A DNA stretch of 64,000 nt from Alphaproteobacteria bacterium (lineage in GTDB: Bacteria; Pseudomonadota; Alphaproteobacteria; UBA9655), in NCBI GenBank assembly GCA_019746105.1, contig JAIESK010000023.1:8982-72981 (forward strand), given 5' to 3'. The number at the start of each line of letters is the position of its first letter. Position 1 is the first letter of the stretch. Both the position numbers and the translations under genes were made by a program. This document shows positions 1-64,000 of the stretch, piece after piece. The notes beneath the pieces were generated by a model. It searched no databases. It worked only from the letters and a program-made list of their open reading frames with translations, and was not told where the DNA came from.

Positions 1-136
1 TCCAAACCTGAGAAGATGTTTGCAAAAATAAATACTTTGAGAGTAAAATACCCCCTAAAATCGTACCATGTATAAGAATCAATAAGTCCATCGGACTTGT
101 AAGAAAACATTCATAATTATAAAATCTATCCATCAT
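1..136 (-). CDS. hypothetical membrane protein, N-terminal part only (runs off the window edge)
   Basis: ATGATG at 136-131 opens a minus-strand frame (MMDRFYNYECFLTSPMDLLILIHGTILGGILLSKYLFLQ...) that stays open to position 1. The peptide is hydrophobic. No family recognised. Confidence 0.25.
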   Translation of the reverse strand, partial: MMDRFYNYECFLTSPMDLLILIHGTILGGILLSKYLFLQTSSQVW

Positions 137-404
137 TTTTTACCTTTTCATAAAAACTTTCAATATCAAAAATTGTTGGACAGGACTTTAAAGGAGTTAG
201 ATAAAGAAGTGCACTAACATCAAAAGCAACAAGCGGCCATTGTAAAAAAACATGCATGAATGAAAATATTATTATGCTTGGTTTCAGAAAAAGAAACCTT
301 TTTTTTTGATAAATCGTCAACAAAGTGTAAGAAGTTATCAAGCAGAACGTAAGGTTTATTATTAAAAATAAAAAAGGCTGGAGAATCAATTTTACACCTT
401 TCAA
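126..404 (-). CDS. hypothetical small membrane protein, possibly a remnant of a larger polysaccharide-locus membrane gene
   Basis: 92-aa track ORF, very hydrophobic and AT-rich. It overlaps two other short minus-strand frames (220-426 and 1-136) and contains a T9 run at 299-307. No motif recognised. Confidence 0.25.
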   Translation of the reverse strand: MKGVKLILQPFLFLIINLTFCLITSYTLLTIYQKKRFLFLKPSIIIFSFMHVFLQWPLVAFDVSALLYLTPLKSCPTIFDIESFYEKVKNDG

Positions 405-615
405 AAATAAATTGAATATTTAGCACTTAAAAAAAATATCTGCAACGAAGAACGTTTAAATTTATCTCTTAATTTCTTTGCGTTACCGAATTATATCTCA
501 GGGGATGGGAGCATTTTTAGCTAAGCTCGTGTTTGAATTTTATCTTCCCTCTTCTTGAGTAAAGAAAATTAAAAAGTATTTAATTTCTTCTAAAGAGATA
601 GCTCCCAAGACCTCA

Positions 616-1674
616 TCACCTTAGTCCCAAAAACGTCTCAATTTCTTTTGTAATTTTAAGGGAAGCATCTCCCTGGCCATAGTCTATTATTTCAGAGCGG
701 TCGTGATAATTATCTACAGTCCAAAGTCTATTCCACCCTGCTTCTATGGTTTCAACCCACTCTGTTTCAGAACGAAGCGTAATACAAGGAATGCGATGAA
801 AATAAGCTTCTTTTTGTAATCCTCCAGAATCTGTTAAAACATACTTAGCATTGGCTAATAAATATTGAGTCTCAAAGTAGCTTAAAGGATCTATCAACAT
901 AATAGACTCAGGAAATTTCGGCAATTCATCAACTAATTTCTGCGTTCTAGGATGGACTGGAAAGACGATTTTTAGGCCATTTTCAATAGAAAATTTTCCA
1001 GCATAGGCCACTATTTTTTGAAATTTATCTAATGACTGTGTTGACTCTGCGCGATGAACCGTCATCACAGCATATCTATTCGGTAAAAAATCAAATTTTT
1101 GTTCTAAGGCTACATTCTCTTTTGTTTTTTCTATAGCATATAAAGTGGCATCATTCATCACATCGCCAACAAGGCGAACTCCCTTGGATATACCTTCCTT
1201 TATAAGATTGTTCACAGCCGTTTGTGTTGGACAGAATAACAAAGCACTCACGTGATCTGTTAAAACACGATTAGTTTCTTCTGGCATTTGCTTATTGTAA
1301 GATCTTAAACCCGCTTCAACATGAATCACAGGAATATGAAGTTTAGAGGCGGCCAAAGCCCCAGCCAACGTTGAATTCGTATCTCCATAAACAAGTACTG
1401 CATCCGGCTTTTCTTTGATAAAGACCTTTTCAACCGCCTCCAACATATGCCCTGTCATTTGCCCATGTAAGCCCCCATAAACATTCAGAGAGTGAGATGG
1501 TTTAGGAATCTTGAGTTCATCAAAAAAAACATCCGACATAACCGCATCATAGTGCTGCCCCGTGTGAATAAGAATTTCCTCAATTTGAGAATGGTCCTTA
1601 AAGAGTCTCGACAGACAAGCAGCTTTAATAAACTGGGGCCGCGCTCCTACAACGGTAGCAATTCGTTTTTTCAT
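616..1674 (-). CDS. wecB: UDP-N-acetylglucosamine 2-epimerase, non-hydrolysing (WecB/WbpI family)
   Basis: 352 aa. N-terminus is MKKRIATVVGARPQFIKAA. HTGQHYD and DSGGLQKEA motifs are typical of the family. TGA stop at 616-618. Confidence 0.9.
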   Translation of the reverse strand: MKKRIATVVGARPQFIKAACLSRLFKDHSQIEEILIHTGQHYDAVMSDVFFDELKIPKPSHSLNVYGGLHGQMTGHMLEAVEKVFIKEKPDAVLVYGDTNSTLAGALAASKLHIPVIHVEAGLRSYNKQMPEETNRVLTDHVSALLFCPTQTAVNNLIKEGISKGVRLVGDVMNDATLYAIEKTKENVALEQKFDFLPNRYAVMTVHRAESTQSLDKFQKIVAYAGKFSIENGLKIVFPVHPRTQKLVDELPKFPESIMLIDPLSYFETQYLLANAKYVLTDSGGLQKEAYFHRIPCITLRSETEWVETIEAGWNRLWTVDNYHDRSEIIDYGQGDASLKITKEIETFLGLR

Positions 1675-1712
1675 AAAATTAAATACTTAAATTCAACTAG
1701 CATTCATTTTGA

Positions 1713-3290
1713 TCAAGCGGTTTTAAGATATCTCACATCAGTTTTAAGCTCCTCTAGAACTCCTGTCGATGATATTTGATATCGCCGCCCTTCACGAGGA
1801 CAAATTAAATCATCTCCAAGTTTTTCACCTGCATGACTGACCCATCCGATTTGCTTAGCTGGATTCCCCGCCATAACGGCATGAGGTTTTACTTCTTTTG
1901 TAACCACAGCCCCAGCACCAATTAAGCTATATGCCCCTAAGCGATTTCCACAAATAATCGTTGCATTCGCTCCAATAGTAACGCCACGTTCAACATGGGT
2001 TGGCCGAAATTCGTCTTTACGTTCAATTTCCGCCCGAGGATTGTGGACATTTGTAAAGACACATGAAGGACCACAGAAAACTCCATCTTCCAAAACAACC
2101 CCTTTATAAAGACTTACATTATTTTGAATCTTACAACGATTGCCGATAATAACATCTGGACCTATCATAACGTTTTGCCCAATGATGCAATCTTCCCCAA
2201 TTCGCGTCCCTTTAATAATATGAGAAAAGTGCCAAATTTTTGTTCCTTTACCGATGTCACAACCACCATCAACCTGTGCCGTATCATGAGTAAAATAGCT
2301 TGAGATTGTGGGTGTCAAGGGAACACTTGCCAATGAGTGCAATGACTGTTGCGCGGCATCCAAAACTTGTAAAACTTGCAGTCCTTCAATGCCATCTGTC
2401 TTTGGATTTTCATTTTTTTCAATACAGTCAAGGAAATGTTGACATTCTAATTTTAAAGGCTCTGAAACCTCTAAAGGAATATTGACTACATCTGCTTTTG
2501 AAGCTTGTGGTAGTCCATCAACCCAGGTCACCTGATGAGGGTAAAGCTTTAACTTTTCACCCCACGGCAATCCATCATCAAAAACCGCCATACCACGATC
2601 TCCCACAACCACAAGTTTTTGTTCTTTAAAGGGATGGAGCCAAGATACAAAAACATGAGCCTGAATACCATTTTTAAATGTCAAATGAGTTGTCGTAACA
2701 TCGTGAATATGCGGGTTCAAATGACAAGCTCCCGTTGCATAGACAGTTTCTGGCAATTCTCGAGCAAGCCCCAAAATCATAGAAATATCATGAGGAGCAA
2801 AACTCCACAAAATATTTTCTTCATTACGAAACTTGCCCAAATTTAAACGGTTGGAATAAATATACTGAAGACGACCAAGGTTTCCTTTAGATATAAGATT
2901 TTTTAATTCTATAAAAGCTGAGTGATACTGCAATATATGCCCTACCATCAACTTACGATTCTCTTTTACGGCAAGCTCACAGAGCTTCTTTGCTTCCTCT
3001 ACCTTTAAGGAAATAGGCTTTTCTACATAAACATGTTTCCCAGCTTTGAGAGCTTTTTTGGCAAGGTCATAATGTTGAACAGCAGGGGCAGCAATAACAA
3101 CCCCATCTACATCACTTTGAAGAACCTCTTGTAAACTAAGAGCTGGAACATTGTAGGTTTGAGAAGAAGTTTTTGCTAATTCAGAATTAGCATCACAAAT
3201 AGAAGCAAGAGCTCCAAGTTCGGCAAAATTACGAACAAGGTTTTTTCCCCAGTAGCCACAGCCGATGACAGAAACTCTAATGTTACTCAT
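1713..3290 (-). CDS. fusion protein: Gfo/Idh/MocA-type sugar-nucleotide oxidoreductase (N-terminal) plus left-handed beta-helix N-acetyltransferase (C-terminal), WbpB/WbpD-like
   Basis: 525 aa. N-terminal Rossmann motif is VIGCGYWGKN, with a typical Gfo/Idh/MocA length of about 330 aa. The C-terminal ~180 aa shows hexapeptide-repeat periodicity (IGEDCIIGQNVMIGPDVIIGNRCKIQNNVSLY ... IGANATIICGNRLGAYSLIGAGAVVTKEV..GNPAKQIGW). ATG at 3288-3290. Confidence 0.8.
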   Translation of the reverse strand: MSNIRVSVIGCGYWGKNLVRNFAELGALASICDANSELAKTSSQTYNVPALSLQEVLQSDVDGVVIAAPAVQHYDLAKKALKAGKHVYVEKPISLKVEEAKKLCELAVKENRKLMVGHILQYHSAFIELKNLISKGNLGRLQYIYSNRLNLGKFRNEENILWSFAPHDISMILGLARELPETVYATGACHLNPHIHDVTTTHLTFKNGIQAHVFVSWLHPFKEQKLVVVGDRGMAVFDDGLPWGEKLKLYPHQVTWVDGLPQASKADVVNIPLEVSEPLKLECQHFLDCIEKNENPKTDGIEGLQVLQVLDAAQQSLHSLASVPLTPTISSYFTHDTAQVDGGCDIGKGTKIWHFSHIIKGTRIGEDCIIGQNVMIGPDVIIGNRCKIQNNVSLYKGVVLEDGVFCGPSCVFTNVHNPRAEIERKDEFRPTHVERGVTIGANATIICGNRLGAYSLIGAGAVVTKEVKPHAVMAGNPAKQIGWVSHAGEKLGDDLICPREGRRYQISSTGVLEELKTDVRYLKTA

Positions 3291-3352
3291 AAATATTTCC
3301 CTTTCTTTTTTGAAATCTATAACATGGAAGCTGTAAACAATTTAACTTAATT

Positions 3353-3369
3353 CACCATAGCTACCGCAG
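3353..3369 (-). promoter_or_regulatory. ops/JUMPStart-like element (minus strand reads CTGCGGTAGCTATGGTG) in the leader of the sugar-modification operon
   Basis: Plus-strand caccatagctaccgcag. The minus strand contains GCGGTAGC, which matches 8 contiguous nt of the E. coli ops consensus GGCGGTAGCGTG. It sits 63 nt upstream of the 3290 start codon and 74 nt downstream of the RfaH-like gene. Confidence 0.35.
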
Positions 3370-3442
3370 CTCGGGTGAAGTATCACTCGCAACTGCAGGG
3401 CTTTAATTTGATCTTCCCTAAAGAATGATCTCTCTATTTTAC

Positions 3443-3943
3443 TTATCCAGCTTCTACTGCATAAGCAGGCAAAGAAACTTTCATCTCTCGCCCTAAAAAC
3501 GTTAACAGCAATTGAACACGTTGTTTTGCATCCATTGTCTCAAAGGTTGCGAGTTGATCCTTAAAAGCACCTTTTAAGATCCGAACCTTATCTCCCTTAA
3601 TAAAAGCAATAAGACTATTTATAGAAACCAAACCATCAGCAGTCTCTCTCTCTTTCAAAGTCTCAATAATTTTTTCTGGAACTTTCGCAGGAAGTCCGTC
3701 ATTTTGTAATAAATAAGAAACACCTCGCGTACCATTAATACTGCGCCAACGCGCTGTCTCTACATCCAACGCTACAAATAAATAACGCGGAAATAAAGGG
3801 GTTAAAACTTCCTCTACCTTACGGGCATGCCTATGCATCTTCTTAAAGCGCGGTAAATACACATCAAAACCTTGCTCACGTAAATTCTGTTCTGCAAACT
3901 GTTCTTTCATAGGATGAGTATGGGCTACAAACCAACTTTTCAT
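3443..3943 (-). CDS. NusG paralog / RfaH-family transcription antiterminator
   Basis: 166 aa. NGN-like N-terminus is WFVAHTHPMKEQFAEQNLREQGFDVYLPR. KOW-like segment is GDKVRILKGAFKDQLATFE. It is not in the secE-nusG-rplK context but inside a polysaccharide locus. Its start overlaps the upstream stop (ATGA at 3940-3943). Confidence 0.75.
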   Translation of the reverse strand: MKSWFVAHTHPMKEQFAEQNLREQGFDVYLPRFKKMHRHARKVEEVLTPLFPRYLFVALDVETARWRSINGTRGVSYLLQNDGLPAKVPEKIIETLKERETADGLVSINSLIAFIKGDKVRILKGAFKDQLATFETMDAKQRVQLLLTFLGREMKVSLPAYAVEAG

Positions 3944-4518
3944 GAAACATCCCTTGAAATATGCAAGAGTTTTAAAGTCAATAACTGATGGGATTTAATT
4001 CTATCCTTAATATCATTATACGTTTTTTGGGGATTGATAATGTCTGTAATCAGAACAGCATCATAAACATTTAAATTACGTTCAGTACTTACAGTTTCAA
4101 CTTGAATACCCATGTCGTAAGTCACTAATTTAGCAATATCTGCTAAATCTCCCTCTCCAACCAAAGCAATTTTTAACCAATTTTTTGTTTTACACTGAGC
4201 AAATACTTCTTCACATTGCTTACGAGCATCACGAAAAAAGGTTAAAGATCTGGCTAAATATTGACTCACCATCCAACTTTTTTCTTTAAACCCTTCAGGC
4301 GTTAAAAAATAGGTGATACGCTTTGGAGAAATTTGGAAAGTGCGAAGCCACCCTTTTGTTACACAGCTCTTCAAATATTGATTCATTAACCCGAGAGCAA
4401 TTCCAAGTTCTGAAGCTAACCCTCTTTGTGTAAAGGACGGGCTTTTTTCAATCTCAGTTAAGAGATGCAACATCACTTTTTGCTCCAATTGCTTCCGTAT
4501 ATTTTGAAAAGCTGGCAT
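3940..4518 (-). CDS. winged-helix (MarR-like) transcriptional regulator of the EPS-associated type
   Basis: 192 aa. N-terminal wHTH is SFTQRGLASELGIALGLMNQYLKSCVTKGWL. The C-terminal part is Rossmann-like (IALVGEGDLADIA). Translationally coupled to the RfaH-like gene. Confidence 0.6.
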   Translation of the reverse strand: MPAFQNIRKQLEQKVMLHLLTEIEKSPSFTQRGLASELGIALGLMNQYLKSCVTKGWLRTFQISPKRITYFLTPEGFKEKSWMVSQYLARSLTFFRDARKQCEEVFAQCKTKNWLKIALVGEGDLADIAKLVTYDMGIQVETVSTERNLNVYDAVLITDIINPQKTYNDIKDRIKSHQLLTLKLLHISRDVS

Positions 4519-4575
4519 TCAGAATGTAAGTCTCTAAGAGTTAATAAGTAATGGATTTATGTTCATGGTCAGAAC

Positions 4576-5358
4576 CTAATAGAGTACCTTGAAAGAGTCA
4601 AGCCTTCTTTCTGCCTCTTCATCTTCAAGCCATTCATGGTTATTTAATAAGTGATTCTTTTGAAACTCTGCAAGACTTGAATCTGGAATTCCTGGAATCA
4701 ACTCGTGACCTTTAAAATGAATCCCGATAAAAGATATGAACCTACGTGAGCATTCCTCACTCACATCTTGAAGCTGCTCAAGACGATCATCAACAAGCAC
4801 AACTTGAGTGGGGTTTTCCTTTTGAAGATATGAGCGCACAATCTCGCTTTTATTAAACGAACCCGTTGAGAAAATACCCTTATAAAAGGTGCCTTCATAA
4901 GTCATTAAAGGAGAGCTCAAAAGAACCTCTTTTTCTTTTCCTCCATATGTTGGCGTGAATTCCATCCCTTTTGAAGATAATTCTGCATATCTCCACTCTT
5001 CCATGGATAAAATATCCCCTAAAGGGCCTGACTCCATTTTTGTCAACGCATAAAGGGGAAATTGAGTTTTGAAATCCTTAATAAACCAAAGCCAATCCTC
5101 AGAGACAAGCTGAACTTGCCTTTGCAAACGCCAACGACTTAAAATCCTTTCAAAATAGGGGATTTGATCACGATCTTTTTTCAAATCATCAATAAGCGTT
5201 CTATGAGGGCTATGCGCACGGAAAACCTTTGAAATAGGGGTGATAAGCGTATCATCCACATCAAGAAAAATAACTGCCTGCTTATCAAGGTCGGAAAGAT
5301 GACTTTTAATATCTCGTACAGTCGGTGCCTCTACAAAATTCCCTTTAAGGTCATTCAT
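4576..5358 (-). CDS. HAD-superfamily-like protein of unknown function
   Basis: 260 aa. DxDxT motif in AVIFLDVDDTLITP, and a later VLVDDR acidic motif. The rest resembles a DUF family I cannot verify here. Confidence 0.5.
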   Translation of the reverse strand: MNDLKGNFVEAPTVRDIKSHLSDLDKQAVIFLDVDDTLITPISKVFRAHSPHRTLIDDLKKDRDQIPYFERILSRWRLQRQVQLVSEDWLWFIKDFKTQFPLYALTKMESGPLGDILSMEEWRYAELSSKGMEFTPTYGGKEKEVLLSSPLMTYEGTFYKGIFSTGSFNKSEIVRSYLQKENPTQVVLVDDRLEQLQDVSEECSRRFISFIGIHFKGHELIPGIPDSSLAEFQKNHLLNNHEWLEDEEAERRLDSFKVLY

Positions 5359-5378
5359 CGTGGCACTCTAGTCTTAGC

Positions 5379-5969
5379 TCATACAATTTGACAGACTTCA
5401 TCAAAAGAAAGTCGAGGAGCTCGTGACCCTGGCAAACCTGAGGGATCGCCATACCCAAGGTTGCAGAGGAAATTTGACTTAAACCGCCCTTCTGGGAAAA
5501 AAGCCTTATCAACACCCTCATTAGAAAAACCAGACATAGGACCACAATCAAGGCCACACGCCCGCGCAGCAATAATGAAGTAAGCGCCTTGAAGGGTGCC
5601 ATTACGAAAAGCAGTTTCTTGAGCAAAGGCGTCCTTACCTTCAAACCATGCTTTAGCGTTTACATAAGGATATAGAATAGGAAGATGCTCATAAAACTGC
5701 AGATCATAAGCCAGAATTGCCGTCACAGGCGCACTCATGGTTTTTTCCACATTGCCTTCAGATAAGTGGGGACGCAAACGTTCTTTGGCTTCAAGAGACT
5801 TTATAAAAACGATTCTTAATGGACAACAATTAGCACTTGTTGGTCCAAATTTCATCACATCATAAATATTCTTTAAAAGATCTTCTGAAACTGGCTTATC
5901 AAGCCATTTCGTATAGGTACGGGCTTCTTTAAAAATCTGATCTAAAGAAGCCTCTGCAATTTTGCTCAT
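5379..5969 (-). CDS. nitroreductase-family protein, RutE-like malonic semialdehyde reductase
   Basis: 196 aa, the same length as E. coli RutE. Shared blocks are GPTSANC.P.RIVF, KERLRP, APVTAI, ETAFRN, GLD.GPMSGF and PRLSF.E. Confidence 0.75.
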   Translation of the reverse strand: MSKIAEASLDQIFKEARTYTKWLDKPVSEDLLKNIYDVMKFGPTSANCCPLRIVFIKSLEAKERLRPHLSEGNVEKTMSAPVTAILAYDLQFYEHLPILYPYVNAKAWFEGKDAFAQETAFRNGTLQGAYFIIAARACGLDCGPMSGFSNEGVDKAFFPEGRFKSNFLCNLGYGDPSGLPGSRAPRLSFDEVCQIV

Positions 5970-5977
5970 GGTAGCCT

Positions 5978-6907
5978 TTATGGTTTTAAACGTACATGCT
6001 GACTATCATATGCTTTTAATCCGCGGTTGTGAATTAAATGTTGCAGATCACGGGTATATGCCGTGCCTCGAACAGAATATTTTGTAAGGCATGAAGCCAA
6101 CTTATGCCCACACAACGTCTGATTTTTAGCCCTTAAAGAAGCCCTATCCTTACGAAAAGCACTATAGGCTTGGTGGCGATTCAGATTTTTTACATAAGCT
6201 TCCACACTATGCTGAAGACTTTCAAATTTGGCCACTTTTGTTTTGGTAGCCATATAGCCAAAGGGAGAGTTTTTCTTTAAAGCCGCGTGAGATCTTCCCC
6301 CGCCCGTCTCAAGAATACCTTGAGCAAGCGCAAGTGAAGGCGGAACAATATCAACGTGCATCAACAAAGACTCAATTTTCGTTGATTTACAGCGATATTC
6401 AGAAGCAAGTTTACTGAGCCACATTTTCTCTGAATGGCGCAAGTGTTGGCCATTTTGTTTCCGTTCTTGCATGTCTAAAAGACGTTCTCTATCAGATAAA
6501 ATCTGTTCATTCACCCTTAAAATGTGAGGCAAAAGAACTTGAACAAAATCAGAGTTGGACGATTTTTTCTTATGTTTCATGTCCTGCGGTAATTTTGACA
6601 AGAAAAGACGAGGGACCTGTCCCTCACTCTTGGCCTTCGTAAGGGTATAATCGCACTCGTTAAAAACTTTTCCGAGTTCTTTTACACTGGCAACTTGAAT
6701 GTATTTTTCTTGAGAACGATTAAGTCCAAAAGCTTTCGCGGACCCTGCAAACACAACAGGTTTCTTTTCAATAACAACGGCCTGAGGTGCCACAATTTCT
6801 TCAGAAACAGGAATAAAGTTTTGATAGATAACAAAGCCAGCCTGGCCTAAAATCATTAATCCCAAAATAACAATAAGGGAAATTTGAGTCTTCGATTGTT
6901 TCAACAT
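5978..6907 (-). CDS. membrane-anchored glucosaminidase-domain protein (Bax/FlgJ-C-like)
   Basis: 309 aa. N-terminal TM segment is ISLIVILGLMILGQAGFVIY. C-terminal block PPSLALAQGILETGGGRSHAALKKNSPFGY is typical of mannosyl-glycoprotein endo-beta-N-acetylglucosaminidase-like domains. Confidence 0.65.
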   Translation of the reverse strand: MLKQSKTQISLIVILGLMILGQAGFVIYQNFIPVSEEIVAPQAVVIEKKPVVFAGSAKAFGLNRSQEKYIQVASVKELGKVFNECDYTLTKAKSEGQVPRLFLSKLPQDMKHKKKSSNSDFVQVLLPHILRVNEQILSDRERLLDMQERKQNGQHLRHSEKMWLSKLASEYRCKSTKIESLLMHVDIVPPSLALAQGILETGGGRSHAALKKNSPFGYMATKTKVAKFESLQHSVEAYVKNLNRHQAYSAFRKDRASLRAKNQTLCGHKLASCLTKYSVRGTAYTRDLQHLIHNRGLKAYDSQHVRLKP

Positions 6908-6917
6908 AATAAACTCC

Positions 6918-7469
6918 TTAACTCTCTATAGCTCTTACTTCAAGAACCTCTGGCACATAGTGCCGCAGCATATTTTCAATGCCTGACTTTAATGTGGCCG
7001 ATGAACTTGGGCAACCTGCACAAGCTCCTTGCATACGCACATACACGATACCCTCTTTAAACGAGTCAAAAACGATATCTCCTCCATCCATAGCCACTGC
7101 GGGACGGATACGCGTATCTAAGATTTCTTGAATCTGACCCGAGATAGGATCGTCATCATGTTTTCTGGATGTAGGAACTCTTTCTCCATAAAACAAGGGC
7201 TGGTGCGTTATAAAGTGCTCCATAATAATTCCTAAAATCTCAGGCTTAAGCACAGCCCAATCTTCAGAATCTTTCTTAGAAACAGTAATAAAATCCGCTC
7301 CGAAAAAAATGCCACTAACGCCCTGAATTTCAAAAAGCTTTGAAGCAAGGGGAGATTTGGCAGCCTCTTCCGCAGATTTAAAATCCGCCGTTCCCTCTGG
7401 CATTAGAATACGACCAGGGAGAAACTTTAATGTGGCCGGATTTGGTGTTTCCTCTGTTTGTATAAACAT
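6918..7469 (-). CDS. NifU/Nfu-type Fe-S cluster scaffold protein
   Basis: MFIQTEETPNPATLKFLPG N-terminal Nfu domain. C-terminal NifU domain has a CAGCPSS CxxC motif. ATG at 7467-7469 preferred over the upstream GTG at 7478. Confidence 0.85.
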   Translation of the reverse strand: MFIQTEETPNPATLKFLPGRILMPEGTADFKSAEEAAKSPLASKLFEIQGVSGIFFGADFITVSKKDSEDWAVLKPEILGIIMEHFITHQPLFYGERVPTSRKHDDDPISGQIQEILDTRIRPAVAMDGGDIVFDSFKEGIVYVRMQGACAGCPSSSATLKSGIENMLRHYVPEVLEVRAIES

Positions 7470-7544
7470 TGTACGCACTCATTTTTGTAAACAGTGACCC
7501 TTTTAATAAACAAAATAATTTCAAAATGCAAGCATTTCCTTCAA

Positions 7545-7949
7545 TCAGACTCCAAGAGACGTCAGAATTTCCCATGAAATCTCATCTATAGGCATCACAG
7601 AAAGGCGAGATTGACGAACCAAGCTCAAGTGCTGGAAGCGAGAATCTTTTTTAATGGTGGCCAAACTAACTGGATGAGAAAAAGACTTACATGTCTTAAC
7701 ATCCACCATCCCAAAACGCCCTGTGGGATCTGATGGATCAGGGTAATAAGGTTTTATAACTTCAACAATTCCCATGATCCGGCGCTCTTCTCCCGAATGA
7801 TAGAAAAAGGCAAGATCGCCCACCTTCATAGCTTTTAAATTATTGCTGGCTTGGTAGTTTCGCACTCCATCCCAAAAGGTCACATCTTTCTCTACTTGAT
7901 CCGCCCATGACCAGACATGAGGCTCGGTCTTTATAAGCCAATAATTCAT
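7545..7949 (-). CDS. EVE (PUA-like) domain protein
   Basis: MNYWLIKTEPHVWSWADQ ... WDGVRNYQA..NLKAMKVGDLAFFYHS is typical of EVE/THYN1-like proteins. ATG at 7947-7949, one nt after the gpsA stop. Confidence 0.8.
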   Translation of the reverse strand: MNYWLIKTEPHVWSWADQVEKDVTFWDGVRNYQASNNLKAMKVGDLAFFYHSGEERRIMGIVEVIKPYYPDPSDPTGRFGMVDVKTCKSFSHPVSLATIKKDSRFQHLSLVRQSRLSVMPIDEISWEILTSLGV

Positions 7950-7950
7950 T

Positions 7951-8943
7951 CTATATCCCCTCAATTGTTAAAGGACGCGACAGAAGATCTTTGATCAAGA
8001 TCTCAAGAGTTCCCCCCTTATTTAAAAGGGTATCCATGGCAAAGGTAATTGGCATCTCCACTTTATATTTTTCTGCCAGTTTTACAGTCCCTGAGACCGT
8101 AAAAACCCCTTCCGTGAGAACCCCATTTTTCGCTAGCAACTCCTTAAGACTCACTCCTTTTCCCACAGAAAGGCCAAAAGTCTTATTTCTTGACTGGGCG
8201 CTTAAGGAAGTGAGAGTAATATCTCCTACACCTGAAAGTCCAAGAAAGGTTTCAAGATTTGCCCCCATAGCACACCCTAACCTTGCAATTTCTGTAAGAC
8301 CACGCGCAACTAGTGCGGACCGAGCATTATCTCCTAAACCTCGGCCTTCAACAATACCACAAGCAATAGCAATGATGTTTTTACAAGCCCCCCCCAATTG
8401 AGCCCCAATGATATCTGCAGATGCATAAAGACGAAAATATCGACTACTCATAAGAGAAGCCATTTTCTTACTGAGGGAAATATCTTCTGCAGCAAGAGTC
8501 ACAGCTGTTGGCAGTTCTTTCGCAACATCACTAGCAAAACTTGGACCTGACAACACCAGAAGAGGGTTTTGGGGGAAGAATTCTCGCACTACCTCTGACA
8601 TCAATCGAGCCGTTCCATTTTCAATTCCCTTTGAGGCAATGATCAGGGGAACGTGGGACGGGAGAACTTTGCTAAACGTTGCACATGTGCTTCTCATAAA
8701 TTGAGCAGGAGGCGCTAAAATAATACTATCAGCATAAGATATTTCTTTAGGCTCTGTTGTAGCCCGTAATGAGGAGTCCAAGGGAATACCAGGAAGACGA
8801 GAAACGTTTTCATGTTGTTGATTAATGGCTTCAACTTCATCAGAGCTAATCGACCAGAGGCTTGTTTTTAAGTGGGCTCTAAATACCGCCAAAGCTAAGG
8901 CTGTTCCCCAGGCACCGGCTCCAATAACAGCGATATGATGCAT
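7951..8943 (-). CDS. gpsA: NAD(P)H-dependent glycerol-3-phosphate dehydrogenase
   Basis: 330 aa. IAVIGAGAWGTALA dinucleotide fold, and GLKNIIAIA-type block (ACKNIIAIACG). Confidence 0.9.
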   Translation of the reverse strand: MHHIAVIGAGAWGTALALAVFRAHLKTSLWSISSDEVEAINQQHENVSRLPGIPLDSSLRATTEPKEISYADSIILAPPAQFMRSTCATFSKVLPSHVPLIIASKGIENGTARLMSEVVREFFPQNPLLVLSGPSFASDVAKELPTAVTLAAEDISLSKKMASLMSSRYFRLYASADIIGAQLGGACKNIIAIACGIVEGRGLGDNARSALVARGLTEIARLGCAMGANLETFLGLSGVGDITLTSLSAQSRNKTFGLSVGKGVSLKELLAKNGVLTEGVFTVSGTVKLAEKYKVEMPITFAMDTLLNKGGTLEILIKDLLSRPLTIEGI

Positions 8944-8948
8944 TTCAA

Positions 8949-9986
8949 CTACTCTCCTGTTTTATGTTTTAAGTCTTCGAGCGGCCATCGTGGACGGGGA
9001 GAAAAAGATAGGGTACCCAGCAAATTTCTTTTAAATCTTTCAATGCCGGCCCACGCTATCATAGCTCCATTATCTGTACAAAGATTTATAGGAGGAGATA
9101 TCACAGAAACACCATAACTTTCAGCACATAAAGCCAAACGGTGCTTAAAATATTGATTTGCTGCAACCCCCCCGCCTATGACGAGACTGGTGATTTTGGG
9201 ACTTTTTTCAAAAGCCATGTGGAGGGCATGCTTCAATCGATCTTCCAAAATCTCTCCTATCGCCTTTTGAAAAGAAGCGCAAAAATTTTCTTGAAAGTAA
9301 GAAGAAGTTTTATCCGTTTCAAGAATAACTTTTCTGGCCGCAGTTTTAAGTCCAGAAAAAGAAAAATCACATCCCATTTGACCTTTAAGTGGCTTAGGAA
9401 AATTAAATACATTAGGATTCCCTTGAAGAGCAAGCCGTTCAATCGTAGGCCCGCCTGGGTAGGGATATCCCAAAAGCCTTGCAGTTTTATCCAAACATTC
9501 CCCAAGGGCATCATCTAAAGTACCTCCCAAGTAAGTATAATTCCCAACATCCTCTACAATTAGAAACTGGCAGTGTCCCCCAGAAACAAGTAACAAAAGG
9601 TAGGGAAAGGGAACATCATAGGTCAATCGTGCCGTCAAGGCATGGGCCTCGAGATGATTTACAGGAATGAACGGCAGATTTTTAGCCATTGCTAGGCCTT
9701 TAGCCATCATAACGCCTACAATCACACCTCCGATAAGGCCTGGCCCTCCTGCAACGGCAATCCCATCAATATCATTTAAGGTGAGGTTCGCTTTTTCAAA
9801 AGCGGCTTTTACAATCCAATCCATATGATCCAGGTGAGCTCGCGCCGCAATTTCGGGCACCACTCCCCCAAAAGGTTTATGATCTTTAAATTGGGAAGAG
9901 ACAACATTCGAGAGAATTTGCTTGCTCTCGGTAACAAGAGAAGCGGCCGTTTCATCACAACTTGTTTCTATGCCTAAAATAATCAT
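8949..9986 (-). CDS. tsaD: tRNA N6-adenosine threonylcarbamoyltransferase
   Basis: MIILGIETSCDETAA start (ATG at 9984-9986). HLEAH and GGVAAN blocks present. The track ORF extends 27 codons further upstream, which I regard as a spurious extension. Confidence 0.9.
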   Translation of the reverse strand: MIILGIETSCDETAASLVTESKQILSNVVSSQFKDHKPFGGVVPEIAARAHLDHMDWIVKAAFEKANLTLNDIDGIAVAGGPGLIGGVIVGVMMAKGLAMAKNLPFIPVNHLEAHALTARLTYDVPFPYLLLLVSGGHCQFLIVEDVGNYTYLGGTLDDALGECLDKTARLLGYPYPGGPTIERLALQGNPNVFNFPKPLKGQMGCDFSFSGLKTAARKVILETDKTSSYFQENFCASFQKAIGEILEDRLKHALHMAFEKSPKITSLVIGGGVAANQYFKHRLALCAESYGVSVISPPINLCTDNGAMIAWAGIERFKRNLLGTLSFSPRPRWPLEDLKHKTGE

Positions 9987-10050
9987 TCCTTTTTCAACCA
10001 CAAACAACTCCTCTAGGCAAGAGAAAGAGAACTCGTTAAAGTCGCATCTT

Positions 10051-10965
10051 ATGAAAAGTATTCGCATCGGAACACGGGGAAGTCCTTTAGCCCTTATTCA
10101 AACTCAAGAAGTTATGGGTAAACTTTTGGAACATCATCCCTTTCTCAAAGGGTACCTTGAGGTCATTCCTATCAAAACCATTGGCGACACCATTATGGAC
10201 AGGAGCCTTATTGATTTAGGCGGCAAATCTCTTTTTACCAAAGAAATTGAACAAGCCCTTCTGAAAGAAGAAATTGATCTTGCTGTTCACTCTATGAAAG
10301 ATGTTACAGTTGATTGCCTAGAAGGTCTCCTCTTTCCAGCCATACTTGAACGGGAAGATCCACGAGATGCTTTGATATCACGGGAAGGAATCTCGCTTGA
10401 GACCTTACCTAAAGGGGCCCTTTTTGGAACGTCTTCTTTGCGACGACAAGCCTATATATTGAATAAATTCCCTCACATTACCCCAACATCATTGAGAGGA
10501 AACGTAAACACGCGCATCGAAAAAATTAAAACAGGAGAAGTTGATGCAGCCCTTCTAGCCGTTGCAGGCCTTAAGCGTTTAGGATTAATGGAAGAAATAA
10601 CACAAATTTTATCTCTAGAAGACTGCCTCCCCGCAGTGGCCCAGGGAGCTATTGGGATTCAGTGTCGCGAAAAGGATTTTAATCTTCTCAAACTTCTCTC
10701 CTCCATAAACCATTCTGAAACTTTTGCAGCCGTCACAGCAGAGCGAGCCTTTATGAAAACTCTCAATGGTTCTTGTCGTACTCCTATTGCTGCCTATGCC
10801 ACCCTTGAAGGAGAGATTCTCACTTTAAAAGGAATGATCAGCGATCCAAATGGTCATAATATGCGTTTTGTCACCTACAAAGGATTACCTTCTCACCCCA
10901 AAGAAATTGGCTGTAAAGCAGCTAACATACTTCTCAAAGAGGGCACATGTCCCACGTTCTCTTAA
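10051..10965 (+). CDS. hemC: porphobilinogen deaminase (hydroxymethylbilane synthase)
   Basis: MKSIRIGTRGSPLALIQT start at 10051. RGNVNTRI and GSCRTPIAAYA blocks present. Divergent from tsaD, as in many alphaproteobacteria. Confidence 0.9.
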   Translation: MKSIRIGTRGSPLALIQTQEVMGKLLEHHPFLKGYLEVIPIKTIGDTIMDRSLIDLGGKSLFTKEIEQALLKEEIDLAVHSMKDVTVDCLEGLLFPAILEREDPRDALISREGISLETLPKGALFGTSSLRRQAYILNKFPHITPTSLRGNVNTRIEKIKTGEVDAALLAVAGLKRLGLMEEITQILSLEDCLPAVAQGAIGIQCREKDFNLLKLLSSINHSETFAAVTAERAFMKTLNGSCRTPIAAYATLEGEILTLKGMISDPNGHNMRFVTYKGLPSHPKEIGCKAANILLKEGTCPTFS

Positions 10966-11654
10966 TTCGGGCGCTTGAGGATGCTATTCCTCTTGCTTCA
11001 TATTTGGAAGCGCTTGGAAAAAAAGCTCTTTGTTACCCTCTTTTTGAGCCTATATTCTTTGCCATTCCTCCACTCGAGAATCCCCAAGCCCTGATAATCA
11101 CGAGCAAAAATGCGCTACGCGCTCTCAACAACAGCAATCATCTTAAAAAAGTTCCGCTTTACGTTGTGGGAGATCAAACAGCAGCCCTTGCTCATCAGTT
11201 AGGATTCACCACCGTATTCAATGCAAGTGGAAACAGTAAAGATTTACAAAATCTCATAGTACAACAAGCACTACCAGAAGAAGGAGTTTTATATTATCTC
11301 TCTGGCAGAATTATTAAGAGAGACATAGTTCGCGAATTAAGGGCCTTAGGCTTTAAAGCTCAGCGTCAGGTTGTTTATCAAACCAATTATATTGAACGTT
11401 TCTCTAATTCGCTCATAACTGATTTCTTTAATAAAAAAATATCTCATGTGCTATTTTTTTCCCCTAGAACAACTGAGCTTTTTGTTGATCTTGTCAAAAC
11501 CTCAAAACTTGAAAAGGAGATTGCCTTGAATAAAGCTCTCTGTTTGAGTTATGATATAGCTGAAAAAGCACAAGAAATTCTTTGGAAAGAAATTTGGATA
11601 AGCCCTCATCCTTCAACACACAATATGCTAGGATATTTTGATGACGGAAAATAA
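10947..11654 (+). CDS. hemD: uroporphyrinogen-III synthase
   Basis: 235 aa. Overlaps the hemC stop by 19 nt. HemD-sized with ITSKNA and FFSPRT-type blocks. Position immediately after hemC. Confidence 0.7.
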   Translation: MSHVLLIRALEDAIPLASYLEALGKKALCYPLFEPIFFAIPPLENPQALIITSKNALRALNNSNHLKKVPLYVVGDQTAALAHQLGFTTVFNASGNSKDLQNLIVQQALPEEGVLYYLSGRIIKRDIVRELRALGFKAQRQVVYQTNYIERFSNSLITDFFNKKISHVLFFSPRTTELFVDLVKTSKLEKEIALNKALCLSYDIAEKAQEILWKEIWISPHPSTHNMLGYFDDGK

Positions 11655-12384
11655 AAAAACTTCTAAAATCTCATTTTGGAAACGCTTTAGCCAAATCTTA
11701 AAATCTTCTAAAAGAGTTTTGATTTATTTTTTCTTGTTTATTCTTTTTCTCCTTTCTATTGTTGTTTTATGGGAGAAATATAGCAAAGATAAAACTCTAA
11801 AATTTCCACAAGTTCAAGTTAAAATTGAAAACTCTAAGCCCCATACTGAAATAGCTAAAACCGTAGAAGGGGAAAAAAAGACTATAGAAGTTACTCAAAA
11901 AAACACACATGAGTCTCCTCAACAACTCATTACCATACAACTTTTGGAAGGTGTATTAGAAGGCTGGATACCTTTATCTACCTTTAAAACTTATCTTCAA
12001 AAACATCCCAGTGGGGAGACACCATATTTGCTCCTTGAACTCTCCACCATATCCAATTGTCCAACCTATGCTGAACTTCAATCTTCCTTACCTTCTGCTT
12101 CCGTTAAATCAAAATCTCTTTGGGAGCGGTTAAAATCTCGTTTAAAATCTCTTATTCAGATTAAGAAAATTGATAAGGAAAAGGTTTCAGAAACAAGCTC
12201 TCCCAAAAAGATTGAAAAGGCTATATATGAAAAGAATGTCTCTGAGGTTTTGAATTTATTTGACAAACTCCCAGAGGATGAAAAAATTCACTTTTCACCT
12301 TGGATGAAAAAAGTTCAAGAACGACTTAAGGTTGAAATACTCTATAAACATCTGCTGATAAAACTCGCTCAAGGACAAACTTGA
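11638..12384 (+). CDS. membrane-anchored HemX / alpha-Mic60 (mitofilin)-like protein
   Basis: 248 aa. One N-terminal TM segment (VLIYFFLFILFLLSIVVLW). C-terminal segment IEKAIYEKNVSEVLNLFDKLPEDEKIHFSPWMKKVQERLKVEILYKHL fits the mitofilin-type pattern A..G/N....A...L..LP......W...a..R......L. Sits between hemD and the HemY-like gene. Confidence 0.5.
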   Translation: MMTENKKTSKISFWKRFSQILKSSKRVLIYFFLFILFLLSIVVLWEKYSKDKTLKFPQVQVKIENSKPHTEIAKTVEGEKKTIEVTQKNTHESPQQLITIQLLEGVLEGWIPLSTFKTYLQKHPSGETPYLLLELSTISNCPTYAELQSSLPSASVKSKSLWERLKSRLKSLIQIKKIDKEKVSETSSPKKIEKAIYEKNVSEVLNLFDKLPEDEKIHFSPWMKKVQERLKVEILYKHLLIKLAQGQT

Positions 12385-13580
12385 TGAAATGGCTTCTTTT
12401 CTTTATTGTCACAGCTATCTTCTTTGGATTTCTCGGCATCGTTTATCTTGTAAATCCAGGTTCATTAGAGCTGATATGGTTTGGCTACAATATTCAACTT
12501 TCCGCCATTTTAGCTTTTATCATTTTGATTTTTCTCATGTCTATCCTTCTCTTTATGGGGTACACTATTTTATGGCTTATTAATCTTCCCTCAAAATGGG
12601 CAAATCATTATAAAAAGTTACAAGAAAACAATGTAGAAACGGAATTATTAAACCTTTTAACGTCCTATGAAGCTGAAAATTTTAATACGGCCCTTGAATT
12701 AACTCAAAAAATGAGAAAAAGGCTTGAAAAAAATCCTTTTTTTCTCTGGATTGCTGGAAATATCTTCGAAAAAACAAAACATCATTTAGAAGCAGAACAA
12801 TGCTTTATGGCCCTCATTGCTCAGCCTTCTACCTTCTTTTTAGGATTTAAAGGACAGATCCGCTCGGCTATCAAGTATGGAGACTTTAATAGGGCTTATG
12901 ACCTTTTAAAACGTGCTGAAAAAGATTTCAGCTCTTCTCCTTGGGTTCTTAAGCACTTTCTAGCCCTAGCACATAAACAGAAAAAATTTATTGATGCTGA
13001 AAAAATAGCTCTTCGCTTGGACGATTTAGGCCATATCACAAAAGATCAAAGTAAAAAACAATTGGCCTATATTGAACATCAGGAAGCTCTTCAACCTAAA
13101 ATTTCGCAAGAGCAAAAGGAAACTTATCTCCGCCAAGCTCATTATTTAAATCCAAGCCTTACTCAAGCATCTGAAATGCTCGCCGAACTACTCCACGAAC
13201 AAGGTCATCATGCTCAAGCCTTAAGCATTCTGCAAGCAACTTGGAATCAGGCCCCTACACAAACTTTAGGAGATCTTTATTTGAAAATTCTCTCTCCCAA
13301 AAATGAGGGAGTTGCCTTTGAAAAAATAAAAGAATTTGTGAAGAAAAATCCAAAAAATCCAGAAAGTCTCTTACTATTAGCCCGCACAGGTCTGAAGGCA
13401 AAACTTTGGGGAGAAACACGAGCCGCCTTAAAACAACTTATAGAAAAGCATCCTACAGCCATCGCTTATCAGCTTATGGCCCATTTAGAGAGCTATGAAC
13501 ATCAAAATATGGAAGCAGCTATGGAGTGGCTCGAGAAAGGCCTTCAAGCTCCTCGCTATGCTCCTCCTCCTTTATTCTAA
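12381..13580 (+). CDS. HemY-N-domain / TPR membrane protein
   Basis: 399 aa. Two N-terminal TM segments followed by TPR-like helical repeats. ATGA overlap with the upstream gene. Conserved hemC-hemD-X-Y synteny. Confidence 0.7.
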   Translation: MMKWLLFFIVTAIFFGFLGIVYLVNPGSLELIWFGYNIQLSAILAFIILIFLMSILLFMGYTILWLINLPSKWANHYKKLQENNVETELLNLLTSYEAENFNTALELTQKMRKRLEKNPFFLWIAGNIFEKTKHHLEAEQCFMALIAQPSTFFLGFKGQIRSAIKYGDFNRAYDLLKRAEKDFSSSPWVLKHFLALAHKQKKFIDAEKIALRLDDLGHITKDQSKKQLAYIEHQEALQPKISQEQKETYLRQAHYLNPSLTQASEMLAELLHEQGHHAQALSILQATWNQAPTQTLGDLYLKILSPKNEGVAFEKIKEFVKKNPKNPESLLLLARTGLKAKLWGETRAALKQLIEKHPTAIAYQLMAHLESYEHQNMEAAMEWLEKGLQAPRYAPPPLF

Positions 13581-14711
13581 ACGTCTTTTAAACATCCAAC
13601 CTGCAAGGGTCAGGGTGAAAAGAGCAATGAGGGCCATGGGCCAACTATACCTTAAAACCTCTAGAGTGGGCATATCTTTTAAAAAAATACCGCGAATGAT
13701 GATAAAAAAGTGCTTGATGGGGAAAATGTTTGTAACTGGTTGAAGCCAAGGAGGCATATTCTCAATAGGTGTGGCATAACCGGAAAGAAGCATGGTGGGT
13801 GTCATAAAAACAAAGGTCCCCAAAATAGATTGCTGTTGGGTTTTACAAATGGAAGAGATAAAAAGGCCAATTCCCACAATAGAAAACAAAAAAATAATCA
13901 TGCTAAAATAAAGTAGAATAAGAGAACCTTTAAAGGGAATATTATACAGGAGCAACACGGCAACCATCAAAAGCGTACTTTCACCAATACTAATCATCAT
14001 AGCTGGCATCATTTTCCCCACCAGAATTTGCCAAGGCTGAAGGGGAGAAACCAGCAATTGATCAAAGGTTCCGTTTTCTCTCTCACGGGAGACGGACATG
14101 GCTGTCACCATTAAAGCCAGAATCATACTTAAAATAGCAACTAAAGAAGGAACTGTAAAATAAATGTACTCAATATTGGGGTTAAAAAATGCCCTATATT
14201 GAAGGTTGATTGGCTCAGGCACGTCAATCCCTTGTTCCTTTAAGATATCTTGATTATAAGATTGAAAAATTTGGTTCAGATATCCAAAGACAATTTGGGA
14301 AGCATTTGATTTTCGACCATCCAAAATGACTTGAACAGGTGCAGTATTCCTCTCAGCCACAAGTTTAGAAAAATTAGGTTGAAGTTGAAGAGCTACAATC
14401 ACTTCTTGTTTATTAATAGACTCTCTTATACTTTGCGGTTTTTTATACTCATAAACATGCTTAAAATAAGGAGAGCCTTTTATTCTTTGGGTGAGCTCCT
14501 GACTATACCAGCCACTATCCTGGTTAAAAATTCCAATAGAAATGTTGTTAACGTCTAAAGTTGCTGCGTGTGATAAAATAATCAATTGAGTAAGCGGTGG
14601 AACAACCAGTGTGATCCGACTTTTTTTATCCCGCCAAACGGCAAGAATTTCCTTAATAATAAGTGTCCTAATTGGCAACCAGATATTTTTTATTTTCTTT
14701 TTCATATTCAA
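13572..14711 (-). CDS. ABC-2 type transporter permease (YbhR/YhhJ-like)
   Basis: 379 aa. N-terminal TM, a large periplasmic loop, then 5 C-terminal TM segments typical of ABC-2 permeases. Its stop overlaps the convergent HemY-like stop by 9 nt. Confidence 0.8.
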   Translation of the reverse strand: MNMKKKIKNIWLPIRTLIIKEILAVWRDKKSRITLVVPPLTQLIILSHAATLDVNNISIGIFNQDSGWYSQELTQRIKGSPYFKHVYEYKKPQSIRESINKQEVIVALQLQPNFSKLVAERNTAPVQVILDGRKSNASQIVFGYLNQIFQSYNQDILKEQGIDVPEPINLQYRAFFNPNIEYIYFTVPSLVAILSMILALMVTAMSVSRERENGTFDQLLVSPLQPWQILVGKMMPAMMISIGESTLLMVAVLLLYNIPFKGSLILLYFSMIIFLFSIVGIGLFISSICKTQQQSILGTFVFMTPTMLLSGYATPIENMPPWLQPVTNIFPIKHFFIIIRGIFLKDMPTLEVLRYSWPMALIALFTLTLAGWMFKRRLE

Positions 14712-15832
14712 TCTATTCTCTTTACCATTTTAAGCGCTGAAATCCCAAGAAAGAGACTTGCAATAAGAGACATTACGAGAAGGCTCGGAAGAACAAGAGC
14801 CCATGTTGTTCCACTTAAAAAACTACTCTGCAAAATGGTAACGAAATACCTCGGAGGAAAAATATAGGTCATCATCTGGATAATCCAAGGCATTGAACTG
14901 ATTTCAAAAATAAATCCTGAAAGCATAAATGCTGGCAAAAATCCAATAATAATGGCAATTTGACTCGCGACAAATTGATTACGTGTTGTAGAAGACACAA
15001 CAAGCCCAATACCTAAGGCGGCAAGAAGAAATATAGACGTTGAGATAAAAAGGATAAAATAAGATCCCCGAAAGGGAACCTGAAACAAGATGACTGTAAG
15101 AAAAACACACAGTATCATGGCACACATACCGAGAAGATAATAGGGCACTAACTTGGCAAGCAACATTTCAGAAATACGAAGGGGAGTGGCCATGATAGCT
15201 TCCATGGTTCCTCTTTCCCATTCACGAGCCACAACGAGAGCCGTGAGAAGAGTTCCAATGAGGGTCATAATGATAGCAATCGATCCGGGAAGCAAAACAT
15301 AACGGCTTTCCAATGAGTCATTAAACCAAATACGCGGCACCGCAACAAGAGGAGGGACAAGAAACGATTTTCTTTCATCATTTTGTTGTTTTACCCAATT
15401 ATTTACCACACCTGCAGCATAATTAAGAACAAAACGTGCTGTATTGGGTTCACTTCCATCAAGCAGAACCTGGAGAGGAGTCTCTACTCCATTCAGTAAA
15501 TTTTTGGAAAAGTCCTGAGAAATCACAACAATACCGCGGACACGACCGCCCGTAAGATCTTCCTCAATTGCCGATCGATTATAGCTTGTCTTCACATCAA
15601 AATAAGTTGTACCCAGAAACGCATTCTCAAGGCTTCTAGCTGTGGGAGAGGTATCTTCCACAAGAAGTCCCAGGGGAACATTGTCTGCATCTAAGGACAC
15701 TCCATAGCCAAAAATAAACATCATTATTAACGGAAGTACAAAAGCAATAAGAAAGGTACTGGGATCTCTTATAATTTGCTTACCCTCTTTTCTAAAGTAA
15801 GCCAAAAAACGGAAGAAAGAAAAATGCTTCAT
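14708..15832 (-). CDS. ABC-2 type transporter permease (YbhS-like)
   Basis: 374 aa with the same architecture as its neighbour. 4-nt overlaps with both flanking genes. Confidence 0.8.
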   Translation of the reverse strand: MKHFSFFRFLAYFRKEGKQIIRDPSTFLIAFVLPLIMMFIFGYGVSLDADNVPLGLLVEDTSPTARSLENAFLGTTYFDVKTSYNRSAIEEDLTGGRVRGIVVISQDFSKNLLNGVETPLQVLLDGSEPNTARFVLNYAAGVVNNWVKQQNDERKSFLVPPLVAVPRIWFNDSLESRYVLLPGSIAIIMTLIGTLLTALVVAREWERGTMEAIMATPLRISEMLLAKLVPYYLLGMCAMILCVFLTVILFQVPFRGSYFILFISTSIFLLAALGIGLVVSSTTRNQFVASQIAIIIGFLPAFMLSGFIFEISSMPWIIQMMTYIFPPRYFVTILQSSFLSGTTWALVLPSLLVMSLIASLFLGISALKMVKRID

Positions 15833-17391
15833 AAAGATCCCCTTTGATCAAATTGTTCAATCAAGGTGATAAAGGCATCTTCAAGGGTTGGCTTTGGCAA
15901 TGCCTTTGATCTCACCATTTCTTTCAATACCATCGGTGTTCCTGAAGCAATACTATTTCCCCCATAAATTAGGGCAATGCGATCACAATACTCAGCTTCT
16001 TCTATAAAATGGGTTGTCACCATAATTGTGACTCCCTTTGCAGCCATCCCCTGAATGTGATTCCAAAATTCTTCTCGTACAAGAGGATCCACACCCGAGG
16101 TAGGTTCATCTAAAAAGAGAACATCTGGCTCATGCATTAAGGAGCACGCCAGAGCCAATCTTTGTTTAAAACCCAGAGGAAGCAGTCCTGCATTTTCGCC
16201 CAGGTAAGGAACAAGATCAAATATAGAAATCATTTGCTCCATTTGTGTTTGCCGATGACGGCCCATAAGTCCATAAACTCCTGAGAAAAAATTTAAATTC
16301 TCTTTCACACTTAAATCACTATAAAGAGAAAATTTTTGAGCCATATAACCAATATGCGAGCGAGCTTCAGAAGATGCCGTTTTCAAACTATAACCCGAAA
16401 CGAGTGCGCGACCTTCGGTGGGTTGCAAGAGACCACATAACATCTTAAAAATAGTCGATTTACCAGCGCCGTTAGGGCCTAAAAGCCCAAAAATTTCTCC
16501 TTGTTTAATAGTAAAAGAAATATCCCGTGCTGCTATAAAATCTCCAAATTTCTTCGTCAAATTTTTGGCTTGAATAGGGGGAACATCCTTAACTATTTTT
16601 GAAGACATATGCTTTGCTAAAACCGATTCTCCCTTATGACTTCCTCCAAGAATTTCAATGAAGGCCTCTTCAAATCCGGTTACCTCTCGGCGCCTTTTTT
16701 TCATTTGCTTTGTTAAATCTTTTGGCGGACCGTAAAAAAGAAGCTTTCCCTCATTTAATAAAAGAATTTCACTGCATCTATCTGCTTCATCGAGATAAGA
16801 TGTGGACCACACAACACATATACCTTCTGCCGCAAGATCACTGACCATCTTCCACAATTCCCGCCGTGAAACTGGATCCACCCCCACACTCGGCTCATCT
16901 AAAAGGAGAGCCTTTGGCTTTCCTAAAAGAGAACAAGCAAGGCCTAGTTTTTGCTTCATTCCTCCTGATAAATTTCCTGCAAGTCGAGTAATAAAAGGTC
17001 TGAGAGACGTAAAGTGAAGCATTTTATCAAAAACTTCTGGTTTTTCTTCCTCAGAAATTCCATGAAGAGCTGCATAAAGATTAAGGTTTTCGATAACTGT
17101 TAAATCCTCATAAAGCCCAAATTTTTGAGGCATATAGCCTGTGATATCATGTAGCCTTTCTGCATCCTGAACCGTATCCAGTCCAAAAACATTGACCTTA
17201 CCATGACTTGGTAATAGAAGGCCTGCCATGAGCCTTAGAAGGGTTGTCTTTCCTGCTCCATCCGGACCAATCAATCCAGTTATGATGCCCGGGCGAATCA
17301 CTGCATTAATATTATCAAGAGCGGCTTTTTTGGCACCGGGGAAGATTTTACCCAGAGAGACGATGCGAATGGCGTCTTTACTCTTTGACAT
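15829..17391 (-). CDS. ABC transporter ATP-binding protein with duplicated NBDs (YbhF-like)
   Basis: Two Walker A motifs (GPDGAGKTT, GPNGAGKST). Two signature regions (LSGGMKQKL, LPLGFKQRL). ATG at 17389-17391 (MSKSKDAIRIV...) preferred over the longer track start. Confidence 0.85.
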   Translation of the reverse strand: MSKSKDAIRIVSLGKIFPGAKKAALDNINAVIRPGIITGLIGPDGAGKTTLLRLMAGLLLPSHGKVNVFGLDTVQDAERLHDITGYMPQKFGLYEDLTVIENLNLYAALHGISEEEKPEVFDKMLHFTSLRPFITRLAGNLSGGMKQKLGLACSLLGKPKALLLDEPSVGVDPVSRRELWKMVSDLAAEGICVVWSTSYLDEADRCSEILLLNEGKLLFYGPPKDLTKQMKKRRREVTGFEEAFIEILGGSHKGESVLAKHMSSKIVKDVPPIQAKNLTKKFGDFIAARDISFTIKQGEIFGLLGPNGAGKSTIFKMLCGLLQPTEGRALVSGYSLKTASSEARSHIGYMAQKFSLYSDLSVKENLNFFSGVYGLMGRHRQTQMEQMISIFDLVPYLGENAGLLPLGFKQRLALACSLMHEPDVLFLDEPTSGVDPLVREEFWNHIQGMAAKGVTIMVTTHFIEEAEYCDRIALIYGGNSIASGTPMVLKEMVRSKALPKPTLEDAFITLIEQFDQRGSL

Positions 17392-18337
17392 CCAACTCAA
17401 CTGTAACAGGCATGCCTTGTCGCAGTTTCCCTTTTGGATCGTCCACATAGAGTCGAAGACGATAAACTAAATCCGTGCGCAGTTCAGGCGTTTCAACAGT
17501 CTTGGGCGTAAACTCAGCCGTGGGGGAGATAAATCCGATTTTGGCTTTAAAAGGATTGTCAGGATCCGCATCCGTGTAAATTAAAGCTTCCATACCAGGT
17601 TTGATGCTCCCTAAGTCAGTTTCAGAAACATAAGCACGAATCCACACAGGTTTATGGAGCGTAAGAGTATAGATGATGGATTGGGGAGCAATAATCGCCC
17701 CTGGCTCTCGCACACGGGTGAGAATGATCCCATCAGAAGGAGAACAGATTTCCGTGTCTGTTAAATTGATTTTAGCAGATTCAAGTTGAGCCTTGGCGAC
17801 TTCCATAGCTGCTTTTCCTGCTTGAATATCCTCTTGACGGAACCCTTCTTCTGCAAGATCCAAGCTTTCTTGAGCACTTTTTAACTGAGCCTCTGCTTCA
17901 TTTTTTTGTGCAAAGGCATCATCATAGTTCTGTTGAGAAGAAGCTCCAATTTTAATTTGTTCCTGCTGCCGTGCAAAAATAAGATCCGCATTCGTTAGAG
18001 AAGCTTGTTTCTCATGCACAAGGGCACGGGCTTCTTCAATTTCCTGAGGCCGACTTCCATGTTGTAACTTCAAATAGTTTGCTTCTGCTTGAGCCAGCGC
18101 TGCCTTAGCAGAAGCAAGGTCTGCCTCATAAGGCGCCTTATCTAGAACGGCTAAAAGGTCGCCTTGCTTAACTTGATCTCCTTCTTCAACAAGCATTTTC
18201 TGAAGGCGGCCGCTCACGCGAAACCCAAGGTCAACTTGACGAATATCCACGTTACCATAAAGCTCTAAGTAGTTATGATTTTTCTTATAATTCAAAAACA
18301 TCATGACGACTGAAATCACAACAATAATCATAAGCAC
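17378..18337 (-). CDS. HlyD-family membrane fusion protein (YbhG-like)
   Basis: 319 aa with a coiled-coil centre and beta-barrel ends. The start is uncertain. The frame stays open upstream of the GTG at 18337 (..NFNWKKIKIPLLGIAV..) behind a GAGGAG Shine-Dalgarno, but only CTG/ATA codons are available there. Confidence 0.8.
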   Translation of the reverse strand: MLMIIVVISVVMMFLNYKKNHNYLELYGNVDIRQVDLGFRVSGRLQKMLVEEGDQVKQGDLLAVLDKAPYEADLASAKAALAQAEANYLKLQHGSRPQEIEEARALVHEKQASLTNADLIFARQQEQIKIGASSQQNYDDAFAQKNEAEAQLKSAQESLDLAEEGFRQEDIQAGKAAMEVAKAQLESAKINLTDTEICSPSDGIILTRVREPGAIIAPQSIIYTLTLHKPVWIRAYVSETDLGSIKPGMEALIYTDADPDNPFKAKIGFISPTAEFTPKTVETPELRTDLVYRLRLYVDDPKGKLRQGMPVTVELDVKE

Positions 18338-18402
18338 TGCAATGCCAAGAAGAGGAATTTTTATTTTTTTCCAATTAAAATTCAGTGTTATCTCCTCTTT
18401 TC

Positions 18403-18519
18403 TTAACTTATTAGTTTTATAAGCCGTTTCAACCCATAAACCACAAAAAAAGTACAGGATAAACTAGCAATCCATAAGCCCAAAAACCAAAGCCACGGCT
18501 TTAATTTAGTTTCGCTCAT
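18403..18519 (-). CDS. small single-TM protein after cydB (DUF2474-like)
   Basis: 38 aa, MSETKLKPWLWFLGLWIASLSCTFFVVYGLKRLIKLIS. ATG at 18517-18519, one nt after the cydB TAA (18521-18523). The W..WF..LW pattern and position match small proteins that follow cydB in other proteobacteria, from memory. Confidence 0.45.
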   Translation of the reverse strand: MSETKLKPWLWFLGLWIASLSCTFFVVYGLKRLIKLIS

Positions 18520-18520
18520 C

Positions 18521-19540
18521 TTAATACCACTCCTGAGATGTAGCTTTGCCACGAAAGACGTAATAGGAATAGAAGGTATATCCCAAAACAAAGGGTAGAA
18601 AAAGAACAACCCCGACTAACATCAGAGAAAGAGAACGGGTATCCGCTGCAGCTTTCCACAAAGGAATGGTATAGGGCACAATCCAAGGCCATAAACTTAT
18701 GACAAGCCCCATATAGCCAAGAGTAAAGAGGAAAAGAGATAAGAAAAAAGGAAGAAGCTCTCTTTTCTTTGAAAGGCTCCAATAAAGAGCAAGAAAGGTA
18801 CCAGCGGTTAGGATGGGAATGGGAGAAAGATAGGCAAGATTGGGAAGGCTAAACCATCTTCTAAAAATTTCTTCATTTAAAAAGGGAACCCATAAACTCA
18901 CTAAACCCATAAAACCCGCTATATAGATTAAAACATAAAGAGCTACTTTTCGTGCCCATTCCTGCGAAATTCCCTCTGTCTTCATGACAATCCACGTTGC
19001 TCCTAAAAGGGCATAACCAAAAACAAGGGCAAGGCCCGTCATTAAAGAAAATGAGCTCAACCAATCAAAAGGTCCTCCAGAAAAACCTCGCCCCTGCACA
19101 GAAATACCTTCTACAAATGAACCTAAGATCATCCCTTGAAAAAAAGCAGCTATAAGCGAGCCAAAATGAAAGGAGTAATCCCATAATTTTCGTGTCTCGA
19201 CACTGGCTTTAAAACGAAATTCAAAAGCAACGCCTCTAAAAATAAGTCCCAAAAGCATTATGATGAGAGGAATATAAAGAGCGGGAAACAAAATAGAATA
19301 GGCCAGAGGAAAGGCTGCGAAGAGCCCCCCTCCTCCTAAGACTAACCAGGTTTCATTTCCATCCCAAAAAGGAGCCACCGAATTCATCATTTTGTGACGA
19401 CAATCTTCACTAGGAGCAAAAGGAAAGAGGATACCAACTCCTAAATCAAATCCATCAAGCAAAACATACAGAAAGACAGCAAGAGCAATGATTCCTCCCC
19501 ACAGAAGAGGTAAATTTAAAAAAGGTGAAAAATCGAACAT
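18521..19540 (-). CDS. cydB: cytochrome bd-type ubiquinol oxidase subunit II
   Basis: 339 aa polytopic protein. LLDGFDLGVGIL and WDGNETWLV blocks present. Confidence 0.9.
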   Translation of the reverse strand: MFDFSPFLNLPLLWGGIIALAVFLYVLLDGFDLGVGILFPFAPSEDCRHKMMNSVAPFWDGNETWLVLGGGGLFAAFPLAYSILFPALYIPLIIMLLGLIFRGVAFEFRFKASVETRKLWDYSFHFGSLIAAFFQGMILGSFVEGISVQGRGFSGGPFDWLSSFSLMTGLALVFGYALLGATWIVMKTEGISQEWARKVALYVLIYIAGFMGLVSLWVPFLNEEIFRRWFSLPNLAYLSPIPILTAGTFLALYWSLSKKRELLPFFLSLFLFTLGYMGLVISLWPWIVPYTIPLWKAAADTRSLSLMLVGVVLFLPFVLGYTFYSYYVFRGKATSQEWY

Positions 19541-19554
19541 TCTGATAGCCTCCC

Positions 19555-20922
19555 CTATAATCGTGGTGTTTTGAGACCATGCGATCCATAAATATCTTCT
19601 TTCTTCTCCTTTGAACTGGGCCCTTTTCGGATAAGCTTAGCGATATAGTAAATTCCAGTTCCAAACACAAAGGTATAAACAAATATAAAGGCAACGAGAG
19701 AAAGAAAAACATGTTGCCCTATGACTGGAGAACGGGCCTCCAAGGTACGCATCAGTCCATAAACAATATAAGGCTGACGCCCAATTTCCGTGACAAACCA
19801 ACCAGCAAGCACCGCAATAAAACCAGATGGGGTCATGAAAAGACACCAATACTGAAACCAAGTTTGGGTAAAAAGTTGATTTCGAAAGTACAATACGATT
19901 GCCATAAGACCCGTCAGAAGCATAAGAAGCCCAATCCCTACCATAATCCTAAAAGACCAAAAAACAGGAAGGACCGGAGGCCTTTCACTTTTGGGCCATG
20001 ACTTCAATCCACGGCACTCCCCTCCCACTTCGTGGGTAAGAAGCAAACTTGTAAGATAAGGGATTGTCACCGCAAATTGGGTGGTTTCTGTTCTCTCATC
20101 CGGCCAACCCACCAAAACAAAGGGGACGTCTTTCCCTGTATCCCATATAGCTTCGATGGCTGCTATTTTCTGTGGTTGATATTTGAATGTATTTAACCCA
20201 TGGAGATCGCCTAAAAAAATTTGAATTGGAGAGACAAAAACAGCCATGAACATGGCCATGCCCACCATAATTCTAGCCTGTTTAAGATGTCGTTTCTTTA
20301 AAAAATACCAAGCGCCAATACCTCCAACAAAAAAGGCCGTTGTAAGGTAAGCTGCTGTCACCATATGGAAAAGTCGATAGAGAAAAGATGGATTGAAAAT
20401 AATATCTACCCAATTTAAGGGAAGAAAAAGATTGTCAGCTCCTATCTCATAACCTGTTGGAGTTTGCATCCAACTATTCGCTGAGAGAATCCAAAAAGCG
20501 GAGATCACTGTTCCAGAAGCCACAATAACTGTAGAAAGAAAATGCATTCTGGGCGTAACCCTGTCCCACCCAAAAATCATAACCCCAAGGAAGGACGCTT
20601 CGAGAAAAAAGGCTGTTAAGACTTCAAAAGCTAGTAAAGGGCCTAAAACACTTCCCGTCCTATCAGAGAAAACGGACCAGTTTGTTCCAAATTGATAGGA
20701 CATCACCACCCCTGAAACAACACCCATTCCAAAAGTAACAGCAAAAATTTTGACCCAGAGCTTATAAATATCTCTATAGGTTTCATTTCCTGTTTTAAGC
20801 CAAAGGCCTTCAACGAAGGCAAGCCAACTAGCCAGCCCAATTGTCAAAGAGGGAAAAAGAATATGAAAACTTATAGTAAAAGCAAATTGAATGCGTGCTA
20901 AAAGAGCGGGATCAAATTCCAT
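19555..20922 (-). CDS. cydA: cytochrome bd-type ubiquinol oxidase subunit I (short Q-loop / CIO-like size)
   Basis: 455 aa. N-terminus ARIQFAFTISFHILFP. GWFVTEIGRQPY block present. Confidence 0.9.
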   Translation of the reverse strand: MEFDPALLARIQFAFTISFHILFPSLTIGLASWLAFVEGLWLKTGNETYRDIYKLWVKIFAVTFGMGVVSGVVMSYQFGTNWSVFSDRTGSVLGPLLAFEVLTAFFLEASFLGVMIFGWDRVTPRMHFLSTVIVASGTVISAFWILSANSWMQTPTGYEIGADNLFLPLNWVDIIFNPSFLYRLFHMVTAAYLTTAFFVGGIGAWYFLKKRHLKQARIMVGMAMFMAVFVSPIQIFLGDLHGLNTFKYQPQKIAAIEAIWDTGKDVPFVLVGWPDERTETTQFAVTIPYLTSLLLTHEVGGECRGLKSWPKSERPPVLPVFWSFRIMVGIGLLMLLTGLMAIVLYFRNQLFTQTWFQYWCLFMTPSGFIAVLAGWFVTEIGRQPYIVYGLMRTLEARSPVIGQHVFLSLVAFIFVYTFVFGTGIYYIAKLIRKGPSSKEKKEDIYGSHGLKTPRL

Positions 20923-21004
20923 TTTTTATTTTTTTCTATGCGATCATGATCAAATGATAATTTGAAAGAGAATAGCGGATTTTTAAGGAAAGTGAAAGTT
21001 AAAC

Positions 21005-22825
21005 CTACGCAACACAAATACAATTACGTCCCTTCTCTTTGGCTTGATAAAGAGCCATATCCACTGCATGGAAAAGATCTTTCTCTGTCTCTCCATTCTC
21101 TGGAAATGTCGCTACGCCTAAAGATATAGTGAGCTGTTTTAATTCTTGTGAACCAATGGGGACACGAAGATTTTGTACATCTTTTCGCAAACTTTCTGCT
21201 CGTTTTAAGGTCATTTTTTCTGACGAATCAATAAGAATAATCAAAAATTCTTCTCCTCCAAAACGGCATAAAATGTCACCTTCACGAAACTCACTTTTCA
21301 AAGATTCACCTATTTTTTTTAAAATAAGGTCTCCCATTTCATGCCCATAAGTGTCATTAAAATTTTTGAAATAATCGATATCCAACATAATAAGCCCAAG
21401 GCTTGATTCTTTACGTTTGGCATTGGCAAGAGCCTTAGACAACATTTCTTCCATATACCGCCTGTTATAAAGACCTGTCATGTAATCACGAATGGACATT
21501 TCATAAAGAGAGTCTCGTAACTTTAAATTGGTAAGTGCAAGCGCAAGGCTTCGGGTGATTTGTGCCATCAAATCTTGCTCGGTGTGCGAAAGCATTTGAA
21601 AACCAAAAGTGATGGATAAAACGCCATAGACTTCATCACTTGATAAAATAGGAAGACAGATATAGCCCTCATTCTTATAGCGAGAGTGGGAACAACGAGA
21701 TATCTGAATTGTTCTTTTTTGAAAGGACAAACAAGCTTCAGCAGGAATATGAAGTTTTTCAAGAGGGTTTTCATGACCCCATTGGGCAGTTGCTTCAAGT
21801 TTATTCTTTGTTTTAGAATAGGTCCAAATGATCCCCTTAAAATTGGGAAACATTTTTTGGGTATATTGTATGCAAATTGCATAAATTTCATCACTTGAAC
21901 GCGCGCTTGTAAAGTTTTCACCCATTTCATTGAGAAACGAAATTGAGCGAGCCTTTTCTTCAAGAGCCTTTGTTTGAATTTTCAGTTGTTTATTAGATTC
22001 AAATAAACGTGAGTTAACATCTCTCAAGGTGAGCTGTGCCTCTTTTAACCTAAAAAAATCAGGAATTTCATAGTTAGTTGCATACTCTACAATTTCAGGG
22101 TTTTTCTTAAGAAAGTGAGCAATATATTCCTTCATTTTAGAAGGATGAGCCATTATAAATGTACATTCCTTATCCCCTTTTGCTCGACAAGTAATTTCTG
22201 TTGAAATAAGGGGAATACCAAAGCTTTGTTCACACCATCCTGAAGAATACCCCGCATTCATAAAGCAGACAGGCACGTCACTTTTTTTACCCGCTTTTAA
22301 CCAAGCATCGGCTTCAAAGGAATGGGGATGTTTATAAGAAAGGTAAAAATTTTTATCAGGAGTAGGATTAGAATCCTCCAACAATTCAACAAAGGCCCAT
22401 CCTGTATAAGCAAAGTGTGGGGGGCCAACTGAAATTTTCTCAAGAGGAGTCTTTAATTTCCATTCCTTATGAAAGTGCTCTGCATCCTTCACACCAATGG
22501 CATGCGCCATATCAAAAAGAAGTTTTCGAGTGAAGTTTTGCGCGACTTTTTTATTTTTACCTTTATAAAGGTTAAGGATACATTCAAAAAAGTCAAAAGA
22601 AAGTGAAGCTGCACGAACGAAGAGATAACGTTCTCCTGAAATTTCAATCTTTCCTTGAGAGACATCAAATTCTTTTTTTTCAAAAAATCCCTGAACAATA
22701 TTCTCAGCTTTTTTAAAAATAGACTCAAATTTCTTTGGTACGTTGACAGCTTTCAATTTTCGTAACTTCCTTATACTTAGTTTCGATTTCGATCGCCACT
22801 CTGAGAAATAACATAATAAATGCAA
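21005..22825 (-). CDS. sensor diguanylate cyclase: V4R-type N-terminal domain, coiled coil, GAF, GGDEF
   Basis: 606 aa. V4R-like block GYSSGWCEQSFGIPLISTEITCRAKGDKECTFIMA. GGDEF domain has an intact RFGGEEF active site and an RxxD I-site (REGD) 5 residues upstream. The start is a TTG and uncertain. Confidence 0.75.
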   Translation of the reverse strand: MHLLCYFSEWRSKSKLSIRKLRKLKAVNVPKKFESIFKKAENIVQGFFEKKEFDVSQGKIEISGERYLFVRAASLSFDFFECILNLYKGKNKKVAQNFTRKLLFDMAHAIGVKDAEHFHKEWKLKTPLEKISVGPPHFAYTGWAFVELLEDSNPTPDKNFYLSYKHPHSFEADAWLKAGKKSDVPVCFMNAGYSSGWCEQSFGIPLISTEITCRAKGDKECTFIMAHPSKMKEYIAHFLKKNPEIVEYATNYEIPDFFRLKEAQLTLRDVNSRLFESNKQLKIQTKALEEKARSISFLNEMGENFTSARSSDEIYAICIQYTQKMFPNFKGIIWTYSKTKNKLEATAQWGHENPLEKLHIPAEACLSFQKRTIQISRCSHSRYKNEGYICLPILSSDEVYGVLSITFGFQMLSHTEQDLMAQITRSLALALTNLKLRDSLYEMSIRDYMTGLYNRRYMEEMLSKALANAKRKESSLGLIMLDIDYFKNFNDTYGHEMGDLILKKIGESLKSEFREGDILCRFGGEEFLIILIDSSEKMTLKRAESLRKDVQNLRVPIGSQELKQLTISLGVATFPENGETEKDLFHAVDMALYQAKEKGRNCICVA

Positions 22826-22854
22826 AATATTAAATATTCATAAACAAATTGGTT

Positions 22855-24417
22855 TTATTTTTCAGAAAAGAAGTGATTTTCTCTAAGAAATTCACGAGCA
22901 ACAGCTGAAGGCAATTGCTCTTGCTCCTCTACTTTAGAGTTCAAGTCTATCATTTTTTGTTCCGAAATAACACCAAATATTGGTGATAGGGCTTTTTCAA
23001 TCTGAGGGTATTTTAAATGAATGGCCTCTCGCAAAACAGGAGCAGCTTGATAGGAAGGATAAATATTTTTGTCATCTTTTAGGATCATTAAATTAGAACT
23101 TTTTAGCTTTCCATCCGTTGTAAAGGAGGCAATGATATCTGCTTTTTGATGTTTTATAGTTACATACATCAGTGTAGGACTAACCTGAATAATATTCCTA
23201 AAGTTAAATCCGTAGAATTTTTTTAAATTGAGCAATCCATCTGGGCGTTTAAGAAATTCAGGAGGCGCTGCCACACTTAAATTCTTTGAAAGAGGCACTA
23301 GATCACTCAAACACTTGAGATTATTCGCCTCAGCAAAATCTTTTCTCACCGCTAAAGATTGAGAATTGGAAAAACCAAAAGGAGCTAACCATCTGAGACT
23401 AAATATATTTTTGTAACTTTCTTTGACCTTTGTAAAAAGATCTTTTTGAGTACCATCCCAGGGCTCCTTAAGAACCGTCAAGTAAGCCGTTCCAACGTAT
23501 TCTGGGTAAAGGTCAATTTCACCATTTAAAAGCGCTTGATGCACAATAGCTGTCGATCCTAAATTAAACTTTCGGATAACTTTCAGAGAGGTTTTATCTT
23601 CTATGAGCTGTGCCATTATTTCAGCTAAGATATTTTGCTCTGGAAAATTTTTACTGCCAATAATAATAAATTGTGATTCGTTATTCCTTTGAAGATTTAG
23701 AAAGAAATAGCCTCCTAAAAATAGAAGTCCCGTTCCTCCCAAGAGAAGATATTTGTATTTCCACTTTGAAGCACTTGTTGTTTTTTGTTTACGGCGATAA
23801 AGATAATTTTCAAACCGTGAAATCCCATAATCAAAAATCAAAGCCAAGAGTGCAGTGGGAATCGCTCCCAGGAGAATAAGGCTCGAGTCATTTAAAGCCA
23901 ATCCTTGAGTAATAAAGTCTCCCAACCCTCCAGCACCAATAAAAGCAGCTATCGTTGCAATGCCAATGGTTGTTGCTGTTGCAAGGCGCAAGCCTGAAAT
24001 AATCATGGGAAAAGCCAGAGGAAGTTCTACATACACTAATTTTTGAAAACTTAAAAATCCTAATCCCTCTGCCGCCTCCAAATACTCAAGAGGAATATTT
24101 TGAAGGCCCGTATAGGTGTTTCTTAAAATAGGATAAATGGCATAAAAGGTCAGAACAAGTATAGTTGGCATAAACCCTAATCCCAAAACAGGAACCAGCA
24201 AAGCGAGCATAGCTAAGCTCGGAATGGTTTGGGAAACGCTTCCTGTCTTTAGGAGAAGGGTACGTATTGCTGGAAAGCGTACAATGAGAATTCCAAGAGG
24301 AATCGCAATGACGGAAGCAAAAAGAAGTGAAGCCGCAACAAGATTAATGTGCTCAAAAGTTTTTTGAAGGAGAGAGGAAAAGTTCTCGTTTAAAAAGTAA
24401 ATAAATTCGATGGCCAC
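22855..24417 (-). CDS. osmoprotectant (glycine betaine/choline-type) ABC transporter, fused permease and substrate-binding protein
   Basis: 520 aa. The N-terminal ~215 aa is a permease with the EAA loop (LEAAEGLGFLSFQKL). The C-terminal ~300 aa is an OpuBC/OpuCC-like binding domain. Confidence 0.8.
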   Translation of the reverse strand: MAIEFIYFLNENFSSLLQKTFEHINLVAASLLFASVIAIPLGILIVRFPAIRTLLLKTGSVSQTIPSLAMLALLVPVLGLGFMPTILVLTFYAIYPILRNTYTGLQNIPLEYLEAAEGLGFLSFQKLVYVELPLAFPMIISGLRLATATTIGIATIAAFIGAGGLGDFITQGLALNDSSLILLGAIPTALLALIFDYGISRFENYLYRRKQKTTSASKWKYKYLLLGGTGLLFLGGYFFLNLQRNNESQFIIIGSKNFPEQNILAEIMAQLIEDKTSLKVIRKFNLGSTAIVHQALLNGEIDLYPEYVGTAYLTVLKEPWDGTQKDLFTKVKESYKNIFSLRWLAPFGFSNSQSLAVRKDFAEANNLKCLSDLVPLSKNLSVAAPPEFLKRPDGLLNLKKFYGFNFRNIIQVSPTLMYVTIKHQKADIIASFTTDGKLKSSNLMILKDDKNIYPSYQAAPVLREAIHLKYPQIEKALSPIFGVISEQKMIDLNSKVEEQEQLPSAVAREFLRENHFFSEK

Positions 24418-24423
24418 TCCTCC

Positions 24424-25176
24424 TTAAACTCCTAATCCTGTTTGAACTAATTGTTCCACAAAAGGGGTTTTGGGGGATCCATATAAGGTTTCTTTGGAAG
24501 AGATCTGTTCAATTTTTCCCTTTTGCATAACCGCAATTCGATCGCCAAGTTTAAAAGCTTCTGAGATATCATGAGTAATAAATACAATCGTTTTTTTAAA
24601 TTCCTCTTTAAGACGGATTATTTCATCTTGTAACTCACATCTTGTCACCGCATCTAAAGCGCCAAAAGGCTCATCCATTAACAGACACTCCGAATCCATT
24701 GCAAGCGCTCTTGCAACACCCACACGTTGCTGTTCCCCTCCTGAAAGCTCATCAGGATAGCGATCCAAATAAAGATCAGGAGAAAGCCGAATAAAGTCCA
24801 AAAGTTCACAAACTCTTTTTTCACAAAATTTTGGAGATTTTTTTGTCAAACGTAAGACGATATTAATATTCTCTTTTACGGTCATATGAGGAAATAATCC
24901 TATTTTTTGGAAAACGTACCCAAAGAACGATCTGCGTAAATCAAGAATATCATAAGAATTAATATCTTTCCCCTTGATCTGTATCGAGCCAGAGGTCGGT
25001 GTCTCAAGTCCATTTAACAATTTAAGGAGGGTTGTTTTCCCTGACCCTGAAGAGCCAATAAGAACCAAACTCTCCCCTTCTTGAATGTTTAGCGAAAGAT
25101 TATCAAGAGTTGGAATGTCTCTCCCAGGGTAGATTTTTGAAATATTTTTGAGCTCTATTAAGTTTTTATTTTTCAA
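24424..25176 (-). CDS. osmoprotectant ABC transporter ATP-binding protein
   Basis: Walker A GSSGSGKTT, signature LSGGEQQRVGVARAL, Walker B LLMDEPFGALD. The longer track ORF would overlap the lyase gene by 173 nt. A TTG at 25174-25176 preceded by GGAG (..ataGGAGttattTTG) gives MKNKNLIELKNISKIY, a normal N-terminus. Confidence 0.8.
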   Translation of the reverse strand: MKNKNLIELKNISKIYPGRDIPTLDNLSLNIQEGESLVLIGSSGSGKTTLLKLLNGLETPTSGSIQIKGKDINSYDILDLRRSFFGYVFQKIGLFPHMTVKENINIVLRLTKKSPKFCEKRVCELLDFIRLSPDLYLDRYPDELSGGEQQRVGVARALAMDSECLLMDEPFGALDAVTRCELQDEIIRLKEEFKKTIVFITHDISEAFKLGDRIAVMQKGKIEQISSKETLYGSPKTPFVEQLVQTGLGV

Positions 25177-26092
25177 AATAACTCCTATGAAGGTTGATCT
25201 TATCAATCCGTAAAGCCTTAGAAGCCTTGGAAGATGTTTCTTTCTTAAGAACGTCATCAATAAAAAGTGAAGCTTTAAGGAGTTTTGACAGATCGACTCC
25301 CGTTTCGATCCCAAGACCTTGCAAAAGGTAAATGACATCTTCAGTAGCTACGTTTCCTGAGGCCCCTGGAGCATAAGGACATCCTCCAAGACCGGAAGCA
25401 GAAGAATCAACGATGGAAATTCCTTCCAAAAGAGCAGCGTAAATATTAGCAATCCCTTGACCATAGGTATCATGAAAATGCACTGCTAATTTTTCTAAGG
25501 GAACTGGTATTCCCTTAATCAGGTGTTTAACTTTTAGAGGCGTTCCAACGCCTATGGTATCACCTAATGAAATTTCATCACATCCCATGGAGAGAAGCTC
25601 TAAAGCTACCTCATGAACCTTTTTAGGCGATATAAATCCCTCATAAGGACAGGCAATAGCACAGGAAATATAGCCTCGCACCCACAAACCGTTTTTCTTG
25701 GCATCGGGAACAAAAGTTTTAAAATTTTCCAGACTTTCCTTTAAGGAAGAATTAATGTTTTTTTGACAAAAAGTCTCAGAAGCCGCTGTAAAAACAGCAA
25801 TTGAATCCACTTTATTTTCAAGAGCTGCCTCATATCCTTTAAAATTAGGGATCAAAATAGAATAATTGATCCCTTCTTTTTTTGTAATGCCTTGATAAAC
25901 TTTATCACTCCCCTCCATGTTAGGAACCCATTTGGGAGAGACAAAACTGCCTACTTCGATGGTCTTAAACCCGGCATCGGAAAGAAGGTTAATAAATTGA
26001 ATACGTGAGGCAACCGGTACAGTTACTTTTTCAGCTTGTAAGCCATCACGAGGAGAAACTTCTACGATTTTAACTTTTGATGGGTAAATCAT
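25166..26092 (-). CDS. hydroxymethylglutaryl-CoA lyase
   Basis: 308 aa. Motifs VEVSPRDGLQ, HFHDTYGQG and GGCPYAPGASGNV. Last gene of the liu cluster. Confidence 0.9.
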   Translation of the reverse strand: MIYPSKVKIVEVSPRDGLQAEKVTVPVASRIQFINLLSDAGFKTIEVGSFVSPKWVPNMEGSDKVYQGITKKEGINYSILIPNFKGYEAALENKVDSIAVFTAASETFCQKNINSSLKESLENFKTFVPDAKKNGLWVRGYISCAIACPYEGFISPKKVHEVALELLSMGCDEISLGDTIGVGTPLKVKHLIKGIPVPLEKLAVHFHDTYGQGIANIYAALLEGISIVDSSASGLGGCPYAPGASGNVATEDVIYLLQGLGIETGVDLSKLLKASLFIDDVLKKETSSKASKALRIDKINLHRSYFEK

Positions 26093-27996
26093 TCTTTTTC
26101 TCCCATATCAAGAACATCTGTTCCTTCTTCAACGATGTTTCCTTCTCTATAAAAGAGCCGCTTTATTTTTCCATCCCGTGGTGCAACGATGGTATGTTCT
26201 ATTTTCATTGCCTCCAAAATCAACAAAGGTTGTCCTGCCTTAACCCAGTCACCTTCAGAAACGAGATTTAAAATAACTTTTCCAGTCAAAGGAGCTTTTA
26301 GGTGGGCTTCTCTTTTCTGAGCAACTCCTTGAAAGGTCTCACTGACATGAGGGATCAGATTATAATTAATGCCCTCATAAAAAAGGGATATTTTTTCATC
26401 TCTTTTCCAATAAGGAATGCGCAAATCTGAAAAGAAGAGAATATTTTCTGAGAGCGACGCTTTTAAAGGTTGAGATGAATTAAGAACCCATCCTTTAAGG
26501 GTATAGGTAAGCGATAGTTTTCGTCTTTCCTCACCGCAAACCCATTCAAAATCAAAAGGAACGTATCCTTCAAGACGCCAATGCACTTTTTGCTCCCAAG
26601 GAGACGCTTTAGGATTATTTTTAGAAAGAATCTTTATAAGAGACGCAGCCACATAAACATTGTCAGGAGGATTTTGAATTGCTGTTATCATAGAAATATG
26701 GTGATCAATAAAATCCACATCAATTTCATTTTGGATAACTTGTTTATCTTGAAGAAGGTTTTTTAAAAAGAAGGCGTTTGTCTGCACACCTAAAACTTCC
26801 CATTGCGCAAGAGCACGGCTTGCTTTTTTCAATGCCTCTTCCCGAGAATCCCCTTCCACAATAAGTTTGGCTAAAAGTGAATCATAATAAGAGGTAACCT
26901 TATCAAATTCTTTCAAACCCGTATCTATACGCCCAAGAGTTGGAAAAGATCTTGTCCATATTTCTCCCGTTGCAGGTTTGAAGTTATGAGCAGGATCCTC
27001 TGCATAAAGACGAAGCTCAATGGCATGCCCTTTAGCTAATATTTCTTCCTGCATCAGGGGAAGTTTTTCCTTTGAGGCAACACGAAACTGCCACTCTACA
27101 AGATCAAGTCCTGTAATCGTTTCTGTCACAGGATGTTCAACCTGAAGGCGAGGATTCATTTCCATAAAAAAATAATTACCCTTCCTGTCCACAAGAAACT
27201 CAACTGTTCCAGCATTTTCATAGTGAATTGCCTTTCCAAGAGTAAGAGCTGCCTTATAAAGTTTATTTTTAAGCTCTAATGGAAGAGAGGAAGGTGCTTC
27301 TTCAACAATTTTTTGATGACGTCTTTGAAGAGTACAGTCTCTTTCAAAGAGATGAACGAGATTTCCATGTGCATCCCCAAAAATTTGAATCTCAATATGC
27401 CGCGCATCAGGAACATATTTTTCTAGAAAGACTTCTTCTTTCCCAAAAGCAGCTTTAGCTTCTCGCTGGCAGGCTTGAAGCGCTTTTTCAAAGAAATGTA
27501 CTGATTTAACAACTCTCATTCCCTTGCCACCACCACCCATGACTGCCTTAATCACAAGGGGATACCCTATGGTTGATGGCTTTAGAATTTCCTCACACTG
27601 AGGAATGATGGGAATACCTAGCTCTTTGGCAATTTCTTTAGCGCATTTTTTTGATCCCATATCTTGTAGACTCTTGGAGGAAGGGCCTATAAATACAAAA
27701 TCTTCATCACTACAGGCTTTAGCAAAATCCCCATTTTCAGACAAAAATCCGTAACCGGGATGAATAGCTTCAACTTTAGCTTGTTTTGCTACAGCAAGAA
27801 TAAGAGGCACATTTAAATAACTTTCTAAGGCTGGAGCACGACCAATGGGATAAGCTTCATCTGCGCTTTGAACAGCTTTTGAATGGGCATCAACATCTGA
27901 ATAAACGACAACAGTTCGGATACCTAGTTTTCGTGCTGTTTTTATAATACGACATGCAATCTCTCCACGATTGGCAATGAGGACAGATTTAATCAT
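26089..27996 (-). CDS. 3-methylcrotonyl-CoA carboxylase alpha subunit (biotin carboxylase plus BCCP)
   Basis: 635 aa. Biotin carboxylase N-terminus KSVLIANRGEIACRII. Biotinylation motif EAMKIEH near the C-terminus. Confidence 0.9.
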   Translation of the reverse strand: MIKSVLIANRGEIACRIIKTARKLGIRTVVVYSDVDAHSKAVQSADEAYPIGRAPALESYLNVPLILAVAKQAKVEAIHPGYGFLSENGDFAKACSDEDFVFIGPSSKSLQDMGSKKCAKEIAKELGIPIIPQCEEILKPSTIGYPLVIKAVMGGGGKGMRVVKSVHFFEKALQACQREAKAAFGKEEVFLEKYVPDARHIEIQIFGDAHGNLVHLFERDCTLQRRHQKIVEEAPSSLPLELKNKLYKAALTLGKAIHYENAGTVEFLVDRKGNYFFMEMNPRLQVEHPVTETITGLDLVEWQFRVASKEKLPLMQEEILAKGHAIELRLYAEDPAHNFKPATGEIWTRSFPTLGRIDTGLKEFDKVTSYYDSLLAKLIVEGDSREEALKKASRALAQWEVLGVQTNAFFLKNLLQDKQVIQNEIDVDFIDHHISMITAIQNPPDNVYVAASLIKILSKNNPKASPWEQKVHWRLEGYVPFDFEWVCGEERRKLSLTYTLKGWVLNSSQPLKASLSENILFFSDLRIPYWKRDEKISLFYEGINYNLIPHVSETFQGVAQKREAHLKAPLTGKVILNLVSEGDWVKAGQPLLILEAMKIEHTIVAPRDGKIKRLFYREGNIVEEGTDVLDMGEKE

Positions 27997-28795
27997 CCTT
28001 AAATCTTTCAGAGATCCACGGAGGAGACTTTTTTTCTAAAAAAGCTTTAATTCCTTGTATACCCTCTTCTGAACGACGGAGTCTGGTTATTGTTTCAACA
28101 GTTATCTGTTGCTCTTTTTCACCAATACTTGGAGCTAATTGAGAAAGAAGTTTCTTTGTTTGACGTAAGGCAATTGGGCTTGCGATCAGAATCTGTCGCA
28201 AAAAAGGAGCTAAAGCTTCCTCTTGAGACTCAGCGTCAACTATCTCATGAATAAGCCCTATTTGAAGGGCTTTTGTGGCATCAAAGTTCTCTCCTGTGAG
28301 GAAATAGCGTCGAATTAAACGTGAATTAATTCCTTTTAACACATAGGGTGAAATAATGGCAGGAGCAAGGCCAAGCTTGACTTCGGGAAAACCAAAAACC
28401 GTTTTAGAGTCTGAAATAACAATGTCAGAACACCCTATAATTCCAATCCCCCCACCCATAACAAGTCCATGCACATAAGTTAAAACGGGAATAGGAAGAG
28501 AGTTAAAAGAAGATAACATCGAAAAAAGCAAATTAGCATCCTGCACATTTTCAGCTTCTGTAACCTCTGAAGCTCTCTCCATCCAATGAAGATCCGCTCC
28601 TGAGCAAAAACTGCTACCGTTCCCAACAACAACCAGGGCACGAACAGTGGGATCTTCATAAAGTACTTTAAGGAACTCTCTAATTTTATGAATAGAGTCT
28701 TCATCAAGAGCATTATGAACCTCAGGGCGATTCAAGGTAAGCTTTGCGATTTTATCTTCATCAATTGAAAAAAGAACTTCTTCGTCTTCGTCCAT
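27989..28795 (-). CDS. methylglutaconyl-CoA hydratase (crotonase family)
   Basis: 268 aa. Crotonase oxyanion region GNGSSFCSGADL. Position between the two MCCase subunits. Confidence 0.8.
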   Translation of the reverse strand: MDEDEEVLFSIDEDKIAKLTLNRPEVHNALDEDSIHKIREFLKVLYEDPTVRALVVVGNGSSFCSGADLHWMERASEVTEAENVQDANLLFSMLSSFNSLPIPVLTYVHGLVMGGGIGIIGCSDIVISDSKTVFGFPEVKLGLAPAIISPYVLKGINSRLIRRYFLTGENFDATKALQIGLIHEIVDAESQEEALAPFLRQILIASPIALRQTKKLLSQLAPSIGEKEQQITVETITRLRRSEEGIQGIKAFLEKKSPPWISERFKDD

Positions 28796-28804
28796 TTCGT
28801 CTCC

Positions 28805-30391
28805 TCAAAATCTAAAAATGCCAAATTGGGTGGGTGAAAAGGGAGCATTTAAGGCTGTAAAAAGACTTAAAGCGATAACTTGACGAGTATCCAATGGATC
28901 AATAATCCCATCATCCCATAACCTTGCAGTAGCGTAATAGGGATGACCTTGCTCTTCATATTGGTCTAAAATTTTCTTTTTAAAAATCTCTTTCTCAGTG
29001 TCTTTTAAATCCTCTTTTTTCACTTCAGTTAAAACACTTGCAGCTTGTTCTCCTCCCATGACTGAAATACGAGCATTGGGCCACATCCATAAAAACCGAG
29101 GGCTATAAGCTCTGCCACACATACCATAATTACCGGCCCCAAAACTTCCTCCAATAATGACCGTAATTTTAGGAACTGCTGCACAAGCTACTGCCATCAC
29201 AAGCTTTGCACCTGCTTTTGCAATACCTTCATTTTCATACTTTTTTCCCACCATAAAACCGCTGATGTTTTGCAAAAATAAAAGAGGAATTTTGCGCTGA
29301 CAACAAAGTTCAATAAAGTGAGCACCCTTTAAAGCTGATTCGGAAAATAGAATGCCATTATTAGCCAGAATTCCAATAGGCCTCCCCCAAAGATGGGCAA
29401 AACCACATATAAGCGTTTCACCATAATTCTTTTTAAATTCTTCAAACTGACTACCATCTACAAGGCGTGCAATAATTTCTTTAACGTCAAAAGCTTTCCG
29501 CAATTGAAGAGGAACGGCCCCGTAAAGCTCTTCCATAGGATAAAGAGGTTCTTCTGGAACTTTAAGAGAGAAGTTTGGTTCTTTTTTGATGTTCAAGGTC
29601 CCAACAATAGTGCGTATTTGTTGCAAAGCCTCATAATCATTTTCTACCAAATAATCTGCCACACCTGAAATTTTAGCATGAACATCTGCTCCCCCCAACT
29701 CTTCTGAAGAAACAATTTCTCCAGTCGCTGCCTTCACAAGGGGAGGGCCTCCCAAAAAAATTGTTCCTTGGTTACGTACAATAACAGTTTCATCAGCCAT
29801 GGCAGGAACATAGGCACCTCCTGCCGTACATGATCCCATCACTGCTGCAATTTGAGGAATTCCTTTGGCTGACATACGGGCTTGATTATAAAAAATACGA
29901 CCAAAATGATTCTTATCGGGGAAAACTTCATCTTGATGGGGAAGATTGGCTCCCCCCGAATCCACAAGATAAATACAAGGAAGATGGTTTTCTTCTGCAA
30001 TTTCTTGTGCACGCAAATGCTTCTTCACCGTCAAAGGATAATATGTTCCTCCCTTCACGGTGGCATCATTGGCAACAATCATGCACTCATGGCCATGAAT
30101 AGGACCAATACCCGTAATTAAGCCCGCAGACGGAACATGATTGTTATAAAGTCCATAGGCAGCCATGGCGCCAATTTCTAAAAAAGGTGCTTCAGAATCC
30201 AGTAGTTTTTCAATACGCTCACGAGGAAGCAACTTTCCTCGTGTTAAGTGTTTTTCTTTAGCTTTCTCTTCACCTCCACTTTGAACCTCTTTGAGTTTTT
30301 GCTTAAACTCCTTCACAAGGCTTTTCATATGCTTTTCATTTTCTTGAAAAGTTTTTGATGTTGGATCAAGGGATGAGGTTAACACAGTCAT
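28805..30391 (-). CDS. 3-methylcrotonyl-CoA carboxylase beta subunit (carboxyltransferase)
   Basis: 528 aa. Typical carboxyltransferase blocks ([34 protein letters not shown]). Confidence 0.9.
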
Positions 30392-30403
30392 GATGTTTTC
30401 CTC

Positions 30404-31546
30404 TCAACCATTTTCTTTAAAAATTTCACGCCCAATAAGCATACGACGTATTTCAGAAGTTCCCGCTCCAATTTCAAATAACTTGGCATCCCTTAGAAGC
30501 CTGCCCGTAGGATACTCGTTAATATATCCATTTCCTCCTAAGCATTGAATCGCTTCCAGGGCCATTTGAGTCGCTCTTTCAGCAGCATAAAGAATGGCAC
30601 CTGCCGAATCTTTTCGCGTAATTTTTTTTTGATCACAGGCTTTGGCAACCGTATAAACGTAAGCCCGACAAGCACTTAGATTTGTGTACATATCGGCAAT
30701 CTTGCCTTGGATAAATTGAAATTCCCCGATGGGTTTATTAAATTGATGACGTTCGTGAATGTAAGGAACAACCACATCAAGGCAAGCTTGGAGAATACCT
30801 AAGGGTCCTCCTGCAAGCACAACCCTTTCATAATCAAGACCACTCATCAGAACTTTGACTCCTTGATTCACTTCCCCAAGGATATTTTGCTCAGGAACGC
30901 GACAATCTTCAAAAACAAGCTCACAGGTCCCAGAACCACGCATGCCAAGTTTATCCAGCTTTTGAGCCGTCCTAAATCCCGCCATCCCTTTCTCAATGAG
31001 AAAAGCTGTAATTCCCTTATCAGTCCTGGCATAGACCACCAAAACATCCGCATAAGGGCCATTGGTGATCCACATTTTTGTGCCATTTAAAATATAGTCT
31101 TTCCCCTCTTTAACCGCAGATGCCCGCATACTCAAAACATCGGAGCCGGCTCCCACTTCACTCATGGCCAGAGCTCCCACATGGTCACCAGAAATAAGTC
31201 TTGGAAGAAATTTTTTTTTCTGCGAAGGGGTTCCATGAAGGCGAATTTGGTTAACACAAAGGTTAGAATGGGCGGCAAAGCTGAGTCCTACAGAAGCAGA
31301 AGCTCGGGAGAGCTCTTCCATAGCAATCACGTGCTCCAAATATCCCATCCCGGCACCACCGTCTGTTTCTTCAACCGTAATCCCTAAAAGACCAAGAGCT
31401 CCTAATTTTGGCCATAAATCTCTTGGAAAGATATCTTTATGATCAATCTCATAGGCGCGAGGGGCTATCTCTTTTTGAGCAAAGTCATGCACTGTTTTTC
31501 GAACAGATTCAGTAACTTCTTCTAAAAAGAAAGGCAAATTTTGCAC
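30404..31546 (-). CDS. isovaleryl-CoA dehydrogenase
   Basis: Acyl-CoA dehydrogenase with C-terminal block [35 protein letters not shown] at 31544-31546 behind GAGG gives [11 protein letters not shown] (380 aa). The track start at 31615 (GTG) adds 23 atypical residues. Confidence 0.85.
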
Positions 31547-31735
31547 GTGCTGCCTCAGTCCCTTGAAATTTCTTTTTTTATTTACGTGCTTACAGTATGC
31601 CAGAAAAAGACCCACTCACCAAAGTTTTTCATCATCTATGATTTCTGCAGATGGTTTTCTCTTTAATGCACGACATCTCCCTCGCGACATTCAAGAAGTC
31701 ACTTATAAAAAAAAACTTCATTCCCTTTACGCTTG

Positions 31736-33448
31736 CTAACAGCTCACATTATATTGATTAACGTATGGTTTTACAGTAACAAAATGCTTCTCAAGAGTTA
31801 TAATTTGATCGACCTTATGAGCAAGGTATGGGCGATGAGTGATAATGATCTTTGTTGCATGAGGGAGAAATTTTTCAATGTTATTTTGAATGATAAAATC
31901 CGTGTCTTTATCTAAAGATGAAGTACTTTCATCAAAAATACAAATTTTAGGCTTTTTAAGAAAAAGACGCGCAAGAGAAAGCCGTTGTTTTTCCCCTCCC
32001 GATAATTTTAAACCTCTATCCCCCACAATTGTGTTAAGACCCTGAGGTAGTTTGTTTATGAAATCAAGAAGGTGTGCTCTATCTAAGGCCTCCTCGATTT
32101 CCTGAAGAGTAGCTTCAGGAAGTACAAACTGAACGTTATTCTTAATTGTATCATTCAATAAGTAACTTTCTTGAGGAACCCACCCTATTGTCTCATATAG
32201 AGACTCTAAGGAAAACTGCTTTATGTCTGTCTGGTTAATAAAAACCTGACCTTCTGTAGGGTCATATAACCTCAGAAGTAACTTTGCTATGGTAGACTTT
32301 CCGACCCCTGTCGATCCCATAATCAGGGCAGTTTCACCCGCTTCTATTTTAAAAGAAATATTTTCCAAGATATTTCTGTCATTATACTTAAAAGATACAT
32401 TGTCAAAATGTATTTGAAAATGAGAGCCTGATAAAACACGAGGCTGAGAAGCCTCGATGATCTCACTTGTTGTTAACAACAGATCGAGAATCCCTTTCAT
32501 ATCAATAAGGGCTTTTTTAATGTCGTGTGTGAGTTGACCTAAGATGCTAATAGGGATAATAAATTGTAAAATATACCCATTAAATAAGATAAAATCTCCA
32601 ATGGTTAAAGATCCTTTCAAAACGTCTTGGCCAATAAGATAGATAAGAGAAGAAAGCCCAAATCCTAAAATTAAAGATTGCCCCACATGGATTAGACTAT
32701 ATTTCGTCATAAATGTAACTTCAACGGTTTCTCGTTTTTTTAACTCCCTTTCGCAAGTACGGACTGCTAACTCACGTTTACCAAAAACTTTAATCGCCTG
32801 ATAATTTGAAAGCCAATCTGTGACAATACCGTCAACGCTTCTATCAACCTCGTTGGCTTCTTCACGATCTTTTAGGACCGCTCTAATGGAGAGGGAGGTA
32901 TAAATAAAAAATGATCCCAAGATCCCTATCATGAGGAAGCTATAGACAAAGGGATAAAGACTAGAGATCAAAATAATAACAAATAGAAGTTCAAATACAG
33001 TTGGGAGAACATGAAAAAATACTCCAAGGATAATACTTGGTACATCTTGCTGTGCTCTTCTTATAATGTTCGTTAAAGCTCCTGGTTTTTGATTAAGGAA
33101 ATAGCTGTGAGAAAGGCTATAAAGATGAGACAGAACCTTTATTCCTAAAATAAAGGTAATACGTTGTTCAATTTTATAGGTTAGCAGCCCTCGCACATGA
33201 AGAGAGGCTTGGCTGATCATCCAAATCAATCCGTAGCTTAACAAAATCAATGTGATGGATAGTGAGCTTTGTAAAGAAAAAGAGTCTACGATCTTTTTGA
33301 GAAGAAGAGGAATAGATAAATTTGAGAGAATTCCAATACTTAATCCTACAAGAGAGAAGAAAAAGCTCCAACGAATTTTTTTGTCCTCAAATGTACTAGA
33401 AAGAATTTTTTTAATGCACCGTCCATATGCCTGATAGTTTGAACCCAT
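31736..33448 (-). CDS. half-size ABC exporter (TMD-NBD), McjD-like putative lasso-peptide export/immunity pump
   Basis: 570 aa. Six predicted TM helices, then Walker A GSTGVGKST, signature LSGGEKQRLSLAR, Walker B ICIFDESTSSLD and H-loop ITHR. Starts 7 nt after the cyclase stop. Confidence 0.7.
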   Translation of the reverse strand: MGSNYQAYGRCIKKILSSTFEDKKIRWSFFFSLVGLSIGILSNLSIPLLLKKIVDSFSLQSSLSITLILLSYGLIWMISQASLHVRGLLTYKIEQRITFILGIKVLSHLYSLSHSYFLNQKPGALTNIIRRAQQDVPSIILGVFFHVLPTVFELLFVIILISSLYPFVYSFLMIGILGSFFIYTSLSIRAVLKDREEANEVDRSVDGIVTDWLSNYQAIKVFGKRELAVRTCERELKKRETVEVTFMTKYSLIHVGQSLILGFGLSSLIYLIGQDVLKGSLTIGDFILFNGYILQFIIPISILGQLTHDIKKALIDMKGILDLLLTTSEIIEASQPRVLSGSHFQIHFDNVSFKYNDRNILENISFKIEAGETALIMGSTGVGKSTIAKLLLRLYDPTEGQVFINQTDIKQFSLESLYETIGWVPQESYLLNDTIKNNVQFVLPEATLQEIEEALDRAHLLDFINKLPQGLNTIVGDRGLKLSGGEKQRLSLARLFLKKPKICIFDESTSSLDKDTDFIIQNNIEKFLPHATKIIITHRPYLAHKVDQIITLEKHFVTVKPYVNQYNVSC

Positions 33449-33455
33449 AAAGAAC

Positions 33456-35237
33456 TTAACTCCAATATTTTAAGTATATTTCAACCGATGCCAGATGCAT
33501 AAAAGGTATTATATCGCTAACATCTCCATTACTTATTAGTTTTATTGTATTACATAACCGTTCTTTATCAATAAGACCTTCTCTAGCAAATTTTCCTTCT
33601 AAACAGAGGTCATAAACGTAATCTAAGTTTTTCTTAATGCCTAATTGAAGGATTCCGGTCGTTTGGCTTTTATCTCGCCTCCACACGGTTTCCGTTTTAA
33701 AGTGATCACTCACAGCCTTGCGAAGAGGAAATCGATCAAATCCTTTATCGAAAAGATCATACGTAGGAAAAGACAAAGCAAATTCAACTACGGGTTCATA
33801 AAGAAATGGGTAATGAGTTGGATAAATTCGATCCATTTCCATATGTATAGATGATAACCCTTCATAAAGAAGGTCAATTTGATCATATTTCCCTGGAAGA
33901 ATTTCTTTTGGTAAGTCATCATATATGGGATGAACAAAATCAGAAGATATAATATGATGTATTTCTAGATTAAGCCATGAAGGTATTTCATCTTGTGTAT
34001 TTTTAGGATTTCTCTTTTCCAAACGTTGAGACAAAAAATACCTTCGAAGGTGTGTAACATTTTCTTTAAGAATCGAAAAAAATGGATCTCGATAAAAAGT
34101 TGTGAGTTTCTGTAACTGCTTCCTAGATCCTTTTAAACCTTTTTCAAGAATGTAATCTGTTAAAGATTTCTTTGAAGGGGGACACATGAAAACATGATCA
34201 CTACCGTGTCCGCTAATAAAAGAACAAGATCCCTTTGAGGGAAGATGTGCTGCTGTATTTTCAAATCCCCTTAAACTAATCAATCCTGAGAAAGGCTTAT
34301 TAGGGTTTATGAGTTGTTTTTTTTGACACTGGTCAAATGGAGGAGTGTTTGACATGTCAATTTCAATAAGTTCGATTCCTGTTTCCTGACATACTCTCTT
34401 CGCATGAAAAGTCTCATTTGATGATTTAAGAGCAGAATGAAAATAGTTGATAGCATTCAATGTTTGATTTTCTCTTTTAATATTTTTAAGACAATATACT
34501 AGCGCAGAAGAATCTAGTCCTCCAGAAAGACTTACACATATATTATCATAGGGTTCTATCCATGGTTTTAAGGTTGCCTGAAGCACCCCCACAGCGTCGC
34601 TCCTTTGATAAGCTGATGATTTATAAGAACTTAAAGGATTCCAAAAGGGTGTTGTTGCTTTTTCATTTTTATTTATTGTCAAACAACAGGCTGGAGGTAA
34701 CTCGTAAACATCCTTAAAGGGAGTATGAACGGCACTACTATTTCTAAAGATCAGGTAGGAATATAAATATTTCCAGTTGATCTCAGGCTTATAGTTAAGA
34801 ACTTTAAAAATAAATTCTATATCGGAAGAAAATAAAACATTTCCATTCGCAAGAATAAAATAAAAAAAAGGAAGTTGGCCAGATGAGTCAATAACAATTT
34901 CAAATTGAGATGTTTTTGGATTGTTACTTATAAATAGATATTTTCCCCAGATTTTATCTAGGATTTTTTCTTTATTAATGTAGGATAAAGTTTGAAAATC
35001 TTTCTTTTTAAGAGACGAGCTTTTTTCTTTATAAAAAACACGCCCCATTAAAATGTGAGAATCATTTTCCCAGATCTCATCCTTATCTTGAAGTTCTGAT
35101 AACTTTCCATAACAAAGTGTAAGAATGCCTTTCTTTAGAATAGTAGGAGAGTTTTTTGAGTAGGATGCAATTATAGAGGAAAGCAATTCAGACTTAATGG
35201 GTATATTGCTAAAATCAATAAACCCTATATATATCAT
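33456..35237 (-). CDS. asparagine-synthetase-like lasso peptide isopeptide-bond cyclase (C protein)
   Basis: 593 aa. PP-loop SLSGGLDSSALVY. The N-terminus MIYIGF lacks the Cys2 glutaminase nucleophile of true AsnB. ATGA overlap with the B gene. Confidence 0.8.
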   Translation of the reverse strand: MIYIGFIDFSNIPIKSELLSSIIASYSKNSPTILKKGILTLCYGKLSELQDKDEIWENDSHILMGRVFYKEKSSSLKKKDFQTLSYINKEKILDKIWGKYLFISNNPKTSQFEIVIDSSGQLPFFYFILANGNVLFSSDIEFIFKVLNYKPEINWKYLYSYLIFRNSSAVHTPFKDVYELPPACCLTINKNEKATTPFWNPLSSYKSSAYQRSDAVGVLQATLKPWIEPYDNICVSLSGGLDSSALVYCLKNIKRENQTLNAINYFHSALKSSNETFHAKRVCQETGIELIEIDMSNTPPFDQCQKKQLINPNKPFSGLISLRGFENTAAHLPSKGSCSFISGHGSDHVFMCPPSKKSLTDYILEKGLKGSRKQLQKLTTFYRDPFFSILKENVTHLRRYFLSQRLEKRNPKNTQDEIPSWLNLEIHHIISSDFVHPIYDDLPKEILPGKYDQIDLLYEGLSSIHMEMDRIYPTHYPFLYEPVVEFALSFPTYDLFDKGFDRFPLRKAVSDHFKTETVWRRDKSQTTGILQLGIKKNLDYVYDLCLEGKFAREGLIDKERLCNTIKLISNGDVSDIIPFMHLASVEIYLKYWS

Positions 35238-35857
35238 ATCTTTAACTTTCTAAAAGGCTCATTTAAAATAATACTTAGTCCTCTTCTTAAGTCTTGTGAA
35301 TCCATGATAACTAAGCCATTGCATTCTACCCAGGCATGAGCAAAGAAAGGATAATTCTGCACTCCTATTTCAATATTGCATTTCCACTTTCGTTTTAGAG
35401 CTAATAAAACATATGTGATAGCCCACTCTAAACACTTTGTTCTTTTTGGATATAAAAGACATGCCTTATTAACTATATTAGCAAGGTCTGCCAATTCTTT
35501 CTCCGAAGGAATGGTATATCTTACTTGAAACTTTCGAGTTCTTTTTATTAAATTAATTACAGGATAGAATCCCGCAAATTTTGTATAAAAATTAACTTTT
35601 AGAAGTGTCACAAGAGCTTTTATTACGAAAACATTCAAAGAAATGTTTTTATTTTCTAAAGGTAGATTCCAATCCACATTTGCAACCCCCTCAGAGTTAG
35701 GTTTTTGGTCAATATAGAAAGAAAAAGGAGTATCTTTTTCTTCAATAAGGTTAGCTTTAATAAGTTGTTGGATATTTTCATTGTAATTTGTAAGATATGA
35801 GAAATCCACAAAGGAATCAACATTTTCAGATTTTGATTTCTTATCTATTGTCAACAA
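35234..35857 (-). CDS. lasso peptide leader peptidase (transglutaminase-like B protein, fused McjB-type)
   Basis: 207 aa (McjB is ~208). Cys/His/Asp arrangement is KRTKCLEWAITY ... FFAHAWVECNG ... LVIMDSQD. The only available start is TTG at 35857, and an ATG lies 18 nt upstream in frame but is separated by a TGA. Confidence 0.75.
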   Translation of the reverse strand: MLTIDKKSKSENVDSFVDFSYLTNYNENIQQLIKANLIEEKDTPFSFYIDQKPNSEGVANVDWNLPLENKNISLNVFVIKALVTLLKVNFYTKFAGFYPVINLIKRTRKFQVRYTIPSEKELADLANIVNKACLLYPKRTKCLEWAITYVLLALKRKWKCNIEIGVQNYPFFAHAWVECNGLVIMDSQDLRRGLSIILNEPFRKLKI

Positions 35858-35918
35858 TTTTCACAATTTTTTCATCTCGAATTTTGAAGGCTAATTAAGG
35901 ATAATAAATATCAATATT

Positions 35919-37742
35919 CTAATAACAATTCAATGTTTCCATGTGCTTATCAATCCACTTAATACTCCGTTCAAGAGCATCACGTTGGTTTTTTGGATGT
36001 TCAAATATATGACCTTCATCAAGATATTGGATATATTCGGTTTCAACACCTTGTGCTTTGATATAATCATACAATGTCTTGACTGAATTATAAGCATCCA
36101 CTCCTCCTAATTCTGGATTTCCCATAAGAAATAAAGTGGGTGTCCTTACTCCCTTCCATCGTAAAAAAGTGTTCCCTGAAACTTTTTGAAATAATTTTAG
36201 TTCTTCAAGCCATCCTTCTTTAGAGACTATTGCTCGAAATCGATGGGTCATGCTAAGAAGTCGATTTACTCGCCTTCCTCCAGCACTATGACCAATGATT
36301 GCTATACGATTAGGATCAATAACTTCTTGATTAGCGAGGAAATCAATCCCGGCCTCTATATCTCTAATGTCACAGTTTATTATTTCATTTTCTGATATGC
36401 CATCCCAATTAATCTCACGAGAACCAAAAGAAGCAGATGAACGGAACTCGGGTATAAAAACAGCATAGCCTCTAGCTGCCCACATATGCCATTCGAGAGG
36501 TGAGTTAACTAGAATTCCACCCATTAAATAAATACTGGCACCTTCTCCTCCCCCATGAATATCCACAACAAGAGGATAAGAAATTTCTTTTTGATAGTCT
36601 AAGGGCATCACTAAGAGACCATATAAATTTGTTGGATAGTCCGGAGTGCGCCATTCAATCTCACGTACTTCACTGAGGGCCATATCTTGTGGAACGGCGG
36701 GGATACAAATTTGTTCATTTATGTTATCTTCTGTGCTTGAAGCAACTCCTATAATTTTGTTACTATGAGCATCTTGTCCAGTCCAAGCTATGAGCTCCCC
36801 ATCTGGAGAAATGGAATAACTTTCTATATTTAGGGGTGCATTTGTTATTTGCTTTAATTTTCTTGTATCCGTATCAATTTTATAAATCTGTTTATAAGCA
36901 CCATAACTTCTCAGAAAGTAAATAAATCGTCCATCAGGAGACCACTGAGGAGAAAACACTTTCATTTCATGGGTCAAGCGCTCAATTGGTTGCAAAATAT
37001 CCTTCTTCTTGGATGTATAGTTTACAACACAAAGACTTGGCATAAAGTTAAATTGCGGGTTATCTACATCAGATGTATATGCAATGAAGTTTCCATCAGA
37101 AGACAAAACAGGCGAAAGATATTGCTGCAATCCTGCAAACTCAGCAACAATATGTATTTGTCCATTATGAATGTTTAAGGATTGAATCCAAGTATAATTA
37201 TCCTCTTCCTTGAAAAAAAAACCTATACGCTCTTTCATAAAAAGAAGTTCTTCTCCATTTTGAAACCAAGAGAGGAAGCGGATGTTTTCCTGAATCGAAG
37301 CTACTTCTCGAAATTTTCCTGTCATTACATCAATAACATTTATTTTACTTTGGGGGGGGACTCTTTTTTCCCAATAAGCAAAGGGGGAACGATATATGAG
37401 AGCTATTTGCTTTGAATCAGGGGACCAAGTAAACTCAAAAGAAAAGAAAAATCCCTCCCCCAGCCCCTCAGAAAAAAAAGTCAACTGCTTTAAATTCTTT
37501 CCTTCCTTATCCATTAACCAAAGTTGTTTTTCTTCCTTTTTTCCACGAACAAAGACCATCCATTGTCCATTAGGAGAAGGGGTGGGATAAGTTCCTTCTC
37601 CTAATAATTTAGGCTTTTTCGTGAGAAGATCACATATTTGTATGGTCCATTTTTGTTTATTTCCAATAGGCGGAAAATCGTAAAGAATAGTCTTGTTGTT
37701 TAACCACTTTATGGATAAAGAACCCCATTTCTTTTTAGACAT
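35919..37742 (-). CDS. S9-family serine peptidase with N-terminal PD40/TolB-like beta-propeller, candidate lasso-peptide isopeptidase
   Basis: Propeller repeats are SPNGQWMVFV, WSPDSKQIALI, SSDGNFIAYT, WSPDGRFIYFL and ISPDGELIAWT. The catalytic triad is intact: GHSAGG, GGVD and EGHIF. ATG at 37740-37742 preferred. The track start (TTG at 37835) adds a Pro/Ser-rich 31-aa extension. No signal peptide seen. Confidence 0.7.
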   Translation of the reverse strand: MSKKKWGSLSIKWLNNKTILYDFPPIGNKQKWTIQICDLLTKKPKLLGEGTYPTPSPNGQWMVFVRGKKEEKQLWLMDKEGKNLKQLTFFSEGLGEGFFFSFEFTWSPDSKQIALIYRSPFAYWEKRVPPQSKINVIDVMTGKFREVASIQENIRFLSWFQNGEELLFMKERIGFFFKEEDNYTWIQSLNIHNGQIHIVAEFAGLQQYLSPVLSSDGNFIAYTSDVDNPQFNFMPSLCVVNYTSKKKDILQPIERLTHEMKVFSPQWSPDGRFIYFLRSYGAYKQIYKIDTDTRKLKQITNAPLNIESYSISPDGELIAWTGQDAHSNKIIGVASSTEDNINEQICIPAVPQDMALSEVREIEWRTPDYPTNLYGLLVMPLDYQKEISYPLVVDIHGGGEGASIYLMGGILVNSPLEWHMWAARGYAVFIPEFRSSASFGSREINWDGISENEIINCDIRDIEAGIDFLANQEVIDPNRIAIIGHSAGGRRVNRLLSMTHRFRAIVSKEGWLEELKLFQKVSGNTFLRWKGVRTPTLFLMGNPELGGVDAYNSVKTLYDYIKAQGVETEYIQYLDEGHIFEHPKNQRDALERSIKWIDKHMETLNCY

Positions 37743-37936
37743 GTTAAGAAGCCAATTAGTTGTTATAACCCTCGTTCCAGAACGTGAAGGAAGAGGGGAA
37801 GTTAGAGGTTGCTCCGGCGGGGAGGAAAATTTCAATGTTATGACCTTAAAGAAGGAAATTATATTATACTAAATAATACATAAGAATTTGTTGTAAGGCA
37901 ATTTAAAAGATACACAAGTTTTTCATCAGGTCAGAA

Positions 37937-38668
37937 TCAAAGGTCAGGCTTGACGACTCTTCCTAAGGTCAGAGCATGAACATCTATGGCTCCTGCTTTT
38001 AAAAGGGTTTTAGTACAGGCCTCAAGGGTCGCACCGGTTGTTAAAACATCATCAATAAGAAGAATTGTTTTGCCTTTGAGAAGGATTTTTTTTGAGTCAT
38101 CTACGGAAAAAGCACGACCTACATTTTTATAGCGCTCAGTTTTGCTGAGATACCCTTGAGAGGGTGTGCGTTTTTTCCGTTTTAAAAGAGATGGAGCATA
38201 AGCCCATCCCTTAATCTGAGCAACCTCACGCGCCAAAAGAGCTGCTTGATTATAGGTTCGCCTAAAAAGCCGCGTCCAATGTAAGGGGACGGGAACGCAG
38301 AGAGGATTCTTTATATCATCAAGGATATGGGCCATCCATTTTCCATAGAGAGGTGCTGCAGAAAGATAATCTGCATGTTTAAATTTTAAAATAAGGTCAC
38401 GGCTTTCTTCCGTGTAGGAGAAAACTGAGCGCGCCTTTACATAAGAAGGCAAATTTCGACTGCAAACCCCGCACAAAGCTTCTTCTTCAATTTCAAAATC
38501 AAAGGGACGTCCACAACAAAAGCAATAAGGTTTTACAATAAAGGGAATACGTGGCCAGCAGGTGACGCACAACCCTTCCTCTTTTTCAATAATAAGGCCG
38601 CATTTCACACATCTTAAAGGGATGAGCAAATCAATAAATCTTCTAAAGAATGAATGGTTTTTCTGCAT
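37937..38668 (-). CDS. comF: ComF-family (phosphoribosyltransferase-like) protein
   Basis: N-terminal double CxxC zinc motifs. C-terminal PRPP loop ILLIDDVLTTGATL. ATG at 38666-38668 (MQKNHSFF) overlaps the folD end by 26 nt. Confidence 0.8.
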   Translation of the reverse strand: MQKNHSFFRRFIDLLIPLRCVKCGLIIEKEEGLCVTCWPRIPFIVKPYCFCCGRPFDFEIEEEALCGVCSRNLPSYVKARSVFSYTEESRDLILKFKHADYLSAAPLYGKWMAHILDDIKNPLCVPVPLHWTRLFRRTYNQAALLAREVAQIKGWAYAPSLLKRKKRTPSQGYLSKTERYKNVGRAFSVDDSKKILLKGKTILLIDDVLTTGATLEACTKTLLKAGAIDVHALTLGRVVKPDL

Positions 38669-39515
38669 GGCGATAGGCGGCTTCAAGGGTATTACGCAAT
38701 AAATAAGCAACTGTCATCGGTCCAACACCCCCAGGAACAGGTGTAATTGCCCCTGCCCTCTCTTTTGCAGAAATGAAGTCTACATCTCCCACAAACTGAC
38801 CAGTAGGAAGCCTATTAATTCCCACATCTATGACGGTAGCACCTTTTTGAATCCAGTCTCCTTGGATAAATCGAGGATTTCCAATAGCCACAATAAGGAT
38901 GTCCGCCATTTCACAAATGGCAGGCAAGTTTTGCGTTTTTGAGTGGGCCATCAAAACAGTACAGTCATGCTGTAGCATGAGAAGGGCCATAGGACGTCCC
39001 ACAAGAAGAGAGCATCCAATAACCGCTACATTTAAGCCCTCAAGTCGATCATGAACGGTTCGGATTAAGGCGAGACAGCCCAAAGGGGTACAAGCCACAA
39101 ATCCTCCAGGAAGTCCTTGAAAAAGTTTTCCTGCATTTAAAGGATGAAGTCCATCCACATCCTTTGCAGGATCAATAAGAGAAAGAAAATAAAATTTATC
39201 CAACGGAGAAGGTAAGGGAAGCTGTAGGATAATGCCATGAATATGAGGAGACTGATTTAATTCCTTAATTTTATTTTCAAGAATATCAGCGGAAACCCAA
39301 GCTGGAAAAACATGTTCTTCAAAATGATATCCCAAATCGCGCGCTTGAGATCCTTTCAATTGCACATAAAGCTGACTGGCAGGATTATCTCCCACCCTTA
39401 AAGCTGCTAAACCAGGTTTAATTCCCGTGCTTTTTTCAAGGTCTTGCGCGCTGACATAAAGTTTTGTTTTAAATTCTTCCGCGAGCTTGCGGCCATCAAT
39501 AATATTAGACACCAC
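38643..39515 (-). CDS. folD: bifunctional methylenetetrahydrofolate dehydrogenase/cyclohydrolase
   Basis: 290 aa. Blocks IIDGRKLA, GIILQLPLP and PVPGGVGPMT. Confidence 0.9.
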   Translation of the reverse strand: MVSNIIDGRKLAEEFKTKLYVSAQDLEKSTGIKPGLAALRVGDNPASQLYVQLKGSQARDLGYHFEEHVFPAWVSADILENKIKELNQSPHIHGIILQLPLPSPLDKFYFLSLIDPAKDVDGLHPLNAGKLFQGLPGGFVACTPLGCLALIRTVHDRLEGLNVAVIGCSLLVGRPMALLMLQHDCTVLMAHSKTQNLPAICEMADILIVAIGNPRFIQGDWIQKGATVIDVGINRLPTGQFVGDVDFISAKERAGAITPVPGGVGPMTVAYLLRNTLEAAYRHAEKPFIL

Positions 39516-39819
39516 CCACCATAATAATTTTCAATTTAAGTCGCTCAATGACTTCCTGAATAAACCATAGGAAAATTATCAAAATAACAGGAGAAAAATC
39601 AATACCGCCAAAAAATGGCAAAATACGTCGAATTTTTGATAAAACAGGCTCTGTAATTTGATATAAAAACTGTAAAAACATAATTATAAAATTATTATTG
39701 GCATTAATGATGTTAAAACTGACAAGCCAACTCATAATCACATGGGCAATGACAATCCAAACATAGATTCCAATGATATAATTTATGATGGAAAGCAACG
39801 GGATAAAAATGATGTCCAT
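39505..39819 (-). CDS. YggT-family membrane protein
   Basis: About 104 aa with a typical YggT hydrophobic pattern. ATG at 39817-39819 lies 8 nt after GAAGGAG. Confidence 0.7.
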   Translation of the reverse strand: MDIIFIPLLSIINYIIGIYVWIVIAHVIMSWLVSFNIINANNNFIIMFLQFLYQITEPVLSKIRRILPFFGGIDFSPVILIIFLWFIQEVIERLKLKIIMVGGV

Positions 39820-39895
39820 GAAGTGCACTCCTTCTCTTTTTTTCTTTTATTATACTGTCCTTAAGGAATTGACGCTATGGTTTATTTCGTTGTCT

Positions 39896-40600
39896 TTAAA
39901 GACAAAGTTTCAAATAAGAAAGCCCCACAAGTGCCGCTGTCTCTGCACGCAAAATACAGGAGTTCAGAGTAACACCTTGTCCCGCTGAAAGCGCCCTTAG
40001 GAGGGATAATTCTTGCTGACTAAAACCGCCCTCTGGCCCTACTAGGAAAGCATATCCTTTACTTTTATCAAGAGGAATCTCATTTAAAGAAGGAGCTGTG
40101 AGGGTTTCATCGCCAAAAAGAAGATGCCTCTCTTCGGGCCATTCCTTCAAAAGTTTTCGAAGGGGTGTCAGAGATTTTACTTCCGGCAGAGTCAACCGGC
40201 CACATTGCTCGGCGGCTTCTCGGCTATGAAGGGACATTTTTTCAAGGTTAACTCTCGAGATTGACGTGCGCTCACACTGCACCGGCCAAAGACAAGTAGC
40301 CCCTAATTCCGTTGCCTTTTCTACTAAGAATTCTTGTCGTTTCGGCTTCAAGGGTGAGAAGAGCATCCATAAATCCAGCTCAGAAGATTGAACAGCTGTT
40401 TGTGATAAAGTCCTAAGATGTGTTTGTTTTTTCTCAAACTCTTTTATTTCAGCGAGCCATTCTCCTTCTTTTCCATTAAAAAGAAGTACTCTATCTCCAA
40501 CTCGGAGTCGCATCACTTTTTGAAGATAGTGATTTTGCGCCTCTTCCAAGACAACTTCTTTAGTGCTGTTTAAGGGAAAATTGACATAAAGTCGTATCAT
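39896..40600 (-). CDS. rsmE: 16S rRNA (uracil1498-N3)-methyltransferase
   Basis: 234 aa. MIRLYV start, PUA-like N-terminal domain, and SPOUT C-terminus LVGPEGGFSQQE ... ILRAETA. Confidence 0.85.
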   Translation of the reverse strand: MIRLYVNFPLNSTKEVVLEEAQNHYLQKVMRLRVGDRVLLFNGKEGEWLAEIKEFEKKQTHLRTLSQTAVQSSELDLWMLFSPLKPKRQEFLVEKATELGATCLWPVQCERTSISRVNLEKMSLHSREAAEQCGRLTLPEVKSLTPLRKLLKEWPEERHLLFGDETLTAPSLNEIPLDKSKGYAFLVGPEGGFSQQELSLLRALSAGQGVTLNSCILRAETAALVGLSYLKLCL

Positions 40601-40865
40601 CCCTCCCCCTTTTCTATTTTTTTATGATAAAACAACTATAGAAGATTACTTCTTCACTGAAAACCTCTAAGGATATGAGAATGAATATAAATCTTTATCT
40701 CACTCTGGTAAAAATTTCTCGTTCCATCCCATTTTCTTTTTCATATTTTCTACATGGTAGGAACTTGGCATGGAGGAGAATATTATTATTGAGATCATTT
40801 TTTTCTTGGTATTGTATTTTCTCATATAATCGACTAAAAAACGCTAAATTGATTGAGTTATTTAA

Positions 40866-42647
40866 ATGAATTTTACAAATCTTTTTTCTGACAAAGCTAG
40901 CATTTCTCTTGTAAGCCGCTTATGGAGGGAGCATATCAAACCCTACCATTGGTATATCTGGGGTGGACTTTTATGCATGGCTATTGCTGCACTAACAACA
41001 GCAAGCCTTGCCAAAATGCTCCAACCTCTTTTTGATGATGTTTTTGTTGCCAAAAATGAGGGGATGCTCTTTCAGGTTGCTTTACTTGTCTTAGGAATAT
41101 TTATCTTAAAAGGACTTTCTAGCTTTGGAGAATCGGTCAGCTTAATTTATGTAGGGCAAAAGATTATTGGTGATATCCAAAAACGACTTTTTGACCATTT
41201 TATTGATGCTGACTTAGCTTATTTTCATGCACGCTCAAGTGGAGGACTTGTTTCACGGGTCATTAATGATGTTAATTTAATGCGCAATGCAGTAACGACT
41301 GCTTTAACAGGAATTGGGAAGGATACGCTTTCCCTTCTCTTTCTAATTGTATTGATGTTTTATCAAGATTGGCTTTTAGCATCTTTGGCTTTCTTTGTTT
41401 TTCCTGTTGCTCTTCTTCCTATTGTGAAGATTGGTAAAAAAATGCGTAAAGTTTCCTCCAATACACAAGAAGAGATGGGTATCTTTACAATCCTTCTTCA
41501 TCAAGTGTTTCAAGGGATGCGGATCGTTAAATCCTACGCCATGGAGACTTATGAAAAAAAACGTGCCCATCATCTTATTAATGCCTTAAGTCGCCTCAAT
41601 ATAAAAGGAGGGCGCGTCAGAGCCGCTTCCCATCCCATTATGGAAACTTTGGGCGGTATTGCTATTGTTATCGTTATTCTTTACGGAGGATCACAAGTTA
41701 TTGCAGGCAACCGGACTACCGGAACTTTTATCTCTTTCATTACCGCACTTTTGTTAGCTTACGAGCCTTTAAAGCGTCTTGCCAACTTAAATGCCAATTT
41801 ACAAGAAGGACTGGCTGCAGCCGTACGTGTTTTCAATGCTATTGATTTAAAGCCAAGCATTGTTGACCTTCCAGGAGCTTTTCCTCTTCACATACATAAA
41901 GGAAAAATTTCCCTTAAGTCCGTTGATTTTTCATACTCTCGTGGAAAAAAAGCTCTTAGTACAGTTTCCTTAGAAGTTCCCGCAGGAAAGCGTATTGCTC
42001 TTGTTGGGCCTAGTGGCTCCGGGAAATCAACCCTTTTAAACCTTATTTCTCGCTTTTATGAAGTCACCTGTGGAACCATTTCAATCGATGATGTGGATAT
42101 TCAAAAAGTTACATTAGAGTCTCTTCGCTCACAAATCTCTCTTGTAAGCCAAGAAGTCATTTTATTTGATGATACGATAAGAGCCAATATTGCCTATGGC
42201 CGTTGGGATGCCTCCGAAGATGATATTATAAAAGCTGCAAAGGCAGCAGCAGCTCACGAGTTTATCCTGCAACTTCCTGAAGGATATGATACTTTTGTTG
42301 GGGAGCAAGGCATACGTCTTTCAGGAGGACAACGACAACGCCTTTCCATTGCTCGTGCTATGTTAAAAAATGCGCCTATCCTTCTTTTGGACGAAGCCAC
42401 CTCTTCCCTTGATACTGAATCAGAACGTCAAGTTCAAACTGCCTTAAATCGTCTTATGGAGGGCCGGACAACTGTCGTTGTTGCTCATCGCCTTTCAACG
42501 GTTATGGATGCAGATAAAATTTATGTTATTGAGCAGGGAAGTGTAACTGAGGAAGGAACCCATCAAGAACTTCTTAAAAATAAGAAAACTTACGCGCGAC
42601 TCGTCGATCTTCAGTTTTCATCCGATGCTATTCCATTGGCTTCTTAA
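40866..42647 (+). CDS. msbA: lipid A export ATP-binding/permease protein
   Basis: 593 aa TMD-NBD. Motifs GPSGSGKST, LSGGQRQRLSIARA and LLLDEATSSLD. Heads a Kdo/lipid A gene string. Confidence 0.8.
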   Translation: MNFTNLFSDKASISLVSRLWREHIKPYHWYIWGGLLCMAIAALTTASLAKMLQPLFDDVFVAKNEGMLFQVALLVLGIFILKGLSSFGESVSLIYVGQKIIGDIQKRLFDHFIDADLAYFHARSSGGLVSRVINDVNLMRNAVTTALTGIGKDTLSLLFLIVLMFYQDWLLASLAFFVFPVALLPIVKIGKKMRKVSSNTQEEMGIFTILLHQVFQGMRIVKSYAMETYEKKRAHHLINALSRLNIKGGRVRAASHPIMETLGGIAIVIVILYGGSQVIAGNRTTGTFISFITALLLAYEPLKRLANLNANLQEGLAAAVRVFNAIDLKPSIVDLPGAFPLHIHKGKISLKSVDFSYSRGKKALSTVSLEVPAGKRIALVGPSGSGKSTLLNLISRFYEVTCGTISIDDVDIQKVTLESLRSQISLVSQEVILFDDTIRANIAYGRWDASEDDIIKAAKAAAAHEFILQLPEGYDTFVGEQGIRLSGGQRQRLSIARAMLKNAPILLLDEATSSLDTESERQVQTALNRLMEGRTTVVVAHRLSTVMDADKIYVIEQGSVTEEGTHQELLKNKKTYARLVDLQFSSDAIPLAS

Positions 42648-42653
42648 AGGAGA

Positions 42654-43352
42654 ATGAGGATGAAGCTCTTTAAAAAAATCCGAGGATCCTCCTTTATTCG
42701 ACGAACTGCCGGATTCCTCATCGCCCAATATGTGAGACTTATTTGGCTCACAAACAAATGGGAATTACAAGAAAAAGGGCATCCCTCTCCTTCTTGGAGT
42801 GAAGGAAAACCACTTATTGCCTGTTTCTGGCATGGTCGTCTTTTGATGTTGTTTAAAGGATGGTATGGATCTCATAAGTTACATATGCTCATTTCAAGTC
42901 ATCCTGATGGGGAGATTATTGCTAGGACAACTCAAAACTTTGGGTTTGGGTGGATTGCCGGCTCCTCAACCCGTGGGGGAAGACAAGCTCTTTTTAACAT
43001 CATAAAAGTTTTGAAAAAAGGCGAATCGGTTGGAATCACTCCTGATGGACCACGTGGCCCACGATATCAAGCAAGCCTTGGCGTAATTCAAATCGCAAGG
43101 CTAGGAAAAGCCGCTATTATGCCTCTGACCTATTCCTCAACTCGTGGATTTTTTATGAAAAGCTGGGATCGCTTTTTTATTCCCCTTCCATTTGGAAAAG
43201 GTATTATCCGTTACGGCCCACTTATTGAAGTTAATGATCCCACCAAGAGTGATGAAGAGATTCGCGCAGAGTTAGAGAAATCTTTACGCAAAATTACCTA
43301 TGAAGCTGATCTTGAATGTGGACATGGGGAGAAGGGAATGGAGATAGCATGA
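42654..43352 (+). CDS. DUF374-type lysophospholipid-acyltransferase-like protein
   Basis: 232 aa with blocks CFWHGRLL and ITPDGPRGP. Conserved position upstream of waaA in alphaproteobacteria. Confidence 0.65.
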   Translation: MRMKLFKKIRGSSFIRRTAGFLIAQYVRLIWLTNKWELQEKGHPSPSWSEGKPLIACFWHGRLLMLFKGWYGSHKLHMLISSHPDGEIIARTTQNFGFGWIAGSSTRGGRQALFNIIKVLKKGESVGITPDGPRGPRYQASLGVIQIARLGKAAIMPLTYSSTRGFFMKSWDRFFIPLPFGKGIIRYGPLIEVNDPTKSDEEIRAELEKSLRKITYEADLECGHGEKGMEIA

Positions 43353-44623
43353 GTTTACTAAAAAGTGGTTACTCTAGTATTTCCTGGCTAGGAGCACCTT
43401 TTGTTTCAGCCTATCTCTACTGGAGAGCGTTGAAAGGACGTGAAGAAAAAGCGCGCCTTTCTGAACGAAAAGGAAAAGCAAGCCTCCCCAGACCACAACG
43501 GTCTCTTTTATGGGTTAATGCAGTCAGCGTTGGAGAAGCAGTTGCGGCTCTTACTATTATTCAATCAATTATTAAGAAATATCCCGAAGTTCATGTTTTA
43601 CTAACAACGACAACTCCTTCTTCAGCAACGGTCATCCAAAAAAGACTCCCTAAAAATGTCTTCCATCAATTTTGCCCTATTGATACCCCTCAAGCTGTAG
43701 GTCGATTTTTAGAGCATTGGCAACCTGATCTTGCTATTTGGATTGAATCAGAACTTTGGCCAAACCTCATGCATGAAACCCAAGAAAGAGGCATCCCCAC
43801 CATACTTCTCAACGGACGCATGTCAGAAAAAAGTTTTTCAAACTGGAAATTTCTCAAGGGTCTGATTTCTCCTCTCCTTTCTCGTCTTGTTTGTTGTGGC
43901 GTTCAATCAGAAAAGCAAGCTTCTCTTTTTAAAATCCTGGGAGCAAAGAATGTTTTTGATATGGGAAATGTTAAGTTAATGATGTCTCCCTTAGAGATCG
44001 ATTCTAAAAAATATATGGCCCTTAAAAAGGAGATTGGAACACGACCTATTTGGCTTGCAGCAAGCACACATCCTGGGGAAGAAGAGATTATCTTGGAGAC
44101 CCATAAGATTCTTCAAAAAACGACCCCTGATCTTTTAACAATTTTAGTACCGCGCCATATTGAACGCGCTACCTTTTTAAAAGATTTAGCTGGAAAAGAA
44201 GGCCTATCTTCCGTTTTAAGGTCTGAAGAAATTCCTTTTTCAGACGCTCACATCTATATTGTAGATACTCTTGGAGAATTGGGACTTTTTTATGCTCTCT
44301 CTCCAATTGTCCTCATGGGTGCTACATTGACTCCAAAAGGAGGACATAACCCCATTGAAGCGGCCCAATTAAATACTTTTGTTGTTCATGGTCCTCATAC
44401 CTTTAACAATCCTCAGCTCTATGAAGCTCTTAGTACTTTAAATTTTTCCCATCTTATTGATGGAAATCCTGACCTTGCGGCTTACATTGATCCTTGGTTA
44501 CAAAAGAAAAAAGATAACTATAATGAACCCCTCATTCTAAAAACCTACAGAGAAGATGGCTTGAAAAACTTAATGATGCTGCTCTCACCCCACCTTAAAG
44601 CCTTAAAACGAGATCAAATATGA
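43349..44623 (+). CDS. waaA: 3-deoxy-D-manno-octulosonic acid (Kdo) transferase
   Basis: ATG at 43349 overlaps the upstream stop (ATGA). Blocks WVNAVSVGE and GGHNPIEAA. Confidence 0.85.
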   Translation: MSLLKSGYSSISWLGAPFVSAYLYWRALKGREEKARLSERKGKASLPRPQRSLLWVNAVSVGEAVAALTIIQSIIKKYPEVHVLLTTTTPSSATVIQKRLPKNVFHQFCPIDTPQAVGRFLEHWQPDLAIWIESELWPNLMHETQERGIPTILLNGRMSEKSFSNWKFLKGLISPLLSRLVCCGVQSEKQASLFKILGAKNVFDMGNVKLMMSPLEIDSKKYMALKKEIGTRPIWLAASTHPGEEEIILETHKILQKTTPDLLTILVPRHIERATFLKDLAGKEGLSSVLRSEEIPFSDAHIYIVDTLGELGLFYALSPIVLMGATLTPKGGHNPIEAAQLNTFVVHGPHTFNNPQLYEALSTLNFSHLIDGNPDLAAYIDPWLQKKKDNYNEPLILKTYREDGLKNLMMLLSPHLKALKRDQI

Positions 44624-45585
44624 AAGCACCTCAGTTTTGGTACAAAACCCCGGGGATCCTTTCAACCTTTCTCGCTCCTTTAGGGTGGATATATAGTAAC
44701 GTTGCGAGCCATATTCGTTTACTTAAAAAAAACCAGAAATTTCCAATTCCCATTATCAGCGTAGGAAATATAGTGTGCGGAGGAGCTGGAAAAACACCTG
44801 TCGCTATTTCCTTAGCTAAACTTCTCCAAAGCAAAGGGTTCACTGTTCACTTTGTCACTCGCGGATACAAAGGAAGTAAAATTGGTCCTCTCCAAGTTAA
44901 TCCTACTAAGCAAATTCCCCAAGAAGTCGGGGATGAAGCTCTTCTTCTCGCTCAACAGGCTCCAACGTGGGTTGCAAAAAAAAGAGGAAACGGAATTGAA
45001 AAAGCTATAGAAAACGGAGCTGAGCTTGTTATTTTAGACGATGGGCATCAAACAAGCGGTTTTGTGAAGGATCTTTCTTTAGTTGTCGTTGACTCCATGC
45101 AAGGCTTTGGAAATGGATACCCTTTACCGGCTGGACCTTTACGAGAGGATCTCAAAGAAGGTTTGAGAAGGGCGGATGGTTTTATATATATCGGAAAAAA
45201 AACACCCCTCCCTCTTGAGCCCTGCTTTAAAGCAACCCTTGAGTTAAAACCTTTAACTCTATCAAAAAAGCGTGTCGTTGCTTTTTGTGGAATTGGCTTT
45301 CCTCAAAAATTTTACAGGTCCGTAAAGGACATGAACTTTAATCTTGTCGCCATGGAAAGTTTTCCCGATCATTATGTTTATGAAGAAGCAGATCTTCTTC
45401 GTCTTGAAAAACTCGCTCAAAGCCATGATGCTGTTCTTATTACAACCCGTAAGGATTGGATAAAAATTGCTCCCTATTGGCAAGAACGACTCCATGTTCT
45501 AGATATGAGTATTCAATTTCAAGATGAGGAAGGGCTCTATCACTTTATCCTCGGAAAAATTCCCACTTTAATGGAGAGATCATGA
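44620..45585 (+). CDS. lpxK: tetraacyldisaccharide 4'-kinase
   Basis: 321 aa. P-loop GNIVCGGAGKTP, and GDEALLLA block. Confidence 0.85.
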   Translation: MKAPQFWYKTPGILSTFLAPLGWIYSNVASHIRLLKKNQKFPIPIISVGNIVCGGAGKTPVAISLAKLLQSKGFTVHFVTRGYKGSKIGPLQVNPTKQIPQEVGDEALLLAQQAPTWVAKKRGNGIEKAIENGAELVILDDGHQTSGFVKDLSLVVVDSMQGFGNGYPLPAGPLREDLKEGLRRADGFIYIGKKTPLPLEPCFKATLELKPLTLSKKRVVAFCGIGFPQKFYRSVKDMNFNLVAMESFPDHYVYEEADLLRLEKLAQSHDAVLITTRKDWIKIAPYWQERLHVLDMSIQFQDEEGLYHFILGKIPTLMERS

Positions 45586-46472
45586 AGTTTAGTCTTTTAA
45601 AGAGAATCCGCCATCTTTTTGAAGGGGCTTTTGTGGGAAGTGCTTTTATTTTCTTTCATCACCTCCTTCCTACAAAACAATCTCTTGCCTTAGGAGGATG
45701 GATTGGACGGAATTTTGGCCCTTTATTACCGTGGAGTAAAAGAGCCCGGAGAAATCTTAGAAAATGCTTTCCGGATATGACTTCAATTGAAATCAAAAAA
45801 ATCATTAAGGAGATGTGGGAAAATTTTGGTCTTTTGGCAGCCGAATATGCCAGCCCAGATGCTTTTTGGGATGGTAAGACATTACGTAACATTGAAATCG
45901 TTGGCCTTGAGAATCTAAAGCACTTCCAGAATGATGGAAAACCAGGGATTATTTTCACAGCCCATACAGGAAACTGGCAAATGATTACGCTTGCAGCGCA
46001 ATCCATTGGATTTGACCTCACGCAAATGTATCGCCCAGCGAATAACCCATGGGTGGATACTCTTATGTTAAAATGTCAAAAACTTGCTGTTAAAAACGTC
46101 ATCACAAAAAGACAAGGAGGCCCCAGAGATCTTTTTTCCCTCATCAAACGAGGAGAGCACGCCCTTCTACTCATTGACCAAAAATTAGGGGAGGGAATGG
46201 CCATTCCTTTCTTAGGACGAGAAGCTATGACAGCTACAGGTGTTGCACGAATGTATCTCAATCAGAATTGCCCTCTTTTACCAGCACGTTCCGAACGACT
46301 TCATGGCTCTCATTTTCGGGTTACTTTTTATCCTCCTATAAATTACGTCCCTAAAGGAGATCATCGTCAGGATATGTATGATTTACTTCTCTCAATTAAC
46401 ACAATGCTGGGAGAGTGGATTAAAGAACGTCCCGGACAATGGCTTTGGCTTCACCGCCGTTGGAAAAATTAA
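45582..46472 (+). CDS. lpxL: lipid A biosynthesis lauroyl/myristoyl acyltransferase
   Basis: 296 aa. N-terminal TM segment, HTGNWQ (HX4-acidic-type) motif, and C-terminal WLWLHRRWK. Confidence 0.8.
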   Translation: MKFSLLKRIRHLFEGAFVGSAFIFFHHLLPTKQSLALGGWIGRNFGPLLPWSKRARRNLRKCFPDMTSIEIKKIIKEMWENFGLLAAEYASPDAFWDGKTLRNIEIVGLENLKHFQNDGKPGIIFTAHTGNWQMITLAAQSIGFDLTQMYRPANNPWVDTLMLKCQKLAVKNVITKRQGGPRDLFSLIKRGEHALLLIDQKLGEGMAIPFLGREAMTATGVARMYLNQNCPLLPARSERLHGSHFRVTFYPPINYVPKGDHRQDMYDLLLSINTMLGEWIKERPGQWLWLHRRWKN

Positions 46473-47104
46473 TGAAAATATTGGCCATTGATACTACAGC
46501 TTGGAATTGTTCAGTTGCTTTTTGGAAAAATGGGCAAGAGTTAGCTTTTCATGAAGAAATCTCTGAAAGAGATCAAGCTGCTCTTTTACCTCAGTTGGTA
46601 AAAAAAAGTCTTGGTGATTCTCTTCCTGATCAAGTCATTGTTAACTTAGGTCCTGGCTCATTTACTGGAATTCGTGTTGGCCTTTCTTTTGCAAAAGGAT
46701 TTGCTATGGGTTTAGGTATTCCTTTAAAAGGAATGGATAGTTTTTTAACTAATTTTCTCTGCCTTCATAATCAAGAAGACATTCTTATTTTAATTGAAGC
46801 TCATCGCAAAGATGTTTTTGGAAGACGTTTTATTAATGGAACTCCTCAACAACCCCAAAATTTAGAGCGAGAAGATCTTGAAAAAATTCTCAAAACCTCT
46901 TCTCCTCCCTCTCTTGCAGGAAATGGAATTCATCCTTTCCTCGATGGACTTGACTTCAACGAAATTTCAATCCCCTGGCAAGGGGCTCAAAAGCTAGCAA
47001 TCGCCTTTTTTAAAAACCCAGCTCTATTTGTCGAACCCCATGCTTTTTATGCTCGTGAAGCTGATGTAAACCCTTTCAAAAAGTCATGTTTATCACACCA
47101 CTAG
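46472..47104 (+). CDS. tsaB: tRNA threonylcarbamoyladenosine biosynthesis protein TsaB
   Basis: MKILAIDTTAWNCSVAF start (ATG at 46472 overlapping the lpxL TAA). GPGSFTGIRVG block present. Confidence 0.85.
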   Translation: MKILAIDTTAWNCSVAFWKNGQELAFHEEISERDQAALLPQLVKKSLGDSLPDQVIVNLGPGSFTGIRVGLSFAKGFAMGLGIPLKGMDSFLTNFLCLHNQEDILILIEAHRKDVFGRRFINGTPQQPQNLEREDLEKILKTSSPPSLAGNGIHPFLDGLDFNEISIPWQGAQKLAIAFFKNPALFVEPHAFYAREADVNPFKKSCLSHH

Positions 47105-47541
47105 TACAAAGCGACTGCTCAAAAGCATCCCTTCTTCATCAACAATCTTTTTATAAGGGGTGGACAGAAAAAGATTTTAAAGACTTTCTCAACGATCCCC
47201 TTATTTATGGGTTAAAAATCACAAAGGACGATGTCCTCACAAGTATTATTTTATGGCGAGAAGTCGGAAACGAAGCTGAAATTTTAACATTAATCGTTGA
47301 TGCAACCTACCAGAAGCAAGGACTAGCGAGTTTACTTTTAAAAACTCTTATGACTCACTTAGTTCATAAAAATATTTCACAAGTTTTTCTTGAAGTTGCG
47401 GAAGATAATGAAGTGGCACTTTATTTTTATAAAAAGTATGGTTTTCATCTATTAAACAAACGTCCACAATACTATAAAAGAGAAGGAAATAAGTGTGTTA
47501 CAGCCTTGAACCTTATGAAAAAACTCTCGAGAGAGAACTAA
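47086..47541 (+). CDS. rimI: ribosomal-protein-alanine N-acetyltransferase (GNAT)
   Basis: 151 aa. GNAT motif A is QKQGLASLLL. Conserved tsaB-rimI pairing. Confidence 0.8.
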   Translation: MFITPLVQSDCSKASLLHQQSFYKGWTEKDFKDFLNDPLIYGLKITKDDVLTSIILWREVGNEAEILTLIVDATYQKQGLASLLLKTLMTHLVHKNISQVFLEVAEDNEVALYFYKKYGFHLLNKRPQYYKREGNKCVTALNLMKKLSREN

Positions 47542-47578
47542 TGAAAATTTTTTATTTTTAAAAATATATAGAAAAGTG

Positions 47579-47607
47579 TTGAATACTTTTTATTAATGTA
47601 ATATAGA
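47579..47607 (+). promoter_or_regulatory. sigma70-like promoter candidate for the mucR-like gene (TTGAAT-17 nt-TATAGA)
   Basis: ttgaat at 47579-47584, a 17-nt spacer, then tataga at 47602-47607. It lies 33 nt upstream of the ATG at 47640. Sequence match only. Confidence 0.3.
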
Positions 47608-47639
47608 AAGTGGTAATTAACTATGGAGAAAGGTTGAAA

Positions 47640-48068
47640 ATGACTCAAAGAATAGATTCCAACAATGTTATTGAATTAGTCGTAGACGTTGTTGCGTCTT
47701 ACGTTTCTAACAATGAAATAGACGTACAGGAACTTCCTGCACTGATTCAACAAGTTCATCGTAGCCTCTGCAATTTAGGATCAGCGCGGTCTTATTTATT
47801 ACAAGACCGTTCAGAACCCATTGTTCCTATTGAGGATTCGGTGCACCCAGATTATATTGTTTGTCTTGAGGATGGACGTCGTTTAAAAATGTTAAAACGC
47901 CATCTAAGAACAGCTTACAATATGACACCTGATCAATATCGTGAGCGTTGGGGGTTGTCTCCTGACTACCCTATGGTAGCTCCGAATTACGCAAAGCGTC
48001 GCAGTAACCTCGCCAAAGATATCGGCCTTGGAACTCGCCGCGAACGTCAACGTAATATTGCAGCTTAA
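47640..48068 (+). CDS. mucR: MucR/Ros-family transcriptional regulator
   Basis: C-terminal block YIVCLEDGRRLKMLKRHLRTAYNMTPDQYRERWGLSPDYPMVAPNYAKRRSNLAKDIGLG aligns with Agrobacterium Ros ([60 protein letters not shown]). ATG at 47640 lies behind GGAGAAAGG. Confidence 0.9.
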   Translation: MTQRIDSNNVIELVVDVVASYVSNNEIDVQELPALIQQVHRSLCNLGSARSYLLQDRSEPIVPIEDSVHPDYIVCLEDGRRLKMLKRHLRTAYNMTPDQYRERWGLSPDYPMVAPNYAKRRSNLAKDIGLGTRRERQRNIAA

Positions 48069-48083
48069 TAAATAGGCAAAGAA

Positions 48084-48126
48084 GGCACCAGCGTTGATTC
48101 AATGCAACGTTGGTGCTTTTTTATTT
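48084..48126 (+). terminator. rho-independent terminator after the mucR-like gene
   Basis: 12-bp stem GCACCAGCGTTG/CAACGTTGGTGC (48085-48096 / 48105-48116, one G-U pair), an 8-nt loop, then TTTTTTATTT. Confidence 0.75.
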
Positions 48127-48136
48127 AAGGAAGTAC

Positions 48137-48568
48137 ATGAGACTTTCTCATCTTGAAAAGACTTGCCAAGAAAAGGGTTTAAGAATGACTGCACAACGAC
48201 GCGTCATTGCCCGAGTTTTGTCAGCATCCGAAGATCACCCAAACATTGAAGAAGTCTATAAACGCGTACAACAAATTGATTCAAAAATTAGTCTAGCAAC
48301 TGTTTATCGGACCTTGCGCTTATTCCAAGAAGAACATATCTTAAAGCGGCATGAGTTTGGTGATGGAATTGTGCGTTATGAAAATGCTTCTGCTGAGCAC
48401 CATCATCATTTAATTGATAAAGGTACAGGACAGATTATTGAGTTTTATAATGATCAAATCGAAACTCTTCAGCAGGAAATAGCGAAGAGCTTAGGGTATA
48501 AACTTGTGGGTCATCGCCTTGAATTGTATGGAGTTCCTTTAACAAAGGGTAAAAAGAAAAAAAGTTAG
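48137..48568 (+). CDS. irr: Fur-family regulator, Irr-like (iron response regulator)
   Basis: MRLSHLEKTCQEKGLRMTAQRRVIARVL winged-helix start. A His cluster AEHHHHLID sits where Irr proteins carry the HxH heme-binding motif. There are no C-terminal CxxC pairs. ATG at 48137 lies behind AAGGAAG. Confidence 0.7.
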   Translation: MRLSHLEKTCQEKGLRMTAQRRVIARVLSASEDHPNIEEVYKRVQQIDSKISLATVYRTLRLFQEEHILKRHEFGDGIVRYENASAEHHHHLIDKGTGQIIEFYNDQIETLQQEIAKSLGYKLVGHRLELYGVPLTKGKKKKS

Positions 48569-48570
48569 TT

Positions 48571-49395
48571 ATGATAGAAAATATAAATTCATTACCTTTT
48601 AAACAATTTTCAAAGACTCTTCCCGTGTTGAAGTCGGGTACACTTGAAGCACGTCTTGCGAGCACAGAAGAAGAAGTTCGAGCAGCTCAAGCTTTACGAT
48701 ATGAAGTTTTTTATGAAGAATGCGGAGCACAACCAGACCCAGAAATGGCTCTTTCAAAGAGAGACTCATCCCTTATTGATGATTTCTGCGATGTTTTATT
48801 AGTTATTGATCACGCAAAAAACAAAATCGTAGGCACCTATCGTTTTATGTTGAGGGAAGCCGCCGAACAGTACGGCGATTATTACACGTCTACAGAATTT
48901 GAAATTAGTAAGATTACTTCTTTTCCAGGACAAGTTATGGAATTAGGCCGCTCCTGTGTTCAAAAAGAATATAGGACAAAACCAACCATGCAACTTTTAT
49001 GGCGAGGTATTGGAGCTTATATTCAACGAAACAATGTAAATTTATGCTTTGGATGCGCTAGTTTTATCGGAACAGACATTCAAAAATATAGTCAAGCTCT
49101 TGCTTATCTATATCATAATCATTTAGCTCCTCCTGAACTCCGTGTCCACGCCCTTGCGAATCATTATCAGGATATGAACCTTATTCCAAAAGATAAAATA
49201 GATAAAAAAGAAGCCATGCGACAACTTCCTCCCCTCATCAAGGGTTACCTTCGACTTGGCGCTTTTGTAGGAGAAGGAGCTTTCATCGATCAAAGTTTTA
49301 ATTCACTGGACGTATGTATTATTGTGATGAGAGAAACTGTGACAGGAAGATACTCAAATAAATATGTTTCTCCGCCTTTCGGTGAGGACGTTTGA
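48571..49395 (+). CDS. olsB: GNAT-type ornithine N-acyltransferase (lyso-ornithine lipid synthase, OlsB-like)
   Basis: 274 aa from the 'putative hemolysin'-type GNAT family (RLASTEEEVRAAQALRYEVFYEE ... ELGRSCV). It is followed and overlapped by an acyltransferase, as in olsBA. Confidence 0.7.
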   Translation: MIENINSLPFKQFSKTLPVLKSGTLEARLASTEEEVRAAQALRYEVFYEECGAQPDPEMALSKRDSSLIDDFCDVLLVIDHAKNKIVGTYRFMLREAAEQYGDYYTSTEFEISKITSFPGQVMELGRSCVQKEYRTKPTMQLLWRGIGAYIQRNNVNLCFGCASFIGTDIQKYSQALAYLYHNHLAPPELRVHALANHYQDMNLIPKDKIDKKEAMRQLPPLIKGYLRLGAFVGEGAFIDQSFNSLDVCIIVMRETVTGRYSNKYVSPPFGEDV

Positions 49396-50186
49396 TGCCC
49401 CAATCACCTGGACTTGCCCTCTGGCGTTTTATTCTCATTATTCTTATTTTTTTAACCTACACACCTCTTTATTGGTTTTTACTTAAGATTTATCAACCTC
49501 TTGGATTTCGCTTTGGACGATTTTATCTCTCCAGTTGGCGCAAGTGCATTGGGCATCAACTCATTATAAAGGGAGAACTTTCTAAAGAAAAACCAACGCT
49601 TTTTGTCTGTAACCACTCTAGCTATGTGGATATCCTTATTCTTGGAACATTTGTTCCCGCCCGTTTTGTTGCAAAGCAAGAAGTCGCAAAATGGCCTATC
49701 ATGGGTTGGCTCGCAACGAACCAAGGAACGCTTTATATTGATAGAAGTCGGACTGCGATTGCTGAAGGAACAGATAAATTACTCGACTATATTGATAAAA
49801 AAGAGAGTCTTATCCTTTTCCCAGAAGGCACGACGTCTGATGGGTGCCGCATCCTTCCTTTTGGAAGCTCCTTCTTTGATGTGGCCATGAAAAAAAATGT
49901 AACTGTCCAGCCAATTACTATAGTCTATGCGGGCTGGGATCGCTTACCCATGCCTTATTTTATGCGTAAAGTGTGTGGATGGTTTAGCCCTGATATTGAC
50001 CTTGTTACTCACCTTTGGACAATCGCTCAGTGGGGAACTGTTCAAGTTATTGTGGACATTCATCCTCCTCTTAAAGCAGCTAACTTCCACTCCCGTAAAG
50101 AACTTGCCCAAGAAAGCTATAAATGGGTTCAAAAGGGTCTTCTTGATGCCTTCTCAAAACCTTTATCAGAACAAATGGGTAAATGA
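49392..50186 (+). CDS. olsA: lysolipid O-acyltransferase (OlsA/PlsC family)
   Basis: 264 aa. N-terminal TM segment, HX4D motif NHSSYVD, and FPEGTTS block. Confidence 0.7.
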   Translation: MMPQSPGLALWRFILIILIFLTYTPLYWFLLKIYQPLGFRFGRFYLSSWRKCIGHQLIIKGELSKEKPTLFVCNHSSYVDILILGTFVPARFVAKQEVAKWPIMGWLATNQGTLYIDRSRTAIAEGTDKLLDYIDKKESLILFPEGTTSDGCRILPFGSSFFDVAMKKNVTVQPITIVYAGWDRLPMPYFMRKVCGWFSPDIDLVTHLWTIAQWGTVQVIVDIHPPLKAANFHSRKELAQESYKWVQKGLLDAFSKPLSEQMGK

Positions 50187-51526
50187 TGACTCAAAAAAAT
50201 CTTTATATTAAATCCTATGGCTGTCAAATGAATGTCTATGATTCAGAACGCATGGCTGATATTTTAAAACCCCTGGGTTATGTTCTCAGTTCAACCCCAG
50301 AAAATGCTGATTTGGTGATTCTAAACACTTGCCATATACGAGAAAAAGCGGATGAAAAGGTTTATTCCGACCTGGGACGCATTCAGCCCCATAAGGATAA
50401 AAAAATGGTTCTCGCCGTTGCAGGATGCGTGGCCCAAGCCGAAGGGGCTGAGATCATGCGTCGTGCACCTTACGTAGATTTAGTCTTTGGCCCTCAAACT
50501 TATCATCGTCTTCCTGAAATGATCGCCAGAGCCCAGCGTTCACAAGATAAAAATACAGGTGCGGGACGGGGTATTTTAGATGTGGAATTTCCCATTGAGT
50601 CAAAATTTGATTTTCTCCCTCAAGAACGAGGAAATTTAGGAACTTCTGCTTTTCTCACTATTCAAGAAGGCTGCGATAAATTTTGTACTTTTTGTGTCGT
50701 ACCTTATACCCGTGGTGCAGAATTTTCCCGCCCTGTTCAAGAAATTATCGTAGAAGCTCGCAGTCTTCTTGATCAAGGGGTTAAAGAAATCACTCTCCTA
50801 GGACAAAATGTCAATGCTTATCATGGTCTTCTCGACGGCGAGGAGTGCGGCCTTGGTGATCTTATGGGGCATCTTTCAGCTCTCAAAGGGCTTGAGCGAT
50901 TGCGCTACATGACGTCTCATCCACGAGACATGGATGAGGCTCTCATGATCGCTCACCGCGATATCCCACAAGCTATGCCCTTTCTTCATTTGCCTGTTCA
51001 GTCAGGTTCTAATCGCGTTTTAGAGGCCATGAACCGCAAACACACCCGGGAACATTATTTAGGCCTCATTGAAAAGCTTCGTACCTTCCGCCCAGACATC
51101 GCTATTTCGTCTGATTTTATTGTTGGTTTTCCTGAGGAAACAGACCAGGATTTTGAAGACACCTTAGATCTGGTACGGCAAGTTGTATTTACACAAGCCT
51201 ATACATTTAAATACAGTCCCCGGCTTGGAACTCCAGGAGCACTGATGGAAAATCAGATTCCTGAAGATATCAAAGCTGATCGACTTTTACGTCTTCAAGA
51301 GCTTCTCAATCAACAACAACAAGAGTTTAATGAGTCTTATGTTGGAAAAGTTCTCCCTGTTTTATTTGATCGAATGGGAAAGACGAAAGATCAATATTTA
51401 GGAAAAACACCTTACCTTCAATCAGTGCACGTAACGTCAGACACTTCTCTTTTGGGAAAATGCGTTGATATTTTTATTGAAAAGGCCTTTGCTAATAGCC
51501 TTACAGGATCAATGGTTGTGCAATAA
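50183..51526 (+). CDS. miaB: tRNA-2-methylthio-N6-dimethylallyladenosine synthase
   Basis: 447 aa. N-terminal YIKSYGCQMN, radical-SAM CDKFCTFCVVP, and a TRAM C-terminus. Confidence 0.9.
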   Translation: MMTQKNLYIKSYGCQMNVYDSERMADILKPLGYVLSSTPENADLVILNTCHIREKADEKVYSDLGRIQPHKDKKMVLAVAGCVAQAEGAEIMRRAPYVDLVFGPQTYHRLPEMIARAQRSQDKNTGAGRGILDVEFPIESKFDFLPQERGNLGTSAFLTIQEGCDKFCTFCVVPYTRGAEFSRPVQEIIVEARSLLDQGVKEITLLGQNVNAYHGLLDGEECGLGDLMGHLSALKGLERLRYMTSHPRDMDEALMIAHRDIPQAMPFLHLPVQSGSNRVLEAMNRKHTREHYLGLIEKLRTFRPDIAISSDFIVGFPEETDQDFEDTLDLVRQVVFTQAYTFKYSPRLGTPGALMENQIPEDIKADRLLRLQELLNQQQQEFNESYVGKVLPVLFDRMGKTKDQYLGKTPYLQSVHVTSDTSLLGKCVDIFIEKAFANSLTGSMVVQ

Positions 51527-51596
51527 TGTTAGACAAAGCTAGACATTTTCTAATAACATCTTTATAAACTTTTCTCAGTTATAGGAGATTTTTCAT

Positions 51597-51815
51597 ATGA
51601 AAAAAGAAGTACATCCAAATTACCATGAAATTACAGTCGTTATGACTGATGGAGAGCAGTTTAAAACCCGTTCAACATGGGGAAAAGCTGGTGATACCTT
51701 GCGTCTTGATATCGATCCAAAATCTCACCCCGCGTGGACAGGCGTTCATCGTCTTTTAGATTCTGGAGGTCAGCTTGCTAAATTTAAAGGTCGCTTTAAG
51801 GACCTTGGGATATAG
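51597..51815 (+). CDS. rpmE: 50S ribosomal protein L31
   Basis: 72 aa. [27 protein letters not shown]. Confidence 0.9.
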
Positions 51816-51830
51816 ATTATCTCAAGAATT

Positions 51831-52511
51831 TTAATTTTTCCACAAGGGCTGTTTCAATTTTTCTATAAGCTCTTGATGAAGGGTAAGTTCTTCTTGTGTG
51901 GGATTATGAGGACGGGGGGAACGAAAGGTCTTTTCTTCCTTTATTTTTTCAATTGTTTCTCTCTCTTTTTGAGAAACATGAAGGGAAAGAGTAGGTTGCT
52001 TTCCTCCCATGAGCTCAAGATAAACTTGGGCTAATAACTCTGCATCTAGAAGAGCACCATGTTTGTCCCGCGCTTTATTATCCACCCCAAAACGCTTACA
52101 AAGCGCATCAAGGCTTGCTGGAGATCCAGGAAACTTTTTTCTAGCTATCAAAAGGGTGTCAATGGCCCGTTCAAAAGGAACCTCTCTCAATTCATGGGTT
52201 TTAAGCTCTGCATTTATAAATTTCATATCAAATTTTGCATTGTGAATCACAAGGGGAGAGTCTTCAATAAAGTCTAAAAAGAGGGAGCCAACATCACGAA
52301 AAAAGGGATGAGATTTTAGAAAATCATAGGAAAGCCCATGGACATTGTAAGCTTCTTCAGGGACATCTCTTTCAGGATTTATGTAGGTATGAAAAACCCT
52401 TCCCGTGGGGAGGTGATTGATAAGTTCAACACACCCAATCTCAACAAGGCGGTGACCTTGAGAAGGTTCAAATCCAGTCGTTTCCGTATCTAAAACAATT
52501 TCGCGCGCCAT
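51831..52511 (-). CDS. dnaQ: DNA polymerase III epsilon subunit (3'-5' exonuclease)
   Basis: 226 aa. Exo I is VLDTETTG, Exo II is HNAKFDMKF, and Exo III is HGALLDAELLAQVY. Confidence 0.9.
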   Translation of the reverse strand: MAREIVLDTETTGFEPSQGHRLVEIGCVELINHLPTGRVFHTYINPERDVPEEAYNVHGLSYDFLKSHPFFRDVGSLFLDFIEDSPLVIHNAKFDMKFINAELKTHELREVPFERAIDTLLIARKKFPGSPASLDALCKRFGVDNKARDKHGALLDAELLAQVYLELMGGKQPTLSLHVSQKERETIEKIKEEKTFRSPRPHNPTQEELTLHQELIEKLKQPLWKN

Positions 52512-52585
52512 AGATTTTCCTTCCGATCTTGATGCTTGAACGATAGACTACCAACATCTTTCCGTCCAGAAAGAAAAAGTTTTTG

Positions 52586-52622
52586 TTAAAAAACTTTCAC
52601 CGACCCCCATCGGGATCGGTGA
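52586..52622 (-). terminator. rho-independent terminator after the Cys-rich peptide gene
   Basis: Inverted repeat tcaccga (52597-52603) / tcggtga (52616-52622), with an inner CCC/GGG extension. On the minus strand it is followed by a U6 tract (plus-strand aaaaaa at 52588-52593). Lies between the peptide gene and the dnaQ start. Confidence 0.6.
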
Positions 52623-52646
52623 AAATCGAACTTTAGTCTTGTTTCT

Positions 52647-52868
52647 TTAGTAGTTGTACCAAAAACCAAGTTTTGGACAACAAGTAACTCCACAAGGCGT
52701 ACAAACTTGTTCCATACGTTGCATTTTCATCGTAGGTGCGCATGTATCACAAACAGCTGATGGCCTTGGGCAGCAATCGCCACATGTGTTTCCAAAACCC
52801 AAGAATGCTTGAGCATCTACAGCAAAAAATGCAGTTCCTAAAAATGCTAATGTTGCTAACTTTTTCAT
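52647..52868 (-). CDS. small secreted cysteine-rich protein (73-aa precursor, predicted 52-aa mature peptide with 9 Cys)
   Basis: ATG at 52866-52868 lies 6 nt after GGAGGA. Signal peptide MKKLATLAFLGTAFFAVDAQA. Mature peptide is FLGFGNTCGDCCPRPSAVCDTCAPTMKMQRMEQVCTPCGVTCCPKLGFWYNY. It has its own terminator. No family recognised. Confidence 0.65.
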   Translation of the reverse strand: MKKLATLAFLGTAFFAVDAQAFLGFGNTCGDCCPRPSAVCDTCAPTMKMQRMEQVCTPCGVTCCPKLGFWYNY

Positions 52869-52988
52869 AATTTCCTCCAATTGGTTAAAGTTATCACATT
52901 TGATTTTTTTTATTATTGTTAAAAACAAGAATAGATAAAATTTGATAATTTTTTATTAAAAAATGAAACTTTTTTTAGATTATTTTTT

Positions 52989-53630
52989 TTATAAGTTTTT
53001 GCATACACTTATCGGCCATTTTCCTTGCCACCGACGGGGATTTTTTTGAGAAATAAGATCTAAAATGTATTTTACTCTTTTAAAAGCGCTTCCTTTTTCT
53101 CTCCCACAAGGAATAACAAAATCTCCTTTTTTCCGCCTTTGAAGGTCATTCATTTGTTCCCCATCAAAGATTTTAAACTTCTTAAGCGTCATCCCTTTTC
53201 GTCGAAGAACTCTCTTTTTTCTAAGGAAAAGAGGAGTTGAAGCAATAACAACAAAATGACAATAACGATCAAGTCCGACTTCAAAAAGTAAGGGAATATC
53301 AAGAGCCACAACTTTTCGTCTTTGAGCTTGGTTCCTTTTTAGAAACTCTTTTTGAGACTCAAGAAGTTTTGGATAAAGAATTTCTTCTAGAAATTTTAGA
53401 TCCGAAGAAGAAGATAAAACAAAATCCCCTAATACTTTTCGATCAATTTTTCCTTTAATAAATGCCTTTGGCCACCGCGCTTTAATTCTTTTTTGAATGT
53501 CCCCATCATGGGCAAGAAGAAAATGAATACACTTATCAGATGAATGCACAGGAACTCCCAAGGACACAAATGATCTAGAGAGAAAGGACTTTCCTGCTCC
53601 AATTCCTCCCGTAATTCCAATTATCCACAT
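52989..53630 (-). CDS. coaE: dephospho-CoA kinase
   Basis: MWIIGITGGIGAGKS P-loop start (ATG at 53628-53630). Confidence 0.85.
   Translation of the reverse strand: MWIIGITGGIGAGKSFLSRSFVSLGVPVHSSDKCIHFLLAHDGDIQKRIKARWPKAFIKGKIDRKVLGDFVLSSSSDLKFLEEILYPKLLESQKEFLKRNQAQRRKVVALDIPLLFEVGLDRYCHFVVIASTPLFLRKKRVLRRKGMTLKKFKIFDGEQMNDLQRRKKGDFVIPCGREKGSAFKRVKYILDLISQKNPRRWQGKWPISVCKNL
53621..53629 (+). promoter_or_regulatory. perfect DnaA box TTATCCACA (overlaps the coaE start codon)
   Basis: The plus strand reads ttatccaca at 53621-53629. Confidence 0.5.
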
Positions 53631-53811
53631 AAACAAGTCTCACTTATGTATAACCTAGGGATTCTTTTTGTAAAAAAGAGGGATTTCTTTTTGAACACTT
53701 TTTTTAGGGGATAACCTGAGAATATCTCCAAAACACCCCCCTTGTGATTTCTTTTTTTAAGATCTGTGTGTAACAAAAAAAAATTGGAGTTTTCCCTTTT
53801 ATTTATATATT

Positions 53812-53820
53812 TTATCCACA
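53812..53820 (+). promoter_or_regulatory. perfect DnaA box TTATCCACA in the coaE<>hemE intergenic region
   Basis: The plus strand reads ttatccaca at 53812-53820, immediately after a 19-nt A/T-only run (53797-53815). Confidence 0.55.
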
Positions 53821-54020
53821 AAGAAATGTTCGAGTATGTCATTAGAATAAAGCCAATTTTCAAACTTTTCCACCTTTTTCATAGTCCATAATCTCCTAGA
53901 TTTGTAGATAAATTTAAGCTATGGATAAGTCTGGTATAAAAAATGATCCCCATCATTCTGTGTATATACAACAACTACAATCTTTTATAATTTAATATAT
54001 AAAGGAAGAGGGTTTATCCA

Positions 54021-55046
54021 ATGTCCCAGTTTTTAGATATCTTTAAGGGAATAAAATCATGTTGTCCTCCCATCTGGTTCATGCGCCAAGCAGGACGATA
54101 TCTTCCTGAGTATCTTGAAGTTAGAAAAAGGTGTAAAGGGTTTCTTGATTTATGTTATAATCCAGAACTTGCTGCAGAAGTTACTCTTCAACCATTGAAG
54201 CGTTTTCCTTTAGATGCAGCCATTATTTTCTCAGATATTTTAGTTATTCCTCATGCCCTTGGTCAAAAGGTTTCTTTTGAGGAAGGGACAGGTCCAAAAC
54301 TTGATCCCCTTTCCCTAGATTCTTTTGAAGAACGCCTCACCTTCAAAAATTTCTTTAAAAATGCAGCTCCCGTATATCAAACAATTCACCTCACAAAATC
54401 AAGGCTCTCTCCCTCAAAAGCTCTCATTGGATTTGCAGGGGCCCCCTGGACTCTAGCCCTTTATATGATTGAAGGTGAGGGAAGTCGTGACTTTGCCAAA
54501 GCAAAAGGACAAGCCTTTGAGAATGAAAAAGTTTTTACCGCTCTTCTTGATTATCTTTCTGAAGTGGTTTCTCTTCACCTTATTGAACAAGTTAAAGCAG
54601 GGGTGCAGACCTTGCAGCTATTCGATACATGGGCAGGCCTTTGCCCAGCAACACATTTTGAAAAGTGGATTACTTCTCCAACACGAAAAATTGTGTCCAA
54701 CCTTAGTGAAGCCTTTCCAAACCTTCCTTTCATTGGCTTTCCAAAAGGTATTGGGACAAATCTCGGTGAGTATGTAACTCAAACTAAAATTTCTGGGGTG
54801 AGTTTAGATATAAGTACCCCCATTTCGTGGGCTACAGAAAATCTTCCCTCTTCTCTTATCTTAGAAGGAAATCTAGACCCTGTCTTGTTGGTTGCAGGGG
54901 GAGAAAGTTTAAAAAAGGCTATTTTCTCGATTCATGAGGAAATGCAAGGTAGGCCTTATATATTTAACTTAGGACATGGTATTCTTCCCCAAACTCCCCC
55001 TTCTCATGTGGAGACATGTGTTCAGATCGTTAAAGGACTAAGATGA
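54021..55046 (+). CDS. hemE: uroporphyrinogen decarboxylase
   Basis: 341 aa. Blocks PPIWFMRQAGRYLPEY and IIFSDILV. Confidence 0.9.
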   Translation: MSQFLDIFKGIKSCCPPIWFMRQAGRYLPEYLEVRKRCKGFLDLCYNPELAAEVTLQPLKRFPLDAAIIFSDILVIPHALGQKVSFEEGTGPKLDPLSLDSFEERLTFKNFFKNAAPVYQTIHLTKSRLSPSKALIGFAGAPWTLALYMIEGEGSRDFAKAKGQAFENEKVFTALLDYLSEVVSLHLIEQVKAGVQTLQLFDTWAGLCPATHFEKWITSPTRKIVSNLSEAFPNLPFIGFPKGIGTNLGEYVTQTKISGVSLDISTPISWATENLPSSLILEGNLDPVLLVAGGESLKKAIFSIHEEMQGRPYIFNLGHGILPQTPPSHVETCVQIVKGLR

Positions 55047-56002
55047 AAAAAACGGCCGTTGTTCTTTTTAATCTAGGGGGACCCTCTTCACAAGAAGAGG
55101 TTAAGACGTTCCTATTTAATCTTTTTTACGATCCGGCTATTTTGACGTTTCCTAACCCCTTTCGTTACCTTTTAGCAAAAATCATTGCCAAAAAAAGACT
55201 TAAGAAAGCAAAAGAGATTTACTCCTTCTTGGGAGGAGGATCTCCTCTTTTAAAAAACACACAGATTCAAGCTTTGGCCCTAGAGAGAGAGTTGGGGCTG
55301 AATTACAAGGTTTTTATTGCTATGCGTTATGCCCCCCCTTTGATAGAAGAGGTGTGGAGGAAGGTAGAAGCCTTTTCTCCTGAAGAGATAATTCTTGTTC
55401 CCCTTTATCCTCAATTTTCAACTACAACTACAGGTTCCAGCCTTAAAGCATGGAAAAAGGTTTCAAAAAGTAAACTCTTCCACACGCGCATTATCCCTTT
55501 TTATCCTATGGAAAAGGGTTTTCTTGGCGCTCTTAAAGAGAGAACAATGTTTCATTATCAGAAGGCCAAAAAAGTGGGACATCCAAAAGTTTTGCTAACC
55601 GCTCACGGATTACCTGAAAAATTTATTCAAAAGGGGGATCCCTATCAAAAGCAGGTAGAAGAAACTGCAAGTTCCCTTATTAACGCTTTAGGGATACCTG
55701 ATCTGGATTATACTCTTTGTTATCAAAGCCGTGTAGGCCCTTTAAAATGGACTGAACCTTCTCTTGAAGAGCAAGTTTTAAAAGCTTCGCAAGAGAAACG
55801 GCCTCTTGTTATTGTGCCAATCTCCTTTGTTTCAGAACATTCTGAAACCCTTGTAGAGCTTGACATAGTTTATCGAAACAAAGCTTGTGAAGAAGGCTGC
55901 CCTTCTTACCACCGTGTCGAGACCGTACAAACTCATCCCCTTTTTATTAAAGGACTCGCAAATCTCATTATCTGTGCTGAGGAAAATTCTTATGCTCTCT
56001 GA
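55043..56002 (+). CDS. hemH: ferrochelatase
   Basis: 319 aa. Blocks AVVLFNLGGP, LYPQFS and SFVSEHSETL. Confidence 0.9.
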   Translation: MKKTAVVLFNLGGPSSQEEVKTFLFNLFYDPAILTFPNPFRYLLAKIIAKKRLKKAKEIYSFLGGGSPLLKNTQIQALALERELGLNYKVFIAMRYAPPLIEEVWRKVEAFSPEEIILVPLYPQFSTTTTGSSLKAWKKVSKSKLFHTRIIPFYPMEKGFLGALKERTMFHYQKAKKVGHPKVLLTAHGLPEKFIQKGDPYQKQVEETASSLINALGIPDLDYTLCYQSRVGPLKWTEPSLEEQVLKASQEKRPLVIVPISFVSEHSETLVELDIVYRNKACEEGCPSYHRVETVQTHPLFIKGLANLIICAEENSYAL

Positions 56003-56435
56003 TTATTATTTCACTTTAAAATCTCTTCACATTTTGGCAGTGATTGCATGGATGGCAGGTCTTTTATACTTACCGCGGCTGTTTATCTATCATAAGGAGT
56101 TTGATTTAGGATCAAAGGGGTATGAAACATTTTGCCGTATGGAAAAGCGTCTTTTGAAGATCATTATGCTTCCTTCTCTTCTTATGAGCTTTTTTTTTGG
56201 TATTCTTCTCGCCTTTGCCACAAATGCTTGGAGCATGCCATGGTTTCATGTTAAATTTTTTCTCGTGCTTTGTTTGGCTGCTTTTCATGGCTATCTTTCA
56301 ACAATAGCTAAAACTTTTTCCAGAGGGGAGTATCCAGCTATTTCAGATAAAACCTTACGACTCTTGAATGAACTTCCCTTTTTATTGGCCATTTTTATTG
56401 TTTTTCTTGCTGTTTTTAAACCTAATTTTCATTAA
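55992..56435 (+). CDS. hemJ: protoporphyrinogen IX oxidase HemJ (CopD-like membrane protein)
   Basis: ATG at 55992 overlaps the hemH stop. HILAVIAWMAGLLYLPRLFIYH is typical of HemJ. The longer track ORF (from 55887) would run inside hemH. Confidence 0.8.
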   Translation: MLSDYYFTLKSLHILAVIAWMAGLLYLPRLFIYHKEFDLGSKGYETFCRMEKRLLKIIMLPSLLMSFFFGILLAFATNAWSMPWFHVKFFLVLCLAAFHGYLSTIAKTFSRGEYPAISDKTLRLLNELPFLLAIFIVFLAVFKPNFH

Positions 56436-56521
56436 GAGGGAGATTAATAAAAAAACACTTGTGTTTTCTTTGAAAATTTGGCAAACATACTGGAGTCCTA
56501 GTTTAAAATCCCAGAGAAAAT

Positions 56522-57778
56522 ATGAATCTAAAAACCTTGAAGTCTAAAACCCCTGTTGAACTTTTGTCTATGGCAGAAGAGCAAGAAATCGAAAACGCCA
56601 GCACCCTCCGTAAACAAGATATGATGTTTGCAATTTTGAAAAGAATGGCAGAAAAAGGTGAAGCTATTTTTGGAAGTGGTGTTGTTGAAATTTTACAGGA
56701 TGGGTTTGCCTTTTTAAGGTCTCCTGAAGCAAACTATTTGCCTGGTCCCGATGATATTTATGTATCCCCGAGTCAGGTCAGAAAATTTAGCTTGAGGACG
56801 GGAGATACAGTTGAGGGGGAAATTCGTGCCCCTAAAGATGGAGAAAGATATTTTGCTCTTTTAAAAGTTAATACTATTAATGCTCAACCCCCCGAAGTGA
56901 TCAAGCATCGCCTTAACTTTGACAACCTAACCCCGCTTTATCCTGATGAAAAGCTTAATCTTGAAATTGAAGATCCAACCTATAAGGGGTTAACACAACG
57001 CGTCATTGAGTTGGTCGCTCCTATTGGAAAAGGTCAACGTGCGCTTATTGTTGCGCCTCCACGTTCTGGTAAAACCGTGATGATGCAGAATATTGCTTAC
57101 TCTATTTCTGTAAATCATCCAGAAGTTACGCTTATGGTTTTGCTTATTGATGAACGACCTGAAGAAGTTACAGATATGGCTCGCTCTGTAAAGGGTGAGG
57201 TTATTAGTTCAACTTTTGATGAACCAGCGTCTCGTCACGTTCAAGTTGCTGAAATGGTTATAGAAAAAGCAAAGCGCCTTGTTGAATTAAAAAATGACGT
57301 TGTTATTCTCTTGGATAACATTACCCGTCTCGCTCGTGCTTATAATACGGTTGTGCCTTCTTCCGGTAAGGTTCTTACTGGGGGTGTTGATGCAAATGCT
57401 CTCCAACGCCCCAAACGATTTTTTGGAGCGGCCAGAAACATTGAAGAGGGAGGATCGTTGACAATTATATCCACAGCGTTGGTTGATACGGGATCACGTA
57501 TGGATGAAGTTATCTTTGAAGAATTCAAAGGAACAGGAAATGCGGAAATTGTCCTTGATCGTAAGCTTTCTGATAAACGGACGTTCCCAGCTATTGATAT
57601 TACAAAATCAGGAACACGAAAAGAAGAACTACTTATTGATAAAGACGCTTTAACAAAAATGTGGGTTTTGAGGCGAATTCTAATTCCTATGGGGACTACG
57701 GACGGAATGGAATTCCTTCTTGAAAAACTCAGAAACACAAAGAATAATGGTGAATTCTTTGAGTCAATGAATTCCTAA
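56522..57778 (+). CDS. rho: transcription termination factor Rho
   Basis: 418 aa. N-terminal LK.K...EL, RNA-binding OB region, Walker A APPRSGKT, and [22 protein letters not shown]. Confidence 0.95.
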
Positions 57779-57779
57779 A

Positions 57780-58403
57780 ATGGATAAAAATGTTTCACGT
57801 GAAACATTTGAAAAGTTAAAAGTCTATCAACAGACTTTAGAGACGTGGCAAAAAAGACTTAATTTGATTTCATCTTCAACTCTTCCTAATATTTGGGAAA
57901 GGCATTTTGAAGATTCTTTGCAGCTTTTGCCCTATTTACCTTCTACTAAAACTAAGCTTATTGATTTAGGAAGTGGGGCTGGGTTTCCAGGACTCGTTCT
58001 TGCTATTGCAAGGTCTGATTTTTTAAATGTAACTCTTATAGAATCAGACTTAAAGAAGTGTGTTTTTTTAGAAAATGTTTCACGTGAAACAAATACGTCT
58101 GTAACAATTTTAAATGAGCGTATAGAAACCTTAAAAAATTCATTGAAATTTGACGTTATTACAGCACGAGGCTTAACATCTCTTTCCTCTCTTATTGAGT
58201 ATGCTGTCCCCTTAATGGATGTGAATAGTGTTTGTCTCTTTTTAAAGGGAAAGGAATTTGAAAGTGAAATTAAAAATAGTCGAAAAAAGTGGGATTTTAA
58301 TCTTGAAATTTTTCCGAGTTTAACCGATTCTAGGGGAAGAATTTTAAGAATAACCCATCCAAAAAAGGTCTCTTCCCATGACAAAAATAATAGCAGTTGT
58401 TAA
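57780..58403 (+). CDS. rsmG: 16S rRNA (guanine527-N7)-methyltransferase
   Basis: 207 aa. SAM motif LIDLGSGAGFPGL. Starts 2 nt after the rho stop. Confidence 0.9.
   Translation: MDKNVSRETFEKLKVYQQTLETWQKRLNLISSSTLPNIWERHFEDSLQLLPYLPSTKTKLIDLGSGAGFPGLVLAIARSDFLNVTLIESDLKKCVFLENVSRETNTSVTILNERIETLKNSLKFDVITARGLTSLSSLIEYAVPLMDVNSVCLFLKGKEFESEIKNSRKKWDFNLEIFPSLTDSRGRILRITHPKKVSSHDKNNSSC
57791..57806. promoter_or_regulatory. parS centromere site, perfect palindrome TGTTTCACGTGAAACA
   Basis: Exact 16-bp consensus at 57791-57806 inside rsmG (encodes N-VSRET). Confidence 0.8.
58076..58091. promoter_or_regulatory. parS centromere site, perfect palindrome TGTTTCACGTGAAACA
   Basis: Exact 16-bp consensus at 58076-58091 inside rsmG (again encodes N-VSRET). 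Confidence 0.8.
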
Positions 58404-59166
58404 TCAAAAAGGGGGGGTTGGAAAGACAACGACGACAATAAATTTAGCAACCGCATTTTCTACTATCGGTAAGAAGATTCTTATTATAGATTTTGACCCT
58501 CAAGGAAATGCCACAACTGGGTTGGGAATAATTGACAAAACAAAAATGAGTGGAAGCTATGATGTTCTCATAGGAAAAGTCCCTCTTCAGTATGCTTATC
58601 TTAGGACAAATATTCCAAATCTTTATATATTACCCGCAAATGTACATCTCTCAGGGGCAGAAATTGAACTTGTTAGCCTTAATCATAGAGAGAGTCTTCT
58701 TAAAAACGCTTTAAACGGTATTAATAACTTCGACTATATTTTTATTGATTGTCCTCCATCTCTGGGTCTTTTAACATTAAATGCCCTTGTTGCTACAAAT
58801 TCTGTGTTGATTCCACTCCAGTGTGAATTTTATGCTTTAGAAGGTCTCAGTCAAATTTTAGCCACGCTTAATCAAGTGCGTAAAAATCTCAACCCAACTA
58901 TTGAATTACAAGGGATTGTTCTAACAATGTTTGATGCGCGGAGTAATCTTAATACTCAAGTTGCTGCTGATGTTCGTCTTCACTTGAAAGATAAAGTCTA
59001 TCAAACTCAAATTCCGCGTAATATACGTCTTGCAGAGGCTCCGTCTTTTGGGAAGCCAGCTGTTATATACGATTTAAAATGTTACGGATCCCAATCCTAT
59101 TTACAGTTAGCAAAAGAAATCTTAACCCAAGAGGGGGTATTTCATGAAGGAGAGACTGCAGCATGA
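58378..59166 (+). CDS. parA: chromosome partitioning ATPase ParA
   Basis: 262 aa. Deviant Walker A is NQKGGVGKTTT. Confidence 0.9.
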   Translation: MTKIIAVVNQKGGVGKTTTTINLATAFSTIGKKILIIDFDPQGNATTGLGIIDKTKMSGSYDVLIGKVPLQYAYLRTNIPNLYILPANVHLSGAEIELVSLNHRESLLKNALNGINNFDYIFIDCPPSLGLLTLNALVATNSVLIPLQCEFYALEGLSQILATLNQVRKNLNPTIELQGIVLTMFDARSNLNTQVAADVRLHLKDKVYQTQIPRNIRLAEAPSFGKPAVIYDLKCYGSQSYLQLAKEILTQEGVFHEGETAA

Positions 59167-60032
59167 GTGAACTTAAGAGACAAGTTTTAGGGCGTGGTCT
59201 TTCAGCTCTATTAGATCCAACTTCTCCTCATGAGGATATACGAGAAGATGTCTCTCCTCATACTCTTTCTGTTGACACCCTTGTTCCTGGAAAAAATCAA
59301 CCCCGGTATTCTTTTCCTGAGGAAGATCTAGACTCTCTTTCTCTTTCCATTCAAGAAAAGGGAGTTTTGCAACCGATTTTGGTCCGAAGACTTTTAAATC
59401 AAAATGGAAAATATGAAATTGTTGCAGGGGAAAGAAGATGGCGTGCCGCAAAGAAAGCAGGTCTTTCTGAAATTCCTGTCATAATAAAAGATTTTACGGA
59501 TCGCGAAGCTTTAGAAGTTGGCCTTTTAGAAAATATTCAAAGGCAAGATCTCAATCCTATTGAAGAAGCAGAAGGTTATCGCCGGCTTGCGGAAGAATTT
59601 AATCATACCCAAGAATCTCTTTCTCGCGCTTTAGGTAAAAGTAGGAGCCATATAGCGAATACACTTCGATTATTAACTCTGCCAAAAAAAATAAGAGATT
59701 ATTTAACGGAAGGAAAACTTTCCTCAAGTCATGGTAGGGCTCTAGTGAGTGCCGATGATCCTGAAAGGCTTGCTGACCTTATTTTGGAAAAAGGATTGAG
59801 CGTAAGAGAAACGGAAGATTTACGTAAGCCTTCTAGTGGAAAGAAGATATCATTGAGGAATACACCATCTGATCCCGAAAAGGAGGTACTTTGCCAACAT
59901 ATCTCTGATCTATTAGGAATATCCATCGATTTAACCCTCAAGGGTGAGGGGGGGAAAATTATTATTCCTTTTAATGATCCCACTGAGCTTGATCAAATTT
60001 TGCAGAAATTTAATCAAATCAAGGGGGATTAG
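59163..60032 (+). CDS. parB: chromosome partitioning protein ParB
   Basis: 289 aa. ParB box IVAGERRWRAA, with HTH region LGKSRSHIANTLRLL. Confidence 0.9.
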   Translation: MSELKRQVLGRGLSALLDPTSPHEDIREDVSPHTLSVDTLVPGKNQPRYSFPEEDLDSLSLSIQEKGVLQPILVRRLLNQNGKYEIVAGERRWRAAKKAGLSEIPVIIKDFTDREALEVGLLENIQRQDLNPIEEAEGYRRLAEEFNHTQESLSRALGKSRSHIANTLRLLTLPKKIRDYLTEGKLSSSHGRALVSADDPERLADLILEKGLSVRETEDLRKPSSGKKISLRNTPSDPEKEVLCQHISDLLGISIDLTLKGEGGKIIIPFNDPTELDQILQKFNQIKGD

Positions 60033-60949
60033 CTTTTTAAGCAATGCAAGAGACGTCGTTCTAGAGCCGTAAAGTTGAGAGTTGAAAATTTAATATCTTG
60101 CTCTGCCTTTAAAAGAGTCTCTAAAAAATGTAAAACCTCTTTTTCTTTCCATCGAGAAAGGGCTTTTTCATAAAGTGGCTGTTCTTTAAAAAAAATAGGT
60201 GGTGTGAGTGTTGTCCATGGAATAGCTTTTCCTGTCGCTTTGATAGAAAGTAGATTTAAGAGAGTTTGAAATGACCGGCTTAAAGTCCTCAAAAGAGGAA
60301 TAAGTTCAGTTTTGTTTGCCATTGAAAAACAAAGCAAAGCTTCCTTTATATTCTTTAATAAGAAAGCTTGGGTTAAAAGTCCGCTCTCATCATGTAAAGA
60401 AGAAGATTGAAGGAAAAGGGAATAATCTTCTTCTCTAAGGTCTCCAAAAAGTCTTATTTTATCAAGTGTGCTTAAAAGCCCCCCCCAATCGTTCTGATAG
60501 GTTTTAAAGAGATTCGTTTGGAATGATACGGGGAGAGTTAATTCCTGCGTTAGAAACTCAAATTCAGAGGACGACAATGGAGCTGTATAAGCAGCAATTG
60601 CAAGAGAAGTTGCAGATCCTGAAAAAAAAGTAACTAACTTTGATTGAGCCCGTGCCTTTTGGGATGTAAAAACATAGATTCCTTCCTTGAGATGCTCAAG
60701 AAGAGGGATGATCTTATCCGTTACATTTGAAATTAAGGTAAGTGAGGGAAGAGAATTTTCAAATAAGGAAAGCTTTAGTTGGGGGGGAGTGCGGAGTTCT
60801 TCTTCTGTTTTAGATTCAAACGTTGCTGCAAATTTTTTTTGTAGAAAGAGGAGCGTTCTTTCAAAAACCTCTTCATCATTTCCGTAAATAAGAAATTGAT
60901 TGTACTTTTGAAGAGGTGTTTGAAAAAGGGCTGGAAAATTAATTTTCAT
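60029..60949 (-). CDS. holA: DNA polymerase III delta subunit
   Basis: 306 aa. The call rests mainly on size and the conserved leuS-lptE-holA order, and sequence conservation is weak. Confidence 0.6.
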   Translation of the reverse strand: MKINFPALFQTPLQKYNQFLIYGNDEEVFERTLLFLQKKFAATFESKTEEELRTPPQLKLSLFENSLPSLTLISNVTDKIIPLLEHLKEGIYVFTSQKARAQSKLVTFFSGSATSLAIAAYTAPLSSSEFEFLTQELTLPVSFQTNLFKTYQNDWGGLLSTLDKIRLFGDLREEDYSLFLQSSSLHDESGLLTQAFLLKNIKEALLCFSMANKTELIPLLRTLSRSFQTLLNLLSIKATGKAIPWTTLTPPIFFKEQPLYEKALSRWKEKEVLHFLETLLKAEQDIKFSTLNFTALERRLLHCLKS

Positions 60950-61439
60950 TACAGGAATTAAGGTAAGTTGTAATGAGGAGAGAAATATTTTCAGCTAAAA
61001 CCTGAGCAACTTCTCGTATGACGTATTGTTGTGCTGTTAAATCAGAATAGTAGTTTTGATTGATAATAGAAAATGAATTGATAGCACTTGTGGTATGTTG
61101 ATAAACAATCTTATTTGTTTTCATATCCTTTAAGGTAAAATTAGCTGTAAGAGTCGCTTGCTTTCGGCTTGTCGATTCATCTTTATTAATACCTGTACTG
61201 CTAATAGTCTCTGTAAGGTTTACATCCAAGAAGTACTGAGGATGAGGTGGTGTTCCCTCTGGGGTTAAAAGATCAACAAGGCTATTTCGTAAAATTTGAC
61301 CATTTCGGTCAGCAATAACGCCAATTTTTATGGGATAGGAAGTATTGTTCCTCCCATTATAAGGTGTATAGAGGGGGTGAAAACCACACCCTGCTAAGGA
61401 AAACAAAAGACAAAAAGAAATAAGTCTATAAAACCACAT
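60939..61439 (-). CDS. lptE: LPS-assembly lipoprotein LptE
   Basis: 166 aa. Lipobox [13 protein letters not shown]. Position after leuS. Confidence 0.7.
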
Positions 61440-63966
61440 TAGCGATTTTTCCTTGAATATAAATAAACTTCTTAATTACCTTATCCTGAACGTGTGGTTT
61501 AACAAAGGGCAAATCTAAAATAAGAGCCCGCGCTTCTTCTTCTTCTAGACGAGGGGATATTTCAAAAGCACCGCGCATTTTACCATTAACTTGAATGGCA
61601 ATAGTTACCTTATCCTCAGTTAAATATTCAGCCTCAGTCTTGGGCCAAGGTTGATTGATGATAAAGGGAGGATGCCCCAATTCTGCCCAGAGAGCTTCTG
61701 CTAAATGAGGCAAAGCAGGTGAGACAATTAAAACAAGGGTATGAAGAGCTTCATTCAAAGCCCACCATTCAGAAGGATTGGAAGGGGAAAACTCCTCAAG
61801 AGAATTCGAAAATTCTCTTAAACGCGCGATGTAGCGATTGTAATGAAAACGTTCAATGTCTTGGGTGACATGAAAAAGAGTTTTATGAGTTAATTTTTGA
61901 ATCTTTATGGCATTTGGTGTTAATTGTAAGGGGCGCTCTTCCCTCTTTATGTTCTTTATCTCTGATAAATGAGATGTAACAAGACGCCACAGCTTATTAA
62001 TATAGCGCCAGCTTCCTTCAATACCAGCCTCTGTCCATTCAAAATCTCTTTCGGGGGGACTGTCGGAAAGCATAAAGAGGCGGGCTGTATCTGCTCCATA
62101 TTCCTCAACGATTTTTGCAGCAGGAACAACGTTAAATTTTGATTTGCTCATTTTTTCAGAGCGGCCAACAGTTATTGGTGTGTTATCGGAAATTTTTACA
62201 AAACGCCCCTCTTGTTTTTCAACCTCGTGGGGATAAAGCCAAGAGCCGGTTTGATCTTGATAGGTCTCGTGGCAAACCATTCCTTGGGTCAGAAGGTTTT
62301 TAAAAGGTTCTGATAAGGTCCAATATCCACAAGCTTTTAAAGCTTTTGTGAAAAATCGAGAATATAAGAGATGGAGAATAGCATGTTCAATCCCTCCAAT
62401 ATATTGATCCACTGGCATCCAAAATTCAGCCTTGTCCTTTTCAAAAGGTTGAAGGGCATGAGGTGAGCAAAAACGCGCAAAATACCATGAAGATTCAATG
62501 AAAGTATCAAATGTATCTGTTTCTCTCTCAGCAGGCTTATTACATTGAGGACAATCAACAATTTTCCACGTGGGATGGAGGTCTAAAGGATTTCCAGGTT
62601 GATCAAAAACAACATCTTGTGGAAGCACAACTGGTAATTGGTCTTCAGGGACGGGAACAATTCCACAATGTGAGCAATGAATAATAGGAATAGGACAGCC
62701 CCAATAACGTTGCCGTGAAACTCCCCAATCTCGCAATTTGTAGGTTACCTCTGAGGCCCCGATTTTTTCTTTTACCAAATGTTCAATGGCAACTTTCTTT
62801 GCTTCTTGCGTCTCAAGACCATTTAAAAAATGGGAATTAATAAGAATCCCTTCTCCTTCATAGGGTAAGGGAGAATCGGAAGGTCCTTTGACGACGGGAA
62901 GTACGGGAAGTGTATATTTTAAGGCAAATTCATAATCACGTAAATCATGTGCAGGACAGCCAAAAACAATGCCTGTTCCATAATCCATAAGAACAAAATT
63001 AGCTACATAAATTGGAAGTTTAACATCCTTTAAAAAAGGATGCCTGACAAAAAGGCCCGTATTAAAACCCTTTTTTTCAGCTGTATCTAATTCTTTTTGA
63101 CTTGTTCCCATAGCGCGACATTCGGCAATGAATGTTTGAAGGGCAGGGATGGTTTTAGCTAGATTTTCTATAAAGGGGTGATCCGGAGAAATACCAATAA
63201 AAGCGGCACCAAAAATGGTGTCAGGACGGGTTGTAAATACCTCTAAAGTTTCTTCCCTTTCAAGAAGAGGAAATTGAATTCTAGCTCCCTCAGAGCGACC
63301 AATCCAATTAACTTGCATCGTTTTAACTTGTTCAGGCCAATGATCTAATTGAGCTAAATCATCGAGAAGTTCTTGAGCAAAATCTGTAATTTTAAGGAAC
63401 CATTGAGAAAGCTTTCTGCGCTCGATGGGAGCTCCAGAGCGCCATCCTTTTCCATCGATAACCTGTTCATTAGCCAAGACTGTTCCTTCAACAGGATCCC
63501 AATTCACAAAGGATTCTTTTCGATAAGCAATTCCCTTTTTTAAAAAATCTAAAAATATTTTTTGTTCGTGAACATAATAGTCGGGAGAACAACTGAGGAT
63601 TTCTCGACTCCAATCATAGGAAATCCCTAAGGATTCGAATTCTTCTTTCATAAGCCGGACATTTTCAAGAGTCCATGTTTGTGGATGAACCTTATGCTGA
63701 ATGGCTGCATTTTCAGCTGGAAGGCCAAAAGCATCCCACCCCATAGGGTGAAGAACGGAATAGCCACAACATCTCTTGTAACGGGCAATGACATCCCCAA
63801 TAATATAATTACGTACATGTCCCATGTGAAGGCGACCAGAAGGATAGGGGAACATCTCTAAAACATAATATTTTGGTGAGTTTTCTTCGGCCTTATAAAC
63901 AGAGGCCTCAGACCATGCTTGTTGCCACTTTATTTCATTTTCTCGAAAATTGTATCGCGTGTTCAT
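61426..63966 (-). CDS. leuS: leucyl-tRNA synthetase
   Basis: 846 aa. HIGH-type motif HMGHVRNY, and KMSKS present. Confidence 0.95.
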
Positions 63967-64000
63967 AGAGAATTCTTTTTATTTTATGGTTTTTTTGCGG

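Follow-up and report, generated by a model that had tools for sequence, protein, structure and literature searches.

Gene content of the locus

The locus lies in a 64-kb stretch of DNA (the window, by which we mean the whole stretch analyzed) and comprises four minus-strand genes in the order peptidase-B-C-D (Table 1). The peptidase gene (E) ends 61 nt ahead of the B open reading frame (ORF), the B stop overlaps the C start in an ATGA (35234-35237), and C and D are 7 nt apart; the gene coordinates, both gaps, the overlap, and the motifs quoted in an earlier note on this DNA were all found again. Since the gaps around the cluster genes measure 61, 7, ~100, and ~120 nt, there is no room for a precursor gene between them. 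The surroundings proved, as had been described, to be housekeeping genes, i.e., ComF-like, FolD, YggT, and RsmE upstream and isovaleryl-CoA dehydrogenase and methylcrotonyl-CoA carboxylase downstream, and the GC content is 30 to 36% in the cluster versus 39 to 45% in the flanks.

Table 1. Features of the locus, with positions counted in the window
Feature	Position	Strand	Description
S9 peptidase E	35919-37835	(-)	638 aa, TTG start
Spacer and deletion scar after peptidase stop	35840..35918	(-)	From DNA alignment with L094
Truncated lasso B	35234-35857	(-)	207 aa, TTG start; B2-like leader-peptidase domain
Lasso cyclase C	33456-35237	(-)	593 aa, Asn-synthetase-like, begins MIYIG
ABC half-transporter D	31736-33448	(-)	570 aa, putative lasso peptide exporter, type IV exporter fold

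The full-length C protein displays the features expected of the cyclase of a lasso cluster, being an Asn-synthetase homolog with a PP-loop (SLSGGLDSS) and, given its MIYIG start, no Cys2 glutaminase nucleophile, both as the earlier note had it. The model searches suggested there for C had a divided outcome: Asn_synthase (PF00733) matched well above its cutoff (68 versus 21 bits), and the lasso cyclase model NF033535 was the best NCBIfam, at 91 bits, but remained below its narrow cutoff of 525. We rejected a glutamine-dependent asparagine synthetase (AsnB) for want of Cys2 and because TIGR01536, at 80.8 bits, fell short of its cutoff (267). Residues I2, Y3, and G5 of C are invariant in the family, and the C alignment (A1) has 95+ invariant columns, in which the window protein matches. 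The best 120 of 190 C homologs are 49 to 68% identical to it over the full length, with a sharp drop to 20 to 29% for the classical proteobacterial lasso cyclases; searches of PDB sequences with C recovered no match.

The D protein combines the Pfam domains ABC_membrane and ABC_tran. It is 56 to 86% identical to the D proteins of most of the related alphaproteobacterial clusters and of the Amoebophilus cluster, versus only 36 to 39% for those of chlamydial and Verrucomicrobia-labelled loci. Its sequence is that of a generic half-transporter of the Atm1/ABCB type: in the PDB, it best matches exporters of the Atm1, ABCB1, and ABCB7 types (E = 1e-90 to 1e-72), and McjD, to which D had been likened in the earlier note, is absent from the 60 best. 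We assign D to lasso export solely because it always follows C in the related clusters.

The B gene and the deletion ahead of it

The motifs KRTKCLEWAITY, FFAHAWVECNG, and LVIMDSQD were confirmed in B. Both models against which a check of B had been suggested, lasso B2 and transglutaminase core, matched above cutoff, namely NF033537 (lasso_biosyn_B2; 89.5 bits, cutoff 33) and Transglut_core3 (PF13471; 84 bits, cutoff 26). B has kept all three invariant residues, a Cys, a His, and an Asp (C187, H219, and D231 in the P0121 numbering), so that it has the transglutaminase-like core with Cys-His-Asp triad that is expected in a lasso cluster. The assignment of B-C-D to lasso machinery is thus borne out by B, by the best NCBIfam of C, and by the canonical precursors of the relatives (see below).

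The N terminus of B, in contrast to its protease domain, is defective. All 25 of 25 related loci and 34 aligned homologs begin with a conserved block (MYYHLxDHIYITQFRDELILLDTKxDKYTICF) that is absent from the window B and of which no further copy was found anywhere in the window. In all, about 45 N-terminal residues that are present in every homolog examined are missing, and the B ORF is 5' truncated. That its length of 207 aa resembles McjB is a coincidence, as family members measure 233 to 300 aa, a range that includes almost all of the 120 best B homologs. In an AlphaFold model of a full-length homolog (mean pLDDT, 69.6), the missing block is shown as the beta-sheet of the predicted leader-binding RRE domain. 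Foldseek searches with the N-terminal domain of this model placed lasso B1/RRE-leader complexes at the top (TbiB1, 5V1V/5V1U, and B1, 6JX3) with a probability of 0.97 to 1.0, a target-normalized TM of 0.57 to 0.65, and weak E-values (0.02 to 0.2). The window B thus lacks the beta-sheet and first helix of the RRE and retains its last helix and the linker. Neither an RRE fused to B nor one encoded separately as B1 was found in the window. In other lasso systems, B2 cannot cleave the substrate without B1 (PMC5067487).

The origin of this defect was traced by pairwise DNA alignment with a syntenic relative, L094, which shares the FolD-ComF-peptidase E arrangement and is 82 to 98% identical to the window there in nucleotide sequence. 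Near-identity extends as far as GACAATAGATAA (window 35852-35841); the two cease to be homologous at about 35841/35840, past which L094 has a precursor gene (3118-3318) followed by the start of a full-length B (3572). The comparison shows that a deletion, estimated at ~0.65 kb and lying between the peptidase gene and mid-B, took the precursor gene and the first ~45 codons of B, with the predicted RRE beta-sheet; L094 stops 100 nt into B, and the right-hand breakpoint was placed by protein rather than DNA alignments. Codons 1 to 6 of the present B ORF come from DNA that is intergenic in L094. The junction, which is known from metagenome assemblies of one sample, is clean and preserves an ORF into B. 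The earlier note described the cluster as having a peptidase, and no precursor gene, at its head; the peptidase does occupy the precursor's place, but the precursor gene and the first codons of B were lost through the deletion.

Private substitutions at otherwise invariant sites number one in B, six in C, and one in D, values that fall inside the span seen for intact clusters. Because the remaining genes thus show no extra damage, we regard the locus as a recent relic. Intact C, D, and E genes and an intact B protease domain are also what continued selection would produce, an observation that speaks against inactivation.

A lasso cluster is expected to encode a precursor with a leader Thr at position -2, a core beginning with Gly/Ala/Ser/Cys, and an Asp or Glu at position 7 to 9. 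In the relatives, >40 such ORFs with Thr-2, Gly1, and Glu8/9 were recovered upstream of B in nearly every locus; intact loci have one to five precursor genes there, with leaders ending in ...AS-x-(L/I)-T-x and cores with Gly1 and a Glu at position 8 or 9. Three precursor hidden Markov models were validated on loci on which they had not been trained, recovering 4/4 in L093 (E = 1e-9 to 4e-5) and that of L094 (E = 4.5e-4). Applied together with a regular expression to all six frames of the window, they recovered no precursor, the best hit (E = 0.12) being a leader-only fragment, and a further 9.4 kb of the contig yielded none either.

The S9 peptidase and the lasso isopeptidases

Peptidase E (Pfam PD40 and Peptidase_S9) has a beta-propeller at its N terminus and an alpha/beta hydrolase domain at its C terminus (pLDDT of the AF2 model, 88.9), with Ser517 (GHSAGG) and His609 invariant and Asp580 nearly invariant in alignment A3. 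Conservation of the N-terminal extension PEQPLTSPLPSRSGTRVITTNWLL in two relatives (L087 and L094) makes the long ORF plausible. Lasso genes have a homolog of E next to them in L006, L087, L093, and L094, in three arrangements (that of the window, L094, and L006; that of L087; and that of L093), and other homologs, 48 to 56% identical, have no lasso genes as neighbors (L090, L091, and L092; in L090, the peptidase is 940 kb away from the lasso locus of the same genome). By these comparisons, E is a predicted intact serine hydrolase and a recurrent, though not exclusive, companion of such lasso clusters. It may act on the peptide, either in the manner of an isopeptidase or by trimming the C-terminal tail.

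A more specific proposal, which we hold to be possible but unlikely, is that E is a dedicated lasso isopeptidase of the AtxE2/SpI-IsoP type that linearizes the product, in a rare "D plus E" cluster like that of rubrinodin. As in the astexin and sphingopyxin clusters (AtxE2 and SpI-IsoP), an S9 beta-propeller/hydrolase peptidase stands beside lasso genes, here in the three arrangements mentioned. Lasso isopeptidases consist of a beta-propeller and an alpha/beta hydrolase domain (PMC9266682), and E has this two-domain fold with a Ser-His-Asp/Glu triad, a fold common to all S9 peptidases. Its best NCBIfam is the Atxe2 isopeptidase model NF033523 (E = 2.7e-32); however, the score of 112 bits lies far below the cutoff of 400 and is almost equaled by that of Dpp5 (104 bits). 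In structure, E resembles S9 carboxypeptidases more than the lasso isopeptidases: these and acylaminoacyl peptidases came first in PDB sequence and fold searches, the best Foldseek match being an S9 carboxypeptidase (8WT1; TM, 0.75), with SpI-IsoP in 13th place, and neither AtxE2 nor SpI-IsoP is among the phmmer matches in the PDB at E<=0.001. The existence of homologs away from lasso genes likewise counts against a dedicated function, as does the gene context. Isopeptidase clusters typically have a GntR regulator, a TonB-dependent transporter, and a sigma/anti-sigma pair and usually lack an ABC exporter (PMC9266682), whereas the window cluster, L006, L087, and L093 have no GntR, TonB-receptor, or sigma/anti-sigma gene around them but do include an ABC exporter.

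Kinship and fate of the cluster

The B-C-D order recurs in more than 25 related loci, whose C proteins are 43 to 68% identical to that of the window. Among the family members is Aasi_0899-0902 of the amoeba symbiont Amoebophilus asiaticus, reported as a "putative lasso peptide cluster" (Schmitz-Esser et al. 2010), homologs of which were noted in Candidatus Paracaedibacter symbiosus and Candidatus Odyssella thessalonicensis (Selberherr et al. 2022, PMC8831229). With the same gene order, these loci are 62, 58, and 66% (B, C, and D of Amoebophilus, L002), 62, 59, and 64% (Paracaedibacter, L013), and 62, 54, and 62% (Odyssella, L023) identical to the window cluster, which, on sequence grounds, belongs to this already described but uncharacterized family; no product of any member is reported in the literature searched. 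The earlier note's candidate for an uncharacterized natural-product system accordingly stands as far as the family is concerned, although the family has been noted since 2010 in Amoebophilus and by 2022 in Paracaedibacter and Odyssella, and the copy at hand is defective.

Like these three loci, the window cluster is a low-GC island in a lineage of intracellular lifestyle. They differ from it in that they encode one or two precursors and a B of full length (234 to 252 aa), lack the S9 peptidase, and, in Paracaedibacter and Odyssella, have a divergent GerE-NB-ARC-TPR regulator that is absent from the window. The intact relatives share the logic of the microcin J25/capistruin type, in which an A-B-C-D cluster encodes a fused RRE-protease B, an McjC-like cyclase, and an McjD-like exporter: they too have a fused B, a Cys2-less C, an ABC-type D, Thr-2, and a Gly1-Glu8/9 ring. 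The window cluster departs from this type in that C fails NF033535, D is not specifically McjD-like, and A and the RRE are absent. Its B is roughly a B2-only protein that passes lasso_biosyn_B2, as in the split-B systems (PadeB1/B2, TbiB1/B2, and the B1 of 6JX3); there, however, B1 adjoins B2, whereas the window has no B1, and its B is a stump made by a deletion in a fused B.

In intact relatives, established lasso biochemistry suggests that the N-terminal RRE domain of B would bind the leader, the Cys-His-Asp domain would cut after the residue that follows Thr(-2), C would adenylate Glu8/9 and close the Gly1-Glu macrolactam around the tail, and D would export the product. After the deletion, this genome retains E, C, and D together with a B2-like remnant of B whose TTG or GTG start is fortuitous. 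With no substrate and no leader recognition, the locus therefore probably makes no lasso peptide. We interpret it as a horizontally acquired lasso (RiPP) cluster of the Aasi type that was recently inactivated by the ~0.65-kb deletion and is most likely productless, a reading to which we assign a probability of about 0.75.

A rather improbable alternative is that the cluster is still used: the B2-like remnant of B would work with C and D, and possibly E, on precursors from another lasso locus of the same genome, and the full-length B of that locus or a stand-alone B1 would provide leader recognition in trans. The lack of decay in the remaining genes and the retained catalytic Cys, His, and Asp of B are consistent with it, and artificially split B proteins stay active in other lasso systems (PMC5067487). 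Genomes with two or three lasso loci are, moreover, common in the family: Odyssella (L023 and L028), MAG 16-39-46 (L007 and L015), SMAG_U14073 (L010, L018, and L031), and the genome with L012 and L025. Against it, neither an RRE nor a precursor was found in the ~73 kb searched, all of it from a single MAG contig; the 5' end that B now has, whose first codons were formerly intergenic, shows no visible Shine-Dalgarno-like motif ahead of either TTG 35857 or the alternative start GTG 35809 (chosen by the gene caller of the public assembly and giving 191 aa); and none of the 120 best B homologs is naturally split at this position. A second locus would, furthermore, already own a complete B, C, and D. 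A further lasso locus in the genome could nevertheless supply a precursor and full-length B in trans, which would weigh against inactivation.

An extended form of this idea strikes us as more doubtful still: the locus would be alive as a trans-acting or RRE-independent module (B, C, D, and the peptidase) for precursors elsewhere in the symbiont genome, the peptidase perhaps sharing in leader or tail processing. More broadly, the peptidase would represent a new type of enzyme, confined to intracellular symbionts, for tailoring or recycling lasso peptides that act on the protist host.

We consider it very improbable that the assemblers produced the deletion, whether as an artefact or by collapsing a minority variant of the population, and that the real genome reads E-A-B-C-D as in L094. 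The sequence is indeed that of a MAG, and the same reads probably underlie both the NCBI K2Y08 contig and Logan SRR19610018_50690; yet the two assemblies, from different pipelines, agree, and on reading the sequence we saw no repeat at the clean, ORF-preserving breakpoint that could have caused a collapse. Scarcely credible is a non-RiPP pathway employing an Asn-synthetase homolog, a transglutaminase-like protein, an ABC exporter, and a peptidase, for although C scores below the curated lasso-cyclase cutoff, has no PDB sequence match, and has homologs annotated as asparagine synthase in many sources, nearly every relative has precursors with full lasso signatures upstream of B, B passes the lasso B2 model, the modeled N-terminal domain of full-length B resembles lasso RREs, and C lacks the Cys2 nucleophile.

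Returning to the inactivated Aasi-type cluster as the preferred reading, the window copy, having lost its precursor and RRE to the deletion, holds little promise as an active natural-product system, and the product of this lasso family, which circulates among protist-associated intracellular bacteria, is better sought in the intact relatives.

Lasso genes in a housekeeping neighborhood

The four co-directional minus-strand ORFs of the cluster have the coordinates, gaps, and ATGA overlap reported in the earlier note, which had read them as a lasso-type operon (S9 peptidase-B-C-D) set among core alphaproteobacterial genes. The surroundings are indeed housekeeping: ComF-like, FolD, YggT, and RsmE genes make up one flank, and the genes for isovaleryl-CoA dehydrogenase and methylcrotonyl-CoA carboxylase lie in the other. 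At 30 to 36%, the GC content of the cluster is below the 39 to 45% of the flanks, consistent with horizontal acquisition of the island. The sequence is that of a metagenome-assembled genome (MAG; labeled Alphaproteobacteria bacterium, locus tag K2Y08_01705), matched by a 92-kb Logan contig of SRR19610018. A promoter and terminator scan gave the same counts as shuffled sequence, and ARAGORN predicted no tRNA gene anywhere in the 64 kb. The window also holds a second, MsbA-like ABC half-transporter of 593 aa, a housekeeping lipid A exporter distinct from the lasso exporter D; DUF374, KdtA-like, and LpxK genes come after it in the source contig.

Profile searches bear out the lasso identification of B, C, and D. 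The leader peptidase B scored 84 bits against Pfam Transglut_core3 and 89.5 bits against the NCBI lasso_biosyn_B2 model, thereby passing its cutoff of 33. The cyclase C scored 68 bits against the Asn_synthase family, and its best NCBIfam match was the lasso cyclase model NF033535, at 91 bits (far under the cutoff of 525 of this narrow model, and under the AsnB cutoff too); it begins MIYIG and therefore lacks the Cys2 nucleophile. D was recovered as a generic ABC half-exporter. PDB sequence searches with C and full-length B as queries returned zero matches. The locus almost certainly belongs to the lasso family named from Aasi_0899-0902 of Amoebophilus asiaticus.

Positions of the cluster genes and of related features in other loci (window or locus coordinates; E, S9 peptidase; A, precursor)
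Feature	Locus	Position	Strand	Remark
S9 peptidase E	window	35919-37835	-	638 aa
B	window	35234-35857	-	61 nt separate it from the peptidase
C	window	33456-35237	-	ATGA overlap with B
D	window	31736-33448	-	7-nt gap from C
Second ABC half-transporter	window	40866-42647
Arrangement E-(A)-B-C-D	window, L094, L006
Arrangement E-D convergent with A-B-C	L087			C 36% identical to window C
Arrangement A(x4)-B-C-D-X convergent with E	L093
Integrase and TraG/T4SS coupling protein	L093	2560-9802
Peptidase homolog with internal deletion	L088	9926-11286
Multiple precursors	L011	335-1127
Multiple precursors	L012	9583-10329
Multiple precursors	L015	5211-6112
Multiple precursors	L093	19465-20106
Multiple precursors	L017	3673-3831, 7112-7294, 9900-10721, 12755-12988
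STAND-type regulator	L004	3152-6511
STAND-type regulator	L005	3028-6489
STAND-type regulator	L087	13868-17356
STAND-type regulator	L093	21303-end		also in 7 further loci
974-990-aa protein	L004	11554-14526
974-990-aa protein	L093	12260-15184
974-990-aa protein	L007, L014, L015, L017, L024, L025, L027, L030, L032
Wider taxonomic spread	L016, L019, L020, L021, L022, L026, L030

Absence of the precursor gene and of the start of B

A peptidase does stand in the place of the precursor gene, as the earlier note remarked, but the comparison with a related locus traces this oddity to a deletion of the precursor and of the start of B. That locus, on the 3.7-kb metagenome contig L094, has the FolD-ComF-peptidase synteny of the window, and the two peptidases share 71% identity. 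At the nucleotide level the two loci are 82 to 98% identical in FolD, ComF, and the 5' portion of the peptidase gene, 63 to 84% in the middle of that gene, and 93 to 97% at its 3' end. The sequences remain nearly identical for about 90 nt past the peptidase stop, up to GACAATAGATAA (window positions 35852 to 35841), where the homology ends. Beyond this breakpoint L094 carries a precursor gene (3118 to 3318), reading MMSINILQMFTKAKSVRTQQKEADFSLGLDMPGGAQEITR up to the leader/core junction and GGAGMLLERPQPMTYIPGFELPRPPK after it, and about 250 nt further on a Shine-Dalgarno-like GAAGG ahead of the full-length B start, MPYHLSDHINIAQFRDEIILLDL. The window instead enters codons equivalent to about residue 46 of full-length B, so that the missing segment measures about 0.65 kb, of which about 516 nt belong to the spacer and the precursor gene and about 135 nt to B. 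We regard the deletion as very likely real, and its decapitation of the cluster as the best overall explanation of the locus (probability about 0.75).

At 35862 to 35935, the window further differs from L094 by a 2-nt indel that alters the peptidase C terminus from ETN-stop to ETLNCY-stop and by an 8-nt insertion, AATTGTGA, in an otherwise identical spacer. This perfectly conserved spacer of about 75 nt may include an element that regulated the lost precursor gene.

The truncation of B is evident within the family itself. The N-terminal block M-Y-Y-H-L-x-D-H-I-Y-I-T-Q-F-R-D-E-L-I-L-L-D-T-K-x-D-K-Y-T-I-C-F is present in 25/25 homologous loci and 34/34 aligned homologs, and almost all of the best 120 B homologs are 233 to 300 aa long; the window B lacks the block and has a stop codon immediately upstream. 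The first six codons of its ORF (L-T-I-D-K) are former intergenic DNA, and direct reading revealed no ribosome-binding motif before either candidate start. Since Pfam PqqD was undetected in full-length B proteins even at E<=10, the leader-binding RRE domain was sought through structure. An AlphaFold model of a full-length B (mean pLDDT 69.6; 75 to 81 over the N-terminal 50 residues) forms the block into four beta-strands (residues 5 to 35) and a helix (37 to 48), and its six top PDB matches in Foldseek were all leader-bound lasso RRE proteins, namely TbiB1 (5V1V, 5V1U) and the B1 protein of 6JX3 (probability 0.97 to 1.0; target-normalized TM 0.57 to 0.65), followed by other RiPP RRE proteins. 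In split systems, a B2 protease deprived of its B1/RRE partner leaves the precursor uncleaved (PMC5067487).

Precursor searches by motif regex and with three profile HMMs, covering all six reading frames of the window and another 9.4 kb of the contig, gave no credible candidate; within the window, the leader/core regex matched solely inside long housekeeping ORFs, and the gaps between genes are too short for a precursor gene. On loci withheld from training, the HMMs recovered 4/4 precursors in L093 (E = 1e-9 to 4e-5) and that of L094 (E = 4.5e-4); in the much more divergent L087 the signal was weak (E = 0.18).

The main rival to outright loss of function is complementation in trans by another locus, which would keep the remaining genes under selection. 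Several related genomes carry two or three lasso loci, and the catalytic and PP-loop residues are all retained in the window. As a gauge of decay we counted private substitutions at columns otherwise invariant among 17 to 21 family members, dN/dS having been set aside because synonymous sites are saturated at 56 to 68% amino acid identity. The window shows 1 such change in B, 6 in C, and 1 in D, which lies within the range of intact clusters (up to 3, 6, and 14, respectively); this fits either a recent loss or continued selection on what remains. A stand-alone RRE within the window is dismissed, as tblastn with four RRE N termini matched just the part retained inside B. The small ORFs near the cluster, at 31632 to 31721 (-; MKFFFISDF...), 31616 to 31690 (-), and 37693 to 37872 (+; with GCSGGEE), fail as precursors, having neither Thr(-2), the family leader, nor an HMM score and overlapping coding sequence. 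The locus alone quite likely gives no product, and it is probably devoid of any function.

The associated S9 peptidase

E is modeled as a two-domain S9 enzyme (pLDDT 88.9), in which Ser517 and His609 are invariant and Asp580 nearly so. Its homologs adjoin lasso genes in three arrangements, each in a different genomic context, which exceeds chance for so rare a gene set and makes a functional link plausible in these lineages. Its best NCBIfam match was the lasso isopeptidase Atxe2 (112 bits; cutoff 400), with Dpp5 at 104 bits. However, several observations speak against a dedicated lasso isopeptidase. Sequence and fold searches ranked S9 carboxypeptidases and acylaminoacyl peptidases first (8WT1, TM 0.75), with the lasso isopeptidase SpI-IsoP 13th among the fold matches (TM 0.63 to 0.68). 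Homologs 48 to 56% identical to E occur without nearby lasso genes in L090, L091, and L092, the one in L090 lying 940 kb from the lasso locus of the same genome; the exporter beside the L091 peptidase looks like the housekeeping MsbA-like gene and shares only 28% identity with D, so that L091 was counted as lasso free. Known isopeptidase clusters are defined by a context of GntR, TonB-receptor, and sigma/anti-sigma genes, which is missing around E. The cluster does encode an exporter, and among characterized systems rubrinodin alone combines one with an isopeptidase (PMC9266682). At least 1,347 members of the peptidase family were detected, Legionella and Tatlockia proteins among them, and the name isopeptidase is given to none. 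We therefore do not class E as a lasso isopeptidase; that it acts in an isopeptidase-like way or trims the tail is a rather unlikely hypothesis.

The peptidase gene is a mosaic relative to its L094 counterpart (1052 to 2974), with ends at 88 to 98% nucleotide identity and a propeller middle at 63 to 84% with indels, which could reflect recombination or diversifying selection on a substrate-facing domain. The homolog in L088 has lost about 195 internal residues and has no lasso genes in the surrounding 10 kb; it looks like one more copy in decay.

The wider family and the place of the window locus in it

We detected 190 homologs of C, the best 120 of which are 49 to 68% identical over their full length. 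A scan of one genome per species gave 27 loci with C 43 to 67% identical, from Holosporales and Paracaedibacteraceae MAGs, Candidatus Paracaedibacter symbiosus, Candidatus Odyssella thessalonicensis (two loci), Parachlamydiales, Rhabdochlamydiaceae, and bins labeled Verrucomicrobia, Gammaproteobacteria, and Patescibacteria; the classical lasso cyclases of Sphingomonas, Asticcacaulis, and Hyphomonas, at 20 to 29% identity, are set off from these by a sharp gap. Protein search and contig look-up added Candidatus Amoebophilus asiaticus (Bacteroidota; 58%). Its cluster, Aasi_0899-0902, was named a putative lasso peptide cluster in 2010 (Schmitz-Esser et al. 2010); it has IS elements on its flanks (PMC3423634), and its expression rises late in infection. 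A report of 2022 pointed out homologs in Paracaedibacter and Odyssella (Selberherr et al. 2022, PMC8831229). The literature searched names only these three bacteria and yielded no report of an isolated product. With C at >=43% identity as the limit, the family extends beyond them to Parachlamydiales, Rhabdochlamydiaceae, and the Verrucomicrobia-, Gammaproteobacteria-, and Patescibacteria-labeled bins, a spread across phyla largely among lineages known as protist symbionts.

In almost all related loci B, C, and D are adjacent and in that order, and the small ORFs that precede B are plainly lasso precursors. Their leaders fall into two classes, "...YGV.LE.SASSLTQ/G" and "MYKKFL...AS..T./G" (the slash precedes Gly1), which share Thr at -2, Gly1, and Glu at core position 8 or 9 and sometimes occur within one locus (L017). 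Many loci encode 3 to 7 precursors with hypervariable cores having Gly1, often Gly4, Glu8/9, and Pro-rich tails. Two further genes, both absent from the window, recur: a large GerE(LuxR)-NB-ARC-TPR (STAND-type) regulator, which at least 11 loci have next to the lasso genes, and, after D in at least 10 loci, a conserved accessory gene for a 974- to 990-aa protein with no confident Pfam domain (weak AAA in one). The intact E-associated cluster of L093 has genes for a tyrosine integrase and a TraG/T4SS coupling protein as neighbors, suggesting that an integrative or conjugative element carries it.

The window locus is a new, defective member of a known, biochemically uncharacterized family. Lasso peptides from obligate intracellular symbionts are an unexplained curiosity, to which the window adds little because its substrate gene and leader-binding domain are lost. 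The greater value lies in the comparative results: a family much broader than published (Parachlamydiales, Rhabdochlamydiaceae, and many Holosporales-like MAGs), two leader classes, hypervariable cores, a frequent STAND regulator and large accessory protein, and one sublineage that pairs an S9 peptidase with an exporter. Intact relatives, of the L094 or L006 type, L093, and L087, are better targets for expression, and the window offers a clean, datable case of a RiPP cluster dismantled in a reduced genome.
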